Part shown: piece after piece, positions 1 through 64,000 of the stretch
How positions within the stretch are numbered: position 1 is the first letter of the stretch
How the letters are laid out: each line of letters begins with the position of its first letter
From: Octopus vulgaris
Lineage: Eukaryota
NCBI GenBank assembly: GCA_951406725.2
Contig: OX597817.1
Location: 94,364,001 to 94,428,000 of the forward strand
Reading direction: 5' to 3'
DNA: 64,000 nt
Program-made: the position numbers and the translations under genes
The notes under the pieces: generated by a model
The model's database searches: none
Seen by the model: the letters and a program-made list of their open reading frames with translations, nothing else
Told to the model about the DNA's origin: nothing

Positions 1-110
1 TGAAAGGCAAATTCGACCTTGGCGGAATTTGAACTCAGAATATAAGGGCGAAGGAAATATCGCTAAGCATTTTGTCCGGCATGCTAATGATTCTGCCAGT
101 TCGCCGCTTT
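1..110 (+). repeat. Interspersed SINE-like repeat fragment (family C), truncated by the window edge
   Basis: GGCGGAATTTGAACTCAGAA...GAAATATCGCTAAGCATTTTG...GATTCTGCC recurs in decayed form at ~25365-25475 and ~52270-52380. Confidence 0.55.
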
Positions 111-222
111 AACTACAACAACAACACGACTGATGAGGAGACCACGAAGAAAGAGGTTATTAAATGTAGTGTGATCCACTTACCATGTTCCAGTTGTTAA
201 CTAGTTTATATTTTATAACCTA

Positions 223-735
223 CTAGCAGTATCGCCCGGCGTTGCTCGGGTTTGTAAGGGAAATGACTATATAAGCATTTTTAGAGAGTTATTTCCCTTA
301 TAGATGCCAATTCGGGCTTTCTTAGCCATTTCTGTTTTGGTGTCTTCAAGCCATGAAGTCGTTGTTCTAAAAGAACGCTGGTCTCCTTGACAACGCTTTA
401 CGACGTTGATTTCCTTACACTCCCTTCCCCACAGCTTCACGAAGGAGGGAAGAAGGGGGAGAAGCAAACAGGTGCAGGTGTGACCATGGACGCCAACTCC
501 GCCGCCATCGACACACGAAAAATTATGCATTAAAATGGAATAAAAAATTATGTTAAATTATTTTTAAAATCGTAGACTCATCGTAGACGCGCGCTAATAC
601 TCAGACGGGCTCGATATGAATCACAACTATAAGATACCCGAATTTGGTTAAACTGCACCGCAAAATGTGGGAGTAGTTAGGAATCTAAATCGAAGGGGAC
701 AGACACTCACACAACTACAGTTTTATATATATAGA
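223..735 (-). mobile_element. Non-autonomous Helitron
   Basis: Minus strand begins TCTATATATATAAAA (735) and ends CTAG (223), with a GC-rich subterminal hairpin (CCCGGCGTTGCTCGGG, 235-250). Inserted between A and T with no TSD: canonical Helitron hallmarks. Confidence 0.8.
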
Positions 736-824
736 TGAATCATGGCAATTAAAGCCTACATCGTCTGTACGAATGTACAACATAAAGGGGGTATAACGAA
801 AACCCACAAGCCTTTTAATTGTAT

Positions 825-827
825 TTA

Positions 828-866
<39 letters not shown>

Positions 867-977
867 TATCTATCTATCTATATGTCTGTCTGTCTGTCTC
901 TCTGCCTGTCTGTCTGTCTGTCTGTCTGCCTGTCTGCCTGTCTGTATGTCTGTCTGTCTGTCTATCTATCTATCTAC

Positions 978-1047
<70 letters not shown>

Positions 1048-1072
1048 GTCTGCCTGCCTGTCTGTCTATCTC

Positions 1073-1119
<47 letters not shown>

Positions 1120-1148
1120 GTATGTCTGTCTGCCTGCCTGCCTGCCTG

Positions 1149-1213
<65 letters not shown>

Positions 1214-1310
1214 ATATCTGTATGTCTGTCTGCCTGCCTGCCTGTCTATCTATCTATATATCTATATATCTGTTTGTCTGTCTGTCTGTATTATGTATGT
1301 ATGTATGTGT

Positions 1311-1371
<61 letters not shown>
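825..1371. repeat. Compound microsatellite (TCTA)n/(TCTG)n/(TG)n
   Basis: Directly visible; produces the spurious ORFs 742..1428 and 819..1379. Confidence 0.97.
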
Positions 1372-1374
<3 letters not shown>

Positions 1375-1439
1375 AGTAAAATTAGGCAACAAAGCCAAGG
1401 GTGTGTGGAATTTTCAGGATATTTATAAAGAGAAACTTA

Positions 1440-1487
1440 GTCTTACAGCTGTTTCTGGAATTTTAGGGATATTCCTTCATCAGAGAC
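1440..1487 (-). ncRNA. Minimal type I hammerhead ribozyme, canonical core
   Basis: Minus strand: GUCU-CUGAUGA-a-GGAAU-aucccuaaa-AUUCC-a-GAAA-CAGCUG-UA-AGAC. Helix I GUCU/AGAC, helix II GGAAU/AUUCC, palindromic helix III, GUA cleavage triplet. Confidence 0.85.
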
Positions 1488-1606
1488 GATGTGAGATGGT
1501 TAAATAGAGGGAAATATTAGAGTTCAATATGAGGAGTTACTCTGGAAAAGGGAGCAAATAAGGAGTGTATAGGGAAATAGGAGAAGGAATGTAAAAAATA
1601 TATATA

Positions 1607-2868
1607 CGAGGGACGTTCAATAAGTAATGCCTCTGACCCACTTGCAATTGTTTGATCTAGCTGAGATTTTGTCTGTGCAATTATTTATATCTTTATAGAT
1701 TAAGTGACAAATTACAGCTCTGAAATAATTGTGGTTTCTGATTTACAGGTGTTTGAACTGAGTCAAGTGTGAAATGGAGCCTGTTGAGTGTCGAGCAGTG
1801 ATCCGGTTTTTGTATTTGAAAGGACGCACACCATGAGAGACATTTGATGAAATGAAAGTAACTTATGGTGATGATGCCCCATCATATAACCTTGTAAAAC
1901 CCTGGCATCGTGAATTCAAACATGGTCGGAACTCTGTGGAAACAGCTCCCAGATCTGGTCGCCCCTTCTGCCATTGATGAGGCATCTGTCCGTCAAGTTG
2001 AGGCTGCCATTTTGGAAGATCGACGCATAACAATTCGCCAAATAGCCCATCAGGTCAAGATTAGTACCGGGTCTGTGGAAACTATCATTCATGACCATTT
2101 GCATATGCAAAAGGTGTCTGCCAGATGGATTCCCAGGTTACTCACACCTTTCCAGAAGCAAGAACGCGTCGAGTGCTCGAGGATGAATTTGGAGATGTGC
2201 CAAGAAGATGAGTCAAAATTTTTCAAAAGACTGATTACACAGGATGAAACCTGGGTCCATCACTATGATCCAGAGACCAAAGCCCAGTCAATGCAGTGGA
2301 AGCACCGTGACTCACCTCCTCCAAAGAAGGCAAGGGTGCAGCCCTTCGCTGACAAGGAGATGCTCGCAGTCTTCTGGGACCAGGACGGAGTAGTGATGAC
2401 AGATTTCCCGGCAAAGGGTACCACAATTACAGGAGCCTATTATGCTTCGCTTTTGAGGAAATTAAGAGAAGCTATCAAAATCAAGAGGCGGGGCAAAATC
2501 AGAAAAGGCCTCCTCCTCCTGCAGGACAACGCTCCGGTCCACAACTCGCGTGTCGCCAGATCAGAAGCACAGGCGAGCGGCTATGAACTCCTCCCCATCC
2601 CCCCTGACCTTGAACCCTCTGATTTTCACCTCTTCCCTGCCATGAAGTTGTTTCTGAAGGGAAAGCGTTTCACAGATGATGCAGCCGTGGTTGGAGGACC
2701 AAGCTGGGGTCTTCTACAAAAACGGTCTCCAGAGCTGCATCAAACAATGGGAGAAATGCGTAACTCTGGGTGATTCCTATGTAGAAAAATACGAATAACT
2801 GTGCTAAGTTTCGTTGCTCTACTGCATTGGGAAGTGGGTCAGAGGCATTACTTATTGAACGCCCCTCG
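1607..2868 (+). mobile_element. Full-length mariner (DD34D) transposon, decayed
   Basis: ~37 bp TIRs CGAGGG(A/G)CGTTCAATAAGTAATGCCTCTGACCCACTT; TA TSD at 1605-1606 and 2869-2870; 1262 bp. Confidence 0.95.
1774..2800 (+). pseudogene. Mariner transposase pseudogene
   Basis: MEPVECRAVIRFL start, in-frame TGA at 1834, SGRP then a frameshift. Motifs WIPRLL, TQDETW, YDPETK, QDNA, and PDLEPSDFHLF (YSPDLAPSD with a deletion). Confidence 0.93.
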
Positions 2869-3323
2869 TATGTAGGATGTTATAAATGCAGTTCCGTTAT
2901 CCAAGGGAAGTGGTGTGTAGAGGTGGTAGAAATGCTTCCTATCCGTGGTATGTTAAATTCCAATAGGAGTTTATATTTTGTTATCACAAATGGAAAGTGT
3001 GGAGACGTAGCTTCCATGTGCTTTTCATTCTTGTGGTGTGAATGAAAATTTAAGAATGTAGTGCATATACTGAACTTCTTGAATGGTATGCATAATTTGG
3101 GAGAGCCTTTGATGGCATATAGTTATAATCGCTTGAGTAAGCGTCTCGTTTCTGGTTTTGAAAATAAACTAGCTTTTATACATTGGTACTGAATTGGTTG
3201 CGTATCCAAATTTTTCAATGGAAATTTCAAGTTAAAGTCCGGGTGGAATAACTAGTCTTTCGCGTACGTACGTGTGTATGTGTGTATACGTAAGTGTGTG
3301 TCTGTGTGTGTGTGTTTGCGCGC

Positions 3324-3360
<37 letters not shown>

Positions 3361-3499
3361 CGTGCGTGCTTATGTGATACAGTTTTCAAAAAATTGTCCA
3401 ATTAGCGATCAATAGCTGATTTAAGCAGTGGGTCCACCACTACGACCCGAGACAATAACAAATAGACCAAGCATCAGAAACAAAAATTCTCCGTTGCCC

Positions 3500-3900
3500 A
3501 AATAATTCAAAGCACGATTAGGAGCACTATCTTCTATGATTTTAAAGTATGGTGTAGAATAATTACATGACGTACACGACAACAATCACAAATGCCTGTT
3601 ATACAGATTTACTATCGTGGTTGTGAAAAATTTATCAAGGGAAGGACATCAATGCAATATTGAGTAGCACTGCCCTACGACAATGCTACATCTCACACAT
3701 CTCGAGATCAGAGATTACTATTACTCTTCATATATGAAGTTGTCGTGATCTATCATATCCAACCCACTCAACAGACTTTATTCTGAATGATTTTTACTTC
3801 TCTCCAAATTCGAAGGAGCGTTTCAAGAAAGACAGTTTTTTTGCGAGAAGAACTGCAGCTAGCTACAAAACAGTGGTTGGTGTAACTCTTTTACTGCGGA
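3500..3900 (+). mobile_element. Highly decayed mariner transposase remnant
   Basis: IRSTIFYDFK-like start, a DNA..H motif near 3680, and a degenerate YSPDLAPSDF-like stretch near 3755-3800. Confidence 0.4.
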
Positions 3901-4567
3901 ACGCAAATATATCCACTAAATATTTCATTACCTTTAACTTTTGCTGAAGAGTGTCAGGTTTGAAACTATTTTTTTGTAGAGATATGTCGAGTTTATTGAG
4001 GCAACGTGACTTTCAGAAAATTTTGTGCTAGATATTTAACATTATTGCAAGAATAACCGCGCAGGATAGTTTTATTTAAATGGCAATGAGCATATGCGAA
4101 AACGAAAGGAGAATTGTAACGAAGATAACAGTGAGAGAATTAAAAAAGATTGTTTGGCACAAAATAAAAAAAAACATTTATTTCTCACTGTTATGTTATT
4201 AATTATGTTGAGTTGGAAACTTCTACGACAAACCTGGTGTGTGTAAAAGGGTTGTGCGCGCGTGTGTGCGTGTAGCGTGTGTGTGTGTGCGCGGGAGAGA
4301 GTATGTATATAGATAGGAGTATGTGTTTTGTGTATGTGTGTATGCATGTGTATGTGTGTATGCAAACTATATAGGGTTTGCCTCCTAATTTTGGACTTAC
4401 AATCTATTCAGTAAGAAAGCATTTTTTCCACTTTAAAAGTTATTTGAAAAGCATCTTGTACAAAATGAACAATTCTTCATTTATGACTATATATAAAGTT
4501 GTAGACACTTATCTTGATCGATCTCTATCTCGCTGTAGCTAATGAAAATACCCCAATTTTTTTTTCA

Positions 4568-7301
4568 CAGAGGCGGAGGCCCCAAGAGTATTTGCGATGT
4601 CTTCAAGAAATTACTTAAGCGCCAACTTAAACGCCACCTCAAGGAAAACACTCTAACGAAATTTCTAAATGTCAAAAACTATGAAACCACTTTACAATGT
4701 CAAGTAAAAGTTTGTCATTACACGCAACTGAAACAATCCATGCAAGCACCAGTGAAGTGAATGAAAGTGCACAAACCATGAGTGATCTGTGCTTAGCAAT
4801 AATCAACCTACTGTTGATACTTTTGGTACAGATGATGATCACGGTGGTCAAGAACTTCGAGAAAAGAAAGCGCAAAAACAGAAAACAGGAAGCAAATTTA
4901 ATGTTTTTCAAAGAATAGAGTAACCTGGCAAACTGGCTCTTAACAATTGATAATGATTTCATACAAAACTGTTTAATGCGTGACATCATTTTTTTTAATG
5001 AAACAAACAGATAATGTATATACTGGATCGAACAAGATTTACAAACAGCAAAATTGAAGTTTCTCAAACAAATATTTTGAAAAAAAGATTGAAATATGGT
5101 CAGACTAGGATGAGATTCTGGTTAGTTTACTCAAAGAGCAAACTCTTTTCTAAATGCCTACAACGGGTAGGTTTTCTGATTGGATTAATATACTCAGAAC
5201 TTTAGAAAATCATGAAGACAGCATGGAACATAACAGGGTGATATTGAATTGGCTAACACGAAAGTCAAAGAAAAACACCGTGGATCAGCAACTTGAGGAG
5301 CAGTTGAGAAAAAACATACAGTACTATTTTGAAGTACTAAAAAGAGTTGTAGCAGTTATAAAGTTTTTAAGTGAAAGAGGTTTAGCATTTAGAGGTCAGG
5401 AGAAAAGGTGGGGCTCCCCAAACAATGGAAATTCATGGGGACCATTGAGCTTATTGTGGAGTTTGACCCATTTTTACATGAACATTTAGAGAAATATAAA
5501 AATGAAAAAGCAAATATTACCTATCCAAATCTGTGTATGAAACATTGATAGAAATCATGTGAAAGATAAAGTGGTGAATCAGATCAACAGCCTAGACACC
5601 AAATACTACTCAATTATTGTTGACTCTACACCTGACATGACACATGTTGACCAGCTGATAATTGTGGTTCGATGATGTTATAATGGAAAACACTGTGAGA
5701 GATTTTTAGCATTTTTGCCAATAGAAAGACATTCATCCACGACATTGTTCAACAAAATAACAATTTCTTGGGGAGCATAAGCTTTCACTTGAAAATATCT
5801 CTGGTCACTCGTACGATAATACTTCCAGCATGAGGGGCTCGAAGAAAGGGCTGTAAGCACTTCTTATAATGTATGCAGACTATGAACCATGTGCAAGCCA
5901 TTCACGCAACTTTGTTTGGTAAAAGGCAGTTTCTACTGTACCTGAAGTTGTCGACTATTTTAACATCTTGCAGCAGCTGTATGTTTTCTTTTCTGAATCT
6001 CTTCGAATATGGGGGCGGGGTGTTGAACACAAAATCTAAAGTACTTACGTGTAACTAGATGGTCTGCACACTTTGAAGCAATCCGGGCAATTAAAAATGT
6101 ATATGGGATATTTTACAAACTCTTAAACATATGTTTGAAGACTCAGAAGAGAAGCCTGAATGTAAGCGAGATGCAAAGTTGGTAAAATTGGAATATGCTG
6201 TTTTAACAGTCGTTTGGGAAGAAGCTATGGAGCATTTTAACAAAACAAGTAAGAAACTCCAAACCTCTGGTTCTGATGTATTTGAAGGTTACCTTCAGCT
6301 AGCTTCTTTGCTTTCATTTGTTAAAGAATTACAAGAAAATTCAGCCAACAGGATTACACACTATGAATCAGTAGCAAAGGGTTTATGTGAATATATGACC
6401 TCAAATTATTCTGATATTTCCAAACGCATTGTTATAAAGAAATTTGCAGATGGAACAAGTGATAGGGCTTCTTCGAAAGGGGCTGAAAAAATTAGGATAG
6501 AAGTTCTAAATCAAGTCTATGACTGCTTGATAATCCAGTTAAGATGGAACTATATGAGCAGATTGCGAAAAGGTTTAAGTTTCTCTCAGAATTAATGAAC
6601 AATTCAGAATTTGATGAGGAGAGTATCAAACTTATAATATCGCGTTACAAAGACGATATTGGCCACAAATTAATAAATGAGTGTTATCAGTTCAAAGAGT
6701 ATTTACACCTTAGGAAATCTCGGAATACAGAAGAAAATATACACTATCTAAAATGCAATACACAGAAGTTCTTCAGCATATTTATGGGCAACAATTAATT
6801 GAAGTGTCCCCTTATATTACCACTGCATATAAGCTGTACTTGACAATGCATATCATGAGCTGTGAAGCAGAAAGGAGTTCCTGAAAGCTTTCCTTTGTCA
6901 AGAATAAATTTAGGTCTACCATGATTGAAGAGCGCTTAAATTATTTATGTATATTGTCTCTAGAAAATGACATTGCAAGGAAGCTGTCATAGAACAAAAC
7001 TATTGCTACAAAAAACAGAAAGAAATGTATTTTGTAATTTTCATATGCATCCTAATGATGCATCATGCATGTATATAATACTTCCCTAATTTTCAACTCC
7101 CCTCCAACTCTAAAAGTATAAGGAATAGCCTGGAAAATATTTGTAGTGATCTGCCATGGAACAACGACATCGACAAAGAAATATTGCAGAAAAACGTGAA
7201 ATTCTTCGAGCAGGCGTGTGTCTTATGCGAAATTTGTGATGAGGCCGAGTGATGAAATCTGTGATGAGTCCGAGTGACGCTGATGATCTAGAGTCGCCTC
7301 T
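4568..7301 (+). mobile_element. hAT transposon remnant, Tip100/Zaphod (DUF4371, ZMYM1-like) group; boundaries approximate
   Basis: Fragmented transposase: LAFRG...NNGN, YSIIVDSTPDMTHVDQL, TRWSAHF, and a hATC-type SCEAERS..KL..VKNKFRSTM.EERLNYL.ILSLE. The right end GTCGCCTCTA is TIR-like; the left TIR is not confidently located. Confidence 0.8.
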
Positions 7302-7323
7302 AATATATATATGTAACGGAAGG

Positions 7324-7357
<34 letters not shown>

Positions 7358-7693
7358 TGTATGTATGTATGTATGTATGTATGTATGTATGTATGTATGT
7401 ATGTATGTATGCATATGTATATGTATTCATTTTCATAGAGCATTCTTAGAAATGTATTGAAAATGGAAAACTAACGATCTATTGGATTCAAATATTCATA
7501 TATTCATATAATCAACAAATTAAATGTTTAAATGTTTTGAAATCCCAAAGTCACTCAAATTTCTTATGTTCCTAATTTGAGGTTGGGTTACGCCCACCTA
7601 TAGGTTATAATTATGTTTTTTTCATATTCTGAGATGACAATTACTTCATTGTATCTTCTATAGCAGCTAATTATATAGATCTATGTGCGTGTG

Positions 7694-7727
<34 letters not shown>

Positions 7728-7889
7728 TGTATGTATGTATGTATGTATGTATGTATGTATGTGTGTATGTATGTATGTATGTATGCATGTATGTATGTGT
7801 ATGTATATATGTTTGTATGAATGTGTGTATGTATCTATTTGCCCTTCTCTCCCCCTTTATGTCTATCTACCTACTTACCTACCTACCTG

Positions 7890-8065
<176 letters not shown>

Positions 8066-8522
8066 GTCTGTCTATCTATCTACCTATCTATGCGTGTGCT
8101 TGTTTGTATACATATACACGCATATATCTATGTACATATGTATACGTGTTTATATAGAGACATATGTAGGTATTCTTTTATGAATGCAACAGATGAATGG
8201 TATTATGAATAAAGAGCAGTGAATAGACAGCATTAGCTTTACGTTGTATATGTTACAAAACCAGTAGCATACACAACATAAATCTTTTGCCCAAGGTGAA
8301 ATACAACCAGGAAACCAATAGGTGTTTAAACGGATTAATAGAAATAGTAGCCAACCGAAACCAAAGATCGTTCCAGTTATCCCCTACCTTCTTTAAAAAG
8401 AAAGACACAATAGATGATAGGCTCTAATGCTCACGCTATCTGAATGATAGACCGCACATACATATGATATGTGTATTCTTACAGAAATGCTGGCATGTGA
8501 ATCCTTACAGGTGAGTGTGTGT

Positions 8523-8566
<44 letters not shown>

Positions 8567-8578
8567 CAAATATTACAC

Positions 8579-10330
8579 ACAGAGCAGCCTCGGTTCTCGA
8601 CCATAATCTGCTCTGAAAGTCTGTTCTAAAACAGAATTGCTCAAGAACCGAATCATTTTTTCCCATTACAATTGACGTAAAAGAGATTAATTCGTTTCCA
8701 AACACCAGATGAATGCTCAGTTACATGATTACACTACATATTTTAGTATAAAACGTGTATTCAAACTGTAAATAACACACAAAAGCGTGTTATTTCTTAG
8801 AAGGGGAGTCCCCTTCTATAAAAACTACTGGTAACTGTTTTTCGGGGGTTTCTTCCCTTCTCTGTCTCTTTGGCTCAGGAACATCTTTTTCTGAGGTTTC
8901 TTTTCTTTTTTCTTTCAGTAAAAACCTGTCCAATATTAGTTGTTTTTGCCTGCATTGTAAAGGTTTTCTAAAATGAGACATGACATTTGCCATTGAAAAG
9001 ATTTACTGTTCTATTTGCTATCACTGTTTCAGGGTAATATTTTCCCACAAAACTTTGCACATCATCCCAATTGGCACAAATTTCTTTCATTAAAGAATTT
9101 GGAACATCCTCCTTTCCTTCTTCCTCCGCCTCAGAAGACATTTCCTCGGCTAAAGTTTTGAAGGTGTACGAGCTCTTCGGTGGTAAGCGCAGCACGGTGG
9201 TCTTCCAACAGTTCTTCAATATCTTCACTGTCGATATCCAACCCCATAGTTTCTCCCATAGAGACAATATCATCAACAATAGCAATTTCCTCGACAGCAA
9301 CAGTACTTGTAGCTGTCTCAACACCCACCCCTAAAGTCTCGTTCTGGTACAGTCTGGCCAACTTTCCTGCATGCTGAATTCATGGTTCTGTAACTCACTT
9401 GGTTCCATAAGATTAATACAATTCAGGATATTGAAATGATTTTTCCAAATTTCTCTGAGAATTAACTGAGTGTCATTAGTGACTTGAAAACACTTTCGAA
9501 ACAGGACTTTTGTGTAAAGTTTCTTAAAGTTTGCAACGACCTGTTGGCCCATCGGTTGTATTAGAGGAGTTGAATTAGGTGGCAGGCATTTGACCTAAAT
9601 AAAATTAAATTCTTCAACTAAGTCATCTTCCAAACCTGGAGGGTGAGGGAGGGCATTGCCTAACACGAGAAGGCATTTTAGTGGCAAGTTTTTTTCTTGC
9701 AGATTTTTTTTAACACTCAGGGCAAAAACTTCATGAATCAACTCAATAAGAAATTGTCTGGTTACCCAAGCCTCCGTATTAGCCCACCACATAACAGGCA
9801 ATTTACTTTTCATAACATTGTTTCTTTTGAAAACCTTCGGATTATCGGAATGGTAAACAAGCAATAGATTGACCTTGAAATAGCCACATGCGTTGCCGCA
9901 TAGCAAAAGAGTGAGTCTATCTTTCATTGGTTTGCGCCCTGGCAACACTTTCTCCTCCTTAGTAATATAGGGCCTATTTGGCGTTCGTTTCCAAAACAAT
10001 TCTGTTTCATCCCCATTAAACACCTGTTGGGGGAGATAACCTCCCTCCTTTATCAAGTCACTAAACTCAGTCACAAATTTCTCAGCCACTTCCTTGTTTG
10101 AACTCGCCGTTTCTCCATGCCTAAGTACATTGTGTATTTAACTTTTCTGCTTAAATTTCTCGAGCCAGCTTCTTCTAGCTTTTAATTCAAAAGTATCACT
10201 TTCAGCACTTGTACCAGAGTTTACTTTAAATTTATAATGCTTTCTCACAGATAAATGCTTCACGGATGCTGTCACCAGCTAACTGTTTCTCATTTGTAAA
10301 ATTAAGCAATAACTTTTCCACTTCGAGTAT
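8579..10330 (-). mobile_element. Tigger/pogo (TIGD1-like) DNA transposon remnant, 5' truncated
   Basis: CENP-B HTH end FKASRSWLEKF, HGE.AS, NGDETELFWK, KDRLTLLLC.NA.G, LVLGNALPHP, QPMGQQV.ANFK, C-terminal RQKQ..LDRF. TIR-like CAGAGCAGCCTCGGTTCTCGA near 8580. Confidence 0.88.
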
Positions 10331-10398
10331 CTTTGGTCGGGTGAGTTATGTGGCACTATGTCCTGTTTGTAAGAAATTATTTTTAATTCTTACTTGCA

Positions 10399-10475
10399 TT
10401 CACCTGATGGAAACTTTTTTGCATGAGCTAACACTTTTGTTTAGTAAAGAACACGTCTGAAACAGCTGTAGTGAA
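10399..10475 (+). ncRNA. Type I hammerhead ribozyme motif with long helix II (A9G core change)
   Basis: UUCAC-CUGAUGG-[48 nt imperfect stem-loop: UUUUUUGC/GUAAAGAA, CUAAC/GUUUAG]-GAAA-CAGCUG-UA-GUGAA. Confidence 0.7.
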
Positions 10476-10701
10476 CCGCAAACCTATCTATATTATTATT
10501 TATTCATCACCTAACTCGGAGTCTGTAGCCGAAGTGAAATACGTGCAGATTGTGTAACCCGGTTACAAATCCGTGTTTACTTCAGTAAGTACGTATATGT
10601 CAATATACATTGTCGGTACACAGGTGCTCTGTCCTCGACTGTACCTTGGTGCTTTTACTAGTTAAATACCTGATTCCTTCGAATCATAACAATATATATA
10701 T

Positions 10702-13699
10702 CAGTGCTTTTCAACCTTTTTGCTGAAGCGGAACTCCAAGGAAACATTCCACTGGCTCGAGGAACCCCTGTGCAATAATTTAATTATCTTATGCAAAAAA
10801 CAGCATTTAATTAATGAAATTAAAATACTCATGTTCAGATTTATTTACAATAAAAACACAAACTGTAAAAAAATTGTCACGTACATATGCAATTTTATTC
10901 TTACATCTACAGTTATTATTAAAACATGTATTAAAAAGACTTTAGTTTGAATAGATTACATTTATTCTCATCAAAAACTCAATGAAATTCTTGAGCCTGG
11001 TGTTTCTTGCACAACTCTTTAAGATTGGGTCGTGTTTTTGATAGATACACATGAAGTTCATCTTCCACAGACAGCAATTGTGCTCGCTTCTTGTGCTTGA
11101 TAGTTGTTAGGGCTGAAAATCCAAATTCACACAAGTAGGAGGTTGAAAAGTGCACAAGAAGTCGCAGCGCTTTCTGGGAAATTGCAGGATATTCCTTTTC
11201 AACTAGCAACCAAAATGCATTCAGGTTAAGCTCAGAATGCTTCAACTTTAATGTTCTGTCATTTAAAAAATTGGCAAGTTCTTCTTCTGTTAAAGTGAAC
11301 TGTTCTTCAAATGGCTCAAATTCCACAAATGGATTTCTAATCCAGTCATACTGGTCAACAGATATCGATGGAAAATATTTGTCAAGATTTGTTAACAAAG
11401 TGTGCAAATGGTTCAAAATCAGTAGCGCAATTTCTTGACAATTCCTTTTAAAAACACTTGGAAACATTTCCAAATTTCCTGCAGCCATGCGTTTCTTTCA
11501 TATTGTCAATTTCTTCTGAAAAGCATTTATTTTGTCAGTAGAAGACCAAAATCTTTCGTTCCTGCCCTGCATGCCATTGTTCAAGAGGTTTAGCTCATGA
11601 AATATATCGGCAAGATATGCTAACTTGGAACACCAATGGTTATCACTCAAACATTCTACAAAGTCTTTCAGGTTTTCTTGCAAACAAAAGGTCAATAACT
11701 CCTCTTAATTCGTAAAAACGAGACAATACTTTTTCCCTTGACAACAATCGTATTTCTGTGTGCTGGATTAAGGTGGAATGGCCTGCTTCCATACCCACAC
11801 AACGTTTCGCAAACTGTCGACATTTAAGTGGCCTCATCTTGATGTAATTAACTATTATCACTACCATATCAAATCCAGATTTTAGTTCAGGTCCAAGAGT
11901 TTTAGCAACTAGTGCTTCTCTATGAATGAAACAATGAATATGGATAATATTTGGATTTTGTTTTTGTGCGATTGGGACAAAGCCTTTAAGACATCCTATC
12001 ATTGCAGGGGCACCATCTGTACAAATACCAACACAGTCTTTCCAGTTCAATCCACAATACTCTAAATATGAATTCGAAACATTCAAATACATCTTGTCCT
12101 TTTCTTGTTTCTGGCAACTCTTTGCAACACAGGAAGTCTTCTACAATAGCTTCATCATTAATAAAACGAACAAATACAAGGAGCTGTGCTTTACCAGTGA
12201 TGTCTGTACTCTCATCAACTTGAAGTGCAAACAACTTATGTTTCAGTATTTTTGACTTAATATTGCACTCAATGTCTCCTGATATGTCTTGAATGCGCCT
12301 ACTTATTATGTTGTCAGAAAGTGGAATTTTATTTAGCTCTGATACAGCATCCTCTCCAAACATTATCCTCACTATTTCCTGGCATGCAGGTAAAATTACA
12401 GTTTCAGCGATGGTATGAGATTTCATTTTTCTTGCAACTATCTCCGCCACAGCATAACTTGCTTCTTGTCCTTTGTCACTCAACTTGCACATTTTGGCAA
12501 ACATAGAAACTTGCCTTTTATTAAATGCCAATTCTTTTTTAAAATATTGTTCATTTTTGCCTGACAACTCTGGATGTTTAGTTGTTAAGTGTTGTTTCAG
12601 TTTGGCTGGTGCCATAGCACTATTAGCCAGCTTCTCCCCACAAACAGTACACAAAGGTGAAGGGCAGTCTGGGTTTCCAGTCCAAGTAAATCCCAGAGCT
12701 ATGTAGTTTTCACAATATTGACGAACTTTTAGTTGCAGGTTAATTCCATCATGTCTTGGTAATTTCGAAGAGGCAGCATCACTGGCAGTGGCTGCAGTTT
12801 CAACAGACTGCCTCAGACCCTGTCTATCTTCATCTGTATCTAACTTACGTTTTTTCAGAAATCTATCCATACTTGTAAGGCTGTAAGCAGAATTGTATAT
12901 ATATAAAAGCAAACCTAATAGTGGCAGGACAAAATGATCTTTTAAGTGTAGCGTGTTTAATGATGTAAAATTTAGCTTTTTTATTAATGTTTTTTTTTTA
13001 GTAATAGGTATTTCATTATACTTAAACAATATGCATATAATAATAAAATAGATTTTCGGATTTGAATTTAAAATGTCGTGTATTTGTTCATTGTTCTAAT
13101 TTAGAAATTTGTAAGGAATTAATATTTATGCATATTTACATATCTTATTAGTATCAGTTTCCCTATTTCTTATTTTTTCCTACATATGTAATTCAACTCT
13201 CTTTCGAATTTTTTAATCTTAGCATTTCACCAAATATTAATAGATGTCATACAAGAAAATTTTTTTACAAAAACGCCTTTTAAAAAGCTAAAGATATTTT
13301 AAGAGGCGGATTAACAACACCTAAATGTCTTACGCAGTTAAAATGTTTCTTCCAAATATAGTCACTCGTATTTTACAAAAGAAACTAAACCATCATCTAA
13401 GCTAGCATGCAACTCGTAGATGTGCACGTACATGTACACACCAAGGATTAGGGTCATCTACGCTGGCGTGTAACTCGTAGTTGTACATGTCGTAGGCCTG
13501 CATATACACACCAAGGATCAGGGTCATCTACGCTGGCGTGAAAATCGTAGATGTACACATAGGCCTAACGTGTACACACATATCTGCACAGGAGAATTAA
13601 AAATTACTGTCGACTTTAGCATTTATGTAACTTCTTGCGGAACCCCTGGACTGTACTGGTGGAACCCTAAGGCCGCGGAACCCTGGTTGAAAACCACTG
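10702..13699 (-). mobile_element. Full-length hAT transposon, Buster/Charlie/SPIN group
   Basis: TIRs CAGTG(C/G)TTTTCAACC (14/15 match). 8 bp TSD ATATATAT/GTTTATAT with central TA. Repeated subterminal GGAACCC motifs; ~70 bp tandem repeat at ~13440-13555. Confidence 0.93.
10979..12870 (-). pseudogene. Buster-type hAT transposase pseudogene (BED finger, DDE, hATC); a few frameshifts
   Basis: MDRFLKKRK start; CTVCGEKL..SAM.P.KL..HL..KH BED finger; ALQVDESTD; CTDGAPAM.G; HCFIHREAL; KLAYLADIF; FSTSYLCEFGFS; ends HQAQEFH*. Split across four ORFs. Confidence 0.92.
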
Positions 13700-13926
13700 G
13701 TTTATATACTCGATATATATACACATACATATATACAGATGTACATACACATGTAAAATAAATAAGTAAACAGAGGGAGACGTAGAGAGATAAGCAATGA
13801 AAAAGAAATACAAATAAAAACACAGATCAATTCATAACAACACATAAGTTGAAACAAAAGCTCTCAAATGGCTTAATCGATAGTTAGAGAATGAGGGAGG
13901 TGAAAGAGAATGTGTGAGCGCGAGAA

Positions 13927-13992
<66 letters not shown>

Positions 13993-14340
13993 GGTAAGGG
14001 GAGAGTGACGATAGCTTATAAATGAAGTTCCATAGCAACATGCCTTTCTAGTTTACCAATAAGCAGGTCACATACTTCCATTACAAAAGTAATTACTTAC
14101 TCTAAATTTTACTTTCACACACTTTTAGACATCTGTTTGATTCTCATTTTCTTTATTGTTCCCGTTTTGCTTTCCATTCTTTCCAACCTCTCTATATGTA
14201 AGCAAGCAATATCTGCACGCTGACATACATATATACATACGAACAAACACACACCCACACACCCACACCCACACACACACACACACTTATGTATATGTGT
14301 ATGCTTGCGTGTATATGTATATGCATGATATATGTTCATA

Positions 14341-14429
<89 letters not shown>

Positions 14430-14748
14430 GTATGTATTATGTATGTACGCATGTTTGTATGTATATCGCACACAAATGCAAAGGCATATATATGAATCAG
14501 GCGATCTATTTGAATTAGAAATGATAGATCACATTGATTTTATGCACGCGAGTATGTGTGTGTTTTCGGGGAGTGTGTGTGGATGTGTGTGGATTTGTGT
14601 GTGTCTTTTATATATTGTTTATATTCTCATCGTCTTTGATATGATTAATTCACTGTCTCATATTCCAATTATTTGCTTCAGCTCTCTCGCTCTCATCTTC
14701 CCATACCTCGACATAATCATTAATTGAAGGTATATCTAGATATCTCTG

Positions 14749-14804
<56 letters not shown>

Positions 14805-15063
14805 ACCTGCATATATTTATATGTATGAATACAAACATACATACATACACATAAACATACATACAAACATACATACACGCATACATATATGCATACATGC
14901 ATATATACGTGCATTCGTACACGCTTTCGCGCGTGCGCCCACCTGCACACACACACACACACATGTAACTTCGAGCTGCGCGGACTATACCGAACTGGCT
15001 TGGTATCTCCATTTAAATACCTAATTCAACTAAATCTTAATTATTTCCAGATATATTTCTTTT

Positions 15064-15280
15064 CTTTTACTTGTTTCAGTCATTTGACTGCGGCCATGCT
15101 AGACCATCACCTTTACTCGAACACATCGACTTATTCTCAGAACTTATTCTTTGTAAGTCTAGTACTTATTCTATCGTTCTCTTTTGTCGAACCGCTAAGT
15201 TACGGGGACGTAAACACTTCAGCATAGGTTATCAAGTGATGTTGGGGGACAAACACAGATATACAAACTATATGCATATA

Positions 15281-15341
<61 letters not shown>

Positions 15342-15592
15342 GGGAGGCGCAATGGCCCAGTGGTTAGACCAGGCCTTGTGAGTGTTTATTGAGCGAAAAC
15401 ACCTAAAGCTCCACGAGGCTCCAGCAGGGGATGGTGGCGATCCCTGCTGTACTCTTTCGCCACAACTTTCTCTCACTCTTCTGTTGGCCTGCTCGCTTAG
15501 CCAGCGGGGTGGCGTCATTTGAAGGCTAAAACAATGCGAAGCGCATTGTGACCAGCGATATGTAGAAACATTTGATAGCCAGGTCGGTCACG

Positions 15593-15635
<43 letters not shown>

Positions 15636-15795
15636 CAGGCTTCTTTCAGTTTCTCTCTACCAAATCCACTCAGAAGGCTTTGGTCGGCCCGAGGCTATAT
15701 TAGAAAATATTTGCCCAAGGTGCCACACATTGGGCCTGAACTAGAAACCATGTGGTTAGTGAGCAAGTTACTTACACACAGCCACTCTTGCGCCT
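15064..15795 (-). mobile_element. SINE family A (tRNA-like head, CTTGGGCAA CORE-like motif, internal microsatellite, conserved tail) with a nested SINE
   Basis: Tail at 15064-15260 and head at 15634-15795 match the contiguous copy at 59836-60238. The internal (TA)n contains a different SINE. Confidence 0.8.
15343..15596 (+). mobile_element. tRNA-derived SINE (family B head, alternative tail), B box deleted
   Basis: GGAGGCGCAATGGCCCAGTGGTTAG and the following ~120 nt match 22237-22420; the 3' part differs. Flanked by (TA)n. Confidence 0.8.
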
Positions 15796-16231
15796 ATATA
15801 TGACAAAGTGTTTAGAAAATCTGTATAAGAGATGAAAGTAGTAGCAATTTAGAGTGATAAGGTTTGTCACCACTTCAAACTTGGCTGTTCCATACGAATC
15901 GGACGTTACAACCGTCGTTAACCACAAGAGGATGCCTCCTCCAGCTGGTTACGGATGCAATCTGTACCCGATATACATTGCCGCTTAGGCATTGCGAGAT
16001 TAATAACCAAGTAGAGGACTCAATATACATATATATAGTATAGAATGAAGCGTTAGTCGAGTACACAACAGTAATTAAGCAGAGCCCCGAATATGAAGTG
16101 CACTTCTTATTGCAGATTCCGATGTTACTCAAGCGCTCAACTATGAATTCACTGTATCCTATAACAGAAACAGCTGTAAGATAATGAAGTTCATAAGATA
16201 ATCGTTTCTTCGTTTTATTCCTCTTATTTTC

Positions 16232-16381
<150 letters not shown>

Positions 16382-16525
16382 AACCATTGGTAGTATATTA
16401 GTCGACAAATAAAAAAATGTTTCCACGTAATGCATTGTTGAGCACTCATTCTCAGTCGTTTGTCGCCATTTTGGATATTAGCATATGTGTGTGCGTACAT
16501 ATATATATTATTTCATTCTGTTATT

Positions 16526-16897
16526 GCTTTACTTGTTTCAGCCATATGATAGCGACCATGCTGGAGCACCACATTAAAAGATTTTTTTTAGTCGAAGAAA
16601 TCGACCCCAGGACTTTTTTCTTTGTAAGCTTAGTACTAACTCTATCTGTTTCTTTGCCGACCAGCTAAGTTACGGGGACGTAAACAAACCAACATCGGTT
16701 GTCAGGCGACGGAGGGGGGACAAACATAGACACAATGAGACATAGACTCATAAATATATATATACATGCACATATATATCTACCCACAAGGCTTTGGTCG
16801 GTCCCAAAACTATAGTACAAGATGCCACGCAGTGGGACTGAACCAGGGACCATGTGGTTTGGAAGCAAGCTTCTTACCACCCAGCCACGTCTGTGCC
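16526..16897 (-). mobile_element. SINE family A copy
   Basis: Matches head and tail of 59836-60238, with an internal deletion. Confidence 0.8.
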
Positions 16898-16943
16898 TAT
16901 ACATTCATACATACATACATACATACATACATACATACATACA

Positions 16944-17009
<66 letters not shown>

Positions 17010-17015
17010 CACACC

Positions 17016-17059
<44 letters not shown>

Positions 17060-17740
17060 CAGGGTGCGATGGGTAAATTGCTGTGATTTTATATTTTTTA
17101 ATTTCATGCATACGCATTGTTTGTTTTTGAGTTTGTCTACTACACATTATAGTAGGGTCAGTTGGGCACTGTCTTTGAGAAAAACAACACCATGACGCAA
17201 TTCACTCGAGCATAAATTTGGAAACGCTATTCTGTACTGCTTGACATTCGCACCGGGAACAATACGACAATACGAATAGAAGTTGAACACACAGAACAAC
17301 CGTTGGTTTCCCGTGTTGCGCAAAATATGTACCTTGAGTGATAAAAATCAAGCATCCAATCATCATTATGGTGTTTGGAGTGAACACTAGTGATGGCGAC
17401 GCTATGCCTCCATTCATCTTCCCACACAGCCTCAGACTTAATATGGAGGCCTGCATCAAGTGCCTGGAGGAGGTAGTGTTACCCTGGGTCAAGAGGGTGG
17501 CTGCTGGAAGTGCCTATGTCTGGCAACAGGACTCTACATCATGCCACACATGCAGGAGAACCCAGTCATTGCTGTCAGACAATTTCTGCGACCACATCAC
17601 TTCTAACATCTGGCCACCTAACTCCCCAGACATAATAATCAAGGGGGTAGCAAAGTGAAAAACCAACAAAACTCCTTGTAACACCAAAGATGAACTGAAG
17701 GCAAAGATTATGGAAGCATTCACCGACCATGTTGGATAAG
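17060..17740 (+). mobile_element. Tc1/mariner maT (DD37D-like) remnant
   Basis: TA-CAGGGTG TIR-like start; KHP..IMVFG...SDG..MPPFIF, YVWQQDST.CH, WPPNSPD. Confidence 0.7.
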
Positions 17741-17779
17741 CTGAAAGTGCAACACACAGCTCGAAATTCCACCAAACAC

Positions 17780-18418
17780 ACAACATGAACTTCTGTTGAC
17801 ACTGTCCTTGTTTGACTACAGGTTCTGAAGACTGGCCAGAACGAAGACACTGACTCCTCTGATTAGGATTACAAAAATAGATCCAGCTTTCATTCCCAGT
17901 TACAATACGATGGCAAAAACAGGCATCTCGAGAATTTGACAGCAGTTATTTGCAAATGTTCACACGTAGTTGAGCCTGGTCATTGGTTACAATATGATAG
18001 CACCTGTTCACAAGGCTGAGCTTATGGAGGTGTCGATTGATGGTGCTTTGAGTAGGACCAAGTTCTATCGACAATGTACGAGTATTTGTGCTTATGTTCA
18101 ACCATTTCAAGGCCTCATTTCGACAACAGGTCTCTCTGACCTTGGTCTGTCTTCAAGGTTGGTGTCACCTTCCTTGATACACCTGAGCCAGTTTTTTGTC
18201 ACACGTTCGTTAATAGTTCCTGGGTCTTCCACATCAGTATTTTTATTTTGCCGCTGCCATTGCACTCAGTTCTTTTTTCTTCAGCAGTTTAAAATGGCCC
18301 TAATTGCAATTTCTTCACCACTCATTATCAAAGCTGTAAAATAAAGAATAAATGTTTATATGTTATATATGAAAATAAGGAATAAAATTAAAAAAAACAA
18401 CTTTTGACTCAACTTGAT
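17780..18418 (-). mobile_element. Mariner 5' remnant
   Basis: Minus-strand TA-TCAAGTTGAGTCAAAA TIR-like end; translation includes EIAIRAI and EGDTNLEDRPRSERP (EDxPRSGRP-type linker). Confidence 0.55.
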
Positions 18419-18552
18419 ATATCGGGTCGGTCATTAAAAAGCACAAGCAACCGGGGTGTGTGTTTATTATTATCATAATGACAACCTCTCCAACAGGAAT
18501 ACAGCAAATTCTGTTTCAACACACCAGTTCTCATTAAGGATCCTGTAACCAA

Positions 18553-18587
<35 letters not shown>

Positions 18588-18594
18588 TCCACTT

Positions 18595-18688
18595 CGAGGC
18601 ACCTTGGGCAAGTGTCTTCTACTATGGCATCGAGCTGACCAAAGCCTTGTGAGTAAATTGTGTAGACGGAAACTGAAAGATGCCCATC

Positions 18689-18787
<99 letters not shown>

Positions 18788-19030
18788 CGTGTGTTTGTAT
18801 GTGTGTGTGTATATGTGTGTGATGTGTATATATGTTTGTGTGTCTGTGTTTGTCCCTCTAACAACGTTTGACAACCGACACAAGTGTCTTTATGTCCTCG
18901 TGACCTAGCGGTTCGGCAAAAGAGATCGATAGAATAAGTACTAGGCTTACAAAGAATAAGCCCTGCGGTCAATTTGCTCGACTAAAGGCGGTGCTCCAGC
19001 ATAGCCGCAGTCAAATGGCTGAAACAAGTC
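18595..19030 (+). mobile_element. SINE family A copy, 5' truncated, internal (TA)n(TG)n
   Basis: CACCTTGGGCAAGTGTCTTCTACTAT...GACGGAAACTGAAAGA, microsatellite, then tail ending GGCCGCAGTCAAATG-like...GAAACAAGT. Confidence 0.85.
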
Positions 19031-19383
19031 GAAAGGCACCCGTTGTTATGTCCTGTTATTATTTTCATTGTATTTTTTAATTGTATTTATATTTGTGTAA
19101 CGTTGTCCATTTTTTTCGTCCCTGTTTTCGTATACATTCACTGCTTTATTTCAAGGAATCTAATGCTCTTAGCTTAGTTTTTCCTTGGGGCTGGCCAGAT
19201 TGAAGCAATCTCAAGAATAATCAGCTGAAATTGCTAGGATAATCTGGTGCTTGACTGAGGAAAGGAAACTTCGAGTGACCCGTCCTTGTTTCCTTGTATC
19301 GTCTATCTGGATGTTTTGCTGTCCCTTTTTGTATCACCTAGTTGTCCGGATGTTTTGCGTTCTTGTCCCATTTTCCATTATAA

Positions 19384-19417
<34 letters not shown>

Positions 19418-19488
19418 ATATATATATTTATATACATACATACATACATACATACATACATACATACATACATACATACATACATACA

Positions 19489-19524
<36 letters not shown>

Positions 19525-19587
19525 TACTAAAAATTTCATCAAAAGTGGCAGCATATTAAAATACCTTTAAAGGTTAAAATTGCAAAC

Positions 19588-19832
19588 AACTTATAAACAA
19601 GGGCAAAGGAAAAATTATTTCCATGCCAATATGCTGAGAACAGACTTTAAATTGTCAATTTCCACATTTCATTATACATTCACTTTAAATACATGTCGTG
19701 CTGACGTGTATTTAAAGTGTACGGCGCGTATTTAAAGTGAATGTATAATGAAATGTGGAAATTGACGATTTAAAGTCTGTTCTCAGCATATTGGCATGAA
19801 AATAATTTTTCTTTTGCCCCTGTTTATAAGTT
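19588..19832. repeat. Fold-back inverted repeat, ~105 bp arms
   Basis: 19588-19692 is the near-perfect reverse complement of 19728-19832; ends in (TA)n. Confidence 0.9.
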
Positions 19833-19950
19833 TTATATATATATATATATATAACGGGAAGCTTTATGAAAATAGACAAAAGACGAAGGCAGGTGGGAAA
19901 CAAACAAACAATTGTATTAGTATGGCGCTCAGGAAATACTAATACTCAGG

Positions 19951-19991
<41 letters not shown>

Positions 19992-20057
19992 CATACATAC
20001 ATACATACATACATACATACATACATACATACATACATACATACATACATACATAAA

Positions 20058-20183
20058 GATAACATTTTATTAAAAAAATTTATCAGTGACCAGCATATGA
20101 AAAATACCTTATTTATAATTTTCACCTTAAAAGGTCTTTTGCATATGCTGGCCACTGATAAAATTTCTTAATAAAATGTTATC
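20058..20183. repeat. Fold-back inverted repeat, ~53 bp arms
   Basis: GATAACATTTTATTAA..TTTATCAGTGACCAGCATATG versus CATATGCTGGCCACTGATAAA..TTAATAAAATGTTATC. Confidence 0.85.
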
Positions 20184-20384
20184 CTTATATTAGTAGTAAA
20201 TTAATTCTCATTCACTACAGGACTGGTTAACCACTTGTGTGCTTTTCCTTACCGACTACACTTGTGTTGAGGCTTGCTACGGAATTTTTATTTGAATATA
20301 TTAGAGGTTTTTAAATGTATTCATGACTTTGCATCAGCTTTTCCGTAGGTATGTTTAAATATTTCATTTATTTTCCTTCCGTGT

Positions 20385-20443
20385 TCCTCGCTGAAGGAAT
20401 AATCCTTTTGGGATTAATCCAGAAATCGGAACCGATTCGAGGA
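20385..20443 (+). ncRNA. Type I hammerhead ribozyme motif, core probably damaged
   Basis: UCCUCG-CUGAAGG-AAUAAUCC-uuuug-GGAUUAAUCC-a-GAAA-UCGG-aa-CCGA-UU-CGAGGA. All three helices pair; the core looks like CUGAUGAAGGAAU (as at 1440) with a 3 nt deletion. Confidence 0.7.
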
Positions 20444-21740
20444 TAACCATATTTTTATGAATTTCTGCTTGTTTGCTTTCCTCGTTTCGACAAGTGTTGT
20501 AATTGTATAAGTGAATATTTTATGCGGTTAGACGAGTTGGCGTCTATTTTTCAACATATTGGCAAAGAAACTTTTTCCTTTGATCTGATATGTAATTATA
20601 TTTATACATACATACATACATACATACATACATACATACATACATACATACATACATACATACATACATACAACCATGTATTCAAAGTTTCTGAACGAAA
20701 ATTATAGGAGTACTCAATACATAATGTAGAGTGTATTGTTATTTGAAACTATGCATTTTCTTGCGATCTGAGTTTTCGTGACTAGGATCATTCAGTCGAT
20801 ATTTTTCTTTGACAATCAATCATTCATCTAATCTTTCCTTCTCTTTACACCTCAATCCTCACCTTTTTTCTTTCTATACATCTGTCATTCTCTTTTATAT
20901 CTTCTTTTCCAAATGTTTTTGCGGTTCTTTCTTTTCTTCTCTTCTTTATTTCTTTGCTTCTGTCTTTCTTTCCCGCCTTACCACTCTTCATTCTTTCTTT
21001 CATCATCATATGGTATAGTCTTCTTTCAACCTTTCTACTTTAATTCCTCCTCCTCTCTCCCTCCCTCCTTCCTTCCATCCCTCTGTCTTTCTCTCTTCCT
21101 CTCCCTTTCTCCCCCTCTCTCCCCCTCTCCCCTTTTGTACTAGCCTTTTATTTCCTATCAACAATTCTAGAAGAAATAGAACTAAATCACATTCACATCC
21201 TCAATGAAATGGCAATTTCTTTCATTTTAGTAAATTTCCGGTCATTAAGCAAAATCTAATCCGACTAACATGCTTCTTCTGTACTCCAGTTTCCTCTCCC
21301 ACTTACCCTTCTGCCTCCACAATGTCTTTCTCACCTCCTCTGCCTCCACAATGTCTTCCATTGCTTCTACTGCCTCCACTGTCCTCCACGCTCTCTGTGC
21401 CTTCACACTCTCCATTGTCTCCACTACCTTCTACCACTTCCTCTTCCATTGCCTCCATTGAATTTTCTGCCTCAGCGACTCCGACAGTTTCTAGGAGGGG
21501 GAGTTGCGTGACGAAGAGGGAGTTGCGTGACATAAAGAGAATTGTGTGATGGAGAAGGAGTTACATATACAGCATTAATTTGCCGCTTTTTTCTTTTTGC
21601 ATAATCATCTCAATTTTATTTCTATATCGAAGTCATTTCAATAGTAGAACTTCTTCTCTACCTACCTACCTACCTACCTACCTCCTACTCTCTCTCTTAC
21701 TCTCTCTCTCTCTCTCTATCTGCCTGCATGCCTGTATGTC

Positions 21741-21788
<48 letters not shown>

Positions 21789-21982
21789 CCTCCCTTCTCT
21801 CTCTGTCTCTCTCTCTCTCTGTCTGCCTGCCTCCCCCTCTCTCTTTTTCTATTTATATATGTATGTACGTATGCATATACACATATATATATGCATGTAT
21901 GTATGTGTGCGTATGCATAAACACGTACATATTTATGCACATATTTGTTCAATTTTCTCTTTCCATGTGAATGTGTGTGTGT

Positions 21983-22037
<55 letters not shown>

Positions 22038-22236
22038 TATTTAGCAAAGGATAGTTGTCATTTCCCAATCAATGGATCAATGTTCCTTAAATCATCATTA
22101 CGTTGTTGTACGGATTTGATAAAGTAAAAGTTTATGAAAATTCAATGGCAAAGCAATGATGACACTGTATGTGTGTTTGTGAGTGCGTGCGTGTATGGGG
22201 GAATGTGCGTATGTCTCTGTGTGAGTATGTATGGAT

Positions 22237-22617
22237 GGAGGCGCAATGGCCCAGTGGTTAGGGCAGCGGACTCGCGGTCGTAGGATCGCGGTTTCGATTC
22301 CCAGACCGGGCATTGTGAGTGTTTATTGAGCAAAAACACCTAAAGCTTCACAAGGCTCCTGCAGGGGGTGGTGGTGAACCCTGCTGTACTCTTTCACCAC
22401 AACTTTCTCTCACTCTTTCTTCCTGTTTCTGTTGTACCTGTATTTCAAAGGGCCAGCTTTGTCACACTTTGTGTCACGCTGAATCTCCTCGAGAACTACG
22501 TTAAGGGTACACGTGTCTGTGGAGTGCTCAGCCACTTGCATGTTAATTCCACGAGCAAGCTGTTCCGTTGATCGTATCAGCTGGGACCCTCATCGTCGTA
22601 ACTGACGGAGTGCTCCA
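22237..22617 (+). mobile_element. tRNA-derived SINE (family B, tRNA-Arg-like head)
   Basis: A box TGGCCCAGTGG, B box GTTTCGATTCC, tRNA-like head followed by a unique body; flanked by TG/TATG repeats. Resembles the octopus OR-type SINEs (inference). Confidence 0.85.
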
Positions 22618-23300
22618 AGATGTGTGGATGTGTATATGCATGTGTGCATGAGTGTATGCATGTTCGTAATGACTGAATTGCAGCACAATGTATGTGGTAT
22701 GTCTTTGTGTGTACGTGTATGTGTGTTAATGTTTGAGTGTTTATGTATTTATGTATATATATGTATGTATGCGTATATGTGTACATATGTGAGAATATAT
22801 GTGCAAGTATCCGTGTATGCGTATGTGGCTATGCGTGTATAAGTGTTTATACCTATGTGTGCTTGATATGTTTCCGTTTATAGATGAAGTGTATATACAT
22901 ATGCCGAATTTGTATACGTATTTATATATGTAGATACATATATGTGTATCTGATGTGTATACGTTTGGGTTCATGTGCGTATACGCTTGTAGATGTAAGG
23001 ACACGTATGCATATATGTGTATGTCAGTATGCGTATGCATATGTGTAAGAGATAGCAAGAAAGAGGAGAGAGTTGCACCGGGGTTATTTTTAATATTCTC
23101 TATCTAATCTTTTATAATTAATTACTCTAAATCATAATTAAACACTTATTTACAAATACAACAACTGAACTGACTGATTCTTAGTTCCATTAAAGAAAGA
23201 AGAGCAAACATAATATCTTAAAATACTTCAAATGAATTATTTTACTGTTATTTTATCGGATTTGGGGAAAAAAATCGTTTTCTTTTTTATTTTTTTGTAG

Positions 23301-23326
23301 CTTCGTCTCCGACGAAGATATTGCGA
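23301..23326 (+). other. Candidate host micro-exon
   Basis: Strong acceptor TTTCTTTTTTATTTTTTTGTAG, 26 nt CpG-containing non-repeat body, consensus donor GTGAGT. Confidence 0.35.
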
Positions 23327-25829
23327 GTGAGTGGAGCTGCTAGTGGCAGCGTGAATGTGGGGGTTTAATAATAAAGAGCGGGTGAGGCTTGTGAAAGGGA
23401 GTAAATATCGACAGAGATGGAGATAACGAAGAGACGAATCGAAAATGGCGTTAGAGATAAATATGAAAGTTATGTGATGATGAAAAAAATAAAGTAGTGA
23501 GTTCTAGAAAATGTTATAATAGCACTGATAGAACTCTCTATCTTTATTTCCTAGTCCCTTATTTCTCCAGTTACTTTCCTAATCTTCACTGTTCCTTTCT
23601 ACTCATCCAGCCCCAACACTAAACATTCTTATGTCTTCGCCTCTCTCTAACTGTCTGTGTCTCCACCCCTCTCTCTTCCCCACTCCCTGATGGAGGTTTC
23701 AACTAGAAGCGTTAGTTTTCTTTTCCCCTTTCAGCAAACTTTACTTTCCCCTCTCCGGAGTTGATAAATGAAGAACCAAATGGGTCATGGACATGGAATT
23801 CTTTTCTGACTAAATGATAACAAAAGAAAAAGTTACTTCACTGTGAACATTCTGCATCAAGTACTTAACAATACAGACCTTCACTAGTTTCCTCAGATTC
23901 TATATTCTCTTTCCTCTGGCGATTCCATCTGAACTGATACAGAAATCTCAATAAACAAAAGATTATCTATAGGTTTGCTTTGCCTCCTAGAAATAGCAGC
24001 TGAACCTGTCATAAATGTGTTCAACCTGTTTTTAAAAAAAATTCATCAGATAATGCATCCGAAGAAATATATACATATACATGGATACTCACACATACAT
24101 ACACGTGCATCCGCACTCACATATTTGTGAAAATGCTGGATGGTCACGAATGGAAGGCACTTTATCATAGATCTACTCTATAAAGTATTAACTAAGTATA
24201 ACGATATAGGGAAATTTACCTGGAAACTCTTCATACCAGATTTCGCAATCAACTTTCATATGCTCAAAGAAAAATACATAGCCACGGTATACTGCCCTAA
24301 AAGGAGCTTGAGAGTCATAGTTGAATGACTTTGATGATAGCTGCTCGTAACCAGATCTGTCTCAAGGCGAAACAACAAGAAGCAGATAGTCAAAATTCCT
24401 TCATACTACACCCGATTATCTTTAGAAATGAAGGGCATATTGGATAATATAGTACAAGACATCAACTATTCGCAACACCGGTGAATAATTTATCCACTGT
24501 TTTCTATATCTTCACTTTCGATATAGATTGATATTAGAATTTACCACAGGCATTTATGGTCCGTATAATAAACCTAAAGAATAACTTCAATACGTTAACA
24601 TGTATTTCAATCATCCTAGAACAGTAAATGTATCGATATATAAGAATTTCTAGACTTTCTGCTAAAGAAATTAACGTTCTGCAATCTAGCCAGCTGTCAC
24701 AAACAGTGTTTAGTACGGTACCTTCAAAGCGCTGTTATAGCCGTCTCCTTCAATCAGAACAAATTTGTAAAACTGAGGAGTCAGCTTATTAGATGTAGAA
24801 TAATGATACAGTAAAATTACAATAGTCTAATATGTTTATAACTGCTTCTCAAAAAAAAAAAGAAAAAGTCAGGTGTGCGCGCATATCTATTGATCTTAAC
24901 GAACGGTAGAAAAGTATTAAACCAAAGAAGAGCTTACTTTTTTTAGTTATGGTATCCACAAGCCTGATAATCTGTTGTTTCCAAAATGGGTGATTGATTT
25001 CGGAGAGTCAAATGCTTTAAAGTCTCAAAAAATCCCGCTATTAATTATTGCCTCTAGTATAGGTAGCGGACCTGAAGTTTAATGGAAGTGAGGGTTAGCC
25101 AAAGATATAGAATCCAGTACTTGACTTTATCGACGTCCTCGTGTTGAAAAACGAAATTAGTGTCAGAATTATTTGAAAACAAGACATAAACACACAAACA
25201 AATTATGCATGTTATTTTGTCTGACACTCGATGAGGATGCGAATCTAATTTCTTGAATTGTGCGTAACGTATGGAACAAGGCTGAAATTTGGGAGCAGCG
25301 GCTTAATCTGTTAAATCGACTGAAGTACTTAACTGACACTTTATTCTATCAATTATGGGGTGATGGAAGGTTAAGTTGATATCGGTGGGATTTGAACACG
25401 AAACGTAAATAATCGGAACAAATATCGCAAGGAAATTTTGTTAGGCGCTATACGGATTTCGTAATTTCGCCATCCGCTGGGGGTATTTAAAAGAAGTTTT
25501 TTTTTCATTATTCTTTTTACTGTCACTTCTTTTAATACTTTGTACCAGTTTTGAAAGACATGGTGTGAGAAGAGTTAAGTTCTCAACAAAACGTGCCCAC
25601 AATTACCTTTATTCCATCAATTGAAACTTATTCTACTTGCAGAATTGAGAAATATTTGCACACCACAATTTTGCTATTTTCTCTTCACATAAATTTATAG
25701 CCATTTTTATCAAGTTTATGGCTGTTCCATGATTTTCTAATCTTTACAGTTATTTTGCGACTCTCTTTAATTTTGATAGTCCTTTCATATATTTCTGACT
25801 TTTCCGAAAATATTTTGACATTTTGATTT

Positions 25830-28800
25830 CAAATTGCTTCTTTATCTTGGAAGTGTTGTAGAGCTAACAAAACATCTCACATTTTCATTGTTTCATTGTT
25901 TTCATATCAATACTTCAGTGCATCGTTTCAGATCACTTTTTCTTAGCCATCTCGAAGTGTTGATCTTGTCTTTTCCTTCGATTTCTCTGCGGTATTGCCC
26001 ATGCAGTGGTTTCATTTTCCTGTTGTTTACTCTTTCTTCTTCATCTTGTTTTTAAATGTTTGTGAGTGCATCAAGTTTTCGGTTGGTATTATATTGCTAA
26101 TTTTAACAGCAGCAAGCAAGGATTCACTCTGCTATTTGATGTACCAACACAGACTGTTCTCGTTGACAGATTTTGAATCCTATGAGACCTCTTCCACCCC
26201 TGTTTCTAGGCACATACACTCTGTCAGTGTCACTTTTGGATTGTAGCTCCTTCTTAATTGTCATCACTTTTCTAGTCTTCCTATCCATTTCCTCAAACTC
26301 ATTCTCTGTCCACCTAACAACACCTGCACCGTATCGCATTAAGAAACGGTCCAGGCGTTCATTGCTCTGATTTTGGGTTTTTTTCCATTGAGTTTACTTC
26401 CCATAATTAATTTGGTTCTTCTCAGATATTCTCGCCTAAAGCTTTCCTTTATTTCATTTTCCTTGATTTTGTCGTATTCTAAAACGCCCAGATATTTATA
26501 TCCATTAGTCTCAATATCCTTGATTTTCTTGCCGTTGATTTTCTACACCATCAGACGACACTACTTTACCCCTTTGTATTATAAGCATACCACACTTTTT
26601 AGTCTCAAATTCCATTCTGAATATCTGCACTGTTGAAACTGGGTCATTTATCATATGTTCGGTCTTTCCAAAGATCTTTAAATCATCCATATAAAACAGA
26701 TGATTTACCCCGATGTCACTTTCAGTAGTATGTGTGTGAGGGTGTCATACAAATCACACACGGCAATGGTGATAGGCTATCTCCTTGAACTATGCCTCCC
26801 TTGATGTTGACCGTCGCCCCAAATTTTCCACATAAAGTTAACTCTATATTCCAGTTGTTCATTGATCTCCTAATAAAATTTGATATGTTATCAGACACCT
26901 GTACCAACTCAAGACTTTCTAGAATCCAGGAATGGGGGACCATGTCATATGCTTTCTTATAATCGGTCTACGCATTGCCCAGGTTCGTAAGTCTTTTCTT
27001 GCAGTCGTTCAGTACAATTCTGTCTATCAGGAGTTGGCCTTTTGTCCAGCACTAAACAGCTTTTCCCTCTGCACCTTTCCTGTTCCACTGGCAGGTTGTC
27101 GTCCATTTCCAGGAAGTTATACACATAATTAGATATTATTCCTATCATCAGCTTCAACATCAACGGGTAGATAGGTGATAGATCGGTAATTATCCATCGC
27201 ATTGCCTTTGATGGGATCCTTTTGGCAAAGAATTGTTTTACCTGTGATCAGCCACTATGGGATTTGTACATCGTTGTTGATCATTTTATCCATTTGCGTG
27301 GCTATTCTTCTGTGTAGTACTGGGAAATTTTTCAGTCAGTGTCCTTGTACCTCATCCGGTCCTGGGCATTTCCAGTTTGGTATCTTTGTTTTCTGTTCGG
27401 TTACCATTTCTGTCGTTACTCTGTTTCACCTCATATTTTTCCGACCTTAATTCTCTCAACCAGTTAGCATCTTTGTTATGCTTTCTTCCATGATCCCAGA
27501 TGTTTCTCCCAAATCTTTAACTTTCTTCAGTGTCTGCTCTCTCACTGCTGTTAACCTTTCCATTCAGCTGTTGATAAACCATTTTCTGGTCTGGTTGGAA
27601 CAATCTGTTGATTTTATATTGTTCAATCCTTTGGTCATATTTCTTGATCCTTGTCGCTTTGGCCTGTAATCTTTGTTTCAGGTTTTTAAGAACTACATTT
27701 AGCCTCTTTTTTTTTAATCCTATATCTATGCTCTAGTTCCTGATATTTCTCCTCCCTCTTGATTTCACTTTTTTGTTTCTTTCCAAGATGTTGATAAGTT
27801 TTCGTTGTTCGTTCATTAATTATTTTATTCTTCTTTTCCACCGAGATTCTTTTTCTTCATTCTCACATTTACGGTTTGGTTTGAGGCCTACTTTATTTCC
27901 TATATAGATGATGTAAGCATTAATCAACCTATTCGTTCCGGTTATCTTGTCTTGATTTCTTTTAGTATTTTATTCACCTTGAGGCTCCACTCGCTGAGCA
28001 AATTTCTATATACTTTCCTGAATCCATTATTTCCATATCCAGGTTTTCCTCAATGATACTAGTAATGTCTTCGATCATTCCTTTGTCTTCATTATTTAGT
28101 CCTCTTCACTCAGGGCTTGAAACATTATACTTCTCCCGGTTACTCTCATTAAGTGCAACATCATCAGCATTCTCTGTCTCTACTTCTGCATCGCTCTTTG
28201 TGTTTTCGGTTATCATCCTCCTCCTAATCTCATCGAGCTCTAGTACTGCTAGCCAACCTTTCTTCCTTATTGCTCTTACCTGGTCACAGAATCTCTGTTC
28301 CGTAATATCTGAGCCTTGCTTCCCCATTCATATGTCATGCATCTTCTTTCTATATCCTCTTATAGACTCCATTCGTTATCAGTAGGTCTGCTCAAAAATA
28401 ACATTCTATGCCAGCTATATTCATCGTCTTAGTCCATTTAGTTCTAGCACCGTATAATAACGACCAGGGCTGTGCTGCTCACCCACAGGGTACCGGCTAG
28501 GCGAAAGTCCGTCACCTGTAGTTCCGTCCTTATTTATGCCATTGTTTGTGTTAATTATATTATTCATTACTCTCATGCAGAGGAAAGTGTTGATAAGGTG
28601 TCACGACCACCAGTATTTTTATCGAGACACCATCTCTAGAGGGATTTGTCTAAAAAGACTCAAAGCGGCCCTTCTCCCCTTAAACGTTAAAGTGAGGTAT
28701 TCTGCGCTAGACATGAAACCCAGTATTCAGTACTCCGCAGCCTGTGAATGGGGAATGAGTTATTATTTGAATGGCCGTTGAATCCTCAGAGTTCATCCGC

Positions 28801-28870
28801 CTTTTGTCGGGTTTTGTATTTCATCCTGCAAGGTGACCTAGCAAAAAGCACCCTCTCCACAAAGCAAGCT
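25830..28870 (-). mobile_element. R4/Dong-clade non-LTR retrotransposon, decayed, 3' truncated
   Basis: TEQRFCDQVRAIRKKGWL N-terminus, WKCPGPD.VQG, DYKKAYDMVPHSWI, GIVQGDSLSPL, NHLFYMDDLK, RYGAGVVRWT...DRKTRK, YVPR.RGGRGL. Confidence 0.88.
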
Positions 28871-29012
28871 CTGTGGGTTGGCCGGTTTAATCGCCAATAG
28901 CTGGTAACAAGAATCTGTTTCAAATCTAACAATTTGAATCAGTGACAGACAGACGGACATACGTTTTTATCGTAAAGTTGTAAATCGAACTAAATTATTA
29001 TTATTATTATTT

Positions 29013-32000
29013 TATTCTACGTTGAGAAATTTAGAATTTTGCTCAATGGCAACAACAAACAGTTTCGAGGTAGTTTCAGTCGTCGATGAGAGAGGTGGAG
29101 AGACGGAGGAGTGTCTTGCTACAAAAATGGAGAGGGTGACAGTTCTTCGCCTGTTGGCATGACAAGCAAGCAGGCAAAACAAGATAATCATCCTAATCAC
29201 AAACAACAACTCCAACACCACCACCATCACCACATCTGCCACTACCATTACGAACAACAACAACAAAAGCAACTGTAGCAGCAACAACAGCAACGCAGAG
29301 ACAACAACAACAACTGAAGAGCTTTGACAGCAAAGACAAATAAGTAGTAGAGCTACGATATAAATTATTTCCTCTCCGTTAGCAAGTAGCTTGGCTACTT
29401 CAGTCAACGATATGAAGATCACCACAAACAATAGCGTCGCTTTGGCTCCGACTAACACTAACTACAATAGGAACAACACTAGCAGCAAAACAATATAATC
29501 AACACCAACAATAACAGTAACGATAAAAACAACTCCTTTGCAGGAGTTACAAGACTGCCGAGTAAATCTTCCTTGAATGAATTTATGCGTACCTGAATGA
29601 ATCAGATAGAATCTGATGAATCCTCAATAGAGGGCATAGGAAAACCAAGCTTGCTATCCCTTCAGCTTTGATGGAGAAGACGGCCAGAAGGACCATCGTA
29701 TACAAATGTGTGTCGCTAAAGACGAGGAAAATGCCACACATCCAAGTAGAAAAATGCTTGAAGAGCATTTGGACTGACATTGATTTCCTCACACGTGTGA
29801 GACAATATGGTTCTGAGGAAACATGAGGATCTTCTTCTCCTTCCCACATACCTTGGGCAGCGGGCGGTGAAAGTTAAAATATCTGATTTGCTACCAGAAT
29901 TAGACATTTGGTAGTTGGTTGCGTGCGCTGTGGTCAAAGGCCAGGATTCGCTTCTAGAAATTAAAAAATATCGGAAGAAAAATGGTCCAGAATCGAGTGG
30001 GAGATTTTGATCCAGGTAAAACCGGAATCCCTGGACAAGGTCCCTGATGTTATCGAGCTTCACAACGGAGCACAACTCCAAGTCGTGTTCGAAGACAGAA
30101 AGCCAAGGTTCTACACTCTTGGATCTAACGCCCATTTGAAGGTCCTCTGCCCACAGCAACAACAGAATGGAGCTCGAGAAACGACGACTCTGGTACCACA
30201 ACCACCACAAGAAGGCCAAAAGCTGCAACAATAATCAATACAGCAACAGCTATTAAAACATCTTCAACAGCAGAATCCTGCCACTACAATGGCACCAACA
30301 ACTGTAGCCGTAGAAACAAGTAGCGCCCGACCATCCCTACAGGCGGGCGACTTAGAGACACCATGTACTCCCGACACGTGCGATTCAGAAGCCTTATCTT
30401 GCAACGAGAAGGAATTGAATCCCCCAAAAAGGATTTGTGTTGGGGAAAAGCGGTGAAGTAGTTCAGAAAAAGGTTGTCCTAAGCTACACTAACAACACTC
30501 AAATCCCAACATCAAAAGCAATGTACACTCATTCAACCACAACCACAAATACAAAAAGCACCAAACAAACAAGCACTCGAAGAGAAACATCAATCACAAG
30601 AACAACTCGTACAACTTACTAGAGAACCCGAATGCCTCATCAACTTCACAGTCGTTCGCAAGAGCAACAGCTGATGCAGGAAGTAGGGATAACCACAAAT
30701 ATTCATATAAAAAGAGTAGGGTTCGACGAACGTCTGTCGAAAACTCCCCGTGACAGACAGCTGATAAAAACTGATACAAACACTTACCTAGAACTTTAAA
30801 AAAATACTCAAAAGACACTGGACCTTTTAGGCTAAAGCCGGATAAGAGGAATTTAGGAAGGCCCTTGAGGCTGCTAAATCAGCCGACCCTCTCAAAATCC
30901 AAGGTAAGTGACTTTCCATTTTGTTTCTCCGATAAACAGTCGTTTTCAGAGTGGGGTGTGTGAATGTTCGTGGCCTGGGGTCAGCTTGGAAGCAAGGTCA
31001 CTTGCTAAATGACCTCAGGTCGCTCGATTTACATGTTGCTGCAATTAGCGAGACAAGGATTTCTAATGCACAAGCATTAGAGCCCATTTTCTATGACTAT
31101 GAGATATTCTCATCATGTGGTCTGTCGTGAGCGGGCGGCAGGGTAGCAGTGCAATCCCGAAAATCCTCTGATCTGGAAGTAAAAGCAATGTTCAGGGAAC
31201 CGGGCGGCAGGTTGGTGGTCCTAGATGTTAATGGTAGTGAAGGTGACACCCTTAGACTGGTGGTCGTCTATGCCCCTACAAGATCTGGAAGGCCAGAATG
31301 CTTCAGGCGTCTAGAATCATTACTGGGAACGTCTCGAAGTTTAGTACTAGTAAGGGACTGAAATGGGATTTTTGACGCACAGAAGGACTGTGTTGGACTA
31401 GTACACAGAAGAAGGGGATGCAAAAGCCTCAAAAATCTACTCAGAGACTTCCAATTGTCTAACAGGTATCAGCTGGATTTCCCTGATGTGCCAGTATAGA
31501 CATGGATTAACCACAATGGGTCATCTGGATAATATCTAGATCGAGTATTTGTTCAGTCAGAGGATAGGGATAGTGTAGGTTGTCCACAATTTAAATTGGT
31601 TGGCTACACAGACCACAAGTTTGTGATCTGCACAGTCAAGTTAGATAGAACCCGTGGACAGGGACCCGGTTACTGGAAGTTAAACGCGTCCTTTCCGGTT
31701 CGTAAAGATTAAAGGGACTGGATTAATGAACTAGTTAAGCGGTAGTTGACGGAGGGCAATGGTCAACAACTGGTGGTGGGCTACCCTGAAGAGGGCGATT
31801 AGAGCAGAATCGATAGCGTTTAGGAATAGATTAGACAGTGAACTAATTAGCAAATTAGAAGAGGCGATTAAAAAGGGCATTGCGGTCGATGTGTTAGCGG
31901 CGAGAATGACTCTTAACCATTTCTTCGAAGCCAAACACAAAGGTTGCGTTGTTAGAGCTAAGGCCCGTGCGCTCAAGCAGGAAGGAACTAAAGCTGTCCG

Positions 32001-34500
32001 ATGGGCCCGAACAGTGGAGATGCGACGTGGAAACAAAACCATGATCAGGTCTTTGACGGATCGAGATGGGCGCGTGCTACGCGACTCCGAGCAGACTCGC
32101 GCAGCTGTTTGGAGAGGGGGGTAAGTGGACAACATTAATGGACTTTAGTTCGTACCTGGACGGCTTGCCGCGGCTCTCGGCAGCTGACACGAGGTTATGT
32201 GAAAGGCCCATAACAGCCGCTGAAATTTGGGAGGTGATGAGCGATTGCAAAAGTCGCTGATCGCCCGGCTTAGATGGTCTGCCGTATGAATTCTATGTAT
32301 TCATGCCAGATTTGTTTGGCAACATCTTGCCAGACGTCTACTGCAAGTGCAAATAGAACAGGAGAATGCCTAGTACTGTTAGCATAGGTGTGGTGACACC
32401 GCCGAGGAAGGACACCGACAATGGGGACGCACGACAGAATTTTCGGCCCATAACTCTGTTAAACACAGAGTTTAATATTTAAGTCAAGGTGTTAGCGAGA
32501 AGGCTGGCGCTTGTCGTCGGTAGCCTGGTCGGAGAAGCACAAACGTGCGCAATCCCGAGCTGGTCTATCCACGTCAACCTCCACCTTATGTGATACATCA
32601 TAGAGAGGGCTGGGACCATAGTTGACATCGGGAGTGCTCTGATGAATTTGGATCAATCAAAAGCATTCGATAGTGTTGACCATCGCAATTTGGAAATTGT
32701 CCTGAAATTAAGCGGTTTCGGACCCATTTTCAGAGGCTGGATCGCTACAATGTTCAGTGGTTAAAGTACACGGCCACCTATCGGAGCCGTTTAGCATCGC
32801 ACGCTCGGTCCGTCAAGGCTTCCCGCTTTCGCCTCTTCTATACGTATCGGCACTCGAACCACTGTTTCGGAAGTTGGAACAGCTAAGAGGCAATCCTTTC
32901 GAACTGAGACAAGGAAGGGCAGTTTCGGTATACACGGACGTCGTCACCGTCATGGTGTCGGACGTTCTGAAGTGGAGACGGTCGGCACCATCCTAAAGGA
33001 ATATGAGTCGGTTGCAGGGGCTAAAATCAACGCCGACAAATTGGTGGGTTTGCGGTTGGGAAAGACGATGCCATCGGACGTCGTCGTCGGACTCGGGGTC
33101 TGGTTTGATCCTGACCTTCAGGTTGATAAGAACTGGGACGAGTTGGCGAACAGGGTGGCCAGCCTTACCCAGAAATGAGCCGAAAGAAAGGTCGAGCAGA
33201 TGTGGCGAATGCTTATATCGCCTCCGTTATCATTTATCGCCTGACCATCGTGCATTGTCCCGATTACTGCTTGACCAGGTTGGGGCGTCTGTTATTTAAA
33301 TACTTGTGGTAGGAATGAGTTCCAATGTGCAGACGGTCGGCCTGTTGCCAATATCCTATAAGTGGGGGATTAGGTATGCTGTGGCTCCTAATGAGCAAAC
33401 ACGCTCTTAGGTTACGTCACCTGCAACGATTTCTGGACGGTAAGCGTGTGTGGGCTCCGTTTGTGAGGCTCGTCTTTCCGCTGCTCGTCTCCTTGATGGA
33501 GCTGCAGTTCTGGGTGAAGGTTAGACCAAGACTGGGCACCTGATGCTTAGAATGTCATCGGGCGCTTACAAACGTCTACCAGTCGAGCAATGGGATCGGT
33601 GGATGTTCCACTTCAGAAATTTTTAGAGGATTATTGACGGGGAAGTGCAACGCGTTCTAGGAGAGACTCTGGGCGCCGACGAGAACGAACTGGCTAGTCT
33701 GTTCCGGAGGCTTTCCCTTCAGGAATTATCCTGGATAATTTCCCGATGTCCTTGACCTAGCAATACTACCAGTTCGAGATAAACTCTACAGGCACTGATG
33801 TGCTGTCAGACGGACTTGTCCGAGGTGCGCGCAGAGTGACAAAACCGTTCTGCACACCCTCATTCATTGTCCGAGTATTGCTGACTTGTGGGGTTATGTT
33901 GAACAGCTGTTGTCACGTATGGGACGGATCCGTCTGTCGGCCGAGTCTGTAGTGATGATCGCACTGTCGCTAGCCTTCAATTAGACAGGCAAGGTAGTGT
34001 TCCTTTGCCTGGTGGCTATGGCGAAAGAGTTTGTTTTGTGGACAAGGCTGAACGGCATGAAGACATTCCTCTTTTGTAGCGCTCTCGTTGATTTCTTCAA
34101 GTTTCACTTGAAAGGGAAATTGAGAGCGGAGAGAGAAGTGATGTCCTCGAATGAGTTTATTGAAAGGTGAGTTACGAAAATGGCAAGAATGGATGGTACC
34201 TGTGAGTCGGAGAGAAGGAATTGGAGTGGGCTATTGCTCCTAGGATTTGAGGGAAATCTCGGACAGTAGGTTTCTTCGATTATCCCTAGAGGCCTTTCTG
34301 TATCAGGAGGGCCACATCTCTACCATCCTCCCCACTTTTTTACCTTACCTTTTGTATGTTATGCCTATGTCCCTTCTTTTTCAGTGCATACCGTGTATAC
34401 TTACTTTTTTTATCATTTCCTTTTATGTAAACCCCCCACACTTTATGTCTGTCTCTGTATTGTTCCCCTCATTTCACCCTTGTGGCAAATAAATGAAATC
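29013..34500 (+). mobile_element. Full-length decayed Tx1/L1-clade LINE (ORF1 plus APE-RT ORF2), flanked by (ATT)n
   Basis: ORF1 remnant with a knuckle-like H....CP near 30130. ORF2 from ~30940: NVRGL, AISET, VYAP, YLDRVF, TDHK, GPGYWKLN, SPGLDGLPYEFY, FRPITLLN, LDQSKAFDSVDH, VRQG.PLSPLLY, GGLG, CPRC...H...C. AATAAA at the 3' end. Confidence 0.9.
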
Positions 34501-34518
34501 ATTATTATTATTATTATT

Positions 34519-35049
34519 CAGTAGTATATTTTTTTATATCGTGCTTTCACTTCACTACCGAGCACAGCTCTGTGTGCCTTGGGTATGTGATGTGATTTGT
34601 TGTGATGCTCTGATGGTTATTGTATGGAAAGTGTTCTGCGTAGGATGTGTGCAGTGCCTAGTAGTGCAATTTTCTGTATGTTATATGTGTTTGTAAGTCC
34701 TGGTGTTTTTGTTATGTATTTGTCTGAATATTTTTTTATCATGCCTAATGCACCTATTATGATAGGAATTGTTTCTGTTTTTAGATTCCACATTCTGGTT
34801 ACCTCTATTTCCAGGTCTTTGTATTTTGAAAGTTTCTCCATTTCTTTTAGAGACACGTTGTCATCCGCTGGTATTGATACATCAATTAGAAAACATTTTT
34901 TTTTCATGATCTCTGACAACTATATCTGGTCTGTTGGCCTTAATTTCTCTATTTGTGTGTATTGGCATATCTCAGAGTATGGTTGCTTTCTCGTTTTCTG
35001 TGACGTTTTCTGGTGTGTGCCTATACCATCTTTTTTCTGTTGTTATTCC

Positions 35050-35050
<1 letters not shown>
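34519..35050 (-). mobile_element. R4/Dong LINE 3' fragment (restriction-like endonuclease), young-looking, between (TTA)n arrays
   Basis: NRPDIV...CFLIDVSIP.D.N...KE.EKLSKYKDL...IPIIIGALG...QKIALLGTAHILRRTL; (TAA)n tail on the element strand. Confidence 0.9.
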
Positions 35051-35122
<72 letters not shown>

Positions 35123-35124
35123 TT

Positions 35125-35835
35125 CTCTTCATCACAGGTTTTGTTGGATCTCCTGTAGTCTTGCATACGTAGCGGGTTTACTACCAGCAGCCTACAGTAT
35201 CATGCTATTCGTTCTTTTCAGTTGTCTAATACTTTCCTGATTATTCTGACCATGGCAAAGAGGCAAGCCTTTTGTAACAATTCTACTGCGCACTCTATTC
35301 CAATTAACTCTTTATATTCATCTTGATACCTTCTGATACTGTTTCCAAGGACCCAACAATAATTGGCACTATCTTAACCTTCTTCATTTCCATAGCCGGG
35401 CTATTTCGTACTTAAGAGGGATGTATCTATCTATCTTTTCGCCTTCTTTCTTGACTATTCGTGGGTCAAAGGGGTATGCAACATCAACTATATAACATAT
35501 GTGGTGTACCTTGCCCTCCACCACTAGGTCCCGTCTATTATGCTCTAGTGCCTGATTTGTTTGGATTGGGAAATCTCAGAAGATTTTGATAGTCTCCCAC
35601 TCCGTCACTCTCTGCAGTTTGTGCTCATACCACGTTTTCACGTTTTGTCTCTTTCTTAGCCTACACTTTTCGGAGTTTCCATTGTAGCATTTTCGCTATC
35701 TGGTCGCGTTAGAATAACTTATAGTGGTTTTGGTTAGTTATAGGGCATTCGTTCGTGATATGGGCAATGATTTCATCCATTCTGTTGCAGATACGGCACA
35801 GCGGGGAGACTTGCTCATTCCTCAATGTTGACCCT
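35125..35835 (-). mobile_element. Second R4/Dong LINE 3' fragment (CCHC zinc finger plus RLE)
   Basis: SPLCRIC...EII.HI..ECP...HYK, RRDLVV..DVAYPFD, IVPIIVGSL, LLQKACL; abuts (TTA)n at 35051-35122. Confidence 0.8.
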
Positions 35836-36719
35836 CCAGTTCGTGACCAAAGCTTGGTCTTGCGCTGCCAGAATAGAGCTCTCTGCGAAAGGCCACTTTG
35901 CATTTCATTCTTCCGGGGGCGATAGAATAACTACCAGTTGAGCGCTGGGATCGATGTAATTGACGTACTCCCTCCCCTGGAATTCTTGGCCTTGTGCCAA
36001 AATTTGAAGCCATTCTTACTATTTTTCTAATTTCGTGACTTCTCACCATTACGGTAACTTTTCACACAAGTTTCTCACTCTATATTTTTCTGGTGATTCG
36101 ATACTTTTGCCGACAGTTTTCCCAGAAGAGATAAAGACAAGACAATATCGAAAAAAATCTAACAATTTGAATCAATGACAGACACACGTATATAAAGACA
36201 GACAGGCGTGAAACAAAAGTCAGTTTTGATTCCGTTGTTTAAATTTGTTTAATTCGAAATTTTGCTTTTATGTTATCTATTTTTTGTATTAATTGCTTAT
36301 GACAAATTGGTCGTAAAAATCACCTTTGCATTTGTTAGTTTCGGATCAAATCAATAGACGTTTCCATTCATTATCTTTCTTTATGGCTGATGGTTTTTCA
36401 TATTCAGTTTCCGTATTTTGAATACAAGAAAAGAAACTAAAGATAAAAGACAAAGAAAGGAAAACAGCTTTCATATTTCTTTTCATAGAAATCAGGCAAC
36501 GTAAAATCACGAAAAATATAAAAGCGCATCATCTTAAGATTGCGCCATTTGAATATTTGTATAGTTTGTGTAAGAGAAAATCACACAAGCAGGTTAACTG
36601 ATGTAGCGATACGGTTTCGGTTTTCAAATTTGTAGATTCGTGTTTCATTGTGTTAATGACATTCCCTTTATATACATGCATGCATACATACATAGATACA
36701 TACATACATGCGTACGTAC

Positions 36720-36815
<96 letters not shown>

Positions 36816-37552
36816 GTGTGTGTGTTCAAAAATTATGAAGCGAAAACTACATACAGAAAGCAACAATTAAACTCTAGTTTACTGTAACATGTACATTTGT
36901 ATTGTGTACCTACACACACACATAGATAGAGATAGAGTGATATGTGCTTACATGCATACATACGATGATATACGTACTCATTCATATGCACAGGAAGAAT
37001 TGAACAGGGGAGAACACCGTCATTTCACTTGCAGACAGTGCATGTTGACAATCCACTCGATTCATTGGCATAGAAGAAATTTGAGACACCGGTGTTTCTA
37101 CTTGATTGTGTCGCTTCAGTGAAAGCTACACATGGATCAATAAGCTAAGCAAGAATGATCCTTCTTGTTTATACAATTTAGCAAACAACTTATTAGCTGA
37201 TGCGTGTTGTTGTATGTCAAATCGATAATAACTTATCATGTGCACGTAAAATGCGCGAATCAAAACGCTGAAGTACATTCATTATATGTTTCGGGAAATA
37301 TCAAACGTCGCTGTCCCTTTTAACAATTTTCTATGCAGCTAAAACGCATACATACATACATACATACATACATACATACATACATACATACATACATACA
37401 TACATACGTACGTACATACGTACATACATACATACGTGCATACATGCATACATGCATACATCCATACGTACATACATGCATACGTACATACATACATACA
37501 TACATACATACATACATACATACATACATACATACATAGGCATGTGTGTGTG

Positions 37553-37690
37553 TGGAGGTGTGTAGCTTAATGGTAGGGTATATGACTCATAATTGTAAAA
37601 TTGTGGTTTCGATTGCTGGACCGGCCGATGCGATGTTCTTCAGCAAAACACTTCAGTTTTCGTTGCTCCAGTCAATCAGATGGCAAACAT
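37553..37690 (+). mobile_element. Decayed tRNA-derived SINE head (family B-like)
   Basis: GGAGGTGTGTAGCTTAATGGTAGGG...GGTTTCGATTGC...GCAAAACAC similar to the copy at 22237. Confidence 0.55.
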
Positions 37691-37776
37691 GTGACATCTC
37701 GACCCTATGAGTCTATGTATAAATAAATAAATAAATAAATAAATATATATATATATATAAGTTTCTTCTTTTTTAT

Positions 37777-37942
37777 TTTACTTGTTTTAGTCATTTGTCT
37801 GCGGCCATGCTGGGGCACTGCCTTGAAGGTTTTAGTCGGACAAACCAACCCCTGGAATTGTCTTTTTATGCCTAGTACTTAATCTACTGTTGTCTTTTGA
37901 TAACTGCTAAGTTACGGGAACGTAAACACACCAACACCAGTT
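37777..37942 (-). mobile_element. SINE family A tail
   Basis: TTTACTTGTTT.AGTCATTTG.CTGCGGCCATGCT...GCTAAGTTACGGG.ACGTAAACACACC. Confidence 0.75.
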
Positions 37943-38465
37943 CTGGACTTATCCAGCGCTGTTTCCATTGATGAAAGCATTCCTGCAACTCGTTTTCTGG
38001 GATAATGAGTAGCTGGCACATCGCATTCACTTTGATTTCCTAACTTCTGGACTTATTTAATTGAAACTATCCAAACAATAGTATATCAATTTTCATGATT
38101 TAACAATTTAAACAATTTTAATCCTGAAAATCACCTGTTACTTTTGTTTTAAAGTGAAAGAAAGGAGAAAGGGAAAGATGTATGAACGTGTATATGAAAT
38201 GGTCGAGCGTGTGTGTGTGTGCGAGGGAGAGAAAGAGAGAAAGAGAGAGAGAGAGAGAGAGTGAGAGAGCCACTTACACATACATGACAATACATCCCTT
38301 CACTCACTCTCTCTTTTTTTTTCTCTCTCTCCCTTCCTCTCTCTCACACAAATATCCATTTCATATACACGTACATACATCTTTCACTTTCTCCTCTCTT
38401 TCACTTTCAAACAATAGTGAATAAATAAAAAATTGTTTAGGAAATTAACGAAATCTGGATGATGA

Positions 38466-38876
38466 ATTCATATTCAGTTAAAAATATTTCTAAATGATTA
38501 AAATATTGTGTACGTCAAAAAGTCGACGGTGTTTTCTTCATAGAGAGCGCGAAGAATATATGTGCATATATGTCATAGATAGCGGACGTGTGTTTGTGTT
38601 ATTGAAAAGTCATGACATTCATTATATATGTGTGCATTCTGTATGATGTGTGTATGTGTGTTGACGTTACGGAAGCCATGTGTTTTATTTTCTCAAGAAA
38701 TAACAGAAATTGTGTTTAATTGTTTAAATAGAGGTGCAAATGTCACAAACGTTTGTACTGCACTACCGAAGTTAAGTATGAAAATGAATATGTAAAAAAA
38801 AGATAAAATATACTATTTCTGAGATATTTCAGTAAAAAACACAAACATGCCTAAAGTAACTTTAGGCATTATCAAG

Positions 38877-38953
<77 letters not shown>

Positions 38954-40556
38954 CGTGTGTGTGTGTGTATGTGTATATATACATGCATATATATATATAC
39001 ATATATACATACATACATATATATATATATGTGTGTGTGTGTGGTTGTTTATATTTATATATACGAGGGGTATTTAAAATTAACCGGAAACGTTCTCTGT
39101 GGGACAAGCCATTTGTAGATTCTGCCGCTAGAAACCACTTGATGCAACCTCAAGACATCAGTCTTCCGACCCGCTCTTCGGTTGCAGTCGTATTATGCAG
39201 TCGTTCTTCCACGTCGTGCGTCTTTGTTTTGCAGTGCTTCTCCCTTGTTCGTCGATTCTTGCGATGGCTGAAACGAATGAACAGCGTGCTTCTGTGAAAG
39301 TCTGTCTTCTTCTGAAGAAAACGGCAGTCGAAACAGTCGTCATGCTTCAAACAGCTTGCATGCCGTTGCCATGAGCAAAACACAAGTTTACGAGTGGCTT
39401 TCACGCTTTAGGAATGGTTACTTGTCGCTTGAAGACCAACCTCGTTCAGGACCACCGTCGAACTCCCGAATTCACTAACTGATCTTGGATTACCGTCGCC
39501 GTACAATAGACGAACTTGTTGATATGACTGGTGTGTCCTCGAACTTCTGCCAATGAATTTTGAGCGAGGAATTGCAAATGAAAAGAGTTGCAGCAAAATC
39601 TGTGCCTCGTTTGCTCATGGAAGATCAAAAGCAGCCATGACTGAATGCATGTCGTGAACTGAAAAAACAGTTGAAAGTTGATCCGGACCTCCTTTTCGAA
39701 GGCCATCACTGGTGATGAAAGCTGCTGCTACAGCTACAACCTGGACTCGATGCAGTAGTCAAGTCAATAGAAGCATTCAATGTCACCACGCCCCAAAGTG
39801 GATCGCCAAGTGAAGTCCATTGTCAAGGCGATGTTGATTTATTTCATCGATGCGAAAGTAATTGTCTACACAGAATTTGTTCTTCCTGGTTAAACTGCTG
39901 ACCAGACATTTTACTTAGCAGTCCTGAAATGTTTGCGAGACAATAACGCTCCGGCCAGTGGAAAAGTGGAGAGTGGTGGTTTCATCACAATGCACCTGCG
40001 TACACCGTCTTGAGTGTGAGACAGATTTTGACGAAAAATGGCATGACCCAGCTTACCTACCCTCTCTATTCACCCAGTCTTGCTCACTGCGACTTCTTTT
40101 TGTACCCCTGAATGAAAAAACCCTGAAAGGATAAGGTTTTGCATATATGGAAGAGATGAAGAAAAAAAATGACGGAGGCGTTAAAAGGCATCGCTTCGCA
40201 AGCGTTCCAGGACTGCTTCGGACATTGGAAAACGCATCTGGACCGATGCATTGCTTGAAATGGAGAATACTATGAAGGCGATAAAAGTGTAAACATGTAA
40301 CAGTAAATAAAATAACATTGCAAAGTTCCAGTTTCTATAGGGTACCCCCTCATATATGTATGTATATATTCATATTCAGTTAAAAATATTTCTAAATGAT
40401 TAAAATATTGTGTACGTCAAAAAGTCGACGGTGTTTTCTTCATAGAGAGCGCGAAGAATATGTGTGCATATATGTCATAGATAGCGGACGTGTGTTTGTG
40501 TTATTGAAAAGCCATGACATTCATTATATATATGTGTATTCAGTATGATGTGTGTA
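38466..40556 (+). repeat. ~190 bp direct duplication (38466-38655 and 40368-40556)
   Basis: ATTCATATTCAGTTAAAAATATTTC...GTATGATGTGTGTA present twice with few differences. Confidence 0.9.
39064..40352 (+). mobile_element. Full-length decayed mariner (second family)
   Basis: Imperfect TIRs CGAGGGGTA...CCGGAA / TTCCAG...TACCCCCTCA with TA flanks. [43 protein letters not shown]; many stops and frameshifts. Confidence 0.9.
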
Positions 40557-41076
40557 AAGAATGCACATATATATATAGACGTTTTAGATGTGTGCGTGTG
40601 TGCGGGCATAAGAATGAACATATATATATAGACGATTTTACTTAGCATTTTTTCTTTTTTTTTTGGGTGGGGACATATGTATATTCATTTTTTGTATATG
40701 CGTGTGTATGTATGCGTATATAAATATGTGCGGGTATGTACATATGGGCATGTGTGTGTATGAGTGCATAGGGGTATGTCCGTATATGAACATGGTTTTA
40801 AGATTTTTATACTTCCTTATGTTTTTTTCTGTTACCTTTAACCATGGTTTTTCTTGTGCTTGTGCGTATATAGACGTGTGTATGAACTTTTACGGTACGC
40901 ATGTGTGTGTATATGAGTTTGTATATATATGCGTATATATTTGGCGAAAATGCGAGTGAAGATGTGTACGTTTTCATAGTGACGTATAAGTATGCACGTG
41001 GGTTCGCGAGCAGAATTATAACACAGTAATTTCCCTTTATATAACGGTATTTTTTCATAGCGTTTTTCAGATGCCC

Positions 41077-41133
41077 AGATTACCGAATGGTGTTGTGGAT
41101 TTCCACTTCGGCATCTGAAACTCAGTTTTATCT
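41077..41133 (+). ncRNA. Decayed copy of the pLTR hammerhead (two small deletions)
   Basis: Aligns to 44142-44204 but lacks GAGA after CCGAA and AG in helix III. Confidence 0.6.
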
Positions 41134-41342
41134 TGACTATTGAGTAAATGTAACATATTATTTTATAGATAAATTTCCTCTATTTACATAATATTGAGGT
41201 CTCTTTCTTTCTTTTGTTATCTTACCGTTTTTGCCAATAAGTTACCTCCCGGACGACGCTATTCTTCACTAAGAGCTAATACAGCTTTTTTGGATTATCG
41301 CCTAACATCGGCTGAGGACTCTTACACACAGGAGAATTTAAT

Positions 41343-43459
41343 ATGGACGCATATTACATAGATTATTCTATGAAAAATATACCAATCCCATCAAGGGAAC
41401 TTTATTCAAAGAAACTTTTAGAGAAAATTACTGATCTAATTAAGCGCATGAGATGGAAAGCTTTCTTTTTTAATACAGAAGTGGACACCATGGAAAATAC
41501 TTTCTATCGTATAAAATCTAAAAAAATTCCCTCCCAAGATTAAAGGCTTGGAAGATTTCGAAGCGGACCTACTGAAAATTATGAATAAAATAAAATTTCG
41601 TAAGTCTTTTAACAATTTCCAACATAAATTGAAAAAAGATATAAAACATATAAAAAGCTCCAAGAAAAAAGCACTTTTTTTGGATAATACCAAGAACTTA
41701 TACCTGATAGATAACAGCATATATACACAACAGCATCATTAATAATTACACTAAGGCTAGGCCAGACATATAATGACATTAATAAAGAAGCTAGCGTTAT
41801 CGCCGCTAAACTTAAATTAGATAAAAAAATAGAAGTCCTTCCCCAAAAAGAGGCCTTTATTACAATTAAATACCAGAAAGAGAACTTCCTTTCCAACCCT
41901 AAATGTAGGCTTATCAACCCAGCTAAGTCAGAACTTGAGATTATTAGTAAAGAAATTTTAGATAAAATAAATACGAAAATTAAGACCGCTACTAGGCTAG
42001 TACAATGGTCCAATAGTATAGAAGTCGTAGACTGGTTTAAAGTCATTAAGAATAAGAAAAAAGCGAGGTTTACACAATTCGATATTGTTGATTTTTATGC
42101 CTCTATCTCTAAAGAACTGCTAGATAAAGCCCTCGTCTTCGCTAGCGATTTCATAGAAATCAGTACAAATGATAAGGACATAATCTTCCATGCTAGAAAG
42201 ACCTTACTTTTCAGTGAGAACGCAAAGTGGGTCAAAAATACCGACACAGATGGTGCTTTCGATGTGAGCATGGGGTCATATGCTGGAGCAGGCATTTGCG
42301 ATCTTATTGGATTTTTTCTCCTAGATACTTTAGGTAAGACATTTCCTGGCGTATATTTCGCCATCTACAAAGATGATGCCCTCGCTTTAACCGCTAATAC
42401 AAATGGACCAGCACAGGATCGTTTTAGGAAGGATATTATCCAATTAATGAAATACTTCGGACTTAGTATAACTATAGATACTAACCTAACAGTTGTCAAT
42501 TTCCTAGACGTTTCTTTAGATCTAAATAAGAATATTTATAAGCCTTATAAGGAAGCCCAATGATAGACTTAGTTATATTAATGTAGGTTCATGCCATCCC
42601 CCTATAGTATTCAAAAATTTAGTTAAAAATATTAGTAAGAGAATTTGTAGCCTCTCCTCCGATAAGGACATTTTTAATAGCGTTGCCCCAGTTTATAATA
42701 AGGCTTTAAAAGATAGTGGTTTTAGCGAAAAAGTAAAATATACACCTGTTACTAGCCCAACAGTAAAGAAGAGGAAAAATAGAAATAGGAAGATCAACTG
42801 GTTTACACCCTCTTACTCACCCGAGGTGGCCTTCAATATAGGTAAATATTACTTAACACTGATAGGTAGACATTTTCCAGTTAACCATACTTATAGGAAA
42901 CTCTTCAATAAACACAATTTAAAAATTAGTTTTAGTTCTACTACCAATTTTAAAAATATAATCACACATAACACACAAAAACCACAACAAGAAAACAGCT
43001 GTTCATGCAGGAATAAAAAAATTGTGCCCGCTAAATGGAGCTTGCATGTCCGAGACCATCATCTATGAAGCTACCGTGGACTCTATAATCACTAAAGACA
43101 CTGTTTCGACGAAGAAATACGTGGGCCTTACAGAGGGTAATTTCAAGGCCAGGTTCAATAACCACACCTTGAGTTTTAGGCACTGGAAGAAAAGAAATGC
43201 GACAAAATTATCTAATCATATTTGGTCTTTAAAAGATAAAGGTGTCGATTATAACATCCATTGGAAGATTTTGGCCAAATGTAAGCCCTACACCAACGGC
43301 AGCGGAAGGTGCGGTCTATGCGACATGGAGAGATGGCTTATCTGGAAAAGCAGCTTAGACCCTACTACATGTCTAAACTCAAGGACAGAACTTTTCGGAT
43401 CATGCCCACATGTGACTAAATTTTTGTTACGTTTTTGGTCCCCTAAAGAAAACAGATAG
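41343..43459 (+). pseudogene. PLE reverse transcriptase / GIY-YIG endonuclease pseudogene (Naiad-like)
   Basis: YSMKNIPIP...LIKRMRWKAFFF, CRLINPAKS, QFDIVDFY.SI, MGSY.GA.ICDL.G, IYKDDAL, NFLDVSLDL, CSCR...CPLNG.C, IIY...KYVGLTEG.FK.RF.NH, CGLC..E...LN.R.EL...CPH. Several stops and frameshifts. Clade assignment is from recalled motif style, not a search. Confidence 0.88.
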
Positions 43460-44141
43460 AAATTGCTTTCTATATTATGTCCCAAAAAGTTTTTTTATCT
43501 CATTATACCTTTTATTATTTCATATATATTTTTTTATTTTCACACAATTTTTTCTGTACTTTTCTATCCTGCATTTTTTACTGTGCCTATATAGATGTGT
43601 ATATAGATTCATTTGTACACGTGTGAATATGTATGAGTGGGCAGTTTTAGATGTGTGCGTGTGTGCGGGCATAAGAATGCACATATATATATAGACGTTT
43701 TTACTTAGTATTTTTTCTTTTTTTTTTGGGGGGGGGGACATATGTATATTCATTTTTTGTATATGCGTGTGTATGTATGCGTATATAAATATGTGCGGGT
43801 ATGTACATATGGGCGTGTGTGTGTATGAGTGCATAGGGGTATGTCCGTATATGAATGTGGTTTTAAGATTTTTATACTTCCTTATGTTTTTTTCTGTTAC
43901 CTTTAACCATGGTTTTTCTTGTGCTTGTGCGTATATAGACGTATGTATGAACTTTTACGGTACGCATGTGTGTGTATATGAGTTTGTATATATATGCGTA
44001 TATAGTTGGCGAAAAATGCGAGTGAAAATGTGTACGTTTTCATAGTGACGTATAAGTACGCACGTGGGTCGCGAGCAGAATTATAACACAGTAATTTCCC
44101 TTTATATAACGGTATTTTTTCATACCGTTTTTCAGATGGCC

Positions 44142-44204
44142 AGATAACCGAAGAGATGGTGTTGTTGATTTCCACTTCGGCATCTGAAACTCAGAGTTTT
44201 ATCT
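44142..44204 (+). ncRNA. Type I hammerhead motif in the PLE pLTR, CCGAAGA core variant
   Basis: AGAUAA-CCGAAGA-GAUG-[22 nt]-CAUC-u-GAAA-CUC-a-GAG-UU-UUAUCU. Confidence 0.72.
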
Positions 44205-44479
44205 TGACTATTGAGTAAATGTAACATATTATTTTATTGATAAATGTCCTCTATTTACATAATATTGAGGTCTCTTTCTTTCTTTTGTTATCTTACCGTT
44301 TTTGCCAATAATTAAGGGTTTAGCAACAAGTTGCTTCACCACATACCGAAAATTTTAGAAATACCAGCCAAAAGATTGCTATTTCTTTTTTCTACAAAAT
44401 ATGTCTCCGCAGATAACAATATTTGTAACTCACATAGGCAAAAAGAAAGAAAATAATGAAATCAAACAGTCTTCGATTA

Positions 44480-44537
44480 ATTATGGACGCGCTTCTGGAT
44501 TAGAATTATAAAAATTCCTTTCCGTCATCAACATAAT
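44480..44537 (-). ncRNA. F1 hammerhead motif (UUGAUGA core; GAAA mutated to GAAG)
   Basis: Minus: AUUAUG-UUGAUGA-CGGA...UCCA-GAAG-CGCG-UC-CAUAAU. Confidence 0.65.
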
Positions 44538-44715
44538 ATTTCGAGAATTATAAATTTGAAAATTATAAATTTGAAAATGCTAAGAAAACTACTTGGTAAA
44601 ATTTGTTAATATAAGTTTGGATATGCTGATTAGCTTGTGTATGTTCTGATGGCGCATGCTCAGAAATACAAGAGGTAAGTTTTCCTAGCGTTTTCAAATT
44701 TATAATTCTCGAAAT

Positions 44716-44773
44716 ATTATGTTGATGACAGAAATGAATTTTTATAATTCTGATCCAGAAACGCGTCCATAAT
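44716..44773 (+). ncRNA. F1 hammerhead motif (UUGAUGA core)
   Basis: AUUAUG-UUGAUGA-[29 nt stem-loop]-GAAA-CGCG-UC-CAUAAU; 6 bp helix I, palindromic ACGCGU helix III, GUC triplet. Confidence 0.8.
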
Positions 44774-45083
44774 TAATCGAAGACTGTTTGATTTCATTAT
44801 TTTCCGCCTTTTTGCCTATGTGAGTTCCAAATATTGTTATCTGTGGAGACATATTTTGTAGAAAAAAGAAATAGCGGTCTTTTGGCTGCTATTTCTAAAA
44901 TGTTCGGTATGTGGTGAAGCAACTTGTTACTAAACCCTTAATAATTGTTATAATTATATATATATATATAAAAACTTCTTTATATAGGGTTATACCGAAT
45001 ATGGTTCTTTTCCATACCGAAAACTACTTGGTAAAATTTGTTAATTTATTAAAGTAATAATTTTTTACTCTATATCTGTAATG

Positions 45084-45183
<100 letters not shown>

Positions 45184-45285
45184 TTTAAGCAGCAGAAAAA
45201 TCGCTTAAAATAAAGCATATTACTCTACCACTGGTATTTGAGTACTCTTTTTTCCACCTTGTTTCACATTTATGTGTTTACTCCG

Positions 45286-45330
<45 letters not shown>

Positions 45331-45438
45331 GTTAATCCAAACAAGAAAACACAGAAAAAAAGAGAAAAAAAAAACACAGCAACGCAGGACGTGGAACAAT
45401 TAAAGTATTATTGACGCTCAGGAAAGAAGGGAAGGAGG

Positions 45439-45474
45439 GTTTAACGTTTCGAGCGGAGGATCTTCGTCGGAAAC
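45439..45474 (-). ncRNA. Minimal hammerhead motif, CCGACGA core variant, in a (TA)n-anchored PLE-like terminal fragment (~45329-45900)
   Basis: Minus: GUUU-CCGACGA-a-GAUC-cucc-GCUC-GAAA-CG-UU-AAAC; palindromic AACGUU. Confidence 0.65.
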
Positions 45475-45903
45475 AAGGAGAAGGAAAGATCCCAAGACGG
45501 GAAGACAGAGGAAAAAATATTTGAGCTGGTGGTGCTCAAGAGATCACATGTTGAAAGAACAGAAGTTGAGGTAGTCAAATCCTGGTTTTTAAAAGCAAGA
45601 GATTTTCAAAAAAGGAATGCGTGTGTGTGTTAGTGTGTGTGCAAGGATGACAAGTGTGTTTGTGCTTGCGTGTGTATGTGTGTGTGTATTTTTGGTGAAT
45701 AATAAGCAATGACAAAGTCAGCTGTCATAAGGCACTCCTTTATGACTACTAGCTGTTTGTATCAAGCCAGGTCAAAGCCAGGTCAAAAAACAAAGGGCTA
45801 TATGTATCATGTGTGTGTGTTGTTTGTAGTGTGTGTGTGTGTGCGTGTGTGTGTTCGTGTGTGTATGCGTAGAGTGTGGGTGTGTGGCGAGTAACTGCTT
45901 AAC

Positions 45904-46725
45904 CTAGTGCGTGTGTGCGTGTGTGCTTGTACGTGCGTGCGTGTGTGTGCGTAGGGATGTATGTGTGGGTTCAATTGTGTGAGAGTGTATGTATGTACGT
46001 GTATGTGTGTGCGTGTATGTGTGCGTTTGCATGTGTTTGTGTGTATGTGTGCGTGCGTGGATAGGTGTATATTGTGTATGTATATCTGTCGGTGTGTATG
46101 TGAGTTTGTGTGTGTTTGTACGTGTGTATGTGTGTGTGAGTGTATAGTATATATATATGTAAATGTGTGTGTGTGTGTGCGTGTGTGTACGTGCGTGCGA
46201 GTGAATGTATGTATATATGTGTGCGTGTGTGTACAATGTAGAGGCTTATATGTGTGTTTATATGTTTATATGTGTGTGTGTGTATGTATGTGCGTATGTG
46301 TGTGTATGTGTACGTATGTATATGTATGCGTGTGTGTATGTATGTATGTGTGTATGTGTGTGTGTATGTGTGTATGTATGCGTGTGTGTATGTATGTATG
46401 TGTGTATGTGTGTGTGTATGTGTGTATGTATGTATGTATGTATGTGTGTATGTATGTGTGTGTATGTATGTATGTACGTACGTATGTATGTATGTGTGTG
46501 TGTATGTGTGTAAGTGTGTGTGTATGTATGTATGTATGTACGTATGTGCGTATGTATGTATTTTTGCATGCGTGTATGTGTGTATGTGCGTGTGTGTACA
46601 TATGTATGTATATGTATGTGTGTGTATGTATGTATGTATCTATGTATGTAGTGTATGTATGTGTGTGTGTATGTATGTATGTGTGCATGCGTGTATGTGT
46701 GTATGTGTGTGTGTATGTATGTATG

Positions 46726-46770
<45 letters not shown>

Positions 46771-48115
46771 GTATGTATGTGCGTATGTATGTATGTATGT
46801 ATGTGTGTGTATGTGTGTGTATGTGTGTGTATGTATGTATGTATGTGTGTGTATGTATGTGTGCATGTGTGTAAGTTTGTGTGTGTGTATGTATGTATGT
46901 ATGTATGTACGTGTGTGTGTATGTATGTATCTATGTATGTATGTGTGTATGTATGTGTGTATATATATATGTATGTCTGTGTGTATGTGTGTGTATGTAT
47001 ATGTATGCGTGTGTGTATGTATGTGTGTGTGTATGTGTGTAGTGTGTGTTCATGTGTGTATGTATGTGTGTAGGTGTGTATGTATGTGTGTGTATGTATG
47101 TGTGTGTATGTATGTATGTACGGGTGTATGTGTGTAAGTGTGTGTGTGTATGTGTATGTGTATGTATGTATATGTACGCGTGTGTGTATGTATGTATGTG
47201 TGTATAGTATGTATGTGTGTGTATGTATGTATGTGTTCATGCGTGTATGTGTGCATGTGTGTGTCTGTATGTATGTATGTATATGTATGTGTGTGTGTAT
47301 GTATATATGTGTCTATGTATGTATGTGTGTATGTATGTGTGTATGTGTGTGTGTATGTATGTGTGTGTGTATGTATGTATGTATGTATGTATGTGTGTGT
47401 GTGTATGTATGTGCGTATGTATGTGTGTGTGTATGTATGGGTATATATGTTTGTATGTGTGCATGCGTGTATGTGTGTATGTGCGTGTGTGAACGTATGT
47501 GTGTATATAGGTATGTGTGTGTATGTATGTATATGCATGTGTGTGTATGTGTGTATGCATCTATGTATGTGTGTATGTGTGTGTATGTATGTGTGTATTC
47601 GTGTATGTGTGTATGTGTGTTTGTATGTATGTATGTATATGTATGTGTGTATGTATGTGTATGTGTGTGTGTATGTGTGTATGTATGTATGTATGTGTGT
47701 ATGTATGTATGTATGTATGTATGTATGTATGTATGTGTGTACGTGTGTGTATGTATGCATGTATGTATTTGTGTGTATGTATGTATGTGTGCGTGCGTGT
47801 GTGTGTGTGGGTATGTGTGTGTGTTTGTATGTGTGTATGTATATGTATGTGTGTGTATGTATGTATGTATGTATGTATGTGTGTATGTATGTGTGTGTGT
47901 GAATGTATGTATGTGTGCATATGTGTATGTGTGTGTATGTATGTGTGTATGTATGTATGTGTGTGTATGTATGTGTGTGTGTGTGTGGTGTGTTGGGAGT
48001 AGGTGTGTTCGTGGGTAAGTGAGTATGTGTGTGTGTGTGACTACATAAGGACAATTACATACATATATATATACATACATATATATATATGTATGTATAT
48101 ATATATATATGTATG

Positions 48116-48208
<93 letters not shown>
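45904..48208. repeat. ~2.3 kb degenerate (TG)/(TATG)/(TA) low-complexity array
   Basis: Directly visible; source of many 100-370 aa artefact ORFs. Confidence 0.97.
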
Positions 48209-48210
<2 letters not shown>

Positions 48211-48431
48211 TTACAGATATAGAGTAAAAAATTATTAATTTAATAAATTAACAAATTTTACCAAGTGGTTTTCGGTATGGAAAAGAACCATATTCGGTAC
48301 AACCCTATATAAAGAAGTTTCTTTTTATATATAATTATAACAATAATTAAGGGTTTAGCAACAAGTTGCTTCACCACATACCGAAAATTTTAGAAATAGC
48401 AGCCAAAAGACCGCTATTTCTTTTTTCTACA
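48209..48431 (-). mobile_element. F1 fragment flanked by (TA)n, truncated before the ribozyme
   Basis: Reverse complement of ~44857-45084. Strand is given in the ribozyme sense. Confidence 0.85.
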
Positions 48432-48475
48432 ATATATATATATATAGTTCCCTTTCGTCGCGACCTGGTGGTTAC

Positions 48476-48518
48476 CGCCCGTTGACAAGGGACAAAAATC
48501 CCGAAACTAGTCTGAGCG
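48476..48518 (+). ncRNA. Minimal type I hammerhead with U3-A8 covariant core
   Basis: CGCCCG-UUGACAA-GGGA-caaaaa-UCCC-GAAA-CUAG-UC-UGAGCG; helix I has one mismatch and one G-U pair. Confidence 0.78.
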
Positions 48519-48989
48519 TATCACTCAGGCTTGCGAGGAGGGGATGGCCTCCCTTTGCAAATACTTCAAGGGCACTGAAATTGTGTCTAAAGCCAGCTGG
48601 AGACGACGATCTCTTGGGGGTATAAAGCTACAGTAACACCCCCTCCCCTATGTGGTTAGCCATGTCAAGATGGCTTCTATACTTTACATACATATATATA
48701 TATATATATTGATTGCATTAGCCATTCAGTAACACGCAAAGACCGTCAACTTCACTAAACATTTAATTGTAATATGGCGACAATATTTTCTCCGCACAAA
48801 ACTGCGACCTGTTCATTATCAAAAAAATTCGACAGCATCTCTCTAGTCAATGAATATGTGCACATAGTGCTATCACATTAGTTTTAGCATACTTGCTATG
48901 TAAGTATATCTCTCACACACACACACACTCACACACACACACACACACACGCATGTAGGTCTTTATAACCTAGCAAAAATATTCTAAAA

Positions 48990-49800
48990 GTATGTCATAT
49001 ATAGGGTCTGCCCTTATGCCCAGTGTTATTAAAGCAGTGAGCAGTAAGTTGTTCATAAACATCAATCCTGACAGCAGTTGGTTTGATGTGTCATATTGAG
49101 GTTACACATAAGTTACACTGTGTGTGCTAATGCTTCTCTGTTTCATTTACGTGCCTGTTTCTCATCAAAAGACGAACTTCGGTAAAAGAACTTCACATAT
49201 AATGTAGATTATAACAGTAAGGGAGATCATCACCATTCTGTTTACGGATAATATTCCTTCTTTACCTAGCACGCGTCTTCTTACATCTGGCATATGGTAC
49301 TCTGTCGATCAGTTAAGGCTCGTATGACTACGAGGTGAAAGTGGAGTAGAAACTGCACAAACTTGCTCCTTTCAAAACAATTATTTAGTACAGATTGTCC
49401 AGTAACAACATTTCTGTTTTCATCCTCACAGAAATAACCTGAAAATGCATCGATATAAAATACATTCCATATATTTGATTCTGACTTATACATTAATTTC
49501 ATTTAATTTTTTGTTGAAGATACTTTAAAGGAATGGTTTCAAAGAGAATGAAATATGAGAAGCTATAGTATAAACTGTTTTCATATTTCATCGACTTCAA
49601 AAGAATAAAAATTATAATTCCTTTGAAGATTTCTCTAACTGTTATTTTATTCAATCACTGGTGGGTCTAAGATGTCTAATATGATAGCGATCCATAGATA
49701 TATTAGAAATTACTCAAAGAAATATTTTCCGGAGTGTATGGTCCGCAGTTTAGTAACTTTTGTTCATATGTGACTAATATCACCAACAAAATTCTCTGAA
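48990..49800 (-). mobile_element. Ancient piggyBac-type transposase remnant
   Basis: Minus translation ...VLNNCFERSKFVQFLLHFHL (like MSRNRF..IL..LHF) and MFMNN...L..LGIRA (like FDNFFTS..L...GI.A). Confidence 0.4.
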
Positions 49801-50041
49801 ATTCTTTTCGTTATTCTAGCACAGAACTACGTGATAAAAAATTATGCAAATAACAAATATAATTGGATAATTTATCTAGGTATGCATGCATGTATGTATG
49901 TATGTATGTATGTATGTATGTATGTATGTATGTATGTATGTATGTATGTATGTATGAATGTATGTATATGTGTGTGTGTGCCTTTGTGTGAGTAACGTAC
50001 ATACACACACATATCTCTCTCTATATATATTTAAATAAAGT

Positions 50042-50161
50042 TAGTTATGGCTCGTTCATAGGGTTACCCAAGGTTTCGCTTGCATTTACATACGAGGTAT
50101 GTAAAACCAAGTGCTTTATAGACGCGAAACCCTAGGTAACTCTATGAATCGGCCTTAACTA
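50042..50161. repeat. Fold-back inverted repeat, ~38 bp arms
   Basis: TAGTTATGGCTCGTTCATAGGGTTACCCAAGGTTTCGC versus GCGAAACCCTAGGTAACTCTATGAATCGGCCTTAACTA. Confidence 0.75.
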
Positions 50162-50233
50162 TATGTCTCTAAATTCACTACTGCTCTATAAATTAGTGTG
50201 CTTATCTTATGTATCTATGATTTACTGATGATG

Positions 50234-50283
<50 letters not shown>

Positions 50284-50385
50284 GGAAAGACATATATATA
50301 CATGTATATATATATACACACACACACACATATATATTATATATATGTATATGTATATATATATGTATATATATATATGTATATG

Positions 50386-50465
<80 letters not shown>

Positions 50466-50855
50466 AATTATTAGAGAATTACCACTATGTGGATAGCTCT
50501 AGTGCTAAAAATAGCTCTGATAGTATAGCCACAGAAAAAATGTTTCCACTTAGAAATAACATTACATTTAACGGAAGGAAAGTGAAATACAACGAATAAA
50601 TAGATTGACCCTGAACAATTGTTTCATTACTAATGTAATATGTAATTTTACTTACATAAACATCTATAAATCATCAGCAGAGGTTTGTCTTAAATACAAT
50701 TTATTAGACCAACACGAGCATCAAATACACGTGCGGTTTAACCAATTGCATTTTTAGTTATGCCTCAAAATTCCCCGCGAAGAGTATGCTAAGACTCATT
50801 GGAAACGTATGCCGCATCAAATAAAATATTTACTGCCGCATAATTAAATTTATAC

Positions 50856-51077
50856 ATTTATAAATGAGGGTGAAAAATTGATATTAATTTAATAATACCA
50901 TTAATTTAACGCCAAGTGGCTTAGCACATAATAATTTATGTATAAATTTGTATTTATGTATAAATTTGTATTTATATATAAATTTGTATTTTCTCCCTGT
51001 TTTTTTGTGCTAAGCCACTTGGCGTTAAATTGATGGTATTATTAAATTAATATCAATTTTCACCCTCATTTATAAAT
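50856..51077. repeat. Fold-back inverted repeat, ~72 bp arms, with a tandem-repeat spacer
   Basis: ATTTATAAATGAGGGTGAAAA...GTGGCTTAGCACA and its reverse complement; spacer contains three copies of an 18 bp unit (ATTTATGTATAAATTTGT). Confidence 0.9.
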
Positions 51078-52474
51078 ATATATATATATACACACACATA
51101 AATATATGCAAGTATGATTACATGTTTGTTAATGCCTTTGGCATCACCTAGTAGTTAGAAAGCTCATTCAAAAACATGACGACCCGGTTCGATTCCGCTC
51201 AAAGGCATCTTGTGTAGCTGTCTCGTACAATAGCCCTGGATGAAGCAAAGACTTTTGCGTAAAACTGGACCGACGGAATCTGTGAGGAAGCTCACAGGAT
51301 GAACTCAATCAATAATTCAAATATCGTGTCCCCCTAATTTTGTCTGACAATTACATAAAAGTGCAAGTAGCATTGGAATATTCAACCAGTTCGCATGTTA
51401 ATGCAATGAGTTGGCAGTGCAGTTGATTTAAAACCGAGCGAGAAAAGCGACAATAGTCCATCTATTTCTGTCACTTCGCAGCTTGCGCGCGCGCGTTGTG
51501 AGGGAGACGTGGAATTAGGAGAAAAGAAATGAAGGAAAGAGACAAATAAGGTAATGATGAGAGAGCAAATATGTGTGTTGACAGTGTAGTAATATATGTT
51601 GTATTGTAATATATAAATGCCTGGCAATCATTTGTACTATTTTTGAATTTCTTTACAAACATAAACTCAGACACACACATATGTTCCTGTTCACATGCGC
51701 ACACACACAAACACAGACTTACATGCTTTCATACAAACACACACACACGCGCAAGCGCGTGCGCACCCACGCAGGGATACACGTGCATATGCATGTCTGT
51801 ATATCTGAATGTGTTTGAGTATCTGTGTGTATGCATCTATGCGAATGTGTCACTATAATTTCTGCATTTCTATTTATTTTTTTCATCTCATTTAATGCAT
51901 ATTTAATGAAATTCATGAATCATTAGATTGAAATGAGAATATGCACGCGCACACGCACTCAAACTCATACACTTACGCATACATTAATTAGGTTGGCGTC
52001 CATCGGTCAAGATGACCATGTATCTGCACGTGTATACGCGGACTTGGACACAATCGTTTGAAGAAAAGCTATGCTTGTAGGTCTCTCCACGCGATCGATC
52101 TTTATGTAAAGAAAAAACTGCCTGCACAGCTTGGCATTCTCCTGGTCGCAGGCGTTGCTGTGAGATGCAAAAAGACTGGAAGAGATACTGAAAATCATCT
52201 TTCCCAATCCTCTAATAGTTTCGCCAATCTCCTGCTCTTGGTTGGTGCATTTTAACGGCCCCAAAAGAATGAAAGTGTAAAGTTGATTTCGGTGAGATTT
52301 GAACTCAGCGTGCAGCATCGGAACAAATACCGCAAGGCTTTCTAATCAATGCATTAACGATTCTGCAAATTTATCGCCAGCTACTTACACTAATGCACGC
52401 ATGTATGTATGTATGTATGTATTTCAGCATCCGTGTGTATGTATCTATCTATGTGGATGTGTTGCTATAATTGT

Positions 52475-52920
52475 GATTAGCAGTTGCCCCAAAATGCGAC
52501 ATGATGTTGTTGGAAAAACAATATACAATGCCATTCGGAAAAAAAGACTGTCCTGGATTAAATATAGAGAATCACCACAAATATCAACACAAGGATTATT
52601 GGTGGAACATTCCTATCAAAACTTTTGTCTGGTGAGAATATAACAGATAGGATATTATTTGGGAAAGCAAGAAAAATATATACCATCACAGAGGTTAGCT
52701 GTCCTACAGATGTGTATATCTCTTTCAAAATCAAAGAGAAAGAGGATAACCATAGACAACAGCTTCGAAACGTCACATTTATACGAATAACCATTGGTGC
52801 ACTTGGTTTTATGAGTAAATATTTATTTGACAAACTGGATAAGCTAAGGTTTTCAGAAAACGAACAAATACAATCCGTAAGAGGAAAAGTAAAATTGTGC
52901 ACGACTTTTCTCGAGTTTAA
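52475..52920 (+). mobile_element. Decayed R4/Dong-type RLE fragment
   Basis: SSCPKMRHDVVGKTIY, EVSCP.D, ITIGALG. Confidence 0.6.
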
Positions 52921-53039
52921 TGTACATTTTAATGTAACATTGTTTTGTTATCTAAAAATACGGTGCTTGGTATTTTTGTTAGAAACCAATTCCTTCCTCA
53001 GAGGAAGAATTTAAATAGTAAAAAGAGAGCACGCGCGCA

Positions 53040-53096
<57 letters not shown>

Positions 53097-53244
53097 TAGT
53101 AAGTTAAATGAGAACTCCATTACGTAATAAATTGTAGGCATAAAGGCAGGCTCAGCTTATCCAATGTCCAGCGTTTAACCCAATACCTCGGGCCGACCAA
53201 AGCCTTTTGAGTTGATTTGAATTTGATAGACGGAAACTGAAAGA

Positions 53245-53294
<50 letters not shown>

Positions 53295-53301
53295 GTCTGT
53301 C

Positions 53302-53352
<51 letters not shown>

Positions 53353-54065
53353 CAGTTGTTTTTAAACTATGGAAAACAACTTGCGTGGATGAAGAAACTA
53401 ACTCCTTACAACGCTGGGATAAACAAGCCAATTTCTTTAATAACTACGAAACTCAGTTTAACATAGAAAACGCATCGGATAACCCCTTCCTGAAGAAAAA
53501 TAAACCAAAAACAGACACAGAAATGACCCCACGTGCATTAAACACAAACCACAGACGGTCTAGGGGACGTAACTCGACCTTCTTTAACTCTCTTACTCCA
53601 CCAAATAACTATCAAACAACTATAGATTATTCAACCCACAGGAGTAAATCTTCAAGGTATCCCACATACAAAACAAAGATTTCATCGGAACTTCCAGACT
53701 AACCTAAGTTTTGGTGAACCAGTTCCTACCAGGAAGAACTTACCTCCGATACTTTACCCCCAACACAGCCACTTCAAGCAGTCAACGAGACAAAACATGA
53801 CTAGACAACATAACCTCTCCCTCCAACCATATCACAATATTCAAAATCAAACAAACCCAAACTACATTAGCCACAGACGATATAACAACCCTCAGTACAA
53901 CCATAATCCAGTACACTACACAACCACTCCACCACAAACATACTACCATAGACACACTTTACACCCAACTTTCCCTCAGCAAACCAAACAAAATACAGGC
54001 CTTCCACTACAATCCACATACTACAACCATTTTTTAGACGCAAACCAGAGAAACAGAGATGTGAA

Positions 54066-56362
54066 ATGGAAATAAATAAACAAGTCCAACCGAAAATAAT
54101 CAACCTGACAAAGAAAATCCTGAGTTCTATACAAATCAAAACCCTAGCAAGAGGTTTAAAATTTACCCTTACCCCCACAGATCGAACCCAAATGAAATTA
54201 AGGACAATACTTTGGACTTCTGCCGTAAATTACGCCTCACAGAAGCTCTTTACAACTACACCAGTGAAGATGATTCAATAGTGAAAAACAAAAGTGAGTA
54301 CCATCCTACAAAAGGTAGAAATAAAGCACTTGATGTTTTCTGTGATCACATAACTTGTTTTTCTTACAATACCATTCCAAAACAACATATCAAATCCAAC
54401 CTTAATTTAAATGAATGGAAAGACCTTGTCGAGCTAAAAAATGATATAAACCCCACTATTAAAGAAGCCGACAAAGGAAGTGCGGTAGTATTGATGGATA
54501 CAGAGTACTACAAAAATTTAATACTTTCCATGTTGGAAAATAATACTTACTATGAGAAACTAACATATTACAACCCACAGAAAACACTGAAAAACTTATC
54601 CTCCTTACTCCAAATTTATGGAAACGGTCTGACAACACATGAAATAGACTATTTATCCAATTTCAAATAAAGTCCTAGTCTATTCTACGGATTACCCAAA
54701 ATACATAAAAATCCACTCATTTGTGAAGCCTGCAAAGTCTCTACAAGCCTATGCATTAATGTCCCTCCCCCTACAGACCCCAAACTCAGACCCATCATAG
54801 CTGGCCCTTCTTGTGAAACCCACCGTTTGAGCAACTTCCTCGACATATTACTCAAACCTCTTTTAAAATATGTGAAAAGCTTTATCAGGGATGACCTAGA
54901 CATGCTGAACCACCTCCCGAAGACAGTAAAGGACGGAACACTACTGGTATCTTTCGACGTGGTGAATCTATACACCAATATCCCACACGACTATGGTATA
55001 GAATCAATCACATTTTGGCTAGAAAAATACCCAGAAGAGATCCCAGGACGAATTAACCACTATTTTATAATTGAAGCACTGAAATTCGTCCTGCTGAACA
55101 ATCACTTCTTGTTCGATACTACTTACTATCGACAAAAATGCGGTATTGCAATGGGAACCAGAGCTGCTCCAGTGATTGCAAACCTCGTAATGGGTTACCA
55201 CGAACTCAAGTTATACCAATCATCACTAGAAAAATTTGGCGCCTCTTTTAATTGTTATTTAAAGGAGAACTGGAAGAGATATTTAGATGATTGCTTCATA
55301 CTTTGGAAAGACAGCATGGATCAACTCCTTGATTTCAAAAGAATGCTCAACAACATACACAGCAATATACAATTCACTATGGAATACAACAGTAAGCAAC
55401 TCCCTTTTCTAGACATCTTAATTAGAATAGTTATCAACCACATAGAAACAGACATCTTTTATAAACCCACAGATTCTAAACAATACCTATTATTTAACTC
55501 CTGCCACCCCAAACACATAAAAATCAGCATACTCTTTAACCTAGCAAAAAGAATCTGCACCATAGTTTCCGATACTTATACTCGAGAACATAGACTCCTT
55601 CAACTTAAATCTACATTAACTAAAAGACATTACCCAATCTCATTAGTAAGTGAAGGCATCAAAAGAGCTAAGGAAATAGACATACAAATGTTAAGGAAAA
55701 CTAGCCGAAATACTAAACAAGACTTAAAAATACTCCCGTACATTTTCACACATAACCCCAGAAACAACGAAGCCTTCAACATCATCACCCAAAACCTTCC
55801 CATCCTCACAGCAGACAAAACAATGAACGAAATTTTAAGCTCATATAAAATTATAAAAAGCAAAAAGCAACCGAAGTCACTGAAAAAAATATTAACCAGC
55901 GCTAGACTGTATCCACTAACAACAGAGCCAAAAGTGACAAAATGTGGACGTTCTAACTGTGGAACACGCCCCCACCTTCTGGAGGGTTCAGAATTCCAAT
56001 TCAAACAAGGAGAAATATTTAAGATCAAATCAAATTCCACCTGCGCCTCAGCAAATGTAATCTATGTCATGACATGCATAGGATGTGGTAAACTCTATAT
56101 TGGACAAACAGGAATTTCGCTCCGTCAAAGAATCACTATTCACAAAGAGCAAATCCGTCACCCACAATACAGACAGTTAAAGGTGAGTGAACATATAGAA
56201 AGGTGTGCCAGGAATCTTAATCCCAATTTCCAAATATTTCCCTTTTACCAATGTTCACAGAACACCACAATGCAACAAAGGTTGAATAAAGAGGCATTTT
56301 TCATCAATAAATTTCTCCCCCAACTAAATATGAACACACAACTCAATACAGAACACCACTAA
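54066..56362 (+). pseudogene. PLE RT / GIY-YIG polyprotein, nearly intact (one frameshift near 54180, one TAA at 54668)
   Basis: IINL...L.RGLKF, FCRKLRL, IKEADKGSAVV, FYGLPKIHK, LRPIIA, SFDVVNLYTNIP, GIAMGT..AP, WKRYLDD, LPFLDI, CGRSNCGT linker, VIYVMTC..C...YIGQT, LRQR...H. ORFs 54212..54670 and 54827..56362 share a frame. Confidence 0.92.
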
Positions 56363-56531
56363 CTCTTCAATTGAAACCACTAACCCCTATACACGTCCGA
56401 CACCACTCAGATTTCTAAATCCAGAACTACTTACCTCCCTTACAAATAATCCAGAACTACTTACCTCCCTTACAAATAATATTTTTTCTCAGGAACTATT
56501 AGACTTGACACCGTGTATTAGCCGGTGCTTC

Positions 56532-56568
56532 AAACGATGAAAAGATTTGCGTAAACCATGGTCCGTTT
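56532..56568 (+). ncRNA. Decayed hammerhead remnant in the Neptune-like 3' region
   Basis: AAACG-(CUG missing)AUGA-...-UAAA-CCAUGG-UC-CGUUU; helix I and palindromic helix III retained, core broken. Confidence 0.4.
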
Positions 56569-56780
56569 TGTTCTCTTACTTTATTATCATCTTATAATCA
56601 TCTTATAACAATGACTTTTTTGACTCGTATTACTACCTCAGTCAATCTAAATGTATATATTTGTCGTTACCTGTCATAAATAGCCTTTTTTTTATTTGCA
56701 ATGTGCATTTTCGTTGATTTTTCATATTTTACCCTTACATTTCCACGTGTATTTTCTATTTTCTTTTTGTAACATATTTC

Positions 56781-56864
<84 letters not shown>

Positions 56865-56865
<1 letters not shown>

Positions 56866-57316
56866 TAACAATAATTAAGGGTTTAGCAACAAGTTGCTTC
56901 ACCACATACCGAAAATTTTAGAAATAGCAGCCACAGATAAGAATATTTGTAACTCGCATAGGCAAAAAGAATAAAAATAATGAAATCACACAGTCTTCGA
57001 TTAATTATGGACGCGTTTCCGGATTAGAATTATAAAAATTCATTTTCGTCATCAACATAATATTTCGAGAATTATAAATCTGAAAATGCTAGGAAAACTT
57101 ACTCCTTGCATTTCTGACCAAGCGCCATCAAAACATACAAAATTTAATCAGCATATCCACATTTATATAGACCAGTGATTTCGTATGCCCCTCCAAGTTT
57201 ACCATGTGCGTCACAAGATAGTACTGCAGAAAAAGATCGGCAGTTTTGTTATCGGGGAGTGAAATAATCATTACAGATATAGGGTAAAAAATTATTAATT
57301 TAATAAATTAACAAAT
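56865..57316 (-). mobile_element. F1 copy running through the unit junction (permuted or tandem)
   Basis: Contains the F1 body, then ~100 nt not seen in other copies, then CATTACAGATATAG..., which starts the 48209 copy. Confidence 0.85.
57004..57061 (-). ncRNA. F1 hammerhead motif (UUGAUGA core)
   Basis: Minus: AUUAUG-UUGAUGA-CGAA...UCCG-GAAA-CGCG-UC-CAUAAU. Confidence 0.78.
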
Positions 57317-58026
57317 AAGTACTAGGCTTACAATGTATAAGTCCTGGAGTCGATTTCTAAAACCCTTTAAGGCGATGCTTCAGCATGGCTGCAATCAAAT
57401 GTCTGAAACAAGTAAAAGAATAAAGGAATTCTATATTTACTCATATTACCGACAAAAGACTACTTTCCAAAGTTATCCATCAAATGATCTGCAACGTCCT
57501 TGTGTTAATAAAACCTTAACTATAATGAAGTCGAGCAAATGCTTCAGCGAAGAGAATGTATGTATGGCTGTATGTATGCATGGATGGATGGATGTGTGTG
57601 CATATAGGTGTGTGGTTAAGAAGCTCGTTTTGCAATTAAATGGTTTTAGGTTGGTTCAGTCCAACAGCGCATTACCTTGAAATGATTTAGCGTTATCGTT
57701 AGAATGGCCAATACCTTTTGAGTGAATTTGGAGGACGGAAACTGTGAGGAAGCCCCACTTTCAACCTGTGCTGACGGAGTAAACTAATATGTGGTTTATA
57801 GAGCTAATAGCATTAGTATGTTGGTGTGGTTTATCTACATCCGTTGCTATAATCATATTTCAGTATAAATAGTTACCAAAATGATTTTAACATGCTGGCC
57901 ACTTGATAAAATCATAAAATAGTTTTATCCTTCATTAATTATATATATATATGTACGTGTGAGTGTGTGTGTGTGTTTGTGTATTTGTGTGTGTATAGAC
58001 GGTTATTTTAGCCTCTCACTCACATT

Positions 58027-58073
<47 letters not shown>

Positions 58074-58231
58074 GTATATATATACATGTATATATATATA
58101 TACATGTATATATATATCTTTATACATACTTACATACATACATACATACATACATACACATACATGCATACATACATATATATATATATATGCACTGTGT
58201 TTTTTTATAAGTTGACAAGGCGCAGTAACAT

Positions 58232-58285
58232 TCACCGACGACAATTGAGATGCTCTGTATCAGAATTCGAAATCACGTGATATGG
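58232..58285 (+). ncRNA. Type I hammerhead motif, CCGACGA core, 10 nt palindromic helix III
   Basis: UCA-CCGACGA-cAAUU-[17 nt]-AAUUc-GAAA-UCACGUGA-UA-UGG; helix I is short (3 bp). Confidence 0.6.
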
Positions 58286-58972
58286 CTATATCTGCTACTT
58301 CAGTAGGGAGCTTTTTCTCCCTCGTCAACTTATTAAGATAGTAACTGTTGTGGCTAATGAGCCATTTTGACTCTTATTTCTAGCCATTTTGACTCTTATT
58401 CCTATCACTTTAGTGACGTTTATAAATGTGCCTTTAGGTTTTAAATTGCTAATAGGCCACAAATATTATATATACATATTCGTTTTGCATGATTTTTTTA
58501 TGTGAACTCGTGTTTTGAAACAGATATTGTTGTATTTGGGGACAGTAATGTTGCCAATATAGCCAATCAAAACACAAACACTATATATTTGGTGTTCACT
58601 TGCTTCAGCTTTATTTTATATTAATTTTATTTCGGGCAGAGTTCTTTCCTCGCACTTTTGTGACTTCTTCAGTGGTCTTTTGCTTTCTTCTTCCTGTTTT
58701 GTGTCTCTCCTTCCTAACGATCTGCCATTTTTATGTCTTTATTTGTGCATGCGTATATCCCTGTGTGTGTTTTGTTTAGGAAGTGTGTGTTGTTTTGTTT
58801 TGTAAGTGTGTGTGTGGGAATGTGTTTGGTACCTACGTTATCTGTATCCCCTGTTTATTCACATTCGTTTAATTTAATTGAATTTAATCTATTATAATTT
58901 GTTTATGTATTTAATTAATTCCATTTATTTATGTCTATTGTATTAGTTTCATAGTATTTATGGGGATCTTAG

Positions 58973-59132
58973 TCTGCCATTGGTCGTGGCGTGTGTGTGT
59001 GGGTGCTAGTGTTCCATTCTAGTTTTCTATTTAGGCTACGTTTGGTCAGATTAGGTTTAGATAAACCCAGCCTAAATAGAAAACTAGAATGGAATACTAG
59101 CAGGCGCCCCCCCCCCCCCAACCTATGGCAGA
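58973..59132. repeat. Fold-back inverted repeat (34 bp inner arms) at the 5' end of a PLE fragment
   Basis: 59004-59037 versus 59069-59102; outer TCTGCCAT/ATGGCAGA. Confidence 0.85.
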
Positions 59133-59134
59133 AT

Positions 59135-59800
59135 AAGAAAATTAGTTTTAGTTCCACCCCAAACTTTAAAAGCATAATTACACACAATGCAACACAACAA
59201 CACGAAGCCGGCTGTTCCTTCAGGGATAAAGACTTGTTCCCACTAAATGGAGCCTGTTTGACCGTGGCCATTATTTATGAAGTCATCGTAAATTCCACGA
59301 ATGCTAATAATACACTTTCCCAACAGAAGGAAATTTCAAAGTAAGATTCAACAATCACACCTCGAACTTCAGATACTGGAATAAACGAAAACCTAACAAA
59401 TTATCCAGTTATATATCGTTCTTAGAAGAACAAGGTGTCAACTACATGATTTACTGGATGATCTTAGCCAAGTGTAAGCCTTATACCAGCAGTAGTTGCA
59501 AGTGCGGTCTTCGTAATATGGAAAGATGGGTCGTCTGAAAAAGTTCCTTGGACCACGCTACATGTTTAAATTCAAGAACTGAACTTTTTGGAACATATCC
59601 ATATGTCACAAAATACCTTTTAAGGTTTTGCACCCCCCACCCAAAGATCACGGATAGAATCCACATTTCTATGTTCCTGCACAAGATTTCCCTTTTTTTA
59701 AAACTTCCATTAATTGTTAACTTTTTATTTTTTATCATATATATATATATTCGTTTTTTTCCTTTTTCATTTTTAATTGTGTGAGTGTATACGTGTGTGT
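59135..59800 (+). mobile_element. 3' fragment of a Naiad-like PLE (GIY-YIG region), related to 42920-43460
   Basis: KISFSSTPNFKSIITHN, PLNGACL...IIYE, CLNSRTELFG. Confidence 0.85.
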
Positions 59801-59835
59801 GCATATGGATATGCATGTATATATATTATATACTC

Positions 59836-60036
59836 TCTTTTACTTGTTTCAATCATTTGACTGCGGCTATGCTGGAGCACCGCCTTTAGTCGAGCAAACA
59901 GACCCCGGGACTTATTCTTTGTAAGCCCAGTACTTATTCTATCAGCAGTCTTTTGCCGAACCGCTAAGTGACGGGGACGTAAACACACCAGCATCGGTTG
60001 TCAAGCAATGCTAGAGGACAAACACAGACACACAAT

Positions 60037-60072
<36 letters not shown>

Positions 60073-60238
60073 CATATATACGACAGGCTTCTTTCAGTTT
60101 CCGTCTACCAAATCCACTCACAAGGCATTGGTCGGCCCGGGTCTATAGCAGAAGACACTTGCCCAAGATGCCACGCAGTGGGACTGAACCCGCAACCATG
60201 TGGTTGGTTAGCAAGCTACTTACCACACAGCCACTCCT
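59836..60238 (-). mobile_element. SINE family A, complete copy with internal (CA)/(TA) tract
   Basis: Head GGAGTGGCTGTGTGGTAAG...GGTTCAGTCCC (A/B-box-like), CTTGGGCAAGT, microsatellite, tail ending GAAACAAGTAAAAGAG. Confidence 0.88.
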
Positions 60239-60596
60239 GGTGTGTGCGAGTGTATGTGTATATGTATGTATATGTGCGTAAGACTGCGCCAGGTGCATAT
60301 GTGCGACTTTCATGCACACACACCCTTCATTTACACGGATATGTCTGTTTGTATATAAGCGGGAGTGTGAATGCATGTCTGTATATATATGGCGGTGCCC
60401 CAGCATGGCCACAGCTCATTAGCTGAAACTGGAAAAATCAAAATCAATCATCATATATATATATATATATATATACATACCATACATATATTTATGCGTA
60501 TAAATGTCTAAATATATATGTATTATGTTACGTGTTTGCATGTAACCATCTATGTGTAAATGAGAATGAGGTTGCGTACACATATACATATATACG

Positions 60597-60632
<36 letters not shown>

Positions 60633-60830
60633 GATATGCGTCTATGTATGAGTACATCCATACATATACGTTTGTGTGAGGGTGTGCGTATGTAGACGTT
60701 GTGAACGCAGGAGGTTTAGGTCTATGTATTGTGAGAGTACGGTTGCGTGTATTTTTCTTGTTTCTTTTTCTTTTTCTACCAATTTGAATAACTTCCTTTT
60801 ATTCAATGTTTTTTTCATAGCATCTGTTGC

Positions 60831-60898
60831 CATTAATTGCTGACGAGAATGTATCGTAGCTCTTCTCTCCGACATTCGAAACTCCGAGTACTATAATG
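60831..60898 (+). ncRNA. Type I hammerhead ribozyme, canonical core
   Basis: cauuaauug-CUGACGA-GAAUGU-[19 nt]-ACAUUC-GAAA-CUC-c-GAG-UA-cuauaaug; perfect 6 bp helix II, imperfect helix I. Confidence 0.78.
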
Positions 60899-61755
60899 AC
60901 AACCTTTTACTTCTTGTTCTAAATTATAAAATATATTAATAATCCTCTATTTATCTAATATCGATGTCTCATTCTTTTGCTGTTACTTTTTTCTATTATT
61001 ATATACATAAATACACATTCAGTACAGGATATAGCAATGAGGGAAAATACGTAAACACACGAGAGATAAGTATAGGACAAAATAAAAAAAAAATACACAA
61101 TAATTACAGGACATCACCAACGAGTGAAAATATATAAACACGTGAGAGTTAAGTACAGAACAAAATACAAAAAAAAACTGTTTTACTACTCCCCATTTCG
61201 TGCTTTCAACAAGATCGGAAAACTGCCTCTCCCCCGCATTCGCTCTCTCTGTTACATTCTCACTCTATCACGAGCACTTTCGCTCTTTCACTCAAACTCC
61301 AAGTTGTCACTCTTCGCCTTGCACCTTCTTACTTTTTCTCACTCACTCTTTCTCTCTTTCACAAAATTGTTCTCCCTATTTTTTATCTATTTATCTCTCT
61401 TAGTTTCGCGCTCGCACATATGTAGTCATCTTTTCTCTTTCTCTCCCTCTCTCTAATACACTTTTTTCCTCCGTTTCGTTGTCACTCACAAACACAAACT
61501 TTCACTATCTTAGTCTCTCTCTCTCTCCCCTCTCTTTCCCCCTTTCCCCCTCTCTCTCTCTCTCTCTCTCTCTTTCACACACACACAAATACACACTTTC
61601 CTCTTTCTCTTTTAATCTCGCTCACACATTCTCTCTCTTATTCTCCCTTTCTTTCTCTCTTTCTTTCTCTCTCACTTTCTTTTTCTATCCCTCTTTCTCT
61701 CTCTCTCTCTATCTCTATCTATCAATCTCTATCCCTCTGTCTATCTCGTTTTCAG

Positions 61756-61892
61756 ATCTTTACTCAAACCACTTTCCGTATTTCACAGATACCTTTGACG
61801 TAACTCAGGGCCGTTTCATCCGTCCCGAGCAGCCACATCTGCCTTACTCACGTCTTCAGAAGTACTTCATCTATTTAATTGACACCCTCTAG
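61756..61892 (+). CDS. Candidate terminal coding exon of an unidentified host gene
   Basis: Long pyrimidine tract ending TTTTCAG, then a non-repetitive open frame (phase 1) xLYSNHFPYFTDTFDVTQGRFIRPEQPHLPYSRLQKYFIYLIDTL*. No family recognised. Confidence 0.4.
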
Positions 61893-62381
61893 ACAAGAGA
61901 ACGATGTCCACTTGACACAGGAAGGAACACATACTTCTTAAGCCCGTTCCATCTCTGATTATTTTAGAAGAAAAGCGCTTAAGATGTCGACCGATGCTTA
62001 CATGGTGAATGGCACATCGCACGGCTTTGTAGCACGTAAAGGCTTACTGATCTGGTTTATTGTAAATGCAGTTCGAATATTGATTTATGATCTATAAGAA
62101 AAGGATTTTCCTTTCAAGCAGCGACTCAATCATCAATGTCGCACCCTCACTATCTCTCTAGCGTTTCTTTTTCCTTTCTCTTCTCTAAATGTATCACTCT
62201 CCTCATTTCTGTCTCCCACCCTAGCAGGATTTCACTTTCCTCCTTACAGTCACGCCCCCATATTATTCGTGTATGTGTGTGTGTGTGTGTGCGCGTGTGT
62301 GTGCGTGTGCGTGTGTGTATGTGCGTGTGTGTGTGTATGGGTGCGTGTGTGTGTATATATGTATATAAATTTATATGCATT

Positions 62382-62456
<75 letters not shown>

Positions 62457-62463
62457 GGGGGTA

Positions 62464-62514
<51 letters not shown>

Positions 62515-62737
62515 GCGTATACAGTGTCAGGCGGAGAGAGATTGATAGATAGATAGTTAAATAGAGAGTTAGATATGCATACAAAGACATACGTGTATGT
62601 TAGCAAATATATATGCATATGTAAAAATATATATATGTATATATATCTATCTATATATATATACATCTATATGAGTGTGTATATATGTATATATATTTAC
62701 TCACATACATATAAATGTATATGCGTGTATATATATA

Positions 62738-62788
<51 letters not shown>

Positions 62789-63444
62789 AAATATATACGT
62801 ATAACATAAAGCAGGAAGGCATACATTTCACACACTTATACACAACCACTCTCTCACTCACACGCACACGCTCACATAACATGCACACAATCTACGCCCC
62901 GCCCCACTACTTAATTTTATATGTCTTAGAGATCATTGAAATTCTATATTGATATTATTGCCTGCTATAAATTCTACTTCTTTGCAGTCCTTCATCTTAT
63001 AGACATCTATTCTCTCTTATTGTACACCACAGTAATGTGTTTAGTCCTTGTTATAAAATAAAAGATGAAGATAATAGATAACTATAGAGTATTTACCTCT
63101 TAATAAATTAGTGGTGATTTAATAGTTTTCATAATAAAACATTATACGGAGACCTGTCCATATACATATAGAAATATAAATCTATAAATATATATTCTGT
63201 TGGTGAGTGTAGTTTTTGTCTGTTACTATGCAGTACCTTGCAAAAGTGGATGCTTCGCATTGCGTTTTTTATAGATAAAACATAGGCCCTCTTGGAGTCA
63301 TTTCCATACCTAATCATTATATTTTGTAGTAGGGGTTCTGAATAAGAGGGGAAGATGGCCGTGTAAAAGTTTTCGGCCACCTCACATAAACCAATCAAGA
63401 TAGAGAGCTTTATAACAGAAAAATGTCTATAATGAAAATTTATT

Positions 63445-63870
63445 ACATAATATTCTTTCCAAGAAGTATTTCGTGTGGCTTCTCTGAGCTTGAATTATTG
63501 CTTCGGCACGCCTGGAAAGAGATGCGTACAAATCCTTCACCATCTTCACAGGAATGAGATGCCATTCTCTTTGGCTGAGCTCTCACAACTCTTCAAGTTT
63601 GCGTGCTTTCTTCTGACAAACTCTTCTCTTTAGTTCTCGATGATATTTAAGGGCTCTAAGCTGACCAATCTTTCAATACGATAATACCTTCACCGCCCAG
63701 ATTCTGTTGTGTTACACGCGATCTGTGGAATGGAGCACCGTCATGCTGAAAAATCTCACCTTCATCCAAGTCTGGTATCAAATTGCCCTTCAGTAATTGG
63801 ATGTATTTGGCACTATTCAAGTTACCGTCAATTTTAAGTATCCCCAAAGCATCAGACTCTTACCACAAGC
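63445..63870 (-). mobile_element. Tc1 (DD34E) transposase remnant
   Basis: IDGNLNSAKYIQLL..NL, IFQHDGAP.H, LKDW...SP, and the RR.EAII.A...HTKY C-terminus. Confidence 0.8.
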
Positions 63871-64000
63871 TTCATTGTTTTCGTCGTGTAACGTCTGTCG
63901 TTTCGCTTTCCTGGAGGGCTTTTGACAAATTCTCGTTTATTAGAAAGTCAACACGGCCAACTGGGCGTATTTTTGGATTCTCTGGGCTTTCCAGTCAAGA

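Follow-up and report, generated by a model that had tools for sequence, protein, structure and literature searches.

A candidate retrozyme-like repeat of Octopus vulgaris carrying a hammerhead fold with U3 opposite G8 or A8

Introduction

A short segment between two TA tracts of Octopus vulgaris DNA raises three questions: whether it holds a hammerhead ribozyme, what kind of element carries it, and what the U-A pair at its core positions 3 and 8 says about its function. The segment lies in a 64-kb window, the whole stretch of DNA analysed here, which is AT-rich and microsatellite-rich animal DNA full of transposon remains. An earlier note had read it as a retrozyme-sized, TA-flanked unit with a functional hammerhead variant, arguing that decay would seldom turn the usual C3-G8 into U3-A8, a compensatory double change.

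The literature offers several points of comparison. In canonical type I hammerheads of metazoans, helix III is short and palindromic, and the ribozymes act as dimers (PMC4209133). Natural U3-A8 covariation, including cases in phages, was reported as rare single examples by Perreault et al. (2011, PMC3088659), where in vitro activity of U3-A8 is credited to earlier work, and about 1,300 minimal motifs with U3-A8 were found by way of Cercyon, a Penelope-like element of Schistosoma mansoni (Cervera and de la Pena 2014, PMC4209133). These minimal hammerheads of Penelope-like elements (PLEs) have a stem II of 7-8 bp, a short stem I and an unpaired base between positions 9 and 10.1 (PMC4209133). PMC7151607 cites a hammerhead variant from a halophile that combines U3 and G8 with an insertion. 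Non-LTR retrozymes, with examples from mussels, are units of 150-450 bp with GC under 45-50%, and PLEs are candidate mobilisers for them (Cervera and de la Pena 2020, PMC7229834). Retrozymes have been linked to Penelope terminal repeats, with a monomer share per family ranging from 0 to 1, and among predicted frog retrozyme dimers one of nine cleaved and eight did not (Li, Clavereau and Pollet 2026, bioRxiv 10.64898/2026.07.22.740005). PLEs use (TA)n targets and leave inverted truncated copies (PMC8557442), and a PLE protein was reported to cut AT-rich DNA and extend both strands, with protein-assisted ribozyme cleavage (PMC11167929).

Results

A type I hammerhead motif at the tip of a long hairpin

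The motif elements listed in the earlier note (UUGACAA, a 4-bp helix II, GAAA, the palindrome ACUAGU, a GUC triplet and the short hairpin sequences) were all found in place (Table 1), as was the relatively GC-rich island between TA tracts, with a GC content of 0.50-0.51 that was equalled or exceeded in 91 of 3188 sampled 240-nt windows. In hammerhead numbering, U3 is 48482, A8 is 48487 and C17 is 48512. The core letters U4 G5 A6, N7-A9, G12 A13 A14, A15.1-U16.1 and H17 are all present in the window copy, and positions 3 and 8 form the Watson-Crick pair U3-A8. The 4 bp of stem II follow directly after A9, with no extra base. Stem I is missing from the earlier note. Its 6 proximal bp continue into a long hairpin, 48449-48481 paired with 48513-48544, which bears the ribozyme at its tip and is interrupted twice, at 48473-48475 by an internal loop and at 48479/48515 by a C-A mismatch.

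Table 1. Positions of the unit, its hammerhead motif and neighbouring elements in the window.
Feature	Position	Strand	Basis or remark
One copy of a high-copy non-coding repeat (the unit)	48448-48686	+	239 nt; matching contigs in X1, X3
Left (TA)n tract	48433-48446	.	sequence
Right TA-rich tract	48687-48709	.	TA tract proper 48693-48708
Stem I 5' arm and extension	48449-48481	+	folds; alignment to Rfam HH9 stem I and bulge
UUGACAA core strand, U3 U4 G5 A6 C7 A8 A9	48482-48488	+	sequence; G8 in most relatives
Stem II GGGA/UCCC, loop CAAAAA	48489-48502	+	4 bp, G10.1-C11.1 at base; pair probability 0.7-0.99
G12 A13 A14, palindrome ACUAGU and C17	48503-48512	+	sequence; self-duplex energy; ACCGGU palindrome in relatives
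GAAA	48503-48506	+	sequence
Palindrome ACUAGU, A15.1 (48506) to U16.1 (48511)	48506-48511	+	sequence
GUC triplet	48510-48512	+	C17 = 48512
Predicted cut site	between 48512 and 48513	+	hammerhead numbering
Stem I / long hairpin 3' arm	48513-48560	+	folds; 48545-48560 is the pairing partner of the 5' extension in longer relatives
CUGAG / CUCAG	48512 / 48524 (starts)	+	shares bases with stem I
3' half, two small hairpins (48616-48643; 48658-48675)	48561-48686	+	folds; deeper coverage than ribozyme half
AGCCAU / AUGGCU	48658 / 48670 (starts)	+	small 3'-half hairpin
Truncated copy of a different hammerhead-bearing repeat	48207-48437	-	head-to-head with the 48448-48686 element, not part of the unit
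Second-family hammerhead-like motif	44717-44772	+	one of the three motifs has GAAG for GAAA
Second-family hammerhead-like motif	44480-44538	-
Second-family hammerhead-like motif	57000-57060	-
Penelope-like element	40763-44300		two 474-nt terminal repeats, 96% identical; broken frame 41715-43459
Penelope-like element	53241-56780		563-aa stretch with RVT_1 and GIY-YIG

A search of 701 nt gave a local match to Rfam Hammerhead_HH9 (RF02275) with a score of 28.5 bits and an E value of 6.1e-5 (gathering score 52), which spans the whole model, with its bulged stem I, CAAAAA loop 2, GAAAC and GUC. The letters of loop 2 and of the stem I bulge agree with the HH9 consensus, and loop 2 is variable among relatives of the unit. 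The Rfam scan at gathering thresholds returned no match at all, and HH9 was absent among the 125 matches of a whole-window scan to E 0.05; those 125 were to microRNA and snoRNA models, all below their own thresholds, and we take them to be simple-repeat matches. A hammerhead descriptor, composed post hoc with the motif already known, gave two matches in the window in its loose form, against 0.43 per shuffled window, and none of 30 shuffled windows passed its strict form. The stretch 48460-48535 folds with a z score of -2.5 (2 of 200 shuffles as good) and the whole element with -1.65 (14 of 200). Folding was not above shuffles on the minus strand (z -1.29) or for the 3' half at 48561-48686 (z -0.93), and not clearly above shuffles for the circular fold of the unit (z -1.6; 15 of 200).

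That a hairpin-rich repeat might resemble a hammerhead by chance would fit the sub-gathering score, the missing HH9 match in the whole-window scan, the two core letters off consensus and the rate at which the loose descriptor matches shuffled windows. An HH9 E value of 6e-5 with matching bulge and loop letters, the strict descriptor result and the paired changes seen in a diverged relative (see below) argue the other way, and chance is very unlikely. The E value marks the fold as more than chance in spite of the sub-gathering score, and we regard the type I hammerhead fold at 48482-48512, at the tip of a long hairpin, as real.

A high-copy repeat with a fixed 3' end

Of the 24 sequencing runs listed in a screen for the words of the unit, 20 contained part of them and one contained half or more; none was listed as an RNA source, which has no bearing on expression. 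Family statistics come from the four of these 24 runs that were matched to the unit at 80% likeness: X1 and X3, DNA by guess and under two organism labels, and X6 and X20, RNA by guess. The matching contigs number 1084 in X1, 1234 in X3, 3 in X6 and 34 in X20, and the 1084 and 1234 distinct contigs thus identify a high-copy repeat; the depths given below are summed over contigs and are not copy numbers. Within the 64-kb window no second copy of the unit was found, and the window copy is a monomer. Exact-pattern scans gave no match in prokaryote genomes and viral contigs, and none in metagenome contigs, where the pattern excluded the loop-2 variants of about half the family.

The 3' end of the unit at 48686 was marked by an independent full-length contig (X6 record 24) and by a tandem joint. 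Because relatives end at this position and continue into other AT-rich DNA, the right TA-rich tract is probably target DNA. On the 5' side, ten X3 contigs extend about 14-16 nt further than 48448, starting after a TA run, and the pairing of their extension with 48545-48560 is predicted at -17.0 kcal/mol, a value equalled by 1 of 300 shuffles. Full copies would therefore be about 255 nt long and carry the ribozyme on the end of a single long hairpin, and the window copy appears slightly 5'-truncated, about 14-16 nt short of the longest relatives seen. Many contigs start inside the unit, the 3' half is several times deeper than the ribozyme half, and relatives retain the terminal AGCCAU/AUGGC stem with a different loop.

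A TA run precedes the ten X3 contigs and X6 record 26, and AT-rich DNA lies on both sides of X6 record 24. TA flanks alone were rejected as evidence, as the window has 65 TA tracts with 6 gaps of 150-350 nt between them. The GC content of the unit (0.504-0.508) is at the published upper limit for retrozymes. ARAGORN reported 0 tRNA genes, and no match to Pol III A and B box patterns was found; a tRNA-derived SINE was rejected on these two results.

A LINE-type mobiliser that recognises the 3' hairpins, with the hammerhead merely trimming the 5' end of the RNA, would explain the fixed end at 48686, the variable 5' ends and the conserved terminal stem with its variable loop, all of which fit priming at an RNA 3' end, and LINEs have been named as possible retrozyme mobilisers (PMC7229834). 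However, the predicted cut falls within the unit, about 80 nt downstream of where full copies start, and hence is not what defines the 5' end, and no LINE tail match was found in the window. We consider such a mobiliser highly unlikely.

The sole head-to-tail joint runs from 48686 to 48532 and defines a 155-nt unit of the 3' part that lacks the ribozyme core. In X20 it forms a closed contig, but the joint was also found in the DNA run X1, and hence exists as DNA; as the core is absent too, the closed X20 contig was rejected as proof of a circular RNA. A head-to-tail joint of the full unit, from 3' end to 5' start, was not among the three joints listed, in contigs that are short and broken at TA tracts. 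A>G places number 13 in X20, several of them on one contig and five at single-contig depth, compared with one in each DNA run, a weak hint of possible A-to-I editing of plus-strand transcripts. Editing at position 8 was rejected as an established fact, as the share of G there is lower in X20 than in X1.

Neighbouring hammerhead-bearing repeats and Penelope-like elements

Together with the unit, the truncated repeat on its left is bordered by TA tracts outside both, and the two may be one compound insertion or two separate ones. A second repeat family in the window carries a minimal hammerhead-like motif, UUGAUGA ... GAAACGCGUC, with a U3·G8 wobble in all three copies that span the motif. Its copies are arranged head-to-head at 44306-44947 and in partial tandem at 56846-57316, and each cluster sits after a PLE. 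In the left PLE (40763-44300) the right terminal repeat has a hammerhead-like motif at 44148-44154 with C at position 4, and the left repeat has small deletions in its motif; the right PLE (53241-56780) has a decayed hammerhead-like motif near 56530-56575. Named relatives of a PLE protein in the window, at 45-50% identity, are from bivalves or bivalve-symbiont bins. The nearest RT/GIY-YIG frames end at 43459 and start at 53241, have terminal sequences of their own, and do not adjoin the unit. The unit resembled neither the terminal regions of either PLE in the window nor those of the neighbouring repeat (best E 0.8).

A further minimal hammerhead-like match on the minus strand at 45430-45475, with C at position 4 and the palindrome ACGU, may be chance (0.18 matches per shuffle). 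A Pfam Transposase_1 match identifies a mariner-type transposase in the window. The stretches at 1898-2773, 8968-13095 and 29700-33200 we take to be the mariner-type transposase, other DNA-transposon-like frames and a GC-rich LINE-like stretch, the labels other than the Pfam one being presumptive.

Another conceivable origin of the unit is as the pseudo-LTR or 3' end of an autonomous PLE outside the window, with the copies as its truncated insertions. PLE terminal repeats carry hammerheads, including U3-A8 forms, mostly as single truncated motifs (PMC4209133), many copies begin inside the unit, as seen from the rise in depth and the loose contig ends, and the head-to-head arrangement with another hammerhead repeat is like PLE insertion structures (PMC8557442). 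In contrast, the fold is canonical, with a 6-bp proximal stem I, a 4-bp stem II and nothing extra after A9, and not of the minimal PLE type; the longest copies, reached by few contigs, start right after a TA run and not from coding sequence; and neither PLE in the window matches the unit. A PLE terminus is an unlikely source.

Core positions 3 and 8 across the family

Position 3 has no variant at or above 5% in X1 and X3, so U3 is nearly fixed. At position 8, G accounts for 74% of summed depth in X1, and for 67% and 52% in X3 and X20, respectively; the single X6 contig has A. The family majority therefore lacks a Watson-Crick 3-8 pair and has a U3·G8 wobble instead. Among the remaining core positions, no change at or above 5% was found in X1 and X3 at U4, G5, A6, A9, G12, A13, A14, A15.1 or U16.1; N7, loop 2 and H17 vary at this level. 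The tallies of X1 and X3 are fully accounted for by the listed rows, bar one C>A each, and the statement of an invariant core is limited to these two runs, as X20 may have one unlisted T>C place. Core invariance may merely reflect recent spread from a few master copies. The two organism labels differ at position 17 (48512), the nucleotide where cleavage is predicted: U accounts for 86% of depth in X1 and for 3% in X3.

With U3 fixed and G8 in the majority, A8 is one G-to-A step at a CpG away from U3·G8, or the reverse. The argument in the earlier note from a rare double change, which decay would seldom make, therefore fails; its retrozyme-sized, TA-flanked unit with a hammerhead stands, and by contig matches this unit is a member of a repeat family. 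By the note's own criterion, a family consensus lacking the pairings, its reading is refuted for the Watson-Crick pair at 3-8 and not for stems I and II, whose pairings the consensus keeps. Both deamination products of the C7-G8 CpG are present, U7 at 11-14% and A8 at 26-33%. Only one of the ten CpGs in the window copy varies at or above 5% in X1 and X3, which argues that A8 is a mark of amplified copies and not of scattered decay.

In one X20 contig, which is in register, a G-C pair of stem II is replaced by A-U and the palindrome ACUAGU by ACCGGU, and the 8-contig consensus of a loose end in X1 (agreement 0.69) also has ACCGGU. Such paired changes would point to selection on the fold, a signal that is thin but real.

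The main rival explanation holds that the hammerhead is vestigial: C3-G8 would have decayed to U3·G8 in a master copy, the family would have spread in a SINE-like manner without cleavage, and A8 would be a CpG transition in an active sub-lineage. The U3·G8 majority and the presence of both CpG deamination products agree with this, as do the deeper 3' half and the sole tandem joint, which omits the core. In vitro insertion by a PLE was unimpaired with ribozyme mutants and proceeded without ribozyme cleavage (PMC11167929), and a mutational scan of a type III hammerhead found low activity for single and double core mutants, a G-C swap excepted (PMC9901934). Set against a fossil ribozyme are the paired changes in stem II and the palindrome by which a diverged relative keeps its fold (fully in one contig, partly in the noisy 8-contig consensus), the low variability at the other CpGs, and the U3·G8 state of the second family, which suggests that this state is tolerated. 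We regard a vestigial ribozyme in a family spreading without cutting as possible, if doubtful.

Private changes and predicted folding of the window copy

Three letters of the window copy, at 48513, 48540 and 48620, are nearly private to it. Position 48513, which is position 1.1 beside the predicted cut site, is U in the window copy and C in 99% of depth in both X1 and X3. The predicted stem I pair probability is 0.47 with this U and 0.96 with the family C, and that of a competing CUGAG/CUCAG hairpin is 0.33 with U and 0.00 with the family letter. The note had taken CTGAG/CTCAG for a further hairpin; its bases are those of stem I, hence it competes with stem I, and a functional extra hairpin was rejected since it is gone once the family letter is restored. 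In these models, the CUGAG/CUCAG hairpin is a by-product of U48513 that competes with the ribozyme. The function of the window copy is therefore doubtful, its ribozyme being probably impaired by the private C-to-U change.

In monomer folds the C15.2-G16.2 pair had a probability of 0.00, leaving stem III open in every form tried, and G5-A6-C7 paired with the GUC triplet at a probability of 0.43-0.93. With stem III unable to close and the core occupied by this pairing, a lone transcript is predicted to be largely inactive. The palindrome ACUAGU has a predicted self-duplex energy of -4.8 kcal/mol. From these predictions, the motif likely cuts itself weakly or in pairs.

Discussion

Several traits of non-LTR retrozymes recur here: the hammerhead is of the canonical type I and its short helix III is palindromic, the unit is non-coding, measures about 240-255 nt and exists in many copies, LTR-like features are absent, and PLEs lie in the same genome. 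The unit differs in its GC content of about 50%, in having U3 with G8 or A8, and in that no full-length tandem was seen in the short contigs. With the Cercyon-type minimal hammerheads it has in common U3-A8, a palindromic 15.2-16.2 region, mostly single dispersed motifs and a presumed action as dimers; unlike them it has a 4-bp stem II, nothing extra after A9, a long stem I with a bulge as partner of loop 2, no attached reading frame, and U3·G8 in most copies. From Rfam HH9 it is set apart by a score of 28.5 bits against a gathering score of 52, a stem III that is not closed, a variant core and membership in a repeat family. Perreault et al. (2011) described the same covaried core pair, which in the present family, with its U3·G8 majority, is the less common state. 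Literature searches turned up no description of this family, nor of any canonical hammerhead family of animals in which U3·G8 predominates. U3-A8 itself having been published in 2011 and 2014, what is new is modest: a U3 shared across the family, with G8 as well as A8 copies amplified. The locus has a hammerhead fold within a repeat family and is a candidate non-LTR retrozyme.

The reading towards which we lean is that the segment is a dispersed, 5'-shortened copy of a retrozyme-like non-autonomous element, moved into TA-rich DNA by Penelope-like enzymes, with a ribozyme predicted to be slow or to cut in pairs. Starting from the anatomy, the family, the split of U3 with G8 or A8 and the TA- or AT-rich flanks of several copies, the following course may be proposed. 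Copies would be transcribed by read-through, a route suggested by the negative searches for a tRNA head and Pol III boxes. The 5' half of the RNA would form a long hairpin capped by the ribozyme, and the core of a monomer would be mostly shut. Two copies might pair via the palindrome into a double hammerhead that cuts after C17 (48512), possibly yielding a unit-length linear or circular RNA. A Penelope-type endonuclease would then nick AT-rich DNA, and its reverse transcriptase would copy the RNA, often stopping early and so leaving 5'-truncated copies. A8 would have arisen in one step from the commoner U3·G8 wobble, or have been its source.

This retrozyme-like reading is favoured by the HH9 match, the core positions without change at or above 5% in X1 and X3, the paired changes in stem II and the palindrome, the pairing of the 5' extension, the gain in stem I probability with the family letter at 48513, the flanks of several copies and the PLEs in the same window. 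It also agrees with the published dimer action of type I hammerheads, the size and monomer shares of retrozymes and the cutting of AT-rich DNA by a PLE protein. Against it stand the low activity of core mutants in the type III scan, the eight of nine frog dimers that did not cleave, the circular fold not clearly above shuffles, the possibility that core invariance stems from recent spread, the lack of the core in the only tandem joint and of a full-unit joint among the three listed, the wobble in place of a Watson-Crick pair in most relatives, the core-blocking pairing in monomers, the absence of likeness to the termini of the two PLEs in the window, and the in vitro PLE insertion without cleavage mentioned above.

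A more far-reaching idea, tentative and unlikely, is that the family spread on a working canonical hammerhead with U3·G8 and gave rise to a large sub-lineage with a repaired U-A pair. Position 8 would then be mutable both ways, with CpG deamination turning G into A and reverse transcription of edited RNA, should it occur, turning A into G, and the family would preserve, as a living series, the intermediate step of a compensatory change in a catalytic core. If so, cleavage rate would be tuned against spread.

If neither core state cuts, the family would be an ordinary repeat with a fossil ribozyme. As one family in which many natural copies share a scaffold and differ in core state, U3·G8 or U3-A8, it is a usable natural test that may interest ribozyme and mobile-element specialists, and it bears on the natural viability of a wobble intermediate in a core compensatory change and on whether the hammerhead of an animal retroelement must cut for the element to spread.
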